DNA of 64,000 nt from Natator depressus (lineage: Eukaryota), in contig NC_134234.1 of NCBI RefSeq assembly GCF_965152275.1, positions 39,394,920 to 39,458,919 on the forward strand, given 5' to 3'. Made by a program: the position numbers and the translations under genes. Each line of letters starts with the position of its first letter. Within the stretch, counting starts at the first letter, position 1. The notes beneath the pieces are model-generated. The model did no database searches. It was given only the letters and a program-made list of their open reading frames with translations, and was not told where the DNA came from. Of this stretch, positions 1-64,000 are shown one piece after another.

Positions 1-404
1 CTGTGTCTCTTTAGCTTTCAGATTTCCAACTACACTTTAACATAACATTTTAGTACTACAGGTTTTAAAAACTGCATTGTTTTCTCTCAACTTCAGTGGA
101 ACAGATGATGGAACATTCTAAAATAGCTGAACAAATAAATACTCTAACTTAAAGCAACTCACTTTCAGAATGGGACCAGGGTTCGGCCCTTACTATTGAG
201 TATTATGAAGAAGAGAGAGCTAGATTAATGATTTACTGTGATTTGGAATTCACTCTTTAAACTAGCGTTGTTCTGAAAGCAAAAGCAATACCTCTTGCCA
301 TGTTTAGGTAGCTGCAGTCACCTTGCAGTTAACAGAAGATGTAATTATAGACTATAACAAGAAATCCTAATGAATGCATGTCAAGGGAAAAAATGTTTTT
401 TTAC

Positions 405-682
405 CTGTTCAAGCTTTTGTAGAAGTGGATCACTGTAAGCTGCTTCATTCTGATCATCCACCTCATCACATACAGTGTCAGTTTTAGGGGCTTTCCACAG
501 AGCTGGAGCATCTTTAAGTGTTAACATGGGTTTTTTCTTGACCAAATGAAATGCTGCAACTGGAAAAGTTGTTTCAGTTGTATTTAACTGAAGTCCACCT
601 GGGCTGCCAGACTCCAAGATTTGTTCTTCATGCATGGAGTCTTCACTTATAGAACTGCAGTTTGAAACATGCAGCATTTTAA
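405..682 (-). CDS. CENPJ: CENPJ (centromere protein J/CPAP) first coding exon, minus strand; ends at CAG|GTAAAA donor (GT = plus 404-403); ATG at 677 (A at -3); acceptor probably cccAG at ~683
   Basis: ORF 381-677(-) translates MLHVSNCSSISEDSMHEEQILESGSPGGLQLNTTETTFPVAAFHLVKKKPMLTLKDAPALWKAPKTDTVCDEVDDQNEAAYSDPLLQKLEQ. This aligns to human CENPJ FINEEDSLLEEQKLESNNP...TAFPCIKKGPQVAA...EGAYKDPLFKKLEQ. An in-frame TAA at ~720-722 limits upstream extension. Confidence 0.6.
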
Positions 683-2470
683 CTGGGTGACTTATAATGT
701 TTACAGTTCCAGATGACTGTTATCTCTCTATTTGTTTTCCAAACATGGAAACTAAGATTTAGTATGTCTCTGGAACAGGAAGCATTGGACATCCAGTGTA
801 TGATAAAATTTTGTTCACTATTTAAATCTGCAGCAGTGGCCATCTGGAAAAATGAATTTCAATTTAATCTGTTATGCAAGCAGCAGTACAACTGGCAAAG
901 TAACGTCTGTTTGGTTTGGTTGTCAACTTTAAAAAAAAAAAAAGTATTTCCAGGTATTGAAAGTTACACGTGAAAAAGGATAAAAAAAAAAGCTGTTAAA
1001 TGTACCTACAAATAATACATAAAATTGCTTACAATCCACTCAACATATTTATAAAACTGAATCCTTGTGTATTGTTCCTAATACAATAGAAACCACTTAA
1101 ACAACTACTTGCTGAGGAATACACATTATATAAAGCAAAACAAACAATGACGCTTTTAAATTTAGTATCCATTGCAATCAAGTAAATGAATAACATTCCA
1201 AACATTCCAAACGATACAGCATATATAAGCAGTGAATCAAGTAACATATTTAGAGTGATGGAGCCCTGAGATTTTTAAATAGGGTGCCCAAAAGTGGGAA
1301 GAGAAAAAAATTACTGAGGAGATGCCAAGACGACGCATTTGGCATTTATTTTAAGGCTGCGTTTAAAGTCTCTCTATCTAGATGTGGTGAATTTTACTGT
1401 GTTTCACTGAAAGTTAAACACTTAAAACCTTGCTCATTTTTTGAAAACCCTTCATTCAGAGGGTCCTAGTTTGTGTCTGCTCTTGTTCAGGGTACAACAT
1501 ATTCTTAAGCCTAAACCCTGTTAGAGCTTCTGAATTGCAATTGAATTACAAACTGTTACAACAATGGGGCAAGACAGGGACGGGCGAGTTCCCACTCGGG
1601 CACTCATATTACAACCCCGGGGGGGGGGGGCGACAGGGTTCCCCAGACTACACACGTCAAGCCTTGACAATTCCGGCCAGGGAGTTTTCCAATAGTTCTA
1701 AAGCACACAAAGCAAAAGTCCTGTTTTCATGAGAAGTCGATGCCTTTAAAAACTGTCTTTAGATGAACGTACGAAGGAGACCGTCTCCCTCTTGACAGAG
1801 AAGACTTGGCAGGTGGGACATCACATCAGTTTTGAAGCGAGTGGGCAGCAAGCCTGGCAACATTCCCCTCATACACTCAACAGTGCAGCTGCGGGGAGGG
1901 CAGAACAAACTACAGCGGCATTCGCCCTCATCACCCGCAGCATCTCCCCCACCCCAGCGCCTGGACACGGGCCGACGTGCCTCACGCCCTGACACAACCA
2001 CTGGGTGCGAGGGACTCACCACGGCACGACTGTTACAAGCGAGGGACACCCCGCCACGGGGCCCAACGCCTGCCCTGTCCCAATGGTGTGCGTACCTCAC
2101 CATCACCCCCCGTGAATAGTGGGGGGGACAGGACACAACAGCCTCCCCCCGCCAAGATCCTCGCCCCTCCCTCAACACCTGTGGGGGAGGGGGCGCGAAA
2201 GCAGCCCCTCCCAGGAGGGGACCGCCACAGCTGCTGCTGCCCCCGCCCGACAGCTCACCCCCAGCCCTGCGCACCCAGGCAGTTACTCCGCGCGACCCCC
2301 ATCCAGACACCCGCTGAGCCGAGCGCGGCCTAGGCCTAGGCCCGGCTTCCTCATGCCCTACGCACCGACAGCTCCTCGGCCCAGCGCCCCCCGCCAGCTC
2401 CCTTTACAGACCTGCCGCCATCCTGCCGCCTCCCAGCGCCACAGGAGGGACAATGCCGGGCCCGGGGTAT

Positions 2471-2548
2471 TGTGGGAGTTGTAGTCCCAACTCGACGACT
2501 TCCTCTCCGGGCTGGGAGGGAGCCTTCGGCGTTTGAACTACAGCTCCC
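2471..2548. promoter_or_regulatory. Pair of ZNF143/SBS-like motifs (gggACTACAactcccaca on minus at 2471-2488; aACTACAgcTCCCgagag on plus at 2536-2548)
   Basis: Sequence match to the ACTACAnnTCCC core typical of ZNF143 sites in bidirectional CpG-island promoters; seen directly in sequence. Confidence 0.35.
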
Positions 2549-2590
2549 GAGAGCCTCGGCCAGCAGCCGGGACGTTATTGGGCATCAATG
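2500..2590 (+). other. PARP4: Candidate non-coding first exon of PARP4 (option A): ends at CAATG|GTAAAT donor (GT at 2591-2592)
   Basis: Strong donor consensus immediately downstream of the ZNF143-like motifs within the CpG island; human PARP4 has a non-coding exon 1. Not verifiable without RNA data. Confidence 0.2.
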
Positions 2591-3155
2591 GTAAATCTCG
2601 AGCTCCCCCCCCCCACCTTCCCCAGCCTGTGGCAGTTAGAGGGCGGGACTGAATCATCAGTCGCCTCCTTCTCCCCACATTGCTCCTGCCGCCCCCGGCT
2701 CTGGCTGAGGGAGATCCCCTCCCCACCCCACCGGGCGACCCCTCCCCGCCTCCCGGGTTGGGGAGGTGACTATGAGCGACGTTGGACAGTGGGATGCTAC
2801 GTAGAGCCTGAGGCTTTTAGGGGCCGAGGCTTTCTCAGGACAGCCTACAGCATCTCAGGACTGCTGGCCAGCCACAGCCGGGGTGCTGCAGGTGCCACTG
2901 CCAGCAGCTCTGCAGTTTTGTAAAATAATCATAAACTGAGGCATGGGCCTGCCAGGGTGGTCTAGGAGGCGTTAGAGTCGCGTTGGGTGAATGTGGGCGC
3001 ATGTTACCTGCCTAGGGTGTGCGCGTGTTTGTTTAATAACAGTCTTTTGGTGTCAGTTGAACAGGGGAGGGGGAAGGGCAGGAGTAAACAAAAGGGGAAG
3101 TGTTGAGCTTTGTAAGTTTCCCATTTTAGGCAGGTCTGTGAACACTTTTGGTCTC

Positions 3156-3628
3156 CAGGTAACAAAGGTTTCAGAGTAACAGCCGTGTTAGTCTGTATTT
3201 GGAAAAAGAAAAGGAGTACTTGTGGCACCTTAGAGACTAACCAATTTATTTGAGCATAAGCTTTCGTGAGCTACAGCTCACTTCATCGGATGCGTACTGT
3301 GGAAAGTGTAGAAGATCTTTTTATACACACAAAGCATGAAAAAATACCTCCCCCCACCCCACTCTCCTGCTGGTAATAGCTTATCTAAAGTGATAACTCT
3401 CCTTACAATGTGTATGATAATCAAGTTGGGCCATTTCCAGCACAAATGCAGGTTTTCTCACCCCCCCACACACACACACTGTGTGTATAAAAAGATCTTC
3501 TACACTTTCCACAGTATGCATCCAATGAAGTGAGCTGTAGCTCACGAAAGCTTATGCTCAAATAAATGGGTTAGTCTCTAAGGTGCCACAAGTACTCCTT
3601 TTCTTTTTGCAGGTAACAAAGGCGTTAG
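3156..3628. repeat. Family-A hairpin element (head tttcagagtaacagccgtgttagtctg + ~120-bp arm / ~150-bp loop / inverted arm) flanked by 13-bp direct repeat caggtaacaaagg
   Basis: Left arm 3170-3330 and right arm 3480-3612 are near-perfect reverse complements (ggagtacttgtggcaccttagagactaacc...gagctacagctcac). An identical 13-mer sits at 3157-3169 and 3611-3623. Confidence 0.7.
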
Positions 3629-3828
3629 GTGACCAGCCCTCAGTTCCAGCAGCAGGTGACTCACCATTGTACACCCAGCAACCAGGGGTACATAACAGGC
3701 TGGGACTTGTTTCCACACCTTTGTATGAGGGGAGAGAGTGGAACAATGGGCTCCGGTTTGCACGAACTAGATGCAGCTCTTTAATTCCTTGCTAGTTGCC
3801 AGTATTGGTCGTAACCTCAGTATCTCTT

Positions 3829-4027
3829 AATTTCTTCCAGGTTTCAGAGTAGTAGCTGTGTTAGTCTGTATTAGCAAAAAGAAAAGGAGTACTTGTGGCA
3901 CCTTAGAGACTAACCAATTTATTTGAGCATAAGCTTTCGTGAGCTACAGCTCACATCATCGGATGCATTCAGTGGAAAATACAGTGGGGAGATTTATATA
4001 CATAGAGAACATGAAACAATTTCTTCC
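3829..4027. repeat. Family-A short copy (head + one arm + partial loop) flanked by 11-bp direct repeat aatttcttcca
   Basis: ggtttcagagtagtagctgtgttagtctgtatt...gagctacagctcacatcatcggatgc homologous to 3170-3330; flanking aatttcttcca at ~3829-3839 and ~4017-4027. Confidence 0.6.
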
Positions 4028-5379
4028 ATATATCCTCTAAGTGTGGTTTCCTCCAGTCTAAACAGAGGCGAAGCATAGGCAGACAGGGTCACATGGTGCC
4101 GCAGGGCCCCTCCCTGTGGAACAGCTGAGCCAGGCCTGCTTGGGGCAGGGAGCGGGAGAGGCAGAAGGGAAGGAACACTGGGAGCTGCTGCTGCTGCTTC
4201 TGCTTCAACTCTGGGGGGAAGAGACAGAGGAACATCTGGGAGCTTCACAGAAGGGCTGCTGCTTTCCAGAACGGGAAGGGCTCTCGGAAGAGTGGGGGGC
4301 TTGACTCCAGCTGTTTGGGGGTTGTGCCCCCCCCGCACACACTGTCAGCAGGCACCTGTCCATAAACCTTTCTTTATCCTTCGTTTGCAGTCTGTCTACA
4401 TCTTTTCTAAATGACTGTTCCCCATACTGCATACACTGTGCCACTGATGATGTAGTTAGCGCTGTGTAAAAGGCAAGAACTTCCACATTTACCTTATATC
4501 CTTTTTTGAAACTACTGAATTTTGGGATTCTCTATTATAAAGTTTTAAATAAATTATTGTAGTGATTTGCCTTCAGTATTTGTTTATAATGAAAACCCTG
4601 TGTGCCCGCCAAAGATTTCTCTTTGACTTCTCATCTATGCTAAAAACAAAATAAACCCCATTGCTAACAATGGCTCCAATCTTGCATTTTCATCTCAATG
4701 TCCTCATGAAATCCCATTGAGATTAATAGGGTTCTGTGGAGGCCCACTAGCATGGATTTAGATTGCAGCAGGCTTATAGCCAATGATTGTTGGCAACAGA
4801 TTCCCCTTTGCTTCGACCCTCACATGTCCCCTCATTTGCCTCATCTGGTATTGAAAACAGTTTAATACCTTTGCATAACAGTATTGGGGAAAGCTGCCTT
4901 GTCTAGCAAACAAATCCTTTTCAACTTCAGTTGATGGGTGATTGGTGTCAGACTCATTGCTGACAACCATTGTCATCAATGAGTTACTTGCATAGTGTGG
5001 ATGGACCCTTATTGTGAAGCTTTGCAGCTCCAAAAAATGAAGGCAAACCCTTCATTAAAATTCGTCAAAGAGCACAAGCTAAATTCAGATCCTATATCAG
5101 GTAAAAATACCTGGTCATATTAGACTGATTTTGGAAATCTGTGTGTGGAAGTAAAATGCAAACCCTTTTGTGTTAATCCTTAATAGCAAACTGATCCCTA
5201 AATAAAGGTGCCTGATTGGAATAGGACATAGTTGGCTGATGAGTGACACTATTATGCTTTTATTATATCTATAAAACTAATACAACAAACATGTATTTGG
5301 GTCACTAGCCAGGGGTAGGATTTTGCTGTCTGTATTGAAGTCTCTCCCTATGGGGATGGGTGGAGAAGAGTCTGTCATA

Positions 5380-5818
5380 GACGCAGAAAGAGAGAGTAAA
5401 ATCATCTCCACCCATCAACAAAGCGAAAGAAACAGCGGCGGAAAACCCAGCCCGGCAGCTCCAGTATTGTAGCGTCCACTCTGTATTCTCCAGAGGGATG
5501 AAACAGGGGCGGGCTGGATTCAGTTTCCTAATCCCTAAAAGATCCCCCAGAATTCACTTGCACTGTCAATATCGCCGTCTACGTGCATTTCCGGTGCGGC
5601 TCCTACTGCCCAGTAGGAGAACCTGCTTCTTGTTCAATTCGGTTGATCGTCTGCTTCGCAGTTAGTGTTGTCTTTTGTGCCGTTTGGACAGGCCTTTCCC
5701 TTTAGTACCATTGGAACAGGAGAACATTCCACCCCCTCCAGTCATTACACGTAGCCTCTGTCACACATCTTTGCAGATACCGGAAGGTCCCTCTGGCAGG
5801 AAGCTCGCTCCCAGCAAG
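5380..5818 (+). other. Candidate alternative promoter/first exon (option B) ending at CAGCAAG|GTGAGT donor (GT 5819-5820)
   Basis: Local CpG enrichment (agcggcgg, GGGGCGGG Sp1-like box, tttCCGGTg and aCCGGAAGg ETS-like cores) in CpG-poor surroundings, followed by a consensus 5' splice site. It lies 1.77 kb upstream of the PARP4 ATG exon on the same strand. Confidence 0.3.
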
Positions 5819-6877
5819 TGAGTTTATCCAGTTTGTCTCACTCTGTAACACTAGATTTTAGTCTAGGGGTGGGCTCGGGTGCTTCTTTACATCTATAGAC
5901 GTGTGTTTCTTATTTAGGTTGCAGACGAATAAGGGGGAAGATGAGGGAGAGTGAAATCTTTCCTCCCCTTGGATTTGCACTTCCTCCTCTGTTTACTGGG
6001 TGATTCAGATGTTAACTGTATTTGCAGGCCTCATCTCTTTAAGAAACTTCTCTCTTTTCTAGTTGAGCAGTAAGTAGTGTGACAGAGAAAGTGTAATATG
6101 GAATGCCCTTTTTGGTGCTTTCTTGGGAATTATTGCCATCTGTTTGTGTTTTTTCTTGAATTGCGGGATCAGATCTGGGTGTGTTGGCTAGATAGACATT
6201 TGTAATTATTTTCATTTACCTTAAACTCTAGAAATAATCTCATTGCTCTGGCTGCACAAATATGGTACATTATTTTTCTAAATGTCAGTATGACATCAAA
6301 CTTTAAAAGGGGGTTGCAGGCCACAGTCTGTTCTAGAGGTTATATTGAGAAAATCCTTTTTTTGGCAACTGTACATTCTCAGAGGAGGAGTTGAGATGGA
6401 CTGTGGAAACTGCATTCAAATCCAGTTTAGGTTCAGTCTAAGGTTTGGGTCTGACAGTGCTGAAATTATATGACTATTCACATCAAAGGGACCAAAATGG
6501 CAAGATCTCTATTGATCTGGTAAGATTTTCACCACTTCAGATAGTCTCAGAAGATTTCCATTGTTCCACTCATTCCAACTGCTTCAACAAATGGGCAGTG
6601 GTTTAACTACGCAATACTGATTCATCACCGAGCGCAGTCCATCCTGTGCAGTGAATGAGGCAGAAATAGTGTGGGAAAAGTAGCATGTGATCATAATGTA
6701 TACACACAAAGAAACTCAATTAAGGTTGCTTGATTTGGGCATTTCCTAACTTCTGAGAGCTTGACTTTGCAAACATATTGTTCTTTTAATGTAGTATTTT
6801 TGTGTGTGATGTGACAAAGTGGGAATTTTTCATAATATTTTGTGTGAACATCATGTGGATTTCACTTTCCCCTATGT

Positions 6878-7145
6878 CAGGGGTGGCCAACCTGTGGCTC
6901 CTGAGTAGACCAGATGTGACCAGGTGACCAGATGTCCTGGTTTTATAGGGGCAGTCCCTATATTTGGGGCTTTGTCTTATATAGGTGCCAATTACCCCGC
7001 ACCCCCGTCCCGATTTTTCACCCTTGCTATCTGGTCACCCTACTGCGGAGCCACATGCGGGTCTTCAGAAGTTAATATGTGGCTCCTTGTATAGACACCG
7101 ACTCCAGGGCTGGAGCTATATGCGTCAACTTTCCAATGTGCTCAC
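6878..7145. repeat. MITE-like element (ggggtggccaacctgtggctc... terminus related to families B/D)
   Basis: Terminus resembles the ggggtgggcaaac TIR of elements at 20229 and 43731. Internal segment ggtgaccagatgtcctggttttatagggg is the reverse complement of 17600-17640. Confidence 0.45.
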
Positions 7146-7585
7146 TGCTTGCAGATCACTGATTGGATGCAGATACAAATTTTGTATCCCCGCAGGGCTC
7201 TAGGAATTTGCATGTACTGTAATGCTATTGTGTCAGTAAGAGACAGAGTCATTTTGGCCTTGTCTAAGATAAGAAAATTGCCCACTGCTAATAACAGATG
7301 TGATCAACAGGTGCAGCTAAACTGTTTTGGAACATGATTTATCTGCAAGTCTAAACCAAGCCAGACACTGTTCAGCAGCATTTCAGAAACTATGGTTAAA
7401 ACCAATTCAGAGTGGCCTTGTTGATGGAACTGAAAAGAGTATTAATAACAGTGGAATCTTTTTGAATGTTCCTAGTGTAGACAAGACTGTAATGTTTGGT
7501 GATAGGTCACTTGGGTGGGGTATGGTATGCAAGGAAATTCTGGAAGTTTTGTGAATTAAAACACTGTTTGTTTGTTTTTTAATAG

Positions 7586-7718
7586 GATGACTGTGGGAAT
7601 CTTTGCAAACTGTGTGTTCTTTCTTAAAATGAAACATTTACCCATTCAGGAGAAGAATAGACTGAGAACATGCATTAAAGAAAATGGTGGAATAATTTAT
7701 TTTGTGCTAAATCATGAG
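7586..7718 (+). CDS. PARP4: PARP4 coding exon 1 (start codon ATG at 7587)
   Basis: Acceptor ttttttaatAG at 7584-7585; donor GAG|GTATAT at 7719. Translates MTVGIFANCVFFLKMKHLPIQEKNRLRTCIKENGGIIYFVLNHE vs human PARP4 MVMGIFANCIFCLKVKYLPQQQKKKLQTDIKENGG (BRCT start). Confidence 0.85.
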
Positions 7719-8108
7719 GTATATTTCACTTTTTTTCCCCCTAATGAATATGGAAGAAGGTTAACTTTTGCCTCTGGCAGAAAAATCACAAATGGTGCAG
7801 ATAGAATGAGTGAGAGTGCTTTCATGTATGAAGTTTTAATATAAATAGTTCTATTTATCAGTGCAGTTGTAATGTATCTATCACTGTAATCTCTAGATGA
7901 CACATAAAAATTAAGAGCAATATCCTTTCTGTCCACAAAAGGACCACATGTTCCACCTTTACTTTGTTTTACTGTGTCATTTTTTATGGTAGTCTTTTTC
8001 CAGGAGAAAAATTACCAGGCCATTATTCTTCTCCTCATCACCAAGGGAAGGCGTCACACAAAATGACAAGTCTTGCATTAGGTCTTGTATTTTTGTTTGG
8101 ATTAGTGT

Positions 8109-8424
8109 AGAATCATAAAAGCGTAGGACTGGAAGGGACCTCGAGAGGTCATCTAGTTCAGTCCCCTGCACACAAGGCAGGACTCTGTAATAACTAGACC
8201 ATTCCTGACAGGTGTTTGTGTAAACTGTTCTTAAAAATCTCCAATGACGGAGATTTCACAACCTCCCTAGGCAATTTGTTCCAGTCCTTAACTACCCTGA
8301 CAGGAAGTTTTTCCTAATGTCCAACCTAAACCTCCCTTGCTGCAATTTAAGTCCATTGCTTCTTGTCGTATCCTCAGAGGTTAACAAGAACAATTTTTCA
8401 CCCTCCTCATTTATTGTACTTAGA
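8109..8424 (-). mobile_element. CR1 3'-terminal fragment (last ~85 codons of ORF2 + 3'UTR); 3' portion of the older CR1 that is interrupted by the nested young CR1
   Basis: Paralogous to 8430-8745 (ggactggaagggacc...ccaacctaaacctccc...). Lies directly abutting the 3' end of the full-length CR1. Confidence 0.6.
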
Positions 8425-8504
8425 ATCATAGAATATCAGGGTTGGAAGGGACCTCAGGAGCTCATCCAATCCAACCCCCTGCTCAAAGCAGGACCAATCC
8501 CCAA

Positions 8505-11336
8505 CTAAATCATCCCAGCCAGGGCTTTGTCAAGCCTGACCTTAAAAACTTCTCGGGAAGGAGATTCCACCACCTCCCTAGGTAACGCATTCCAGTGTTT
8601 CACCACCCGCATAACGAAAAAGTTTTTCCTAATATCCAACCTAAATCTCCCCCACTGCAACTTGAGACCATTACTCCTTGTTCTGTCATCTGCTACCACT
8701 GAGAACAGTCTAGATCCATCCTCTTTGGAACCCCCTTTCAGGTAGTTGAAAGCAGCTATCAAATCCCCCCTCATTCTTCTCTTCCGTAGACTAAACATCC
8801 CCGGTTCCCTCAGCCTCTCCTCATAAGTCATGTGTTCCAGTCCCCTAATCATTTTTGTTGCCCTCCGCTGGACTCTTTCCAATTTTTCCACATCCTTCTT
8901 GTAGTGTGGGGCCCAAAACTGGATACAGTACTCCAGATGAGGCCTCACCAATGTCGAATAGAGGGGAACGATCATGTCCCTCGATCTGCTGGCAATGCCC
9001 CTACTTATACATCCCAAAATGCCATTGGCCTTCTTGGCAATAAGGGCACACTGTTGACTCATATCCATCTTCTTGTCCACTGTAACCCCTAGGTCCTTTT
9101 CTGCAGAACTGCTGCCTAGCCATTCGGTCCCTAGTCTGTAGCGGTGCATGGGATTCTTCCGTCCTAAGTGCAGGACTCTGCATTTGTCCTTGCTGAACCT
9201 CATCAGATTTCTTTTGGCCCAATCCTCTAATTTGTCTAGGTCCCTCTGTATCCTATCCCTACCCTCCAGAGTATCTACCGCTCCTCCCAGTTTAGTGTCA
9301 TCTGCAAACTTGCTGAGGGTGCAATCCACACCATCCTCAAGATCATTTAATGAAGATATTGAACAAAACCAGCCCCAGGACCGACTCTTGGGGCACTCTG
9401 TTTGATACCGGCTGCCAACTAGACATGGAGCCATTGATCACTACCCGTTGAGCCCCACAATCTAGCCAGCTTTCTATCCACCTTATAGCCCATTCATCCA
9501 GCCCAGACTTCTTTAATTTACTGTCAAGAATACTGTGGGAGACCGTGTCAAAAGCTTTGCTAAAGTCAAGGAACAACACGTCCACTGCTTTCCCCTCATC
9601 CACAGAGCCAGTTATCTCGTCATAGAAGGCGATTAGATTAGTCAGGCATGCCTTGCCCTTGGTGAATCCATGCTGACTGTTCCTCATCACTTTCCTCTCC
9701 TCTAAGTGCTTCAGAATTGATTCCTTGAGGACCTGCTCCATGATTTTTCCAGGGACTGAGGTGAGGCTGACTGGCCTGTAGTTCCCAGGATCCTCCTTCT
9801 TCCCTTTTTTAAAGATGGGCACTACATTAGCCTTTTTCCTGTCGTCCGGGACCTCCCCCGATCGTCATGAGTTTTCAAAGATAATGGCCAATGGCTCTGC
9901 AATCACATCCGCCAACTCCTTTAGCACTCTCAGATGCAACGCATCCGGCCCCATGGACTTGTGCTCGTCCAGCTTTTCTAAATAGTCCCGAACCACTTCT
10001 TTCTTCACAGAGGGCTGGTCACCTCCTCCCCATGCTGTGCTGCCCAGTGCAGCAGTCTGGGAGCTGACCTAGTTCGTGAAGACAGTACACTGGCTTTTTC
10101 CACATCCTCTGTCACTAGGTTGCCTCCCCCATTCAGTAAGGGGCCCACGCTTTCCTTGACCACCTTCTTGTTGCTAACATACCTGAAGAAACCCTTCTTG
10201 TTACTCTTAACATCTCTTGCTAGCTGCAACTCCAGGTGTGATTTGGCCTTCCTGATTTCACTCCTGCATGCCCGAGCAATATTTTTATACTCTTCCCTGG
10301 TCATTTGTCCAATCTTCCACTTCTTGTAAGCTTCTTTTTTGAGTTTAAGATCAGCAAGGATTTCACTGTTCAGCCAAGCTGGTCACCTGCCATATTTACT
10401 ATTCTTTCTACACATCGGGATGGTTTGTTCCTGTAACCTCAGTAAGGATTCTTTAAAATACAGCCAGCTCTCCTGGACTCCTTTCCCCCTCATGTTATTC
10501 TCCCAGGGGATCCTGCCCATCAGTTCCCTGGGGGAGTCGAAGTCTGCTTTCCTGAAGTCCAGGGTCCGTATTCTGCTGCTCTCCTTTCTTCCCTGTGTCA
10601 GGATCCTGAACTCGACCATCTCATGGTCATTGCCTCCCAGGTTCCCATCCACTTTTGCTTCCCCTACTAATTCTTCCCGGTTTGTGAGCAGCAGGTCAAA
10701 AAGAGCTCTGCCCCTAGTTGGTTCCTCCAGCACTTGCACCAGGAAATTGTCCCCTACCCTTTCCAAAAACTTCCTGGATTGTCTGTGCACCGCTGTATTG
10801 CTCTCCCAGCAGATATCAGGGTGATTGAAGTCTCCCATGAGAACCAGAGCCTGCGATCTAGTAACTTCCATGAGTTGCCGGAAGAAAGCCTCGTCCATCT
10901 CATCCCCCTGGTCCGGTGGTCTATAGCAGACTCCCACCACGACATCACCCTTGTTGCTCACGCTTCTAAACTTAATCCAGAGATACTCAGGTTTTTCTGC
11001 AGTTTCATACCGGAGCTCTGAGCAGTCATACTGCTCTCTTACATACAATGCAACTCCCCCACCTTTTCTGCCCTGCCTGTCCTTCCTGAACAGTTTATAT
11101 CCATCCATGACAGTACTCCAGTCATGTGAGTTATCCCACCAAGTCTCTGTTATTCCAATCACATCATAATTCCTTGACTGTGCCAGGACTTCCATTTCTC
11201 CCTGCTTGTTTCCCAGGCTTCGTGCATTTGTGTGTAGGCACTTGAGATAGCGTGCTGTTTGTCCTGCTTTCTTAGTATAAGGCAGAAGCCCTCCCCTTTC
11301 GCGCTCTCCTGCTTGTGCTTCCTCCCGGTATCCCAC
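8505..11336 (-). pseudogene. CR1 ORF2 (endonuclease-RT), interrupted by one in-frame stop (~10380) and two frameshifts
   Basis: Four ORF pieces in three frames: 10383-11336 (frame 0), 10005-10304 (frame 0, after a stop), 9343-9822 (frame 1), 8505-9434 (frame 0). Confidence 0.75.
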
Positions 11337-11563
11337 GTCCCCACTTACCTCAGGGCTTTGGTCTTCTTCCCCCGGTGAACCTAGTTTAAAGCCCTCCTCA
11401 CTAGGTTAGCCAGCCTGCTTACGAAGATGCTCTTCCCTCTCTTCGTTAGGTGGAGCCCGTCTCTGCCTAGCACTCCTCCTTCTTGGAACACCATCCCATG
11501 GTCAAAGAATCCAAAGTCTTCTCTCTGACACCACCTGCGTAGTCATTCGTTGGCTTCCATGAT

Positions 11564-12392
11564 TCAACGATCTCTACCCAGGCCTTTTCCTTCCACGGGG
11601 AGGATGGACGAGAACACCACTTGCGCCTCAAACTCCTTTATCCTTCTTCCCAGAGACATGTAGTCTGCAGTGATCCGCTCGAGGTCATTCTTGGCAGTAT
11701 CATTGGTGCCCATGTGGAGAAGCAGGAAGGGGTAGCGATCCGAGGGCTTCATGAGTCTCGGCATTCTCTCCATCACATCGTGAATCCTAGCTCCTGGCAA
11801 GCAGCAGACTTCTCGGTTTTCCCGGTCAGGGTGGCAGATAGATGACTCAGTCCCCCTGAGGAGAGAGTCCCGCACCACCACCACCCGCCTCCTCCTCTTG
11901 GGAGCGGTGGTCATGGAACCCCCATCCCTAGGACTGTGCATCTCATGCCTTCCAATCGGCAGAGTCTCCTTCTGTTCCCTTCCCTCAGATGTATCATCCA
12001 GTCCACTCTCCGCATTAGTACCTATGGAGAGAGCATGAAAATGGTTGCTTACCTGTATCTGCACTGCTGGTACATGGACGCTCCCCTTTCTTCTTCTGGA
12101 GGTCACATGCTGCCAGATTTCTTCACCGTCCTCCTGTCCCCGCTGCGCAGCCTGCTCTGAATCTTCAGAACATTGTGCCCGTAGAAGCATATCCTGACGT
12201 CTGGTCCAGGAAATCTTCAGTTTCTCTTATGGAACGCAGAGTCGATACTTGTTTCTCCAGACCTTGAACCTTCTCTTCCAATATGGAGACCAGCTTGCAC
12301 TTTGTACAGACAAAGTCACTTTTGTCCTGTGGAAGAAAGACAAACATGGCACATCCAGTGCAGGACACAACAGCTGAACGCTCCCCATCCAT
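11564..12392 (-). pseudogene. CR1 ORF1 (N-terminal C-rich/coiled-coil segment + SGNH/esterase-like domain), split by one frameshift
   Basis: 12165-12392 MDGERSAVVSCTGCAMFVFLPQDKSDFVCTKCK... and 11564-12190 ...LLLHMGTNDTAKNDLERITADYMSLGRRIKEFEAQVVFSSILPV are in different frames. Confidence 0.7.
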
Positions 12393-12840
12393 ATTACTTT
12401 CCTTTTATGAGCTTCCTCAGGAGTTGTAGTAACTACTCAGAGAAGCCAGCAAGATGTAAGCCTCAGTGGGTTCTCCCCAGGCGAACTCCCAGGCAAACTC
12501 CCTCTGTTAGCCTCTCTGCTGTTTGCCACTCAGCTGGTTCTAGCTGACTGGCTTTTTATAGCAGTCAGGCCCACTCAAAGCTCACCTGGAACAAAGCACT
12601 CCCAATTCACACTTTTCAAACAACCAAGCAAACACACGGTCAAACTGTCCCCACAACAGACACTCAGATACTCACCAACACAGCCTCTCTAATGCAGCCC
12701 TTAGCCTACGTCCTCTCAGACAGATCCCAGGCAAACTCCCTCTGTTAGCCTCTCTGCTGTTCACCACTCAGCTGATTCACAGCTGACTGGCTTTTTATAA
12801 CAGTCAGGCCCACTCTTGAAAACTGTTACCGTGTCTCCCC

Positions 12841-14300
12841 CCCCCCCAGTCATCTTTTCTCCAGACTAAACAAACCCAATTTTTTCAATCTTTCCTCATG
12901 GGTCATGTTTTCTAGACCTTTAATAATTTTCGTTGCTCTCCTCTTTACTTTCTTTAGTTTGTCCACATCTTTACTGAAATGTGGCACCCAGAACTGGACG
13001 CAATAGTCCAGAAGAGGCATTATTAGCACAGAGTAGAGGGTAAGAATTACTTCTCGTATCTTGCTTACAACACTCCTGCTAATATACCCCCAGAATGATG
13101 TTTGCTTTTTTTGCAACAGTGTTACACTGTTGACTCATATTTAGCTTGTGATCCACTATGACCCCCAGATCCCTTTCCGCAGTACTCCTTCCTAAGCAGT
13201 CATTTCCCATTTTGTATGTGTTCCTTCCTAAGTGGAGTACTTTGCATTTGTCCTTATTGTATTTCATCCTGTTTACTTCAGACCATTTCTCCAATTTGTC
13301 CAGATCATTTTCAATTTTAATCCTATCCTCCAAAGCACTTGCAACCCCTTCCAGCTTGGTATCATCTGCAAACTTTATAATCGTATTCTCTATGCCATTG
13401 TCTAAATCATTTATGAAGATATTGAACAGAACTGGACTCAGGACTGATTCTTGCGGGACCTACTCGATATGCCCTTCCAGCTTGATTGTGAACCACTGAT
13501 AACTACTCTCTGGTAACAGTTTTTCAACCACTTATGCACTCACCATATAGTAGCTCCATCTAGGCCAGTGGTGGGCAATCTGTGGCCTGTCACAGTAATA
13601 CACTGGTGGGCCACAAGACAGTTTATTTACATTGACCATCCACAGGCATGGCCATCCACAGCTCCCAGTGGCCATGGTTCGCCATTCCCGGCCAATGAGA
13701 GCTGCGGGAAGCAGCGTGGGCCACAGCGGATTATCCTGATGGGCTGCAGGTTGCCCACCACTGATCTAGGCTATATTCCACTAGTTTGTTTATGAAAAGA
13801 TATGCCACATCTACTGCTTCCCCCATCCACAAGGCTTGCTGCCCTGTCAAAGAAAGCTATTATGTTGGTTTGACACAATTTGTTCTTGACAAATGCTCAT
13901 TGACTGTTACTTATCACCTTACTATCTTCTAGATGTTTGCGAATGATTGCTTGATTATTCATTCCATTATCTTTCCAGGTACTTGAAGTTAAGCTGACTG
14001 GTCTGTAATTCTCCAGGTTGTCCTTATTCCTCTTTTTATAGATTGATACTATATTTGCCCTCTTCCAGTCCTCTGGAATCTCTTCCATCTGCCATGAGTT
14101 TTCAAAGATAATTACTAATGGCTCAGATATCTCCTCAGTCAGCTCCTTGAGTATTCTATGATGTATTTCATCAGGCTCTGGTGACTTGAATATATCTAAC
14201 TTGTCTAAGTAATTTTTAACTTGTTCTTTCTGTATTTTAGCCTCAGAATTGACATCATTTTCACTGGCATTCACTATGTTGTTTACTAATAGGAAATTAG
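12841..14300 (-). mobile_element. Older, diverged 5'-truncated CR1 (RT region), 5' portion of the CR1 split by the nested insertion; itself interrupted by a MITE at 13560-13765
   Basis: ORFs 13897-14274 (...NYRPVSLTS...), 13079-13333 (...KDKCKVLHLGRN...), 12850-13116 (...LDYCVQFWVPHFSKDVDKLKKVKRRATK...LFSLEKR). It stops exactly where the fragment at 8109-8424 would continue. Confidence 0.7.
13560..13765. repeat. Family-B MITE (TIR ccagtggtgggcaa ... ttgcccaccactg)
   Basis: Terminal inverted repeats and internal ccaatg / cattgg boxes seen directly; inserted inside the older CR1. Confidence 0.6.
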
Positions 14301-14383
14301 TATTGAGTAAACGAACTAGTAAACTGCAGTAGTTACCTATTTTTGCATCTGCATAATGGCTGTGATTTTAACCTCGTTTTTAG

Positions 14384-14579
14384 TGTACACATGTCATTGT
14401 GGATAATGTTGCTGTACTCAGCTCTTATCATCTGAAAACTATTGAGAAGTATCGACTCCCCATTGTAAGTGCTGATTTTGTATGGAAATCAGCAGAAGAA
14501 AGAAAACTTTTACAGATTGATGACTATGAGTCTAGTAAATCATTGGAAGGTACTTCTGATCAAAAGCCAAGCTGTTACG
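14384..14579 (+). CDS. PARP4: PARP4 coding exon 2 (BRCT domain)
   Basis: Acceptor ttttAG|TGT; donor TAC G|GTAAGT (GT 14580-14581). CTHVIVDNVAVLSSYHLKTIEKYRLPIVSADFVWKSAEERKLLQIDDYESSKSLEGTSDQKPSCY vs human CTHIILDNADVLSQYQLNSIQKNHVHIANPDFIWKSIREKRLL. Ends phase 1. Confidence 0.85.
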
Positions 14580-15762
14580 GTAAGTGTATTTAGTGAAGTT
14601 TTTTACGGGCTGGTTACTTTGGAGAGGAAGATTTAATTTAGAACTAATTTCAAATGGATTAGCAACAATGGCTGTTTGCAGAAAAGTAATATAAATAGTA
14701 GCTGCAGAAAAGAAGCTGGGCATAATGGACCACACCACAGTGGAGTTTTCCCCATTGATTTTAACGGGCTTTGGATCAGGCCCTGAATCAGGAATATGGG
14801 TAAAATAATAAATTCAATCATGACAGTCTTTTTGAACCCACTGAAAAAATATCACTTGTAGTTAGCTAGAAGCTTTAGTTTGATTCAACAGTAAATATTG
14901 GGTTAACAGAATGCTACAAAGAAGGGTGTTAGTTTCTGAGACAACAAACTTTGAGGAATTATGAAATCTAGAGAACAGGATGTAATAGTAGAAGTATGAA
15001 ATTAACAGCAATGAGTATGGAAGAAGGGTTTGAACATACTATAATTAAGATACACAGACTTCAATTTTACTCAGAAAGAAAACTACAAGCAAAAAAGGTC
15101 CTAGTGACACTGAGAGACTACTCAAGAATTTGAAAATAGACCAAATAATCTGTTTTAGGTTATTAGTCCCCTCATACATTGTCTTCAATTTTTTTTTTCA
15201 GACTGAGACCCATTCATTATACCCCCTCCCCCCCCCCGTTTTTTTAAACACTTCTAAGTAACTTTTATTTCTTTTTGCTTTTTGGTGATAGCAGTGTCTC
15301 CTAATGAATTGTCATCTGTGAGTTTTGTGTGTTGTTCACCCCCTCCGTAAGATTGTAGTAAAGATGTTGTTATACTTTTCTGAACTCCTTGTAATGCAGA
15401 ATTTAGTATCTCATGGATAAATTAATATTATGGATCAGTGTGGTCTTGAAAAATAAACGCAGGTTAGGAGTCAGGAGCCCCTGAGTTCTAATCTCGGCTC
15501 TACCAGTGACTCACTGTTGGACGTTGGCCAAATAATTTTACCTCATTGCCTCAGTTTCTCTATTTGTAACCTGCTACTGTTTACCTTAGCTACCTGATAG
15601 GAGTATTGTGATGATTAATTATTTAGCGTCCATACAGTTCTTTGAACATATAAAGCACTTTGTAAATGCTAAGTAGCATTATTGATTTTTGAGCTATTAA
15701 TATGTTAAACATAAGTAAACCAGGTAGAAGGAATTATGCCAAGTAATGTATTTTGATAACAG

Positions 15763-15901
15763 GTGAAAAAAACCGCTCATCTTCTGAGCATGATATTAAG
15801 GAAAAAGAGGATACCACTGAGAAGAATGAAAACTGTGGCTCTGATCCCACTCCCTTGGAAGTCAGTGATTGCTCTGTCGGGCCCAGTATGGAGAGCATCA
15901 G
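15763..15901 (+). CDS. PARP4: PARP4 coding exon 3 (acidic linker)
   Basis: Acceptor gataacAG|GT; donor ATC AG|GTAATC. (G)EKNRSSSEHDIKEKEDTTEKNENCGSDPTPLEVSDCSVGPSMESI, analogous to human SSSEVKTEGLCPDSATEEED. Phase 1 in, phase 2 out. Confidence 0.75.
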
Positions 15902-16504
15902 GTAATCCCTCTGCCTAGCATAAAAGAAAAAATATATTTTGATATTAAGTGTGAAAGGGGGTCAGTTTACGAATTTGCCAGCATTCCTGTTAGATTTTTA
16001 AAGTTGAAATCTAACAAATTATGTTTACCAATATGTAATAGAATCCAATAGGATAAACCCTTTTCACTGAGTCCAGGGAATGTTAGCTTATTAGTTTAAC
16101 ACTAGGTTCTTTTCAGGTCAACTTTCCTGATTGAGAAGTACTGCTCACTTGCTTATTCTTAACCAATCAACAATTTATTAATTCACCAGAATCACATTAA
16201 CATAAATAATCAACAGTTCCCGACACAAGTGTAGACACAGCCAAGTGTGTGTACTACAACACAATACGGTCTTACAAGCAATTATCACAGACCAGAGTTG
16301 AGGCTCAGTAGTTATATCAGAGAACAATGCAAATTACCAAAATTTCTCATTACATTTACTTATGGATCAACAATTCTCAATCTGTTAGTACCTAACACAT
16401 TTATCACAAGTGCAAAGGTGCACTTGTCTGTAAGGCATTTTAAAGAGCATGGTTACTTCTCTTTGGCTAGATTGGTGCAAAAGGGACAAGTTTACAATAT
16501 TAAA

Positions 16505-16790
16505 AGCAAAAAGAAAAGGAGTACTTGTGGCACCTTAGAGACTAACAAATTTATTTGAGCATGAGCTTTCATGAGCTACAGCTCACTTCATCGGATGCAT
16601 GTAGTGGAAAATACAGTGGGGAGATTTTATATACACAGAGAACATGAAACAATGGGTGTTACCATACAGACTGTAACAAGAGTGATCAGGTAAGGTGAGC
16701 TATTACCAGCAGGAGAGCGGGGGGTTGGGGGGGAACCTTTTGTAATGATAATCAAAGTGGGCCATTTCCAGCAGTTGACAAGAACGTGTG
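16505..16790. repeat. Family-A element copy (arm + extended loop segment)
   Basis: aaaaagaaaaggagtacttgtggcaccttagagactaacaaatttatttgagcatgagctttcatgagctacagctcacttcatcggatgc...ttaccagcaggagagcgggg matches 3190-3330 and the loop of 45545-45995. Confidence 0.6.
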
Positions 16791-17284
16791 ACGAAAATCT
16801 CTACGCCAATTTGATTGGACTTACAAAGGAGTTAAACTCTAAAATACAGTTACCTGAGGTATCACTAGGGAGTGTAGACTCAGCAAGATAATGTGCAGTT
16901 ATTTATATTAAAGGTTGTTTTTTCCATTTCTAATCTTTGAAAAGAAATCTCACTACCTCTTATCCTCCTAACCCTGGGAGGGGGAAGAGTCCTTTCCATA
17001 TGTCTAGTCCAGGCATCAGTTGCACTTCGGATTCTGCAGCTTCTTGTGTTAGGTTCAATCTACGCTCTCGAGCACATGGTGACCTCAGTTTTATGTACTC
17101 TAGCTTCAGGTCTCGTTGGAGGAGGCCACTCTCTGATTCTTGTTGGGCATGTGCCAAATGGGTGCTGAGATTTCAGCTCTTAGTGTCTTTTCTACTTCCA
17201 CTGGTACCCAGGAGATGGCGATGGTGTATAACAAATTTCCTTAATCTTTTTTATATCAGAGGCTTTTAAAATTTGATTCATTTC

Positions 17285-17868
17285 AAGCAGGCCGGAACTC
17301 CGTCCCCCACCCCCACCCCTCCTCCTCTACCTCCTCCTGGGGCCCCGTCCTTTGGCCAGGCCAGATAGAGGCACACAGGAGCTGTGGTAGGGTGAGCACT
17401 GAGCATATTCCCCCTGTGCAGAGCTGCACCCCCAAAGCCCCTCTCCTTCCCTCTTTCTCCCCTCCCCCCCGCGTGGAGCTGCCCCCGCCCCAAGTCCCTT
17501 TTTGGCAAAACTGGGCATTTGTCCCATTTGTTCTTGCCAACTGATGATGAACAAATGCCCAGTTTTGCCAAAAAAAGTTGGGAAGTCCGGGGTAGGGCTT
17601 AAAAGGGGACTGTCCTGGCCAAAACAGGACATATGGTCACCCTAAACTGGGGGTTGGGACCCCGAGGGAGTCACGTGGTTATTACATGGGGTGTGGGTCA
17701 CAAGTTGTCAGCCTCCACCTCAAACCCTGCTTTGCCTCCAGCATTTATAATGGTGTTAAAATATATTAAAAAGTGTTTTTAATGTATAAGGAGAGGTTAC
17801 ACTTCAGAGGTTTGCTATGTGAAAGTACAACAGTTTGAGAACCACAGCCCTAGACTGTAGTAAGAGCC
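17285..17868. repeat. Composite repeat: GC-rich family-D segment (17285-17640) adjoining a family-B6-type MITE lacking its left TIR (17640-17868)
   Basis: 17640-17868 aligns to 54898-55120 (aaactgggggttgggaccccgagggagtcacgtggttattacatgggg...agtttgagaaccac). 17560-17640 is the reverse complement of part of 6900-6960. Confidence 0.5.
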
Positions 17869-17999
17869 GCCCGGGCAGTGTTTTCCCCAGGAATTGAAAT
17901 TAGGTGGGGCGTTCAAATATACGGGGTAGGGGGCAGGGCTGATGAGGGGTGAGACCATGAGGGTGATGGTGGGCTGTATGGCACCATAGTAAAAACGGA

Positions 18000-19900
18000 A
18001 AAATGTTTCATGACTATTTTATTAGATTTAACTCATGTTTTAAAATCATCACACAAATTAAAGTTGGCTACTCAAGCCTTCTATGAAGCACTACATCTAC
18101 ATCCTTCTTGGTTTCTTGTTATAATTTTGCACAACTCTGTTAATGAACTTCTTGAATGCAATGCGTTCATCTTTGGTGGCTTCTTGTGTGTACAGTACTT
18201 CCATTCCTTCAATTGATATGCTCATTAGTTCATTCACATGATCAGGCAGAAGGCAACTTCTTTCAGAACACAAAATTCTATTCAATGATGCAAAAGAACG
18301 CTCAGCTGTAGCTGTTGTGACTGGGAGTAGCAAGAGATGAATTCCTACTTCTTTCATCCCAGGAAACATAACACAAAAATCGGTTCAAGCCAAAATAAAA
18401 AAGAAGTTGAAGTAAAATCTTCATTCATTCGTCGTATGATATTCAACTCTGTGTTCAAATTCTCTATTCTGTCCTGAGTACATGGCAGCCCCATTTCTGG
18501 TAGTGCCTCACGCTGCTCAACTGTCGGTGTTTTATAGGACAGGGATCTGTAAAAGCTACGTAGAGGTTGAGTAGTATCTAGAAGTCGCTGTTGTAGATTT
18601 TTAAGAATCAAGTCTGTGTACTTTTTCAGTTGTCTTAACAAATGCTTCTTGTCCTCTTCACTTAAGGATTCAATATTAATGTCTTCATTAGTCAACTTCT
18701 GGACTGAAGTCTTTGCTTCTTCCAGTACTTTTTCAATGGATAGCTCTCTGATTCATCCAAATGTAGCTTCTGTTGCTGGACAAAGATCTACTACTGTTGT
18801 AGCAGATGCCTGGATAACATTGTTTAATGACCCAAATGGTTTCAACAGTAGAATTACAAGAAAGAGAATGGCAGTAGTCTTCTCTGAACGTAGTAGCAAA
18901 GGTAATCCACCAGCCTCACTACTTAGATCCATCCCATCTTGGTAGATACTTTCCAAAGTCAGTAATAATGGCTGGAGTAATTTTAAGACAACAGCCACGG
19001 ATTGCTCATGATAAAGCCAGAGGGTTTTCCCCGGTTGTACTAATTTGAACTTCAGTCCTAGTGTATCTTCTATATTTTCCAAGATATTCAGTCTTTTTGG
19101 ACTCTTGCTGAAAAAATAATACAATGAAGACATTAAATTTATAGCTTTTTAAATGTCTTTTGAAGAGTCTGCAGCTCGTACTGGCACTAGTTGGAGTATA
19201 TGGCCTCTGCAGTGTGTACAGGAGAGATTAGGGTTACACTTTTCTCTGAGCAAAGCTTGTACTCCACCGTGTCTTCCAGAGAAGTTTGCAGCTCCATGAA
19301 ATGCACAAGCAGCCATCTGTTTGGGGTCCAATTGACAAGCATCTAACGCTTCTAAGATGTGGGTTGTCGTAGATGCAGCTGATGTGTCTTCTATAACTTG
19401 AACATCTAGAAATGCATCTGCTGGCCTACCACTGACATCAAGATAATGTACACAATGACTTAATACTTGATGCTCATTTGCATCGATGCATTCATCAGCC
19501 ATGTATGCAAATTTTTTGAATGTTGTGAGAGAGTTCTTCACTTTTTCAGCTGTTGAGTCTTTCACTGTTGCACCACATGCTTCTTGCCAGTCAGTTGAGT
19601 TTCTTGCAGAAAGCTAGTGAGCATTTGCTGGTCTTGTTCAGAACCAGTGTTCACCTTCCGGATGAACAAGTGACAATGCACTTAACATTGGCCTCCAGTT
19701 TGTAGTGTGTGGTATCTCTTGCTTAAATAGAAAGTATGATGCCACAGCCATGTTTGTTCACATGAACTGTGTTGTGTCTCCAGCAATCTTAACAGTCTCA
19801 TTAACTCTCACCGGTGTTGTCCTTGGTCAGTGGAGACTCAGAGTTCAGAGGTGCTTTCACATGAGTTCACCTCCCAGGTGGTGGGCAAGAAAGCACCTTG
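18000..19900 (-). mobile_element. hAT-superfamily transposase relic (family 1), several frameshifts
   Basis: Minus-strand ORFs 19149-19565 (...FAYMADECIDANEHQVLSHCVHYLD...ACAFHGAANFSGRHGGVQALLREK.NPNLSCTHCRGHILQLV, hAT DDE core) and 18097-18369 (...TATAERSFASLNRILCSERSCLLPDHVNELMSISIEG, hAT C-terminal dimerisation motif). Confidence 0.7.
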
Positions 19901-20228
19901 CTCGTTCCTCCAGCTGCTCACTGTTTGCTCTGGCCACGGTTGTTCGTTGTGTCACCATTCACTTCATCGCTGTGTTGCCAATGGCCCTGCACCGTCACCT
20001 TCTGCTGCCACCTGCCACTGTGACCTCTGCAAGTTGGTCTCTTGAGGTTCCACCCAACTTCAAGTGATTTCAGCTGAGCCCTCAGTGGGGGAACCTCGCT
20101 GCTAGTGCAGACTGGGCTGTCTCTTCCACAGAAACACTGTCCCACAGCAGGCCTAAGCACTTAGACCTGATTATCAGTGATTTCAGCTGTAGTGGTCACT
20201 TAACAAAACAAAAGACTGTCTATGGCAG

Positions 20229-20866
20229 GGGTGGGCAAACTTTTTGGCCCAAGGGCCACATATGGGTATGGAAATTATATGGTAGGCCATTAATACTCGC
20301 AAAATTGGGGGTTGGGGTGCAGAAGGGAGGGAGGGCTCTGTATGGGGGTACAGGCTCTGGGATGGGGCCAGAAATTAGGTGTTCAGGGTGTGGGAGGAGG
20401 CTTCGGGCTGGGGGGTGAGGGCTCTGGGGTGCAGGAGGGTGGGACCGAGGGGTATGGAGGGTGGGAGGGGGGATCAGGGCAGGTGGTCAGGGGTGCAGGC
20501 TCTGGGCGGCACTTATCTCAAGCAGCTCCCAGAAGCAGCAGCATGTCCTCCCTCCGGCTCCTATGCAGAGGTGCAGCCAGGTGGCTCTGCGCACTGCCCC
20601 GTCTGCAGGCACCACCCTTGCACCTCCCATTGGCCCTATTTGCTGGCCAATGGGAGCTGTGGGGGCAGCGCTTGTGGCGGAGGGCAGCGTGCGGAGCCCC
20701 TGGCTGTCCCTACGCATAGGAGCTGGAGGAGGGATGTGCCGCTGCTTCTGGGAGTTGTGCGGAGCAAGCCCCCGACCCCGCTCCCTGGCAGAAGCTTGAG
20801 GGCTGGATTAAAACATCTGAAGGGCTGGATGCAGCCCCCAGCCCGTAGTTTGCCCACCCCGATCTA
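20229..20866. repeat. Family-B GC-rich MITE (~640 bp; TIR ggggtgggcaaact ... agtttgcccacccc) with paired inverted CCAAT boxes
   Basis: Terminal inverted repeats seen directly. Internal cccattggccctatttgctggccaatgggagc; same family as 43731-44366. Confidence 0.7.
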
Positions 20867-23756
20867 TGGAGCCTAATCAGCTCTGTCTTTAAAGAGAGGA
20901 GAGGGGCAGGTCAAATAGTACTTGTGACTCAGGCAGACCATCAAGCAAAACACCTGTCCCAGCCTCTCTCTTGATGCCCTCAATCAGCACAGGCTAAGTA
21001 TAGTTCTACTGCCCTTTACTCATACAATAAGAATAACAACATTTTATCCCCCCCCCCCCCCCGAACCCCCCGCATTCAAGTGATTTGTAACCCAGCCCCA
21101 GCCAAAATCTATCACCTGGGCAACACAGCTCTGTTTGCTAGATACCTAGGTAGATTAGGTGTGAATGTAAATACAATCTGGTCCTGAAGCCTTTCCCCCC
21201 AGCCCCTAGCTCATCAGCAGCTGTCAGGGAGAGCTCATTTAGACTTTGCTTACAAATCATAATTTGAAATTATTAGGTTGGCCAACATCACCAAAATGAA
21301 TGCACTGACATTGTCATAAAAAACAACAGCTGTATAAGGAAGCTAGTCTATGTTCATACTTTTCAAATCTATTATACTTTTTTCAGATACAAGTATTTTA
21401 TCATACACTTTGTGCTTTTAAAGTGTGTATTAATGTTTCAATTTCAATTAAAATGTCCAAACAATCACTAAATTGGCAACACTGCATGTAACTAGTTTAC
21501 AAAACTGGGGGGAGGGTGTTGGGGAAATTCGGGGGGGCGTAGGGAAATCCCTGCGTGCGGGCAGCTGTGGGGAACCCCGGACCTTCCACCTGCCCTGGGC
21601 GAGGAGCTGGGATGCACAAGAGCAGCCCCCGGCTCGTGGCTGGCGTCCAGGACAGTGGAGGGTCCAGGGGTCCCCACAGCAGCCCAGGCTCCTTGGGCAG
21701 CTCTTACCACTGCCTGACTTCTGGCCAGGACAGGAGGCAGGGTCATGGGGGGAAGGGAGAGAGCAGGGGGCATGGTATCATGGGCTGTGTAGGGGGACAA
21801 TGTTCTTTGTGCCAGGGCCCCAATAAATTTTAATCTGCCTTTGATTTCAAGGATTTTGGCTCTACTATCAATTGGGATTCCCCCAATCTAAGAAATTTCT
21901 CTTAATATCCCAAAGTTATACCCTGGTTTATATCTTTTAACATTTCTCCTTCCATAGGCCAGAAGAGTCCTATTCTAGAGTGTAACAATTATTTACAATG
22001 AAAACCAACAAAATCTTTACAATCTTCTAAGTTTGGAGGACATACTCCATACATTATTTGATTATACATAAGTATTTCACATTATTTAGGATTTATAATA
22101 GAATAAGAGGCATTTTTCACATATGGAAGAATATATATCTGACTCACAAGGCAAACAGCTGTGCAGGTGCTAATTTGAGGTTAAGGACAAATTATTCACA
22201 GTATATTTGATTTAGAAAAACACAGTGTATAGTTTATAGTCAGTTTGGGGTGAAAACACTCTGCATAGGAGAGATGGATGTGACCTTTGCTTAGTAACAT
22301 GGAATTTATTAGCTAGGTTGTGGAAAAAGAAAGAGGTTTATCCATTTACAAATTCTGAGATACTTGCCTATGTGATTAACAATACTCTCATTTTAGTCAT
22401 TTTAGTTTCTATAGTTGGGGAGAAGAATAGATTAGAATTCTCAACTTTGGCTGATCTGTGGTCCTTAGACAAAGTGTCTCACATGATGTGAAATATTTGC
22501 TTATTGTCTTAGGTAGATCCTATTTGGGGATAAACAGAGGTTGCTCTTCTAATTTTTGAGAGTTAGAAGGAATCATTAGTAATAAATCATTCAAGGGATA
22601 CCTGTCGCATATGTTCCTTACAATATTTTAAAAAGAAAAAGAACAAAACCGTGCCCCAGCTCCTGTCGGCCCCACAAAGTTACTTTGGTGACTTCTACAG
22701 GTTGGACCTATCTTGACAACAGTATCTTTTTAAAAAATCCTGAACCTTTCTCTATTTTCTGTATTGTATATACATGACCATATATAGAGCTCTCATATCT
22801 TGCTTTAATTAAGAAACCATTTTTGCTTTTGAATCCTAGTTCTGAGATTTGATTTGACTTTTGTTCCAGCTCAGTGTATGCACAAAGTGTTAGCACGTTG
22901 CAACTTCAGATATAATTGTTTCTTCATGTTGGTTAATGTTTTTGAGATATATAAGTGTGTGAAATTTACATTTACTTTTGAAAACCCTGCCAACAGCCCC
23001 AAAGACTTAATCATTTCTAAACCCCTAATGTTTCTGAGTGCTTTTTCTTGCCACTCGTAAAAGCTCTAACTTGCTTCTGGGTTAAGTAATGACATAGAAA
23101 TTTTAGAGGCTGTTATTCTGTAATGCAGCCTAGGGTCTTGGGAGTTTTAGAAAAGATACATTAAAAATAGTAACAATAATTAATAATGATCACTGATTTT
23201 GATCTGAGCCTGCTCCGAGTGAAGTTAGTAGCAAAACCCCCCACTGACTTTACAAACATTTCCATTGTGAGGTAGGTGAATAAATATTATCCTCATTTTA
23301 CAAAAGTATAAACTGATGCTGCGGGTCTATATTGTTACTCTGAGTCACCAGCTGCATTTGAAGGGAAGTTGTGGGGGCCCAGAGTAACAGGATTTCCTGG
23401 AGGAATTCTGGATGTTTCCATTAGAATTCCCTTGGACATGCACACTGGAGCTCTACCAACCTCTTACAAGGTACAATGTACAAGGGATTCCTCTTGTGGT
23501 TAGGTGGCCAGCACAGGGTAGTCGCCTTCTCCCTCCCTGTCCACTTTCAGAAAGCCAAGCAGTTCTGCCACTACTGCTGTTCTGATTGCCTCTGGTTCTT
23601 TTGTAGTGTTACAGAAGAGAGGGGAAGTTGCCTCGTGTCTTCTCTTTTGTCTCGCATACCAGTGCAGGGCTATCCACAAGTACCTTCTCCAAGAACATAC
23701 TGAGAACTGTGAGGCAGAGCTGGGATCAGAACTCAGAAGGTTTTGGCTCCCAGCTC

Positions 23757-24105
23757 AATTCTCTAGACCAGTGGTTCTCAAAGCCGGTCCGCTGCTTGTT
23801 CAGGGAAAGCCCCTGGCGCACCGGACTGGTTTGTTTACCTGCCACGTCCACAGGTTCAGCCAATCGCAGCTCCCACTGGCCGCGGTTCGCCGCTCCAGGC
23901 CAAGGGGGGGCTGCAGGAAGCGGCGCGGGCCAGGGGATGTGCTGACCACCCTTCCCGCAGCCCCCATTGGCCTGGAGAGGCGAACTGCGGCCAATGGGAG
24001 CTGCAATCGGCCGAACCTGCGGACGTGGCAGGTAAACAAACCGGTCCGACGCGCCAGGGGCTTTACCTGAACAAGCGGCAGACCGGCTTTGAGAACCACT
24101 GCTCT
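23757..24105. repeat. Family-B subfamily MITE (~345 bp palindromic; TIR agaccagtggttctcaaag ... ctttgagaaccactgctctag)
   Basis: Whole element is nearly self-complementary. Contains cagccaatcgcag and cccattggcc...ggccaatgggagc boxes. Homologous to 49197-49533. Confidence 0.7.
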
Positions 24106-24564
24106 AGACCTCACTGTAGCTAAAAATGTAGTTTAATCTGGTTGTGCCCTGCACTGGTCTTTTCCACACAGTAGGGAGATGTGTTGTATAGGGTTGTGAT
24201 TTCTAGAGTGCATTAACATATTGAGCATTAATTGGTCCGGTAGACCCTGATCGTGTGCTTTAAGGTAGTGCTGTTTGAAACAGTATTATGTTAAAGTGAA
24301 CTAGGGAACCTTTAGCCATCAGTATACATGGACCAGTTAATACACAACATGTTAATGCGCTTAGAAATCACACCATCATAGAGCTTATAGTCCCATCATG
24401 TAGACAAACCCTTTTTTTATTTTTAAAACAAGTTTTACAAGTATCTTTAGCATACAATGTAATCCTATTTAAGTTGCTGTACTCCAGACCATAAAAGCTA
24501 TGAAAGTGCTTTCATGAGGTGTTGGGTGACAATACTGCATCTCACATTTCTAATGAAGACTTCC

Positions 24565-24580
24565 TTTTTTTTTTTTTTTT
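24565..24580. repeat. poly(T) tract (16 nt)
   Basis: Seen directly. Confidence 0.9.
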
Positions 24581-24875
24581 GGAAAGAAAAAAGAATGAAC
24601 TAAGGATATGCAAAAAACAGATATTGACATTAAGTATCTTTAAAGCACTGTCTTAACAAAAAGCAGGACATTCTTAATGCTGAATGATACTCCATCACTG
24701 GTTCACTCAGGTTACAGACGATAGTCTTCTATGTGGCAGTCTTGAAACTGATGAGAATCTTGCATTCCATTTAATTTTGTAGTATCATTGCACAACAGAA
24801 TGAGCTGACTGTGAAGCAGTTATCTGAAAGGTGACCTGCAAAGACGAATGGAATAAAAATCATTGTGCTTTTTCT

Positions 24876-24894
24876 TATATATATATATATATAT
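24876..24894. repeat. (TA)n microsatellite
   Basis: Seen directly. Confidence 0.9.
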
Positions 24895-25140
24895 TTTAGC
24901 TTTTTAATATCAGGAGTGGTAAAGGTTGTCTTCCTTAATGTTGCTAGAGGCCTAGAGAATGGTATGAGCTTTCAGTTAGAGGCAAGGATATTGAATCTTT
25001 CATAAATAGAGCTTTTTCTCCCAAGCATTTGCCAGGAGTTTGAGTTAAATAGGTGTTACAAAACAATCTGACTAAAATCCATTCCCCTTCCATTTTGTCA
25101 GATTTTAATCTCTTGTGACATCCTAATCTGCTAGTTCTCA

Positions 25141-25305
25141 AGCAGTCCAGAGAGTCATAGAATCATAGAATATCAGGGTTGGAAGGGACCCCAGAAGGTC
25201 ATCTAGTCCAACCCCCTGCTCGAAGCAGGACCAATTCCCAGTTAAATCATCCCAGCCAGGGCTTTGTCAGGCCCTCCGTCAAGTCCTCCGTCAAGTCCTC
25301 CGTCA
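25141..25305 (-). mobile_element. Short CR1 3'-end fragment
   Basis: tcatagaatcatagaatatcagggttggaagggacc...atcatcccagccagggctttgtcaggcc matches 8430-8540 (minus-strand CR1 terminus). Confidence 0.65.
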
Positions 25306-26576
25306 AAAACAGGCAATTCAAACTGGAGATTTCTGATTCATAAAACCCCATGGCACTTTTTATGAAAGAGAACCTCCAGGCCTTTTTTTTTAATACATCT
25401 TAAGAAAGCAAAAAAAAAAAAAGTTTTTCCCCATTTTTAGGTCACCTTTAACTTTGACTTTCTTGGGTTTTGTATTGGTTAAATAGACACATATAACTCA
25501 ATCCTGCATCCCTGGTACATGCAAAACTTCCATTGATCTCATTGGGAATTAAATAGGCAGAAAAGACTGTGGGCTCAGGCTCTGTGTTTAAAAAATTTAA
25601 TATTATAACATAAAATATAGTTATTTATTCTAATTATTATGATAATATTATCATGTAAAATAATTGATTATGATTTTAAAAGTCCATACTATCTCACACT
25701 AGAGTTTTGTTCACTATAGCCGTTTCTCTGGCTACAGAATTCCTCTGCTAAAACAGACAGATTTTTGTTTACATTCCTGTCTGGTCCTTCTGTCACATAA
25801 CACTCAATTAAACTGATTTTCAGAAGTGCTGAGCACCTGCAGCTACCACAAAGCCCACAGCACAACTGAATATCATGTGCATTGAAGTTACTTCGATGCC
25901 AGTTGAGAGCAAAGGGCTGCTTGTTACTGTAATTAAGGAGAGAGCAAGTTGCATAAGAAGAAACAACTCAGATACTCACATTTTTTTAAAACTTATTAAT
26001 AAAATGCATATTTCACTGGCATTAAAAACCATCAGTGGTAGACTAGATGTTAATTATTTTCTAGGAGTGAATCAGTTACAAATTATACTTATTTGCTTAA
26101 AATACTTGATGTTGAAGGGCATGACTTTAAGATTAGGACATATATTTAAAGTCTAAAAACAGGGTGGGAATTAATCTCCCACTGCTATTTAGGATTGCTA
26201 AAATGCAACTGGATGGGCAAAACCAGATAATGCATTTAGCAAATTAGTGGGCCAGGCAGGTAAATCACATTTGTTCATTTGGTTGCCCAATGTTTTTTGC
26301 AAGATGAGTAAGGTTGAAAGCCAATCTCCATGTTCAGCTTCAGGTTGGACGCACTGATCAGTCAAAGTATCCATGACCTTTTAGTGCAGGTCAACAGCTT
26401 GTGTGGCAGTGATTTTCACTTGTTCAGAATAAGTTTTGGTTTTTCTGGGCTGTGGGAAAATATGCTTACATTGTATAAGTGTAGGCCCTTAGTGTGATGC
26501 TGCAACCTTGTAAAATTACTAATTTCAAAGATTTATTTTAAAATGTTTAAGAGAATTTCAATTATTCTGATTTCAG

Positions 26577-26655
26577 ATTTTATACAGAAAATGATCAAGA
26601 TATTCCTTATTTTCCACAAGATTTTGAAGTTGCAAAATATGATGCCCTTGAAAAA
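26577..26655 (+). CDS. PARP4: PARP4 coding exon 4
   Basis: Acceptor tgatttcAG; donor AAA|GTAAGC. (R)FYTENDQDIPYFPQDFEVAKYDALEK vs human HLPQDFEVAKYNTLEK. Phase 2 in, phase 0 out. Confidence 0.85.
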
Positions 26656-27285
26656 GTAAGCATTTTTAGTGACATCTCTTATGTTAGTAGAATGCTGTAG
26701 GCTCAATAAATGGTTTGCAGTTCTGTATGCATTACTTTAATTTTTTGCTTTAATTTTACAAATAATTATTCCATCAGGGTCACAAAAACAAAGAACACTA
26801 TTGACAAACAAATTTAAAGAAGTGCGTCTTTCAGTGCAGCCTAACTTTACTTGAAACAAAACTCTAATTTTTATCACTATAGCATCCCACAAGGTAACAC
26901 ACTACAGTAATATGTATATTCTTCTGGCAGTTTGTACAGTTAACAAAGATTTTATATAAATAAATTAAATGTAATTAAAATACAGTAAGTTTTCATTTCA
27001 ACATGGAGAAGACTTTCAGATCTCAAAATATACAAGAAATTGTACATTGTCCAGCACAGGGAAGCTCTGATATTGACTGGAGCTTCTGGGTGCTGTGGTA
27101 ATGAAAATAGTAAATAAATGCTATACATTCCACTAATGCTTTCATAGCAGTTAATCATGATGGCTCCATATACAGTGAGGGGGACGTGGGGAAGTATATG
27201 TTATGACAACAAACAGTTGAAGAAAACGTTAATGACAGTATGAACGGGACATGTATTGAAATAAAAGGGTTGTTGTTTCTTTCAG

Positions 27286-27399
27286 ATTAATACTGAGAAA
27301 GGCAAACAGGTTGTAGTTATTGAATTGCAGTGTTCCCAGGAATCATGTGAGTTTCCCTTTCGAATAGCTGCACACTTCAGCATGTCAGAAGGATTTAAG
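27286..27399 (+). CDS. PARP4: PARP4 coding exon 5
   Basis: Acceptor tttctttcAG; donor AAG|GTATGA. INTEKGKQVVVIELQCSQESCEFPFRIAAHFSMSEGFK vs human EAVVVELQCSRDSRDCPFLISSHF. Confidence 0.85.
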
Positions 27400-27869
27400 G
27401 TATGAGCTGGTTTTTGTCATTATTACCGGTTTATTTGTTAGTTTATTTCAGTGTATTTAATAAATCCATCCCATAGTGCCAGATGCTTGTCATTCCTGTT
27501 TGCAATCAGATTACTAAATATAAATAAAAGAAAAAGTCATTCTATTAGCTTCTGACATAACTGACTGAAAGTAGGCTCCCAGACACAATGAGGCTAATTA
27601 ATCTTTCCTGTGACTATTGAAGCCAATATCAGTGTAACACAAATGAGTTCAATTATTTGAATGTAAATCAGGATGAATTTGGCCCATTGTGTCACATCAA
27701 GGACCCTGCTTGGAGCCAATTATTTGCCAGTCCTGTCACTTCAAAGTTGGTAAAATGTCATTTATTTTTAAGAATCTACCCAGCCATTACAGACTTTGTG
27801 AGTAATGCATCATGCTTTCCCTTCCTGACCCTCTGGTTCTTCTCCAGCAATCCTAAAAACATTACCTCT

Positions 27870-28150
27870 TTGGGTATGTCTACACTGCAGTAAAAGACCT
27901 GGGGCACAGCTGCAGCTGGCCCAGGTCAGCTGACTTGGGCTCGGACTATGGGGCTAAAATTGCAGATTAGATGTTCCGGCTTTGGCTGGAGCCTGGACTG
28001 TGAGACCCCCTCAAGGGAGGGGGCTCTCAGAGCCTGGGCTTCAGGCTGAGCTCAAACATCTACACTGCTATTTTTAACCCTACAGCCTGAGTCCCACTAG
28101 CCCAAGTCAGTTGACCTGGGCTCTGAGACTAGGTGCAACAGGTTTTATAT
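27870..28150. repeat. Family-C (gtctacac-type) MITE-like element
   Basis: Begins tatgtctacactgcag..., ends ...ctgcagtgtaaacgtacc. Homologous to 41630-41880, 38330-38870 and 45185-45440. Confidence 0.55.
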
Positions 28151-28359
28151 TGCAGTGTAAACGTACCTTGTGTGACAGGGATTACATGTACAGGTGGTGC
28201 TTCCTAGTGGTTATACCACTGGGTGCCAGCTCTGCTCCATTTCCAGCATCCCTCTCCAGCAATTGTTCTAATGCAAGGTGGTCCACTTTTTGGTAGGTAG
28301 CAGCTAGGCCTTCTGGCTGGGTCACCAATTGCATTCACTTCCTTTCAGGGTAACGGAGT

Positions 28360-29150
28360 TGTCAAGGTTCCTTCCCCACTCTGAACTCTAGGGTACAGAT
28401 GTGGGGACCTGCATGAAAACCTCCTAAGCTTACTTTTACCAGCTTAGGTTAAAACTTCCCCAAGGTACAAACTATTTTACCCTTTGCCCTTGGACTTCCA
28501 CTGCCACCACCAAACGTTTATCTGGGTTTATTTTTATTAGGAAAGCGTTGTTTGGAAATGTCTTTCCCCCCAAAATCCTCCCAACCGTTGCACCCCACTT
28601 CCTGGGGAAGGTTTGGTAAAAATCCTCACCAATTTGCATAGGTGACCACAGACCCAAACCCTTGACTCTTAAGAATAATGAAAAAACATTCAGTTTCTGA
28701 AAAGAAGGATTTTAATAGAAGTAAAAAGAATCACCTCTGTAAAATCAGGATGGTAAGTACCTTACAGGGTAATTACATTCAAAACATAGAGAATCCCTCT
28801 AGGCAAAACCTTAAGTTACAAAAAGGCACACAGACAGGAATATCCATTCTATTCAACACAACTTAATTTCTCAGCCATTTAAAGAAAGTAATCTAACGCA
28901 TATCTAGCTAGATTACTTTCTAAGTTCTAAGACTCCATTCCTGTTCTGTCCCCGGCAAAAGCATCACACAGACAGACCCTTTGTTTTTCCCTCCCCCCAG
29001 CTTTTGAAAGTATCTTGTCTCCTCATCGGTCATTTTGGTCAAGTGCCAGCGAGGTTATCCTAGCTTCTTAACCCTTTACAGGTGAGAGGATTTTTCCTCT
29101 GGCCAGGAGGAATTTTAAAGGGGTTTACCCTTCCCTTTATATTTATGACA
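28360..29150. mobile_element. Solo LTR (TGTCAAGG...TTATGACA) with perfect 5-bp TSD ggagt
   Basis: TG...CA termini; ggagt at 28355-28359 and 29151-29155; paralogous copy at 53182-54109. Confidence 0.7.
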
Positions 29151-29599
29151 GGAGTCCAATAAAATAGATACAGTCCAATGCCCTCAAAAAAGAAAGGGTC
29201 TTCAGCCCACCTCCGGACTCCTGTGGCTGGCACAGTCTTGACTCAAGGCTTACAATATCTCTGTACTCTCCTCCTCTCCAAGGTTGGGGGGGAGAAAGGG
29301 ATTTATGCCCCTCCACACAAAGGGCAGTTGGTAGGGGAGCCAAGCCCTTTCTCTCCACCAGGCTCTGACCTAGGACCCCTATGAGAGGCAGTGATAGCAT
29401 ATACCCTCTTCAGGACTGCCTCCCTAAGCCACTTCCTATCACTTGCTTCCCCAGTCCAAGGTTTGGTCAAATGTCTCATTAAGTGATCCTCCAGAAGCTA
29501 GAGCAAAACATTCTCTACTCTTAGGGAATGGCTAGCTCTTCCTTTAGGGCCTGGGGTAACTGCTGCTAGCAGAACTACTCTTGCAGCCAGGACCAAGGT

Positions 29600-31800
29600 A
29601 GGTCTCCCCCCCTTCTTCTTCATACCTTGTTCTTGGCTTAGAATCTTGCACCTTTCTCAGTATTCTTAAAGAATTGCAGAAGAGCTTTTTTTATTGGGCC
29701 CCATTTTCCTTGTATCCTTGATAGTTGTTTCAAGGAAAATTTTATTATTTTAAGGCCTCTGAGTTTTGTGTATAAACACCTCCTTTCACTGGTACAGTTT
29801 TTACAATCCCAAAGAATATGATCTATCATTTCCTGGACCTGTTACACATAATTCATCTTTATTCTTGTTAATTAGAAATAAATTACTGCTTAACCCACAA
29901 TCCCTGTTAGAATTATGAAAAGAACCACTTTGTTCTTCCTTTCAGGGTCTTGGATTATATCAACATTGTCAACTGTTTGGCATACTACTTAGAATTTTCT
30001 CCCCTTCATTTAGTTTGCTCACAGTTCTTGACATTCCTTCCTTAATTTATTTTTCATTAGGTGTTTAAATTTCAGTTTGCTTAAGGAGATTCCTTGGTCA
30101 ATTTGTTCACAATTAATAGCCCTTTTGCCTGTTTGTCTTCCAATCTTTTACCTGCTATCCCTACATGCACCAGAATCCATGCTATTTCTATTGTTATATC
30201 CAGTTGTGCCAGTTTGGTTGTTAGCAGTAATATTGCATTCAGAATATCATTTCTGATGTCAGACTTTCCATTGTAAATTGCCTGCTGTCCTAATAAGGAA
30301 TCAGAGAAGGTGGCCATGGCAGCTGGCCACACATCTAAAGCCCAGTTTAATGCTATCATAATCCCTGTTAGCTAAACCGTAAAAATGGATACAAAGTTAG
30401 TTAGCCTTAGAACTTTCTTGAGTCTGAGTGAGGACACGCAGAAAGCTGTTCCCACTCTTCCTGTTCCTTTGTCTTTTGAACGATCTGTATATATATGGCC
30501 ATAGTGTCCTTACTTATCACAAATATATTGATTTCTTATATCTTGTATATTTATCATTCTTCTCCTTTTATTTATTTCATTATATTATTTCATGCCTACC
30601 TCAGGGGGAATGGTTTTCCAATGATAGAGAATTTTCCCAATAGCTGTAGATTTTGATCTCTTTTAGTCCTTTTTTTTTTTCATTAGGATCCTTTATCCAC
30701 TTCTGTACCCTGGTTACATGGGGAACTTTGAATTTTTTCCCTACTTAGCCTCCACTTAATTCCAAATAATCATTATATATTTGCTGAGTGTTACCTAGTA
30801 CTTTGGCCCACAAGGTTAAGTCTAAGAAGTTCATTCTAAGAATGATAGGCACTTCACTGGCTGCTTTCTGTAGTGAACATAGAGGCATAAGAATGAAGGC
30901 ACCACATGCAATATGCAATGGCTGTACTTGGATATAGTCTAGTTTTCTCAGATTTGTGTTCACTGCTGACCTAAAGTCTTGTCATCCATACTCAATAAGT
31001 GGTCTAATTCCTGTTCTGTATAGCATTACCATTTTTTTCTTATCCACTCCCCAGTATGTTCCAGAGTTACTTTTAAGTAACTTAACTCTACCTTTGTGCT
31101 TTAATATTTTCAATATGGTCCATGAGAGGCAATCATGTAGCTATAACTTTACATCTGTTTGGATTTTCCTTGTTGTGAACATCAATCATTCCCTTAGTTT
31201 AGTCTATGGAGAATTTGAATGCCCACCTGTTTCCCTATTCTGCACTTCCCTTAAGTGCATAATTGAAAGCACTGCCAGAAGAATAAACGTTTCTGCTTTG
31301 GTCCGTATGACACAAGACATCAACAAATAATGTGATCCCTATTCCTGTACTCATCTCCTTGGGGAGGTTATTTATCATGATGTTAAAGAGGGTTGGGCTA
31401 ATTACACTGCCCTGTGGAGTTCTATTTGCAATTGTGTATGTGTTGGAAAAAGCTTTCCCTATTCAGACTTGTTCATTTGCTGAAGTCCCATACCCATATA
31501 TACATTCTTCCTATAATACCCCTGGAGCCTACTTTATGAAGTAGTCGTACTCTCCATAACACATAATAGGCTTTTTCTATGTCCAAAAAGGTTATTCTCC
31601 CCTTCCAAATTGTCTGTTTCCCTTTTACGATTGTCCTCCAACTGGAGCAAGCTCTGTATGTGTGGAGGGGTGGAGTCATCTGGGCCCAGAACTGCTCTTC
31701 AACCCCTTCTGTCCCAATGTAGGGTTTATACACCCCATCACACTCTAAAAACCTGTTATGCTAGAGCTCTAGATAAACTTTACGCACAAGTCTCTCAGCT
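29600..31800 (-). mobile_element. Degenerate non-LTR retrotransposon relic carrying RT and RNase H domains
   Basis: Minus ORFs 31473-31733 (RT motif ITFLDIEKAYYVLWRVRLLHKVGSRGIIGRMYIW), 30081-30359 (RNase H FSDSL...ILVHVGIAGKRLEDKQAK), 29638-29829 (C-terminal DHILWDCKNCTSER motif). Confidence 0.45.
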
Positions 31801-31879
31801 AGTAGTGTGACGTGCTAGAAAACTGGAACACTTCTGTAAGTCTTCTTTTTCTTATATATTTTGATGTTGTCATTCACAG

Positions 31880-32029
31880 AGTAAAAAACAGTTCATAGCA
31901 ACTAAGACTTCTGAAGAAGTAAGAAAAAATTATGAGATTTATGTTGAAGATTTGAAGAACCAGGATTTTCTATTAAGAGAAACCTTTCCACCAGGTGCAG
32001 ACAATTTAGCCTCTATGAAATTACAAGAG
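31880..32029 (+). CDS. PARP4: PARP4 coding exon 6
   Basis: Acceptor cattcacAG; donor GAG|GTTAGC. SKKQFIATKTSEEVRKNYEIYVEDLKNQDFLLRETFPPGADNLASMKLQE vs human RRQFAIKKTSEDASEYFENYIEELKKQGFLLREHFTPEA. Confidence 0.85.
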
Positions 32030-33835
32030 GTTAGCATGACTTATTTGTTTGTATTCTTCTGGTCTTCGTGATTTATATTACTATCTGATTCTCTGAGTGT
32101 GAGGATTATGGTTTAGATTTAAGTAGTAGAATATAATAGGGTAGGGAAAATGGTATTTATGTGCTAATGTTTTAAAAGATTTTTAGGAATAATGAACTAA
32201 TGGTTTACATTACTTCACTCTAACATATGAAAAGCAAATTTAATTGATCACTTTGTAGAGAATTCCCAGTATCCTTATTCCACCATAGGTAAGTACATAG
32301 AATACTCCATCAAAGTCAGTGGGAGTTGTGCCCAAAAAATAATGTCAGAATATTGTACAATTTGATGTTTTCAAGTACCAGAATTCTCACTCATTACTTA
32401 TGTTCATAGCCTTGATCCAATTTCCACTGAAGTCTGTAGGAAGACTCCCATTGACAACAGTGAGTTGGATCCTGGCCCCAGGAGTATTTTTTCAAATAGG
32501 TTTGATTGTCTATCTGCCATTGAAAATAGATGTAGTGTGATACAAAGTTTTTTCCATGTACCTTTTTACTGTAAGCAATCTACCCTCCCCTTTGCCCCAG
32601 ATAAGCTAAACTACGTGTTGACACAAAACTGGCTTTGAGATAATATCACCTATATCCAGGAAATGTTAGAATCCCTTGTATTGTTTTCTCTGAAGCAATA
32701 CAGCTGTTGTCACTAAAACTTCACTATCTTCCAACAGTTCTTTCCTATTCTAAGCATAGAGAAACATTGTGTTGTGTCTGATACTGCTGTGCAGTAACTG
32801 TTGGAAAACATTGACTTTATGGCAACCACTGGAGCTCAAAAATACTGCCAAAAAAAACCCAAAAGCAAATATTTTAATGATGTTCCTCAGTACACATTAG
32901 AAAATCTCTCCATACTTTCTTTAGCTGCTTTGGATGTATGGATTGCACTGGTTTTCATGCCCTTCCTTTCTTCTTTAGCTCTGCATCCCCAGTTTTTACC
33001 TGTATGAGAGGAGTGTCTGTGATAAACGTACACAATTTTTTGCGGCTTTTTGAACCAGGAGAAATAGTATGCACCCCAAATGAAGACAACAATCATTTTG
33101 AATCCATCCATCCTGAACTTACAGGAATCAACTGCATAATAAATAAAATAGTAGGGACATGCAGTCCGTTTTAGCAAAGCTTACTGTTTGCAGTCTATTG
33201 TCCTATTCATTGTATAAGCAACAGATCCATCAATCAGCAGCTGATTGGCTACTGCCCTTACTGAGATTGGGAAAGGTGTTGGAAGCAATTTTGGGGTAGT
33301 CTGTCACAAAGAATAATGGAGGAAAGGAAAGAAGGAGCAGGGAGCAATTGAATTAGCTGAAGACAGAGACTCAGTATGAGTTTAGGGAATTGATTAGAAA
33401 AATTGTTCATAAGAGTTATGGCTGTGGTGACAGTGGTTTGGGGATGTTTTAAAGGGAAAGGAGAAAGAATTGCAGTGTAGTAGAGCTTTTTGTGGAGTTT
33501 CTTCCAGCAGAGCTGGCAGAATATACTGCCTCATCTGGAGCTTGTTTGCACTATCTTTTAATAATAAATCCCATTCATTATCAGATAGCCCAGTCAACTT
33601 TCAAGCAAGAACATGAGCTCATGCTTTTCTATGCTCCCCATCCAGAAGACTTTTTGCAAGCAAGTCTCCCGTTCAAGTCATTGGCCTAAATAAGTCATAG
33701 TAAATGTTAACACATATACTGTAGTATATCGCTTATCAGAACAGGGAAATCAATGGGAGTTTTACCAGTCTGAGAACTGGAGGAGCAAGTTCTGCATCTC
33801 TGTTTCTTTTATTAATTGATATTTGTTTACTGCAG

Positions 33836-33973
33836 CTACTTCTAGAGGAAGCCATAAATTCAAGCACTTTATCCCAAGAAATTAGTGCTTTTGTGGAACT
33901 GATCTGGGCAGAAGCACTTGGTCATCTGGACCATTTACTACTTGAACCAGTAAACAACATCAGCCTAAATGAT
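33836..33973 (+). CDS. PARP4: PARP4 coding exon 7
   Basis: Acceptor gtttactgcAG; donor GAT|GTAAGT. LLLEEAINSSTLSQEISAFVELIWAEALGHLDHLLLEPVNNISLND vs human LLLEEVMNSSTLSQEVSDLVEMIWAEALGHLEHMLLKPVNRISLND. Confidence 0.9.
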
Positions 33974-35374
33974 GTAAGTTAATTTTGCTTAGAAATGATG
34001 ACTCTTTAGGAACCAGTGTTATCTAAGTATTAATGTAAGTATTTTGTTTCCAAGCAAGAGTATTTTGCCCTTTCCAACCTGGGATCAGAATTATACTAGA
34101 TACAGTTGTATTTAAACACACCTCCATAACTGTATCTAGTGTGTATGTGTGTATATATGTATCCAGAGACTGTGGTGGGTGCATTTTATAAATCAATTAA
34201 TATATAAATTTTAGACATACCATTTGATGTGGAGACGTGGGAGCCTGTCTACTGCAATTTCCTATTCATTTTACATAAGTCACCAGGTATTTGGTAGGTA
34301 ACATTCAATCATTGCCAGTGTAAGTAAGATACGAACCACAGTCCTAGAAGTGAAAAGGTCTGTATCCCAATGTGTCCCTCTGTAAGAATTAATTTGATAA
34401 AATTCATATGTTCTGACTGGCTTCACTGCCAAAGTAGTTAATTTGTAACAGAAACATCATTGTGTGCAATTTCCTAAGAAATAGTCTTAAGTTTTTAAAA
34501 TATAAGAATTTAAAAGCTGTGGTTCAGTTAGCAATGTTGCCAAAGGGCCATTGTGAAGCAAGGACCAACCTTGGATCAGTATTGATATAGAGTACAACTT
34601 TGTTATGAAGTCCCTGGCTTATGTCACTACTATTACACTACTGGATATTGCTTATGGTTTGTGTAAATTTATTGAAGTTTGCCTCTTCCCTACTGCTCTG
34701 TGATCATCAAACCATCACATGGCATTCTGCAGAAAGGATCAAATGGGAATGTATTACAAGTAACAGCTATATTGAAATTCAGTACAGTTATGTGAACAAA
34801 TCTATTTCCTGTTTTATTTCAAATGTGGACAGAATGTCAAATGGATAATGGTACTTCAGTGCAGTCTTCAGACTCTTGCTATAAATAGGTGTTTGCCTTA
34901 TGTACCTTTGGATAAACTAATGATTTAGAAGTTTCATTAACATTTATTGTTATCTTCTTGTAGTTTCCAACCATAAACCCTCTGGGATTGTTTTCCATTA
35001 TTTAATGAAGAGTTAGTCTGACCTTGTGAATTTACAAGAAACTAAGAGGCATTTGCCCGCTAATCAAATCCATGTTCTTTTTTGTTATATACTTGGGGTA
35101 CATGCTGCTCCCCTTACTTTGTGAGCAGTCCTACTGAAATCAGCACGACTACTTGCGGAGTAGCTCAGCATGAAGATAGAATCAGGTACTTGGTTTTGAA
35201 TGCCAAACTCAGATACAAAAAGGCATTGTGCTGGTGTTGCAATAACAAAGAATAAACAAAAAAGTATTATCTTAGTGTGGAAACAAATTACCCTCTATTT
35301 CTAGTATTTACCTTTTTCAGGCTTGTTGCACTGTTCTGTCAGGATTTCATATTTAATAATCTCTTCTCTTGAAG

Positions 35375-35548
35375 GTGAGCAAAGGGGAAGGTATTCTACT
35401 TCAAATAAAGAATGCAATGAATGAGGGAACAGCAGCAAAGGCACTGAAAGCGATGATGATGGAGTTCTATCGAATTATACGTCACAAAAGTGGAATAGAC
35501 TATAATATTACCAAAAAACTGTTATCTAGCAAACAGGACCTCTGTCAG
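35375..35548 (+). CDS. PARP4: PARP4 coding exon 8
   Basis: Acceptor ctcttgaAG; donor CAG|GTAACA. VSKGEGILLQIKNAMNEGTAAKALKAMMMEFYRIIRHKSGIDYNITKKLLSSKQDLCQ vs human VSKAEGILLLVKAALKNGETAEQLQKMMTEFYRLIPHK...KKADLCQ. Confidence 0.9.
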
Positions 35549-36694
35549 GTAACATTTTCAGATTGCTAGTAAGCACTGATGTGTCCTGTATAGTGTCACT
35601 TATAAATACTGTCACACCAGTGAGTAGGATATTTTTTAACTCTTGCAAGGGCTACTAAAATGTAGTTCCATTGTGAATCCAAATAGCAATGGGGGCTTAC
35701 TAGTGGTGCAAAGAAATTACGTTTAAAATATGGTCGATATAATTATCTTTGGCCATAGGAAAGTTTCTGATACCAGAAGTCTCTCATCCCATAAATCTTG
35801 CCCGTGACTGATGATGTGGCAGCAATATAATGTTTTTATAGTTTAATGTTATATAATTAGTTTGTGTGCAGGTTAGGTGCCCCATCATGATATGTTGTTA
35901 TACAGATCATACTGTATGATCACAATGGTTCCTTCTGACCTTGGAATCTGTGAATATGCATTAATCAAATTTTGTGTGTGTGCCACTTCTCCAGGCATAA
36001 GCTGGTGCTGGGTTGCTTGGCCTCCCCACCCTGTCTCCATCCTCCGAGCAGGAAAACTCCCTGCTAAGGTTTGGGAATTGGATTGGTCCGAGTCCTGTGA
36101 TAACATGATCTCAATCCCTCACCTTTCCCCCCTCCCCTAGACTGTGAAGCCCAGCTTTGTGCATTGCTTTTACTGCCATTGCCCTCCTGATTGGCCAGTG
36201 GCACTGCTGACAACACAGGATGGCTGCTGAGTGGCAGCCAGGGTGTGGGGACGGGCCCAGGAGCAAAGTCAAAATGGCAGCCAACCAACAGAAAATACTG
36301 GTTTGCTGAGTTGTTGTGAGATGGCCCAAGGCTTGGATTGATTTGGAGTTTTATGAAAGCAGTTTAAGTGTATCTGCCATGTTTTGTTTACATAAGGTGC
36401 CATACCTGGTCTCACTCTTGCTATACATGCTAACAGATAAATTGAAATAATCTCTGCTTTTATCTTCAGTTCCAGTATTATTTCACTGTAATTTGAGAGA
36501 ATTATTTTCTTTTACTATAATTTTCTCTCTCTTTCTTTCTTCTGGGTTTTGGTTATTTTCTATATTAAATGTAACAAGTATAAAATGACCCCCCCAAAAA
36601 AGTCACCAAAAATGTAGAGAATTAGAACATTGTTCACTAATCACTACAATATATTATCCACATATCAATTCTAATTTATATCTTTATATTTTAG

Positions 36695-36855
36695 CTAATC
36701 AGAGACATGCTTAATGTTTGTGAAACAAGTATGTCAAGCCCTAACCCACCATCTCTTGCTAAATACCGGGCTTTAAGGTGCAAGATACAAGCTATCAATC
36801 CAAAGAGTGAAGAATTTCTCAATGTTAAACAGCAGGTGTTGAAAAACAATCACAG
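36695..36855 (+). CDS. PARP4: PARP4 coding exon 9
   Basis: Acceptor atattttAG; donor CAC AG|GTGGGT. LIRDMLNVCETSMSSPNPPSLAKYRALRCKIQAINPKSEEFLNVKQQVLKNNH vs human LIRDMVNVCETNLSKPNPPSLAKYRALRCKIEHVEQNTEEF. Ends phase 2. Confidence 0.9.
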
Positions 36856-38107
36856 GTGGGTGTTTAATAGTGATAAGATGATCTCAGTAGTATTATAGAA
36901 ATAATGCATAAAATACGTATAATGAGCGGTGGGCCACCAGATTCTGCCACAGCAGTGAGATCTTTGGCTTCTGGAACACTCCACTCCACTCCAGAACCAG
37001 CAGGATTGTGGAGTAGGCAGGGCTGGCCTTTACAAAAGCAAAGTAAGCAGGCATAGCATGTCAGGTGTTTATCTTATTCCTCCTCCATCTCTGAGACAAA
37101 AGGAAGAGGAAAGAACTTGCTCCCATACCTTCCTTAAGACCAGAACCAGATGGGAAGAAATTCATGCCCAGTCATCAGCTCCAGCATCTTGGGGCTGTGT
37201 CCTTGCTTGGGGCCCTGCAGCTTTTACAGCCAGCATGATGATAGGCCATTGGTAGCTCACTCCCAACTCTAAAAACAGCTGGATCTTGGCCCCAGTTGTT
37301 CTTCCTGCCCATCTTTGCTTTGATCAGCTGCATAAGATATATCTTCCTCTACTATGATGTACATTTGGATTGAATAGAAACAAATTCATTATGACAGTAT
37401 CTAATGAGACTGAAAAAATTGCTCTATTTTTTGTTTCATTATTCAAGGCCTCAATAATTTTGAAAGGAACTATTTTTAAATTTGTTTTAATTAGATTTTA
37501 TGGCTTCTGTGTTTGTTGCTGAATTTCAGTGTTTATTTTCAGGCATTTTAACGTTGATCCTTTTTTAAGTGTAAAATTTTTATTTCAGCTGTTTTTAATT
37601 TTCCTTGTGTTATTTAAAAAACCTGCCCCCCCCCTTTTGAGAATCTCCTTAGCCCCTTTCAAACCATTCTCATTCATGTAAAAAACTATAAATTAAATGT
37701 TCTTTGCTATATACTTTCAAAAAGCTTACTTGCTAATGTATATTTCAGTTGGATTTTATTTAATTGTATTGGTTGGGGTTATACTAGAGACCCTATCTTG
37801 TAATTAACCAGTAAAATTAAACATGGAAAAATGAATAAATTCATCAAAATAAAGTTAGAGAGAGTACGTGATCTTAGTTTTTGGGACACTGCATTTGATT
37901 TTCTGTAAAAGATATTTTTTTCAAAAATCAAACTACTGTAGAAATAGATGTTGAAGGAGCAGGCTTAAAAGGTCTTCTAAAAAAGAAGCTTCATATAGTA
38001 GCTCCATAAGTAGGGACATTAAAAAATATTTGTAATCCTCAAAAAACCTACCTCAGGTAAAGTTTTCAGAAGTGCCTAAGTAACTTAGGAGCCTATCTCC
38101 TGTTTAC

Positions 38108-38314
38108 AAAAGTGACATATTTCAGAGTAGCAGCCGTGTTAGTCTGTATCCTCAAAAAGAAAAGGAGTACTTGTGGCACCTTGGAGGCTAACAAATTTAT
38201 TTGAGCATAAGCTTTCGTGAGCTACAGCTGTAGCTCACAAAAGCTTATGCTCAAATAAATTTGTTAGTCTCTAAGGTGCCACAAGTCCTCCTTTTCTTTT
38301 TAAAAGTGACATAG
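38108..38314. repeat. Family-A spacerless palindrome (two ~85-bp arms meeting at gagctacagc|tgtagctc) flanked by 12-bp direct repeat aaaagtgacata
   Basis: 38120-38210 and 38211-38300 are reverse complements. aaaagtgacata at 38108-38119 and 38303-38314. Confidence 0.7.
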
Positions 38315-38329
38315 GTACTTAGGAGGTGA

Positions 38330-38870
38330 TAGCCTTGTCTACACTACAAATGGCTTGCTGGTATACTAGCAACATAAGCTGCATCTGCACTAAGGACTCT
38401 GACAAAAGGAGTTTTTCTGCCCATGTAGGAATACCAAGTCCCTGAACCACATTGTCTACTCTGACAGAAGCACTCATCTGTCACCATAGCTGCATCTAAA
38501 CGCGGGGGGTTGCCGCATAGCTATGTTGGCTGGAGGGGATGGGCTTTTTACACCCTGACTGACAGCAATGCCAACAAAACTTTGTGGTGGAGACCTGGCC
38601 TCATTCTCTTTGAAAGTCATTGGGACTTAAGAGCCTAAGGTTGCGGCCTGGTCTACACTACAAAATTAGATCAACATAAGCCACCTTGCGTCAACTTAGT
38701 TGTACATGTGTCTATACTTACATTTATCTCCAGCTGATGTAAGTGTCCTACAGGGATGTACTACAGGGATGCAGTAACACCACCTCCTTGAATGGTGTTG
38801 AGCTGTGGTCGACATACTGAGGTTAATGCAGCACGAGTATTGACACTGTGTGACTTACGTTGACCCTAAC
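38330..38870. repeat. Family-C (gtctacac-type) repeats, two adjacent copies
   Basis: tagccttgtctacactacaaatgg... and ggcctggtctacactacaaaattag... starts; ends ...gttgaccctaacag. Confidence 0.45.
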
Positions 38871-39379
38871 AGTTCTCCAGCAGCTGTCCCACAACACTGT
38901 CCCACCTAACACTGACTGCTCTGGTCACAGTTTTGAACTCGTCTCAGAGACCAGAAGCCACTACTGCTCCTTTAAAACCCCTGTATATTTTTAAAAGTCT
39001 TTTTCTGGTTGCCCAGCCTGGCAGACACACCTACCGTCTCTCCCTTGTTGTAAGCAATTGACCATGCTGGCTCCACTCACTAGATTTGCTACTGCTTGGA
39101 GCAGACAGTAGGTATTGGATCTCCTGAGCCTGTGGGGAGAAGAGACTGTGCAGACACAGCTTTGGAGCAGTCATAGAAACATGGAAATCTGCCAAAAGAT
39201 TGCACAGGGGATGCAGGCAAAGGGGTATGGTAGGAATCACAGCAGTGCCAGGTGAAAACGAAGGACCTGCAGCAGGCATACTAGAACCAGGGAGGCCAAA
39301 AGTCAATCCAGTGCCTACTTACAGACCTGCTGCTTTTACAATGAACTGAATGTGACTTTTGAAAATGGTGCAAAGGCCT

Positions 39380-39575
39380 GACTTAACCTCTGTTGTAGAT
39401 GCAACAGGTTTGTTGGAAAAATGCTTCTGTTGTCCTAGCTACTGTCACTCAGGGAGGTGGAGTTCCTACAGCAGTGAAAAAAAATCTCTTCATTGCTATA
39501 ATCTGCATCTGCACTATGGGGTTACAGCAGCGTATGCTGTGCTGCTGTAGCACCCATTGTGTAGACATGGCCTTA
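39380..39575. repeat. Family-C related fragment (ends ...cattgtgtagacatggcc)
   Basis: Inverted gtgtagac terminus and ctgcactatggggttacagcagcg core shared with 38330-38560. Confidence 0.4.
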
Positions 39576-40604
39576 AGAGCCAAGTCACTTAGGTACTTTT
39601 GAAAAATTTACCCCTCATCTTAACTCTGAAGGTGGCCTCCTGTCAGAGGTAGAGCCTGGAAGTGATATCAATAAACAGCATGCTGGAGCATTACATGGAG
39701 CAGGATCCACAGATCTGCACCAAGTCTGGACTTCCCAGGATCTGAAAGGATACCAAAAAAGGCAAATTTAAAAAAAGCTTTGCTAAATTCCTCTCTGCTC
39801 ATGCTACTGAGGGATTCAGCACCTATTCCTACTACTCTGAATTTGTTATTTAAATATCTTTAAGAGAAGATCCCACCAAGATTGTTTTGTAATTGAATAA
39901 GTATTTTGTATGTAGCTGAGCTTGTGGCAGGCTTGTTCGGGACTGAGCTTGTAGGCCCAGATCCTCAGGTGCCTAAATATCTTTAACTCCCATTGATTCA
40001 TGGAGTTGGGCACCTAAATACCTTTTAAGCCTTAATCAGTGTGCAACAACTTCCAGCAGCCATTGGTCCTTTCTCCAGCCTCAACAGACAAGTGTCAGTG
40101 GCTGCTGGGAGTTGTAGTGTAATGCAGCTGCATTCTGTGCAGACCATGAGCTAGAAGCTCTTCCCCTTAGGTCACCCAGACTGTTGACTCCAAAAGGACA
40201 ATGAGTGAGTAGGCCTGATTGTAGAAACTTCAAAATCTGTTTTTGTTAAAATTTTGGAAAACTAACATTTGGATTTTTTCACAGTTGTGCCATAGCTTGA
40301 ACTCTGTGAAACATAAATACATTGTATAGAAAAGGAGGAAACCTACTATGGGATTACAGACAATCACAGATTAGATAGCTGCTGTTGAATTACAATTTGT
40401 ATTCCTGTTTGCTTTTAATATTTAAATATTTCCAGTAAATGCTCCTTTGTATTGTGTCTGGTTGTTTTTCTTTTATAATTACAAGAAACGAAAAGTAGTC
40501 ATTTCTATGAGGTACATATTAGTTCTTCACCCATTAGCTATTAATTGAATTTGAATATACTTTCTAACTCACATGACCTCGAAGTTCATTTTCAATTTCT
40601 TGCA

Positions 40605-40742
40605 GTGACTGTCCAGTGAAAGTTCTACAAATATTCAGAGTTGGCAGAATAAGTGAAACAGCAGAGTTTCTGAGCAGTCTTGGGAATGTTCAATCCTTAT
40701 TCCATGCATCATCTGTGCGCAACTTTGTTGGAATTCTCTCCC
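40605..40742 (+). CDS. PARP4: PARP4 coding exon 10 (start of PARP catalytic domain; His-Ala-Ser at 40702-40710)
   Basis: Acceptor tttcttgcAG; donor TCC CG|GTAAGA. (S)DCPVKVLQIFRVGRISETAEFLSSLGNVQSLFHASSVRNFVGILS vs human SPVDVLQIFRVGRVNETTEFLSKLGNVRPLLHGSPVQNIVGILC. Phase 2 in, phase 2 out. Confidence 0.85.
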
Positions 40743-41629
40743 GGTAAGAACTTGCAGTATTTTTTCCTTAAGGTTTTCCAGCATCTTTTTACTTTTTTAT
40801 CTAATATTTGGGGCTTATAAAGGGAATCATTTTCTTTGACATCAAGCAAACGTTTACTTTAATGTTTGAGCATTAACATTTATGCGGGTACATCATAATG
40901 GAAAAATCTACCTTTTCTTTTGAACAGATGAGTTATAAAGACTTGATATTCTCTTGAAAATGGGTCTAAAGTGGATATAAGTGGTCAGACATCATGGTAA
41001 TAAGCATAATTTAAATACCTGGGTAGAGAAAGAACTTAATTTTTTTTCAGTGTGTTCTATTTAAGCTTAATTACTAACCTAAAAAAATAGAGAGAGAGTG
41101 GAAAGAGTAATAAAATGTGAATACTATATCCCTTCTTCTAGCAAGCCTTCCATTGCTGACCTACGCCCTCCATTTTTAGATGTTATTTTTTAAAATATAT
41201 TTGTGTATGTAATATTAAGCACACATCACTATCTTCTGCTGCTGTAACCCATATCTTACCACACCTACTGTTTATTTGCATCCTTTGTGTTGGATCTAAT
41301 TAAGGGTCAAACATTTGCAGCCAATAGTAGTACTAGTAGTACTAACAAATTCTATGGGACTACTCACGATAGTAAGTACTGAGTTCATTAATGAGTGTTC
41401 ATGTGATCATCCTCTTTGATTGCAGCTCCTGAGGACAAGAATCTGTTAACTTTATTTGATTGTAAAGGGCCATGCACACCTATGATACTGTATAAATAAT
41501 ACAATGTTAGTTTTATTTCTATAGCCAAATAAAATTGATTTCTGTCATAATCTTAACAGAATTCATAGATTCTAAGGCAATAAGGGACAATTAGGTTGTC
41601 TGGTTGAACTTCCTGTATATCACAGGCCA

Positions 41630-41880
41630 CTAAGAGTATGTCTACACTGCAGTTAAAGACCCACAGCTAGTCTGTGTCAGCTAACTCAGGCTTGCGGGGC
41701 TTGGGTTACAAGGCTGTGGTGTAGTCGTTCAGGCTCTGGGACCCCACGAAGAGGGGTTGTCCCAGAGCCTGGGGTCCACCCTGGGCCTGAGTATTTACAC
41801 CACTGTTAAACAGCCCTATAGCCTGAGCCTCGCAAACCAAGTCAGCTGATAACCCCTGCGTTGAGCCCAATATTGGTTTT
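41630..41880. repeat. Family-C (gtctacac-type) MITE-like element
   Basis: gagtatgtctacactgcagttaaagaccc...; near-identical architecture to 27870-28150. Confidence 0.55.
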
Positions 41881-41904
41881 TTTTGTTTTTTGTTTTTTGT
41901 TTTA
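41875..41904. repeat. (TTTTTG)n-like T-rich microsatellite
   Basis: Seen directly. Confidence 0.8.
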
Positions 41905-41929
41905 CTAAAACATACCTTTCAGAAAGACA

Positions 41930-42900
41930 TCCAGTCTTGATTTGAAGGAATCAACAGATAGAGAATCCAATACTTCCTTTGTTAAGTTTAGTCCAGAGGT
42001 TTATCACCTTCAAAAATATGTGCCCTGTGTCTAATTTGAATTTGTTTGACTTCGGCTTCTAGTCATTGATTCTTGTTATGCCTCTCTCCTCAAGATTAAA
42101 GAGCCCATCAGTACCAAGCATTTTCTCCCTGTCAGGGTACTTATAAACTGTAATCGAGTGACCTCTTAAGGTCTTTAAGTTTCTTGCTGTAAGACATTTT
42201 CTCCAGACCTCAAATTATTTTTGTGGCTTTTCTCTGTGCCTGCTTCAGATTTTCAACATCTTTTAAAAAATGTGGACACCAGAACTGTATGCAATATTCT
42301 GTTATCAGTCTCACCAGTGCTGTAAACAAAGGTAAAATAATCTGAGAGCTTCTCTGTTTCTACGTCCAAGAACAGTGTTATCCGTTTTTGCCACGGTGTC
42401 ACACTAGGAGCTCATGTTGAGTTTCTTAGCCACTGTGACTGCAAAATCTTTTTCAGAGTCACAGCTTTGAGGATACCAGCCCCCATTCTGTAGATATTGC
42501 CTGTGTTTCTTGTTCCTAGATGTATGACCTTGCATTTGGTTGTATTTAAATGTATTTTGTTTGAATGGGCCTGATCTACCAACTGATCCAGATCACTCTG
42601 TATGACTGCCCTCACTTTGTCCTCATCCTTATTTACTACTCTGCCAACCTTTGTGTCATCCTCAGATATGATCAGCAGTGTTTGTTTATTTATTTCCAAA
42701 TCACTGATTTAAAATATTGAACAGCATTGGGCCTAGTGCCAATCCATGAAGAACCCAACTAGAAAAATCCCCATTTGATGATGATTCCCCATTGACAACT
42801 GCTTTTTGAGTTCTGTCAGTTAGTTGTTAGTTCTGTCAGTTAGTTCTTAATCTATTTTAGATGTGCTTTATTTATATTATATAGTGCTAATATTTTCATA
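41930..42900 (-). mobile_element. CR1 fragment (RT C-terminal region)
   Basis: ORF 42412-42699(-) ...DDTKVGRVVNKDEDKVRAVIQSDLDQLVDQAHSNKIHLNTTKCKVIHLG aligns to CR1 ORF2 ...[48 protein letters not shown]. Confidence 0.6.
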
Positions 42901-43546
42901 AGAATGTCATGCGGTACTAAGTCAAATGGCTTATAAAAGTCTAAGTATATAACATCTATGCAGTTACCAATATCAACCAAATTTGTAATCTCATCAAAAG
43001 TTTAAATCTGATTTGTTTGACAAGATCTGCTTTCCATAAAAGAAGACTAAAATTAAGGATCAAACTGCACTTCACTCCTGGACACACTACCTTTTATGCC
43101 CACCCTTGTTTTGCTTAGATAATGTATGTGTCTGTGATAAGTGTACAGTGTTCCACACAGTATAGGTTATAGAAAAGTAGCACTATTTTGTATAATCAGA
43201 CAAATATTAAGTGCTAGTTTCATGTTAATCTGGATGTTTGCCAGTGATCACTATTTTGTTTTCACTTTGTAACATGCAGTTCTTATGCGCTAAAACTAGA
43301 AAAATAAGGAGTATTTACTGTAATATCCTCTTGATGAACCTCACCCATGGATTTCCCCTATTGTGACTAACTCAGTAATGTCTCTGTTTTACTGAACATT
43401 TTCCAGAACTCTCTTTCCATGGTTTCTGTAAACTGTATTTTGTCTAGTTCATCAGTGACACCCTATTTACTCAGTCTGTATTAATCACAGGACTGTATGT
43501 CAGGATCCTTCTACCTTCATTAACTGTGATGCTATTTCTTTTCTAG

Positions 43547-43645
43547 GGGACTCCTTTTACCAAAGATAGTGGTTGAAGACCATGGCGTGGAAAGAACTGA
43601 TACTGGGAACCTGGGGAGTGGCATTTATTTCAGTGATTCCATCAG
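43547..43645 (+). CDS. PARP4: PARP4 coding exon 11 (catalytic domain)
   Basis: Acceptor tttcttttctAG; donor ATC AG|GTTTGA. (R)GLLLPKIVVEDHGVERTDTGNLGSGIYFSDSI vs human GLLLPKVVEDRGVQRTDVGNLGSGIYFSDSL. Confidence 0.9.
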
Positions 43646-43730
43646 GTTTGAAATACTTAGTTATAATACTGTGTTCTTTTGACTGTTAAAGAAATTTAAG
43701 TTTCTTTTTGAAATGTTTTAGAGCAGGGGT

Positions 43731-44366
43731 GGGCAAACTACGGCGCGCGGTCCAGATCCAGGCCACCAGCCATTTTAATCTGGCCCTCGAGCTCCCATGG
43801 GGAAGCGGGGTCTGGGGCTTTCCCTGCTCTGGTGTTCCACGCAGCTCCCGGAAGCAGTGGCATGGCCCTTCTCTGGGTCCTATGCATAGGGGCAGCCAGG
43901 GGGCTCCACTCTGCATGCTACCCCTACCCCAAGCACCGCCCCGCAGCTCCCATTGGCCAAGAACCACAGCCAATGGGAACTGCAGGGGCGGTGCCTGTGG
44001 ATGGGGCAGCGTGCAGAGCCGCCTGGCCGCACTTCCGTGTAGGAGCTGGAGAAGGGACATGCCGCTGCTTCTGGGAGCCACTTGAGGTAATTGTCTTGAG
44101 GTAAGCCTGCACCCCAGAGCCTCTCCCTGCACCCCAACCCCCTGCCCCAGCCCTGATCCCCCTTCCGTCCTCTGAACCCCTCAATCCCAGCCCAGAGCAC
44201 CCTCCGTCACCCCAAATCTCTCCTCTCCAGCCCTACCCCAGAGCCCGCATCCCCAATCAGAGCCCTCACCCCTTCCTGCACCCCAACCCCAATTTTGTGA
44301 GCATTCATGGCCCACCGTACAATTTCTATTCCCAGATGTGGCCCTTGGGACAAAAAGTTTGCCCAT
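43731..44366. repeat. Family-B GC-rich MITE (TIR ggggtgggcaaact ... agtttgcccatccc), intron 11/12 of PARP4
   Basis: Terminal inverted repeats. Internal ctcccattggccaagaaccacagccaatgggaactg paired CCAAT boxes. Same family as 20229-20866. Confidence 0.7.
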
Positions 44367-44510
44367 CCCTGTGGTCGAGGAATTTTAAGATAATTTTGAT
44401 GTTGAAAGTTATTCCTTTCCAGTTTTCTACTTTCTACTGAAACTTAAAATAGAAATGCATGTTAATGTAAACTGTATGTGTCTGTGTGTGTGATTTTTCT
44501 TTAACTGTAG

Positions 44511-44694
44511 TACAAGCATTAAGTATTCTCTACCAAGTGAAATGGACGGAACTCGATTGTTGGCTGTTTGTAATGTGGCACTAGGAACCTGCCTGGACTT
44601 GTATAAAAAAGATTTGTCATTAACTAATGCACCATCAGGATATGACAGCGTGCATGGAGTCCGTAAAACAGCAAACATCTATTCAGATTTTGAG
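44511..44694 (+). CDS. PARP4: PARP4 coding exon 12 (catalytic domain, includes conserved catalytic Glu region ...SDFE)
   Basis: Acceptor taactgtAG; donor GAG|GTACAG. (S)TSIKYSLPSEMDGTRLLAVCNVALGTCLDLYKKDLSLTNAPSGYDSVHGVRKTANIYSDFE vs human STSIKYSHPGETDGTRLLLICDVALGKCMDLHEKDFSLTEAPPGYDSVHGV. Confidence 0.9.
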
Positions 44695-45184
44695 GTACAG
44701 AAATCAGATCCAACCAAAAAAAGGCACTGAGGTTGTTTAAAACTGATTTATTGTGCCAGTGTTAGACAACAGGACAGAGGGAGACTGAATTCCTAGGTTC
44801 TATTCCCAGTTCTGCCACTGAGTTACTATGTGGCAATGGGCAAGTCACTATCACTTTTACTTCCATTTCCCCATCAGTAAAGTGCATACAATACCTGCAT
44901 CACAGGATTTTTAAACATTTGTATAGAGCTTTTGGGACTGTGGCATGAAGGACGCTATTTAAATGAAAAATATTAATATTATTTTATATTACAGTAGAAT
45001 TTTCCTATAATTTGCTGAGAGGGATTTTATATTGAACTTGGTTCTAACAAAGTGGAGGGGGGGGATCCTGAATTACTCTGCAACATTTCAGCAGACTTTC
45101 ATGTCACATAAACCACATACACAATAGGATTTGGAGCCATGGAAGGGTCAACCAGGATTTTTTGTAATGGATGTTGAATATAAT

Positions 45185-45540
45185 TAGGCTATGTCTATAC
45201 TAGCTGAAAACCATATTCCACCAGGGTTGCAGCAGTGAATCACAACTTCTTTTCCTAGTGTAAACACATCCCTTTAGTAAAGCATTGCTTCACTTTGGGC
45301 TTGTCTACACTTACATTTTATAGCGCTCTAACTTGCTGGCTCAGGGGGGTGAAAAATCACCCCCCTGAGCGCAGCAAGTCTGAGCGCTTTAAAGTGCTAG
45401 TGTAGACAGGCTCCGAGCTAATCCCCTCATGGAGGTGGATTACCAGGAGCGCTGGGAGAGCTGTCTCCCAGCACTTGCGCACGACCACACTCGCACTTCA
45501 AAGCAATGCCGCGGGAGCGCTGCCACGGGAGTCCTTTGAA
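45185..45540. repeat. Family-C (gtctacac-type) element with internal perfect hairpin (ctggctcaggggggtgaaaaatcacccccctgagcgcag)
   Basis: ggctatgtctatactagctg... start; ggcttgtctacacttac...gtgtagacaggc inverted termini. Confidence 0.5.
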
Positions 45541-45544
45541 GTTT

Positions 45545-45995
45545 CCAGTGTAGCCATGCCCTCGTGTGTGGTTTTTGGAGGGGGGTGAGGGGGTGAGAGA
45601 ACCTGGATTCCTGCAGGAAATGGCCCACCTTGATTATCATACACATTGTGAAGAGAGTGGTCACTTTGGATGGGCTATTACCAGCAAGAGAGTGAGTTTG
45701 TCTGTGGGGGGGCGGAGGGTGAGAAAACCTGGATTTGTGCTGGAAATGGCCCATCTTGATGATCACTTTAGATAAGCTATTACCAGCAGGAGAGTGGGGT
45801 GGGAGGAGGTATTGTTTCATGGTGTCTGTGTATATAATAATGTCTTCTGCAATTTCCACAGTATGCATCCGATGAAGTGAGCTGTAGCTCACGAAAGCTC
45901 ATGCTCAAATAAATTGGTTAGTCTCTAAGGTGCCACAAGTCCTCCTTTTCTTTTTGCGAATACAGACTAACACGGCTGTTACTCTGAAACCTTTC
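45545..45995. repeat. Family-A element copy (inverse orientation; duplicated loop unit + one arm + head)
   Basis: Ends ...ggtgccacaagtcctccttttctttttgcgaatacagactaacacggctgttactctgaaacc. Loop units ggaaatggcccaccttgat...ttaccagcaagagag repeated twice. Confidence 0.6.
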
Positions 45996-47815
45996 ATTCC
46001 ACTATCAACTGTTTGCATTGTGCTAGTTCCCTTGGAATATACCAATTCTTATCTACTCAGATAGGTGCTAAATGCTACATTTCAAGGAAATTTCCCCTGC
46101 ATCCTATAATTATCACTTTCACATAGTAGAGGGAAAGGGCAAGGAGGATCCTGGCTCCGAGTCACGCTACAGTAGCTCCCAGTAGGGAGTAAAGAGGAGC
46201 TGAATAGTATTGCTAAAGTTGCTCCGCACTGAGGGTAGAGAGGTTGCCAAGTATGCAGTTTTTGCAGCCCATTGGGCTATTTATAACTGACAGCAGCAGG
46301 GATTTTTTAGCAGTTGCAGGTTGCAGTGTTTTGAGCTATTTTGCTGCCCTGTTGCCACTAGCCATGCTGCTCCAAAGTTGGGAGGGGGACTTCTGATCTG
46401 CCTCGCCCCCTGCCCTGCCGAGATGTCCCACCCTGCTGTCAGGATCTCAGGTCTCAGCCCCCTCCTTGGGTTACATTTGCAGAATGGATGTAAGATGCTG
46501 CTGTGCCTTAGTCCCAAAACTTTCTGCTGCTCTCCTTCCCCATACTTGCTGGTGATCGCTGTGACTCCTGGCATTAAGAAGTTATTTAGAGGCATGCTCA
46601 CTCACAGAAGCTTTTTTGTGTATGGTGTCACAGGGCTTCTACACCTGTATTTCCCCTCAGAGGTTCAGCAAGGGCACCTGACACTCAGGCTTCCAGCTCT
46701 TGCCACTCTTGGGTGGAGACATGCATTTCCAGGCTGGACAGTTCCCTGGCCTTCTCTGTGTAATTCGTAGCGCAGTCAGTCTGCCTAGACAGACCTTCTT
46801 GCTTTTTCTTCAGAGATGGATAACAGTTAAGGTTATGATTTTGTCATGGTTATTTTTAGTAAAAGTCCTACACAGGTCGTGGACAAAAAACAAAAATTTA
46901 CCGGAACTGTGGCATGTCCATGACTTTTACTAAAAATAACAGGGTAGAGGGGGCTGAGTGGGGGGAAGGAATGACAGCAGGAGCCCCATGGGGGGGGACT
47001 GACAGTCCCACCGTCGTGGGGGAGGGGGGCACAGCCCCAGCTTCAGCCCCCGCTGCAGCCATGGGGAGGAGTGCACAGTCCTGACTTCAGCTCTGGCCAA
47101 AGCCGCGGGATAGGGGCACACAGCGGCGGCTCAGGCTCCGGCCCCAGCCAAGCTCCGGCCCTGGACGAAGCTGTGGGGAGGGAAGGTGCACTGCCCTGGC
47201 TCCTGCCACAGCTGTGAGGGGGGCCCACAGAGCTGAAGCCGTGGGTTGGGGAGGAACAGCCCCACCACTGACAACTGAAGCCGAAGTCACTGAGGTCTTA
47301 TAAAGTCATGGAATTCATTACCTCCATGACTAAATAATAGTGTTACAGCTACAGGTATAACTTACGACACAGTTCTTTCCAACCAAGCCTACTTTATTCT
47401 TAAGGATAAAATATTTTGGAGAAAACATATTTAAAACAATAAAAGAACCTACATGCATCTTAATAAGCTTACCAGGCGTTACGCCACCCAAGGGTTTTTT
47501 TTTGTAGTCACAAATTCCTCAGTTTCAGTTCAGGACAAGCACACGGTCTTTTGAGGTCTCTCTAGGCTAAATTCTTTCAGTGTTCCCAGGAGGATTGGTG
47601 AACTCCATGGAACGAGGTTCTGCCTGTTTGGTGTATCAGGAGAAGGCCCCAAGTCATTTTAAACTTAGGCTTTTTATCCAAAGGCCTTTTCTTTGTGGGT
47701 CTCAGGAGAATCCAGTTTGGACTAGTGTATGCATCTGTAAATCGGTTTACAGTCTTTGTAGGAATACCTGTAGCTTTTATTATGTTTGTAAAATAATTCT
47801 CTTTGCTTGCAATAG

Positions 47816-47975
47816 GATGATGAATTTGTTGTATACAAAACCTGTCAGGTTAAAATGAGATACATTGTTAAGTTTTGTCTTCCTGGAGACCAAATAAAGC
47901 AGTTTCAGCCTGGAATTGTGACAGAATTAGCGCAAGATCTGCCAGCGACCTCACATTGTCATTTACAACCCGAAG
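47816..47975 (+). CDS. PARP4: PARP4 coding exon 13
   Basis: Acceptor gcttgcaatAG; donor GAA G|GTGGAC. DDEFVVYKTCQVKMRYIVKFCLPGDQIKQFQPGIVTELAQDLPATSHCHLQPE vs human DDEFVVYKTNQVKMKYIIKFSMPGDQIKDF. Ends phase 1. Confidence 0.8.
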
Positions 47976-48483
47976 GTGGACAATATTTCTTGTTTGTAAC
48001 TGTATTTACATCATGAATGCTCTAGCTATTAATCAATAACTCTTGAATAAAACTGATCAAATACATTTTTAATATAATTTAAAAATTCTTTTGGATTGAT
48101 TTGCAGCTGTCACCACGAGTTCTTAACTAATATTGGTATCTTGGAAGCATCTGTTTAACAGATTTCCTCTGGGAATAAATATTGAGGCTGTTTTTCTCCT
48201 CCTGACAAAGTGCCTTTCAAGAGGCCTAGCAGGAAGTATTCTTGCATAAGTCATCAGACGCTCTTTAAAGAATTCACATTTTACTCCCTAAGAGCTAAAC
48301 AAAGGTCTTATGAAAGACCTGTCATCAACTCATGATCCCTCAGACAGTCTTTATCTCAGCAATAGAACAATACCATTGTGGGAATTCATAACAGACACTG
48401 AGTATTATTTTTAATCCATGTATGCTGAATTACAGTTGTAAACATGGGCCAAATAGCCATTGGTGTGTGGGATTGGCTATTAC

Positions 48484-48501
48484 CCACCACCACCACCACC
48501 C
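48484..48501. repeat. (CCA)n microsatellite
   Basis: Seen directly. Confidence 0.9.
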
Positions 48502-48550
48502 AAAACCCCAAACCAAAACACTAATCTTTCTTCAATTTTTTTATGTTTAG

Positions 48551-48675
48551 ACTATGCATTACCAAGTGTAAATCTTTTAAACCATGTGAAAACTGGTCTT
48601 CAGGACACATCTGGAAACCCAGTCCCTCTTGAAGATATTCATATCAAGGGGAGGATAATAGACTTCATAGCACAG
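48551..48675 (+). CDS. PARP4: PARP4 coding exon 14
   Basis: Acceptor tttatgtttAG; donor CAG|GTACAG. (D)YALPSVNLLNHVKTGLQDTSGNPVPLEDIHIKGRIIDFIAQ vs human EDYQLPDAKTSSSTKAGLQDASGNLVPLEDVHIKGRIIDTVAQ. Confidence 0.9.
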
Positions 48676-49196
48676 GTACAGTGCACTGTTTATTGTTAGC
48701 TCAACTTTTCAGCAACTGACTACTGAGAATTAATTCAAATTGTTATGTACTGTTGAGTCACTTTTAGAAAAATAGACAACTCAGTCTCTAAATGAAGATC
48801 AGTCTCTTACAGGTCAAAGTATTTTTAAAGGTAAGCAGACAAGTTTTATTTGTAAGTTCTTAGGGCAATGAAAAGATCAGTGAATTTTTGTAATTCCATA
48901 TTTCAGAATAATTTTTCTGCCTATATGTGGTTAAATCATTGCCAGGAAGAAAGTTGCTGCAATGGAATATGCCTTTCTTTTTTTTTTAAGGGGCTTTCTT
49001 GCCTGCCAATTTGATAACTAGGATTGGTGCATTGAGCTTACCAAAATAATGAAAGGCCCATCCCCACGGATGAGGGAGAGGCCCCAAACCCAGAAATCAA
49101 CAGATTACATGGGACAAAAAATGAAAAAAAGGGATGGAGGTCCAGGATCAAAACAACGAATCCAGGGGGTACACCCATCAGAGAACCGTAGACCAG

Positions 49197-49533
49197 TGGT
49201 TCTCAAACTAGGGCCGCCACTTGTTCAGGGAAAGGAAAGCCCCTGGCGGGCTGGGCCGGTTTGTTTACCTGCCGCATCTGCAGGTTCGGCCAATTGCGGC
49301 TCCCACTGGCCGCGGTTCGCTGCTCCAGGCCAATGGGGGCTGCGGGAAGTGGCATGGGCCGAGGGATGTTCTGGCTGCCCTTCCTGCAGCCCCCATTGGC
49401 CTGGAGTGGCGAACCATGGCCAGTGGGAGCCGCGATCAGCCGAACCTGCAGACACGGCAGGTAAACAAACCGGCCCAGCCCACCAGGGGCTTTTCCTGAC
49501 CAAGCGGTGGCCCTAGTTTGAGAACCACTGCCC
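49197..49533. repeat. Family-B subfamily MITE (TIR agaccagtggttctcaaactag ... ctagtttgagaaccactgcc)
   Basis: Near-palindromic over its whole length. ggccaattgcgg / cccattggcc / ggccaatggggg boxes. Homologous to 23757-24105. Confidence 0.7.
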
Positions 49534-50444
49534 TAGACCATGTCCACTGCTCCGAGGAGTCTAAGGAGTCAGTGGACACGGTCCAGAGGAACCGTGCCCA
49601 GATGCATGAACAGACAAGGGACTGGAAAAAGGCCCCACATTTGCAGAGATTTCCCCATCCAGCTTCCTCTTCAGGACTGATGAATGGCCATCTTGGATGT
49701 GCCAGGCAGTGGTTGATGAAAAGATCTCAGGACTTTGTGGGGACATAGATAGGGAGTGCAGAGAGGAACAGGTGTGGACATAAATTCAGCAGGAACCGCT
49801 GGCACTGAAGACTGAAATTCTCCATTTACAGAATAGATATTGTTCCTGGAGAGACAGCACAGGTTTCCCAAGTAGCCATGTCAGTAAAGCTTAACCTGGT
49901 TGGACTATCTGCCTTCCTGCCTACTCAGTCCTTCAGTCTTGAGGCTACCAGCACATTTGCAGTGGTGGTTTCTGTGGTGTGGACCCCTGTCCTGTAGACA
50001 CCAGATTGGTGATATTTGTAAAGTTAGCATTTTCATATAGCTGCAGATGGAAATGATTTTTATTTACTCTTCGCTTGGAGGAGATTTGAATTGGTGACCT
50101 AGAGATGAAAGACTCGATATTCCATTACCAGTTTCCTGAACCATCCATTCCCCCAAGCACCGGTAGATTTGCTACAATCACTATATGTATGTGTGTTTGA
50201 GGTATTCGTGTACAAATAGGGCTTCAGAAAGATAAACCAAGTTGCACTCTGCCTCCTAGCAACATTTTGTAGTGTGAAACATAATAGCACATTTATGCTG
50301 TTAAATTTAAAATAGTGAACTTAAACCAAAACCACTAGTGCAGAATGACCTATGGGAAGATATACTGTCTACCTGTTGTTTTTTTTATCATTATATTTTT
50401 TTCACTTAATAGGATTATAAAAGAGATCCATTTCTCTATTTCAG

Positions 50445-50576
50445 ATAGTAGTGTTTCAGACATACACCAATCAAAATGATAATTCCATTGAGGCAAAATA
50501 TGTCTTTCCTTTGGATGGCACAGCAGCTGTATGTGGATTTGAGGCTTTCATCAATGGGAAACATATTGTTGGAAAG
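50445..50576 (+). CDS. PARP4: PARP4 coding exon 15 (VIT domain start)
   Basis: Acceptor tctatttcAG; donor AAG|GTAAGA. IVVFQTYTNQNDNSIEAKYVFPLDGTAAVCGFEAFINGKHIVGK vs human VIVFQTYTNKSHVPIEAKYIFPLDDKAAVCGFEAFINGKHIVGE. Confidence 0.9.
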
Positions 50577-50822
50577 GTAAGATGATTTAATATTTCGCTC
50601 TTCTAGAGTGCTTTCAATCCCAAAATTCAAAGCATTAATGAGCGAAGACACACAACATTAGTGTTACTACTACTCTCACGCTGATTTTATACCATTGTCA
50701 CTTAACTAGATTTTGAGTTGATGGTGTACCACTAAATGACTCTTGGTTAACTGAGACAAGGTAGTTAACTGTGTTCCATATAAAAATAGTTAATTTACTG
50801 ATTTTGGAGCAATCTTTTGCAG

Positions 50823-50909
50823 GTTAAAGAAAAGGAACAAGCACATAAGGAATATAGAGACGCAATCAGTCGAGGTGATGGAGCTTACTTGATGGACCAG
50901 GATGCTCCT
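50823..50909 (+). CDS. PARP4: PARP4 coding exon 16 (VIT)
   Basis: Acceptor cttttgcAG; donor CCT|GTATGT. VKEKEQAHKEYRDAISRGDGAYLMDQDAP vs human IKEKEEAQQEYLEAVTQGHGAYLMSQDAP. Confidence 0.9.
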
Positions 50910-51519
50910 GTATGTTGAATGTCATGGTTTACTATGCATTTTAAAAACCCCAGACTGGTCACATTGTATATTAGTCGCTGAAGTCAGATACCAACAAATC
51001 AAGTTTATGACATTGATCCCCAACCCCATAAATACACATGTACTTCACTTTACGCATGAGAGTAGACCCATTGGAATTGTTGCAGAATCATGTCTTTAAT
51101 GGGAAGGATTTTTTGTTTTGTTTTGTTTGTTTTTTAAATAATGGAAATTATTTAGGCTGCACATTTGATCATTTCAGGAAATTCGTCAAAAATACCCACT
51201 GTACGTCCTACAGAAACTAGATTTTGCCAACTCTCTGTAAAATCCTCTTTTAAAAAACAATTTGAACTCTCTCTGTAAAATATTGATTTATGCATAGATA
51301 CTACCGATGAGTTTTGTCCAGACAGGAATTTTTTAGTAAATTGTTAAAACAGCATAACTTCTTTCCCTTTATCACCATAATTAGTTTTCTTCAAGCCTCT
51401 TCTCTGAAGAAATATAGAAAACTAGCATTTGTTTTCTGTACATGAGAAAACAAATGATTTATTGCTTTGGAAAATATATAGTTTAAATATGCAGATTAAA
51501 GCAAGCATCTCTTTTCTAG

Positions 51520-51684
51520 GATGTTTTTACTGTAAGTGTTGGAAACTTACCACCTAAAACTACAGTTCTTATCAAAGTCACCTACATCACTGAGCTTAGT
51601 TTTCAGAATGGCTGTATTACTTTTCAAATGCCTGCTGCTGTGGCTCCTTGGCAACAAGACAAAGCCTTAAATGAAAACACACAG
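51520..51684 (+). CDS. PARP4: PARP4 coding exon 17 (VIT)
   Basis: Acceptor tcttttctAG; donor CAG|GTTTGT. DVFTVSVGNLPPKTTVLIKVTYITELSFQNGCITFQMPAAVAPWQQDKALNENTQ vs human DVFTVSVGNLPPKAKVLIKITYITELS...MPATVAPWQQDKALNENLQ. Confidence 0.9.
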
Positions 51685-52478
51685 GTTTGTGCATTTAAAG
51701 TATAAACTTAAAGTAGCATCTTATTTGTTTGAAGCAGAAGTACTCCTCTAAGGGTGGTGATTCCACAACAAGTTTGAGGGGAGTTGCAACCATCCTCCCT
51801 TTCTTATCTTTTTACATGTTCTTGCCATTTCATTTAAAATTGATTCTAACCCTTATGGCTAAAAGCAAGAGCCTCCAAAAATGTGAACCAAAACAAAAAA
51901 TAAATCAATGTAGTGATGCCTGCCTGAATCTACTCGAAACAATAGCTCTAAGACAAGGTTCACAACCTGGGTACTGTGACCAGCCTGCCCATATTGTTAA
52001 AAGGAAAGTGGTCCTGACAACATGGGATGAAGGCCTAGCATGGGGAAAGGGGTTCCAGGATGGAAAAGGTTGAGAACCACTGGTTTAAAATATGAGTAAA
52101 TGTAGCAGTGTTAGTAATTAAGGGCCCAGGCCTATAGGCTGGCTACTTTGTATAGCTGGCCCCCTACACATGACTTCAGTGATATTCCATGTGGGCATAG
52201 AGGTTTTCCCACAGAGAACAGTTTGCAAGAAGGGACAAATGACTTAGTATGTTTTCCCTTTTTAAATATCATCAAGCTTACTCTCCTTCCCATATGTATG
52301 TGTAATTCCCATATGTTATACTCGCATATTGAGGAAAGAGTTAACCACTGAAAGTGAAAGAAGCTGAGAAAATTGCTGGGTGCTGTGCTACAGTTGCTTT
52401 TCTAATAAAAGCAAGAGTGGCACTAAGATCTGTATATTTCATAACAATGATACATTTATAGTTTTTTATTTTGTATAG

Positions 52479-52525
52479 GATACAGTAAAGAAGGTTTGTG
52501 TTAAGCAAATAGGAACAAAAAAGGG
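52479..52525 (+). CDS. PARP4: PARP4 coding exon 18 (47-nt micro-exon)
   Basis: Acceptor ttttgtatAG; donor AAG GG|GTAAGT. DTVKKVCVKQIGTKK vs human DTVEKICIKEIGTKQ. Ends phase 2. Confidence 0.8.
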
Positions 52526-53181
52526 GTAAGTAACATTTAATAAGATATTTGATAGTCAAAAATGATTTTTAAATAGTTTCCTTATTTTTGTTACTAACAC
52601 CTTAGATTCTTAAATGTGAAGCAGTGTGTAAAATTTAATTTTCACCATTTATGTGGGGTTTATGGCATTTCATTCAGGTTGCGTGATGAAAAGACTTTTT
52701 ACTTTTGATTCAAAACTGCTGCTCTATTTGGGTTACAAACACTACACGGCAATAATTTTTTGGGCAAACTCCATCTCCACCCCACTTCATTGAATATTTT
52801 GGATTGTTTGTTTCCTGAAAACATTTCCCTCAATACCAGGTTTTATAAAAACTTTGCATCACAAAACCTAATCCCTTGGGCCTGCACTACCTGAAAGTGT
52901 ACTTTTTAAATTGAACTGATTGTTAGCTTTTTCTTTTCGTTAACATCTTTAATAATTTTTTTAAATTATATTTCAAATTGTGAATTTTTTTCTTATAACT
53001 TAATACTTCTTGAGAAATGGATAATTATAGTTCTACTTCATGCAGTGCCTCTGCAGATATCCACTCGCTCCTATTCATGAGCTATTCTGCTAGTAGAAGC
53101 AGTAAGAGCTTTAATGGGCACTTGTGCTACTCCAGAAACTGAATTTTCAGTGTTGGAAACTACATAATGCCCATGTACATG

Positions 53182-54109
53182 TGTCAAGGTTCCTCCCCCA
53201 CTCTGAACTCTAGGGTACAGATGTGGGGACCTGCATGAAAAACCTCCTAAGCTTATCTTTACCAGCTTAGGTCAAAACTTCCCCAAGGTACAAAATATTC
53301 CACCCTTTGTCCTTGGATTGGCCGCTACCACCACCAAACTAATACTGGTTACTGGGGAAGAGCTATCTGGACACGTCTTTCCCCCCAAAATACTTCCCAA
53401 AACCTTGCACCCCACTTCCTGGACAAGGTTTGGTAAAAAGCCTCACCAATTTGCCTAGGTGACTACAGACCCAGACCCTTGGATTTTAAGAACAATGAAC
53501 AATCCTCCCAACACTTGCACCCCCCCTTTCCTGGGAAATGTTGGATAAAAAGCCTCACCAATTTGCATAGGTGACCACAGACCCAAACCCTTGGATCTGA
53601 GAACAATGAAAAAGCATTCAGTTTTCTTACAAGAAGACTTTTAATAAAAATAGAAGTAAATAGAAATAAAGAAATCCCCCCTGTAAAATCAGGATGGTAG
53701 ATACCTTACAGGGTAATTAGATTCAAAACATAGAGAACCCCTCTAGGCAAAACCTTAAGTTACAAAAAAGATACACAGACAGAAATAGTTATTCTATTCA
53801 GCACAGTTCTTTTCTCAGCCATTTAAAGAAATCATAATCTAACACGTACCTAGCTAGATTACTTACTAAAAGTTCTAAGACTCCATTCCTGGTCTATCCC
53901 CGGCAAAGACAGAATATAGACAGACACACAGACCCTTTGTTTCTCTCCCTCCTCCCAGCTTTTGAAAGTATCTTGTCTCCTCATTGGTCATTTTGGTCAG
54001 GTGCCAGCGAGGTTACCTTTAGCTTCTTAACCCTTTACAGGTGAGAGGAGCTTTCCCCTGGCCAGGAGGGATTTCAAAGGGGTTTACCCTTCCCTTTATA
54101 TTTATGACA
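53182..54109. mobile_element. Solo LTR (second copy; TGTCAAGG...TTATGACA) with perfect 5-bp TSD acatg; contains an internal ~130-bp tandem duplication
   Basis: acatg at 53177-53181 and 54110-54114; co-linear with 28360-29150. Confidence 0.7.
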
Positions 54110-54897
54110 ACATGTATGCACACAATGTTGCGGCAAAAAGGACTAATCCATAGGCTCAGGGGCTGGAGCACCTACAGGGCAAAAATGGTGGGTGCTGAGC
54201 ACTTACTGGCAACCCACCTATGGTGTTCATATTTTTAAAGGATGTTGGAAAAATTGGGGAGGGTACAGAGAAGAGCCACAAAAATTATTTGAGGGTTAGA
54301 AAAAATGCCATATTGTGAAAGACTTAAAAAGCACAATCTGTTTAGCATATCAGATACATGAGCAAGTGATGGCTTGATCATGGTGTGTAAATACCTTCAT
54401 GGTGAGAAAATACCAGGTACCAAAGGGCTCTTTAATCTAGTGGCAAAAAGACATAAAAAGAACCAATGGCTGGAAGTTAAAGCTGGATAAATTCAAATTA
54501 GAAATAAGGCACAATTTTTTTTAACAGTGAGGGTGATTGTTCCTATGGCTAATCTACCAAAGAAAACGTATGTTTTTCAGGAAGGTACTCTATATTTGTA
54601 CACAAATTACTGGGCTCATTACAGGAGTAACTGGGTAAAATTCTATGGTCTATTTTATACCAGAGTTCAGACTAGATGATCTCATGGCCTCTTCTGTCCT
54701 TAAAAATCTATGTATCTATGAATATCCTTAGTGAATCAGCATGTCCACTGTTTGGAGTGTCTTGGGGATAGAAACTTTTGCAAGGGAAGCATGGGGCAGA
54801 AGAGAGCAAGGAGGTCAGATTAGATAATCATGATGGTCCCTTCTAACCTTGAAATCTGAGTCTACAAGTCATGCACTGCTTATTGCCTTTACCCTAA

Positions 54898-55120
54898 GAC
54901 AGGGGTTCTCAAACTGGGGGTCGGGACCCCTCAGAGGGTCGCAAGGGTATTACATGGGGGGTCGCGAGCTGTCAGTGTCCACCCCAAACCCTGCTTTGCA
55001 TACAGCATTTATAATGGTGTTCAATATATTAAAAAGTGTTTTAAATTTAAAGGGGGGGGGTCACACTCAGAGGCTTCCTTTGTGAAAGAGGTCACCAGTA
55101 CAAAAGTTTGAGAACTACTG
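54898..55120. repeat. Family-B short MITE (~225 bp; TIR ggggttctcaaactggggg ... agtttgagaactact)
   Basis: Terminal inverted repeats seen directly; homologous partial copy at 17640-17868. Confidence 0.65.
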
Positions 55121-55245
55121 CCCTAAGAGCTGCGAAGAATAGGAAACAGAGACTGATGTGTTCTGATGGAGGAAGCATGGCATACATGCCAGATATCATC
55201 TTCTCCAAAACTGCTTTGTGTGTCAATTGTTTTTTCTTTTTTTAG

Positions 55246-55327
55246 TGGATTCTGTGTGGCCATGTCTATTGAAATGCCACACAGTATTGAACGCGTTCAT
55301 AGTTGGACGCATACACTTAAAATAAAG
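55246..55327 (+). CDS. PARP4: PARP4 coding exon 19
   Basis: Acceptor tctttttttAG; donor AAG|GTAAGT. (G)FCVAMSIEMPHSIERVHSWTHTLKIK vs human SFSLTMSIEMPYVIEFIFSDTHELKQK. Confidence 0.85.
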
Positions 55328-55728
55328 GTAAGTAAATCTTCTTGCAACTGTTTTTCTGTTTTAGTGCTTATGTCTTGTATTTTAAAAGGACCCTTTTATA
55401 TTTTTAAAATAAATTGCATATGATGTTTATATAGGACTCATGTAAACTGGTAATTCCATTTCCTTATATCAAATTAATTTTTTTTCATGTGCACTTTTTA
55501 GAATGGAAGTCTTTTAATCTTAAAATACATTTAGAAAAGTGCATTTCACTCTAAAGAAACATATATATTTTTAAATGAAAACCACCATCTTAATGGTAAA
55601 AAAACTTCAGGACATCTCATACTTAATGTTACTTCTTCAAGCCTGAGTTTTTCTTAAAAGCATGCAGTTTTGTACAATTGAATGCTATTTTGGCAGAAAT
55701 TGATAAATGTTGGCTTTTTACCCTCTAG

Positions 55729-55866
55729 AAAACAGACTGCAAAGCCGTAATCAGGACTGTGGAGAACAGTTCCTTGGACATCAGTGGCTTTGCTCTAGAA
55801 ATCTGGATTTCTCAAGTATATCTACCCAGAATGTGGGTAGAGAAGCATCCAAACAAAGAGAGTGAG
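55729..55866 (+). CDS. PARP4: PARP4 coding exon 20 (gene continues 3' of window)
   Basis: Acceptor accctctAG; donor GAG|GTACAA. KTDCKAVIRTVENSSLDISGFALEIWISQVYLPRMWVEKHPNKESE vs human RTDCKAVISTMEGSSLDSSGFSLHIGLSAAYLPRMWVEKHPEKESE. Confidence 0.9.
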
Positions 55867-56779
55867 GTACAACTGCTACTTCTACTATATATTATCAACT
55901 AATGGATTGGCTAAATTCTGCCAGGACATACTGCTCATATAAATGCTATTGACTTTAGTGGAGAGTAAGTCAGACCAGAATTTGGCCTGATATGGTTAGT
56001 TTTGTACTTTGGAAAAATTTAAAGAAATATAAGCCATCAATGTTGAAGAGAAAAAAGATTATGGGACAGTATTTCTGCGTAATTGTCATGAATATACACT
56101 TTGTACCTGACTTACTTGTGGTAATGTCTTTTTGATCAATTTAACAAATTCACTCTGTACAGTTATTCATCTTATTGATCTATGTGACCCTTTCCCTTCA
56201 GTTTGCTTTCATATTTTATTTAGCAAGTGCTCCACCCTTTTTGGTCTTTAACTTTAAAGTACACTTTAAAATATTATAAAGCAGGTACATTGAAAAAAGT
56301 CTATAGCTAAGTTTTCTTATGTACAGTATTAAAGCACATGCATAATAGCAACAAATTATCTCCTTAACTGTTAATTTGAAGCATTTTCCTGTTGGCCTTT
56401 AGAATTATATAAAGAAAAGATTTCTACTCAGATTTAAATCTGAAGAAAGTTATATATTTCACAGTGCACAGAACATAAATGCAGCCATATTTGCCAAATT
56501 CAGTGGGGAAAAAAGTACTGCAAGACGAGGGGTGAAATGCTGGCCCCTTTAAAAGCAATGAGAAAACTCCCATGGACTTCAGTGGGGCCAGGATTTCACC
56601 CAAAATGTCTTGAGGAGTGAGGAGGGAACTAAAATATGCAACTACTGTATTTGCATCTTTGCAGCCTGCAAGTACAAATTAGTAATAGTTCCTATCAGGA
56701 CATAGTTCCATTGAAATGGAATTTTCATAATTCTACCTTTTATTTTAGTTGAACTTTCCACAGAATCTTTCTGATATAA

Positions 56780-58980
56780 GCCCCAGTCCTGCAAACAAGC
56801 ACACACAAGCTTAAATTGACAAAGTGGAGAGGCCATGGCTTATGTACTCCAAAACCCAGAATGCTGCATACTGTTTTTGTTGCAAACTCTTCCAGTCTAA
56901 TATTCCAGCCACATTGGGTTCTACAGGAACAAAGGACTGTAAAAGTCTGGCTAGAAATCTGGCATGCCATGAGAAGGCAGCAAATCACCAGAGAGCATTC
57001 CATAGGTGGAAAGAGCTTGAGATGAGATTAAGGTTAAAGGCCATCGTAGATGATCAGCATCAAGAGAAGATTGCATCAGAGTCTCTTTACTGGCAAAATG
57101 TTCTGAAAAGGCTCATTGCCACTGTGAGAATGCTTGCTACCCAAAAGCGAGCACTGCATTGCACTTCAGATCAGCTGTTTGTGCCAAATAATGGAAACTT
57201 CCTTAAAATTGTGGAGCTGATGGCTGAGTTTGATGCTGTACTCCAGGAGCATCTAAGAAGAGTCACCACCCGAGAAATGTACACACACCACTACCTTGGA
57301 AAAACAGTTCAAAATGAGATCATACAGTTACTGGCAACAAAAGTCAAACAGAACATTGTGGAAGATCTGAAGTCAGCAAGATATTACTCTATTATTCTGG
57401 AATGACACCTGACATCAGCCATATGGAACAAATGACTTTAATGGTGTGTTTTGTAACAACAACAGAACCTGGTGAAAATGTCCCTGCAGTGGTGACTGTC
57501 AGAGCATTTTCTAGAATTTATTGACATTGATGATACTACAGGAGCTGCTATGACAAATGTTCTTCTCAAAAAACTGGAAGATACAGGAATTGCGATAGCT
57601 GACATGAGAGGTCAGGGCTACGATAATGGTGCCAACATGAGAGGAAAGAACAGAGGAGTGCAGACACGGATCCGAGAGCTAAACCCTCAAGCTCTTTTTT
57701 GTCCCATGCAGTTCTCATTCATAGAACTTGGTGGTCAGTGATGCAACATCAGCTTCTAGTGAGGCTGCTGAATTTTTTAATGTAATTCCAAGCATCTATG
57801 TATTTTTCTCTGCATCAACTCATCGATGGCAAATTTTGAAGCGACATCTAGGAACATCCTCTCTGACACTGAAACCACTGAGTGCCACACAATGGGAAAG
57901 TTGAGTGGAGGCGATAAAGCCTATCAAACACCAAATTGGGAAGATAGATGATGCCCTCGTTGCCATTATGGAAGATAATGCTATGACAGGAACTGTTCAT
58001 GGGAGAACAGTGGCAGATGGAAATGGAATCACCAGAAACATACATAACTTCAAATTTGTGTGGCTTAGTGTTGTGGCATGACGTACTGTTTGAAATAAAT
58101 GTTGTAAGCAAGAGGCTCCAGGGTGTTGACCTTGATCTATCTGGAGCAATAGAACAACTGGACAAAGCAAAGTCATACCTACAGTCTTACCGGTCAGATG
58201 AGGGACTTCAAAACGTTCTGAAGAGTGCACAGAAGTTGGCAGAGGAACTTCACACTGAAGCTATTTTCCCACCCATTCAAGAATACAAGAGCCACTGAAG
58301 AAGACGACACTTTGATTATGAGGCACGAGATAATCCCATAAGAGACCTCAAACAACAATTCAAAGTTGAATTCTTTAACCAGGTGCTAGATTGTGCAATA
58401 CAGTCAGCTGAAGAACGTTTCATGCAGCTCAACGAACACAGCAGTATATTTGGGATGTTGTATGATACTCCAAAACTCCTCACTATACCTGAAGAAGACC
58501 TACACCAGCAATGCAGGGCACTAGAGACAGTGTTGACACATGATGACATGCGCGATATTGATGCGAGTGATTTAGGTGATGAACTGAAAGCCCTTTCAAG
58601 ATATATTTCAGCAGGATCAACTCCAAAGGCTGTTCTGGAATATATATGCACAAATAAGATGACCACCCTCTTTCCAAATGCTTTTGTTGCTCTGCGCATA
58701 CTTCTAACACTTCCTGTAACAGTTGCCAGTGGAGAACCCAGTTTCTCCAAGCTAAAGTTAATAAAAACACTTCTACGCTCCACAATGACACAGGAGCGGC
58801 TGGTCGTCCTTGCAACCATCTCAATAGAGCATGAGCTGGCCCAGACTATGGACCTTCAGCAGTTCAAACTTTGCAACCACGAAGCCACGGAAAGCACCAC
58901 TTTGATTATTCAAACAGATAAAGATGCCAGTGTTTACTATGCAGACAAGAAAAGTTACATGTGCTGTTCAGGCATTTGAA
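56780..58980 (+). mobile_element. hAT-superfamily transposase relic (family 2; TTF-type zinc finger + DDE core + hAT C-terminal dimerisation domain), multiple stops/frameshifts
   Basis: ORFs 56824-57405 (CFCCKLF...TTF-type finger), 57550-57741 (GQGYDNGANMRGKNRGVQTRIREL), 57999-58298, 58383-58979 (...LFPNAFVALRILLTLPVTVASGEPSFSKLKLIKTLLRSTMTQERLVVLATISIEHE, hAT dimerisation motif). Confidence 0.7.
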
Positions 58981-59059
58981 AGTTAAGTGTGACTTAAAAT
59001 TTTTGAACAACGCATTTTAAGTTGTTAGTTCTCCTTTATTGGGGTAGGTAGCAGAGCAG

Positions 59060-62000
59060 TACCATTAGAGAAGTAGAAAAGGAAGAAGGCAGACTTGAGA
59101 CCATTCAATGTTTTGGCCCAAGCAAGGGGGTATGAGGGAGTCATTTGAGCTCCCCGCCTCAGGTGCCAAAATGTTGTGGGCCGCCCCTGCGTCCACGACC
59201 CGGCACCGGTCTCCCTCCATGGCTCCGGTCAAGAAGCTGAAAAAGACTGTGAGGGGAAGATCTCTTACCTCCCGCAAGGGAAAGGAGAGGGCAGGGGGCT
59301 CGCCAGGACCCGTGCCAGGCAGCTCAGCTCCCCCTCGGGAAGTCGGGCCCCAGTTCAAGTCGAGCAGTGCAGCCTATCCCATGCCTTGACTGCGACTCAA
59401 GATAGTGGTGCAGGCCGCGGACAGTTTCAGATGCTATCAATGCCCGAAGCCCTTCAAGCAGCTCAAGAGATCCTGACGCTCCCAGTGCCGCCCTCACCGG
59501 CTCCAGCGGTACCCCGATCTCGGGGAAAACCCGCATTGGGATATGTGTGTGTGTCCCCGCCTCAGCAGTACTGTTCCCCATCAAGAGGGATGTCCCACAA
59601 GCGTTCACCCACCTCTTCAGTCCCCGCACCAGGGCATCAATAGAGGGATTCAAGGCGTACCTTGCTGGTAGATTGGCGCAGAGCCTCTGAGGCATGCGCC
59701 ACCCTGCAAGAACTCCAGGACCGGCCCTGACCATCTTCAAGGGATCAGTACCAATCCCAGGACTGATCGGGAACCAGAGACTGCCGATCGCCGGGCCGTC
59801 AAAACCCGTCTCCAAAAAGAAGGTCACCCTACTCAGACGATCCTCCCAGCAACTGGCTTGTAGTAGCTCCCAGTCCCATTCAACATCCCAGTACCGGTAG
59901 AGGCATGAGGCGTGGATCGCCAGGTATCTGACGCAGATCTACCAAATGCCGTCGGTCCCCAAGATAGTGTCACTCGGACAGTCAGCTTCAGGATGCAGCA
60001 ACCGGCACCAGTCAGACAAGAGCCACCGCTTAGCCCAATCCTGGTCACCTGGGACCGATCACTCCTCTGGTAGCTCCAGCTCAGAGCAAGGTTCCCTGAC
60101 TGTGGGACAAGCCCCGATACCGATGGTGCCGACTACATTATCAGCACCAAAACCTGTCACATGGCCCCAAGCGCAGTGCCCAGCGCCATGGTACCCGTGG
60201 AACCCTTGTGGATTCACCCAGCCTTCCCAGGAGACTTTGGGGGTAAAACCCCGCGGGTCCAGGAGGACCCAGGGGAGCAAGCTGTTTGACCACCAATGGA
60301 CATGGAGATTTCCACAGCACCGGCATCATCCTCGTCATCACCAGATGAGGCTATCACGGGGCCCCCTCACCCAGTTCCTCAGGATGACGCCAAAGCGCAC
60401 CAGGAACTTTTGAAGAGGGTCACTTCTAACCTGGGGCTTCAGGCAGAGGAACTGGAAGAGCCCTCGGATTCTCTGTTTGACATCCTCTGATCCTCAGCCC
60501 CTGCCAGGGTGGCTCTACCCCTTCATTAAGGAGTTTCTCAGATCACTAGTGCCCTGTGGCAGACCCCCTCTTCCATGGACCCTGTCTCTAAAAGGGCCGA
60601 ACACAAGTACTTCGTGCCAACCAAAGGGCATGAATACTTATACTCCCACACTGCCCCAATTCCCTTGTGGTTGAGGTGGTCAAGGAGAGTCAAGGATAAC
60701 CTGGGGCCACCCCCAGAAATAAAGACTTAAGGAGGCTGGATCTTTTTGGATGTAAGGTTTATTCATCTTCCAGCCTTCAGCTGAGAGTGGCCAACCACCA
60801 AGCCCTCCTTTACCGATATGACTTCAATATGTGGCAAGCCATGGCCATATTCGAAGGGTCGCTCCCCAAGGCTTCCAAGAAGAAGTTCTGAGCGATCCTC
60901 AATGCGGGCACAACTGCGGCCAGGGCTGCCCTCCAGGTGGAGTCAGATGCTGCTTCCCACACCATGGCTTCCGCTATCTCCATGCGGCGAGCCTCTTGGC
61001 TGCTCCTCTCTGTTTTGTCCACTGAGGCTCATCAGTCAGTGCTGGACCTGCCCTTTGACCGGTGGTCCCTATTTGAGACAGCAAATTGCACAGCCTCAGA
61101 GACTCCTGCACCTCCCTAAAAACCCTGGCTCTCTACATCCCAGCTCTGGTATGTAAGTGGTTCAAACCGCAGCAGTCGCAGGGCTATGGGAGTCAGCCTC
61201 GGCAGGACCAGCCCCATAAACAAGCCAAGGGCTACAAGCACCGCCCGAACCACCTGCCTCTACCCTCTGCCCAATTGGGCTTGACCCGTAATAAGCAGGG
61301 AGCCAAACGGTCATTTTGAGGGTGCGCCCAAGGGCGACCTACCAGACTATTCCCTGGATCCATCTTTCCCAGTGTTCTCCAACTGCCTTTCCCTCTTCCT
61401 CCCTGCCTGAACGGCTATAACCTCGAACCAATGCGTCCTCAGCATGGTGGAACAGGGTTATACCCTCCAGTTCCTTTCTAACCCCCACTTCCCCCTTGCC
61501 TTCCCCATCCCTCTTCAGGGACCCCTCTCTTGAGAGTCTCCTTGCGCAGGAGGTAAAGGGGTTACTACAGCTTGGTGTGGTGGAAGAAGTTCCTCTCGAG
61601 TACAGGAACATGGGGTTTTGTTCCCAGTACTTTTTAATCTCAAAGGCCAAGGGCAGTCTACGGCCCATGCTGGACCTGCGAGACCTCAACAAGTGCCTAA
61701 AGAAGTTAAAAGTTCTGCATGCTCTCTGGGCCTACTGGTAAACGACAAAAAGTCAACGTTAGTGCCAGTGTAGAGGATAGAGTTAATAGGAGCAGTCCTC
61801 AACTAGACCTGTGCCAGGGTATTCCTGCCGCTGGAAAGGTTCGACATGTTAATGGACCTCATCACTGAAGTCTCCGCATTCCCTCTGATTACAGCCAGGG
61901 TCTGTCTGCGCCTCCTGGGTCACATGGCAGCATGCACTTATGTGGTCCATCATTCCAGGCTCCAAATGCAGCCCCTGCAACAATGGCTGTGGATGGTCTA

Positions 62001-64000
62001 TTCCCAGGCCAGAGACCCCCTGGAAAAGATTGTTACCATTCCCCAGGCGATACTTACCTCGCTGCGATGGTGGACCGATCGTAGGACAGTCTTGGAAGGG
62101 GTTCTGTTTGACAGCCCCCCTCACTCCATCGAGTTGGTGTCAGACGCCTTGGACCTCGACTGGGGTGCTCATCTCAGCAATCTCCAGACACAGGGGATGT
62201 GGTCCCCGGAGAAGGCGAAGTTGCACATAAACGTCAAAGAGCTCCGAGCAGTCTTGCTGGGGTGCGGAGTCTTCCTGCCTCACCTGTCAGGCAAGGTGGT
62301 ACGAGTCCTGACAGACAACACAACCCCATCAACAGGCAAGGGGGAGCGCGCTCGTTGGCTCTCTGCCAGGAGGCGCTCCATCTATGGGACTTCTGCTTCA
62401 GCCACTAAATCCACCTGGAAGCTTGTCACCTTCCCGGTGTCAAGAATACGCTGGCGGACCAGCTCAGCAGGGACTTCTCTCACCACGAGTGGTCACTCCA
62501 TCCAGAGGTAGCCTACATGATCTTCCAAAGGTAAGGAACTCCCCAAGTTGACCGGTTCGCTAGCAGACAGAACCGGAAATGCCACAGGTTTTGCTCTCAA
62601 CAAGGTCTAAGCAAGGGCTCACTCTCCGATGCCTGCCTTCTTGTCGTGGTCAGGGAGCCTGAAGTACGCGTTCCCTCCAGTTCCACTCATCAGCAGGGTC
62701 CTGGCAAAGATCAAGAGAGATAAAGCACAGGTTGTTTTGATTGTCCCAGCGTGGCCTTGCCAACATTGGTTCGGCACACTCATGAACTTGTCAGCGGCAC
62801 CTCCCGGACCTACTGTGACAGGACCATGGTCAGCTCTTCCACCCCAATTTTGAGTCCCTCCACCTCTCAGCCTGGATGCTGCATGGCTGAATCAGGAGGA
62901 GCAGACCTGTTCGGAAGGAGTCCAACAGGTCTTCCTGGGGAGTAGGACAAGGTTTTCCTTCTGGGCATCCGAGCATGGCATCTCTCCCTTGCATTCTTTC
63001 ATACAGGCTGTCCTGGACTACCTGCTCCATTTGAGGAACCTGGGCCTGGCACACTTTCCCATTAGAGTGCATCTAGCAGCCATTTCCACATTTCACCCAC
63101 TGGTCCAAGGACAGACGGTGTTTTCCCATGACATGACAGTCAGATTCTTGAGAGGGCTCAAGAAACTCTTCCCACAGGTATGGACTCCTGTCCCACAGCG
63201 GGATCTTAACTTGGTCCACCCTAGGCTCACCGGCCCACCCTTTGAGCCACTGGGTTCCTGCTCCCTTGCCCACCTGTCATGGAAGGCCGTGTTCCTGGTG
63301 GTGGTGACGTCAGCAAGATGGGTCTCTGAAATTAGAGCCTTGACCTTAGAACCTCTTGTACACAGTCTCCTACAAAGATAAGGCTCAGTTGTGGCCCCAC
63401 CGGGCCTTCCTGCCAAAGGTGGTCTCCACCTTCCATATGAACCAGGACATCTTCCTCCCGGTGTTCTGTCCCACACAGCACAAGACCAGTGAGGACAGAC
63501 GTCTTCACTCCCTGGACATCCAGAGGACCTTGGCTTTCTACTTAGAATGTACCAAGCCTTTCTGAAAATGGATTCAACTCTTCATCACTACAGCAGATAG
63601 GATGAGGGGTCACCCGGTGTCCTCATGCAGGATTTCCAATTGGATCACCTCGTGCATAAGGACCTGTTACGACCTGGCAGGGGTTCCGCTGCCGCTGATT
63701 GTCATAGCCCACTCAGTGAGAGCACAGGCATCTTCGACGGCCTTCCTGGCACCACATCCCTATCCACGACATCTGTAGAGCCGCAACATGGTCCTCTGTT
63801 CACACATTTACTGCTCATTATGCCATCACTCAGCAGGCCAGGGACGACACTGGGTTTGCCAGAGCTGTGTTGTAATCCACACTTCTGTGAACTCCTACCC
63901 ACCTCCAGGGATACTGCTGTGGAGTCACCTAATATGGAATGGACATGAGTAAGCACTCAGGGAAGAAAAGACAGCTACCTTTTCCATAACTGGTATTCTT
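59060..64000 (+). mobile_element. DIRS-like tyrosine-recombinase retroelement, degraded (gag-like region, RT N-terminus, RNase H, YR); RT core apparently deleted; extends past window end
   Basis: ORFs 61496-61741 (RT N-term ...GFCSQYFLISKAKGSLRPMLDLRDLNKCLK), 61846-62511 (RNase H LDWGAHL...MWSPEKAKLHINVKELRAVLLG), 62629-62853 (YAFPPVPLISRVLAKIKRDKAQVVLIVPAWPCQHWF), 62989-63381 (SFIQAVLDYLLHL...RVHLAAISTFH, YR N-term). At 63625-63948 a shifted frame gives ...VIAHSVRAQASSTAF and ...WSSVHTFTAHY (YR catalytic region). Confidence 0.65.

What the first reader, a model, noticed from the sequence alone, without database searches (positions are those of the whole stretch)
3156..4027. Family-A hairpin repeats flanked by 11-13 bp perfect direct repeats (TSD-like) - unclassified element with retroposon-like target duplications
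Three copies show different perfect flanking duplications: caggtaacaaagg (13 bp, 3157/3611), aatttcttcca (11 bp, 3829/4017) and aaaagtgacata (12 bp, 38108/38303). Variable 11-13 bp TSDs are atypical for cut-and-paste DNA transposons and more like LINE-mediated insertion. Yet the elements have no poly(A) or CR1 tail. They consist of a 34-bp head (tttcagagtaacagccgtgttagtctgtat) followed by long inverted arms. Copies range from spacerless palindromes to arm-loop-arm forms, which suggests a template capable of fold-back. Further copies are at 16505 and 45545.
Basis: seen in the sequence. Interest (0 to 1): 0.5.

Follow-up and report, generated by a model that had tools for sequence, protein, structure and literature searches.

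The report
Truncated Penelope-like retroelement copies in turtle DNA
The hairpin repeats with 11-13 bp flanking duplications are real, but they are ordinary dead, 5'-truncated copies of a turtle Penelope-like retrotransposon, a known element class whose insertions typically form inverted pairs with a short extra "tail" at one end.

Summary
The window has five insertions of one repeat family. Three have perfect flanking duplications of 13, 11 and 12 bp, about 1 nt off the stated coordinates.

The "unclassified" label does not hold. In turtle loci fetched here, the same ~370-nt sequence lies directly downstream of an ORF. That ORF encodes a reverse transcriptase (about 34% identical to Anolis Poseidon_Ac, E 3e-58) followed by a GIY-YIG endonuclease. 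Family A is therefore the 3' UTR/pseudo-LTR of a Penelope-like element (PLE).

- variable target-site duplications (8-13 bp here);
- heavy 5' truncation;
- head-to-head inverted 5'-truncated copies with their 3' ends facing outward;

Across 22 arms, 3' ends fall into two classes about 34 nt apart. All four complete inverted pairs carry the tail on one arm only. A Chrysemys picta pair has arms of 0.9 and 2.4 kb, the longer carrying the RT-EN coding region. It shows the same layout, with 99.8% identical arms and a 12-bp duplication.

One minor oddity: the hammerhead-like motif has C instead of U at core position 4.

The parts
3156..3168 (.). Left target-site duplication of insertion A (caggtaacaaagg)
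   Evidence: Exact 13-nt repeat abutting both element ends. The last 5 nt (aaagg) also match the template sequence that follows the tail in other copies.
3169..3475 (-). Insertion A, left arm: 5'-truncated PLE 3' UTR in minus orientation. Its 3' end carries the 33-nt tail at 3169-3201.
   Evidence: Matches positions 3738-4053 of the L001 RT-EN element at 86%. Tail found.
3479..3609 (+). Insertion A, right arm: shorter 5'-truncated copy in plus orientation, ending at the tail-less 3' site (...ccttttctttttg)
   Evidence: Matches reference 3888-4019 at 94%. Arms are 97.0% identical over 132 nt.
3610..3622 (.). Right target-site duplication of insertion A
3254..3293 (-). Hammerhead-like minimal motif in the left arm of A (helix I 4 bp, core CCGAUGA, bulged A, helix II 6 bp, GAA, palindromic AGCU, U). 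A second copy lies at 3518-3557 (+) in the right arm.
   Evidence: Alignments A1/A2 and pair counts. No Rfam hit.
3829..3839 (.). Left target-site duplication of insertion B (aatttcttcca)
3840..4017 (-). Insertion B: solo 5'-truncated copy with tail (GG + tttcagag...) and no inverted partner
   Evidence: Reference 3875-4053 at 89.5%. Sequence.
4018..4028 (.). Right target-site duplication of insertion B
16506..16800 (-). Insertion D: solo copy ending at the tail-less 3' site. The inner (5') end is approximate and no clear duplication was found. It carries a ~100-bp internal module inverted relative to the L001 reference.
   Evidence: Extent judged against L001 15191-15559 and L002 7976-8615.
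38108..38119 (.). Left target-site duplication of insertion C (aaaagtgacata)
38120..38227 (-). Insertion C, left arm with tail
38228..38301 (+). Insertion C, right arm without tail. The arms join inside the native hairpin GTGAGC-TGTA-GCTCAC, with the self-complementary AGCT at the junction.
   Evidence: Arms are 94.7% identical.
38302..38313 (.). Right target-site duplication of insertion C
45564..45991 (+). Insertion E: solo plus-strand copy with tail at its right end and an internal ~125-bp tandem duplication. It may read on past the tail to about 46013. The 5' end is approximate and there is no clear duplication.
   Evidence: It is 94% identical to L003 11500-11915. The sequence after the tail resembles the pLTR-ORF junction of L005.

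Best explanation
**What it is.** Family A is the 3' untranslated region, equivalent to the pseudo-LTR, of a turtle Penelope-like retrotransposon. The element's single ORF encodes a reverse transcriptase followed by a C-terminal GIY-YIG endonuclease. A CX4CX2C linker between the two domains suggests the Neptune or Nematis type. The five window copies are dead-on-arrival, heavily 5'-truncated insertions containing only the last 75-430 nt of the element.

**Shown here.**
- The repeat is collinear with the 3' end of RT-EN copies.
- 3' ends fall into two discrete classes about 34 nt apart.
- In inverted pairs the 3' ends always face outward and only one arm has the tail.
- Duplications are 8-13 bp and AT-rich.

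**Taken from published PLE biochemistry and inferred for these copies.**
- The endonuclease makes staggered nicks a variable distance apart, which gives the variable duplication length.
- Reverse transcription starts internally on the RNA at either of two neighbouring sites, which gives copies with or without the tail.
- Both nicked strands can prime cDNA synthesis. Two converging, incompletely extended cDNAs are then joined head to head.
- Equal truncation at a native hairpin gives a spacerless palindrome. Unequal truncation gives the 'arm-loop-arm' look.
For: **Taxon.** Peptides translated from the repeat hit only sea-turtle proteins.

**Link to an RT-EN ORF.**
- L001 (Natator) 13300->10825 on the minus strand encodes an RT about 34% identical to Poseidon_Ac aa 240-644 (E 3e-58).
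- Pfam finds RVT_1 (E 1e-10) and GIY-YIG (E 8e-5, above its cutoff).
- The endonuclease shows VIY..CQQC..YIG plus a CNKARCQLC linker.
- The stop codon is followed at once by Family A, which ends in the tail at L001 10448.
- L002 16971-19004 is a second such copy, 80% identical.

**Kilobase-scale copies with the same layout.**
- L006 (Chrysemys picta) is an inverted pair with arms of 0.9 and 2.4 kb, the longer carrying the RT-EN coding region. The arms are 99.8% identical, the duplication is 12 bp (attcactacata), and the tail is on one arm only.
- L005 and protein P0007 show the tail lying about 10 nt upstream of the ORF start, in a partial tandem.

**3' ends.** Thirteen arms end at reference positions 4051-4053 or beyond. 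Eight end at about 4013-4019, and one at 4000.

**Duplications versus chance.**

**Literature.**
- Variable duplications, 5' truncation, adjacent inverted truncated copies and a 30-40 bp tail at one end are described for PLEs (PMC8557442).
- Two internal RT start sites define the tail, both target strands are cleaved and extended, and targets are AT-rich (PMC11167929).
- RepeatMasker counts 139,606 Penelope fragments with a mean of about 215 bp in Testudo graeca (PMC11315351).
Against: - No RT or EN coding sequence of this element lies inside the window. The link rests on homologous copies in other turtle genomes.
- No Dfam or Repbase comparison was possible, so the family name is unknown.
- Two of the five window copies (D, E) and several fetched copies show no clear duplication. 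Their 5' ends are only approximately defined.
- The hammerhead motif expected in PLE pseudo-LTRs deviates at a normally invariant core base, and Rfam does not detect it.
- Double-strand priming is inferred from an in vitro study of a lizard PLE, not shown for this element.
Confidence: 0.93

Rival explanations
1. The short copies are a distinct non-autonomous family. Small pseudo-LTR-only RNAs, like animal non-LTR retrozymes, would be mobilised in trans by PLE proteins. They would not be 5'-truncated products of autonomous elements.
For: - Window copy E and L003 11500-11915 are 94% identical. They share an internal duplication and nearly the same 5' end.
- A 2026 preprint argues that vertebrate retrozymes derive from PLE pseudo-LTRs.
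Against: - 5' ends form a continuum at reference positions 1621, 1885, 3123, 3354, 3666, 3738, 3875, 3925, 3942 and 3971. This runs from 2.4 kb copies with ORF down to 83 nt, as expected from random truncation.
- The E-type 3' UTR is itself joined to an ORF start in L005.
- No head-to-tail tandem arrays were seen in about 220 kb.
Confidence: 0.15
2. The inverted arms arise by snap-back or template switching of a single cDNA, which folds back and copies itself. Priming from both target strands would not be needed.
For: - The palindrome of insertion C is centred on a native hairpin.
- L003 10866-11024 and L003 11500-11950 carry short (21-25 nt) inverted internal pieces at their 5' junctions. These look like brief self-priming.
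Against: - A cDNA copying itself back to the target should reproduce the tail on both arms.
- In 4 of 4 complete pairs the second arm stops at or before the alternative tail-less site. In 3 of the 4 it stops at that site; the fourth stops earlier, at reference 4000.
- The lizard PLE protein extends both target strands in vitro.
Confidence: 0.2
3. Family A is a foldback or MITE-type DNA transposon whose terminal inverted repeats are the arms.
For: Long inverted arms with flanking direct repeats in insertions A and C.
Against: - Solo single-arm copies also carry duplications (B).
- Duplication length varies from 8 to 13 bp.
- The termini are asymmetric, with a tail on one side only.
- The same sequence is the 3' UTR of an RT-EN ORF.
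Confidence: 0.01
4. Family A is a SINE mobilised by the CR1/L2-type LINE present in the window, which was the reader's LINE-mediated idea.
For: - A LINE with an AP-endonuclease and RT lies at 8.5-12.2 kb.
- Variable duplications fit target-primed reverse transcription.
Against: - The 3' end of Family A is shared with the PLE, not with a LINE.
- There is no poly(A) or microsatellite tail.
- The copies show inverted-pair and tail signatures that the PLE literature says LINEs do not produce.
Confidence: 0.02

Closest known systems
Endonuclease-positive Penelope-like elements with C-terminal GIY-YIG (Neptune/Nematis type; compare Poseidon_Ac of Anolis carolinensis)
   Same: [quoted passage not shown]
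- A CX2-5CxxC-type linker.
- Pseudo-LTR and partial tandem organisation.
- Adjacent inverted 5'-truncated copies.
- An optional 30-40 bp tail at one end.
- Variable, AT-rich target duplications.
- A hammerhead-like motif upstream of the RT start sites.
   Different: - Only about 34% RT identity to Poseidon_Ac.
- The ORF start lies about 10 nt downstream of the tail. In Poseidon_Ac the RT start sites lie 111-118 nt inside the ORF.
- The hammerhead core reads CCGANGA instead of CUGANGA.
- Clade assignment rests on the linker motif only. No phylogeny was made.
Minimal hammerhead ribozymes of metazoan PLE pseudo-LTRs (Cervera and de la Pena 2014)
   Same: - Short helix I (4 bp) and long helix II (6 bp).
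- An unpaired base between A9 and 10.1, and a G10.1-C11.1 pair.
- No helix III, only a palindromic 15.2-16.2 (AGCU), which implies dimeric action.
- Often found as two motifs on opposite strands 100-700 bp apart.
   Different: - Core position 4 is C in 14 of 18 copies. The four with U sit at a CpG and may be decay products.
- No Rfam hammerhead model scores it.
- Self-cleavage is untested.
Animal non-LTR retrozymes (tandem hammerhead repeats derived from PLE pseudo-LTRs)
   Same: Derived from the same pseudo-LTR region and contain the hammerhead-type motif.
   Different: The copies here are dispersed or inverted, carry target duplications and grade into ORF-bearing copies. No tandem monomer arrays were seen.
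L1 twin priming (5' inversion of LINE insertions)
   Same: Two priming events at one staggered break give an insertion with an internal orientation switch and a target duplication.
   Different: Twin priming (from my own knowledge) inverts a different, more 5' part of the element, so no palindrome results. Here both arms are the same 3' terminal sequence.

Membership tests
Penelope-like elements (EN+) | PLE-type reverse transcriptase in the element that carries the repeat | tested here: met
   L001 and L002 copies match Poseidon_Ac aa 240-644 (about 34% identity, E 3e-58). Pfam finds RVT_1. Relatives carry the same domain set in many turtles and invertebrate PLEs. This was not found inside the window itself.
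Penelope-like elements (EN+) | [quoted passage not shown] | tested here: met
   Pfam GIY-YIG scores 23.3 bits against a cutoff of 22.6. The sequence reads VIYAFMCQQCPFAMYIGQT...H...H.
Penelope-like elements (EN+) | [quoted passage not shown] | tested here: met
   3' ends fall into two classes 33-36 nt apart, with 13 arms in one and 8 in the other. All 4 complete inverted pairs have the tail on one arm only.
Penelope-like elements (EN+) | Inverted 5'-truncated copy adjacent to the insertion, giving inverted-repeat structures | tested here: met
   Window insertions A and C, plus L001 20356-, L004 10800-11964 and L006 4821-8054.
Penelope-like elements (EN+) | Partial tandem forming a pseudo-LTR | tested here: met
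   In L005, an upstream 3' UTR copy with tail runs into the ORF N-terminus. Protein P0007 reads ...AVTLKPVIMQGTAFSRMEWKS... across the junction. No such tandem was seen in the window.
Penelope-like elements (EN+) | Target-site duplications of variable length | tested here: met
   Lengths are 13, 11 and 12 bp in the window, and 10-13, 12 and 8-10 bp in fetched loci. Seven other copies show no clear duplication and one (L002-e) only an imperfect ~12-bp repeat.
Penelope-like elements (EN+) | Hammerhead ribozyme motif in the pseudo-LTR | tested here: inconclusive
   The architecture and all core bases except U4 are present. N7 and H17 vary as the ribozyme rules allow, and helix II shows compensatory changes. 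No Rfam hit was found, and cleavage is not testable here.
Neptune/Nematis clades of PLEs | CX2-5CxxC zinc-finger-like linker between RT and EN | tested here: met
   CNKARCQLC lies about 30 aa upstream of the GIY motif in L001, P0009, P0011 and P0015. The criterion comes from PMC8557442. No phylogeny was made.
Hammerhead ribozyme (canonical core) | Core C3-U4-G5-A6-N7-G8-A9 ... G12-A13-A14 | tested here: not met
   Position 4 is C in 14 of 18 aligned copies, including diverged lineages. All other core positions fit.
Animal non-LTR retrozymes | Head-to-tail tandem arrays of short hammerhead-bearing monomers | tested here: not met
   BLAST maps of about 220 kb show dispersed or inverted copies only.
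MITE / foldback DNA transposons | Symmetric terminal inverted repeats with a duplication of fixed length | tested here: not met
   Solo arms carry duplications, the duplications vary from 8 to 13 bp, and the termini are asymmetric.
LINE-dependent SINEs | 3' end shared with a partner LINE, or a poly(A)/simple-repeat tail | tested here: not met
   The 3' end is shared with the RT/GIY-YIG element and there is no A-rich tail.

The most novel reading that the evidence does not exclude
The hammerhead-like motif of this turtle PLE lineage keeps C at core position 4, which is normally an invariant U. It does so across sublineages whose helix II has changed by compensatory substitutions, and whose free positions (N7, H17) vary. 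This suggests RNA-level selection on a non-canonical core. The motif could be a naturally active U4C hammerhead variant working as a dimer. It could also be a former ribozyme retained as a structural signal for the PLE protein, close to the reverse-transcription start sites.
Probability: 0.2. Interest if true: 0.35.

Novelty: already known. Interest (0 to 1): 0.13.

Why it matters
Mostly housekeeping. These copies should be masked as LINE/Penelope, not treated as a new element class. The hairpins should not be mistaken for miRNA precursors or foldback transposons.

The copies do give a clean small-scale illustration of the PLE insertion signature. That signature was recently explained in vitro by two internal RT start sites and extension of both target strands.

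The consistent one-tail-per-pair pattern and the C4 hammerhead-like core are small leads for people working on the PLE mechanism.

Tried and rejected
- **Rfam.** Scans of the whole window at gathering thresholds, of 3100-4100 at E<=10, and of a related copy with a CUGAUGA core found no hammerhead. They returned only sub-threshold miRNA-precursor-like hits caused by the hairpin.
- **Literature search by sequence.** Full-text search for six sequence strings of the repeat found nothing.
- **RNA folding.** The 162-nt 3' end folds no better than shuffled sequence (z -0.26).
- **RT/EN in the window.** The long ORFs belong to a CR1/L2-like LINE and a hAT fragment, not a PLE. tblastn with Poseidon_Ac found nothing in the window.
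- **Missing duplications.** None was found for window copies D and E, or for L001-b, L002-a, -b, -c, -d and L003-b. No second copy of the 3' flank of the long L001 copy was found.
- **Lookups.** Two contig lookups (P0001, P0004) returned nothing.
- **Rejected readings.** The MITE and SINE readings were considered and rejected as set out under rival explanations.

Full report
**Observation**

The window is vertebrate DNA. It contains a CR1/L2-like LINE and a hAT fragment. One repeat family occurs five times:

| Copy | Coordinates | Form |
|---|---|---|
| A | 3169-3609 | two inverted arms |
| B | 3840-4017 | single arm |
| C | 38120-38301 | perfect palindrome |
| D | 16506 to about 16800 | single arm |
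| E | about 45564-45991 | single arm, opposite orientation |

A, B and C are flanked by exact direct repeats of 13, 11 and 12 bp that abut the element ends. In 5000 random window pairs from the same DNA, a shared word of at least 11 nt appeared in about 0.2% of trials. It appeared in 4 of the 14 insertion units examined, and a 15th unit added a 12-bp word.

**What the repeat is**

Peptides translated from the repeat matched only sea-turtle proteins. In most of these, another gene's or TE's reading frame simply runs into the repeat. I fetched the corresponding loci and two more: L001-L006, from Natator, Chelonia, Eretmochelys, Caretta, Lepidochelys and Chrysemys. I searched them with the Anolis Poseidon_Ac protein, taken from the supplement of PMC11167929.

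In L001 and L002 the repeat lies directly downstream of, and in the same orientation as, a PLE reading frame:
- The RT is about 34% identical to Poseidon_Ac residues 240-644 (E 3e-58), and Pfam finds RVT_1.
- A GIY-YIG endonuclease follows, above the Pfam cutoff. It has the cysteine pair between its GIY and YIG motifs and a CNKARCQLC linker.
- The two ORF-bearing copies are 80% identical over 2.1 kb, including this 3' region.

A search with the RT found close relatives in many turtle genera. Locus L005 and predicted protein P0007 show the repeat running through its last bases (…AVTLKP) into the ORF N-terminus about 10 nt later. This is the partial-tandem pseudo-LTR arrangement. Family A is therefore the 3' UTR/pseudo-LTR of a turtle Penelope-like element. 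The window copies are 5'-truncated fragments of it.

**The odd features are PLE hallmarks**

The literature describes PLE insertions as follows:
- They are heavily 5'-truncated and often have an inverted 5'-truncated copy immediately adjacent.
- They have variable target duplications.
- They carry a 30-40 bp tail at only one end (PMC8557442).
- The tail corresponds to the stretch between two internal RT start sites. The Anolis protein cleaves and extends both target strands and prefers AT-rich targets (PMC11167929).

The data here agree on each point:
- **3' ends.** Of 22 arms in the window and loci, 13 end at reference positions 4051-4053 or a few bases further. Eight end at about 4013-4019, and one at 4000.
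- **Inverted pairs.** In every pair the 3' ends face outward. In all four complete pairs only one arm has the tail.
- **A kilobase-scale example.** The Chrysemys pair L006 has arms of 0.9 and 2.4 kb, the longer carrying the RT-EN coding region. The arms are 99.8% identical, the duplication is 12 bp, and one arm has the tail.
- **Arm similarity.** The arms of A are 97% identical to each other, closer than either is to other copies. This fits a single insertion event.
- **The forms.** The 'loop' of A is just the excess length of the longer arm. The palindrome of C joins two arms inside the element's own hairpin, at a self-complementary AGCT.
- **Target composition.** The six clear duplications are about 75% A+T by my count from the sequences.
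- **Abundance.** Turtle genome papers report Penelope fragments as very abundant and short, with 139,606 copies of mean length about 215 bp in Testudo graeca. They are among the main repeat classes in Mauremys. This matches five copies in 64 kb.

**Mechanism**

*Shown:*
- collinearity of the repeat with the RT-EN element;
- the two classes of 3' end;
- outward-facing 3' ends in inverted pairs;
- variable duplications.

*Inferred from the published biochemistry:*
- Staggered nicks by the GIY-YIG endonuclease set the duplication length.
- cDNA synthesis starts at either of two internal RNA sites, in a region where the tail pairs with upstream sequence (GGUUAGUCU/AGACUAAC).
- When both nicks prime synthesis, two truncated cDNAs meet and are joined head to head.

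A snap-back alternative is less likely for the main pairs, because self-copying should reproduce the tail on both arms. Short inverted pieces of 21-25 nt at the 5' junctions of two L003 copies suggest snap-back does sometimes happen.

**Hammerhead motif**

PLE pseudo-LTRs normally carry minimal hammerheads (PMC4209133). The turtle sequence GCAU-CCGAUGA-A-GUGAGC-UGUA-GCUCAC-GAA-AGCU-U/AUGC has the same layout as those motifs, and as the motif I located in the Poseidon_Ac sequence:
- a 4-bp helix I;
- a bulged base after A9;
- a 6-bp helix II beginning with a G-C pair;
- a palindromic 15.2-16.2;
- no helix III.

In 18 aligned copies, every core base except position 4 is conserved. N7 varies (U, C, A) and the cleavage-site base varies (U, C), as the ribozyme rules allow. 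Helix II shows compensatory changes in two diverged lineages, with 99.4% of cells paired against at most 51% when the partners are slid.

Position 4 is C in 14 of 18 copies. No Rfam model detects the motif. I therefore call it hammerhead-like and leave its activity open.

**Verdict**

The element is an ordinary member of a known class, so novelty is low.

Residual uncertainties:
- the exact family name, since Dfam and Repbase were unavailable;
- the clade, where the linker motif suggests Neptune or Nematis;
- the unclear 5' ends and missing duplications of copies D and E;
- whether some short copies were mobilised in trans.

Noticed in passing
window 8505-12190 (-): A decayed LINE with an AP-type endonuclease (Exo_endo_phos) and RVT_1 domains in consecutive ORFs, in a stretch with strongly negative GC skew. 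Probably CR1/L2-like.
   Followed up: partly
window 58383-58979 (+): An ORF with a hAT family C-terminal dimerisation domain (Pfam E 9e-11). This is a hAT transposase remnant.
   Followed up: no
window 28989-29170 and 53947-54109; L004 10934-11081; L001 about 14200-14390: Another interspersed repeat family, 69-73% identical between copies. In L004 a copy of about 915 bp is nested inside a PLE inverted pair. It was not identified.
   Followed up: no
window 16659-16755; L001 15366-15464; L002 8119-8212: In one subfamily of the PLE 3' UTR (copy D type), a ~100-bp internal module lies in the opposite orientation to the L001 reference. This is an internal inversion within the UTR.
   Followed up: partly
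L003 11004-11024 and L003 11916-11940: Short inverted pieces (21-25 nt) of the element's own sequence sit at the 5' junction of two insertions. They look like brief self-priming of the cDNA.
   Followed up: partly
window 3156-3168 / 3169; L006 4813-4821: The target bases next to the tail sometimes match the template sequence that follows the tail (ccttt..., tatg). This hints at microhomology between target and RNA at the priming site. The published lizard PLE initiates without homology.
   Followed up: partly
window 3169-4017; L003 10866-11950; L002 33319-34597: Independent PLE insertions lie within 0.2-1.1 kb of each other in three places. This may reflect the reported affinity of the PLE endonuclease for PLE sequence. 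The sample is small and biased by how the loci were chosen.
   Followed up: no
proteins P0035-P0039, P0092: Several turtle gene models (zinc-finger proteins, TANGO2, MVB12B isoforms) include PLE RT sequence. This is likely annotation contamination by these elements, or possibly exonisation.
   Followed up: no
L003 10951-11029: The inverted-repeat copy draws sub-threshold Rfam hits to many miRNA precursor families (best 33 bits against a gathering score of 70). This is a generic hairpin effect, not evidence of a miRNA.
   Followed up: yes
window 2000-3100 and 4040-4300: GC-rich stretches (about 55% GC, with many CpGs) flank insertions A and B. They may be a CpG island or gene 5' region and were not examined.
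   Followed up: no
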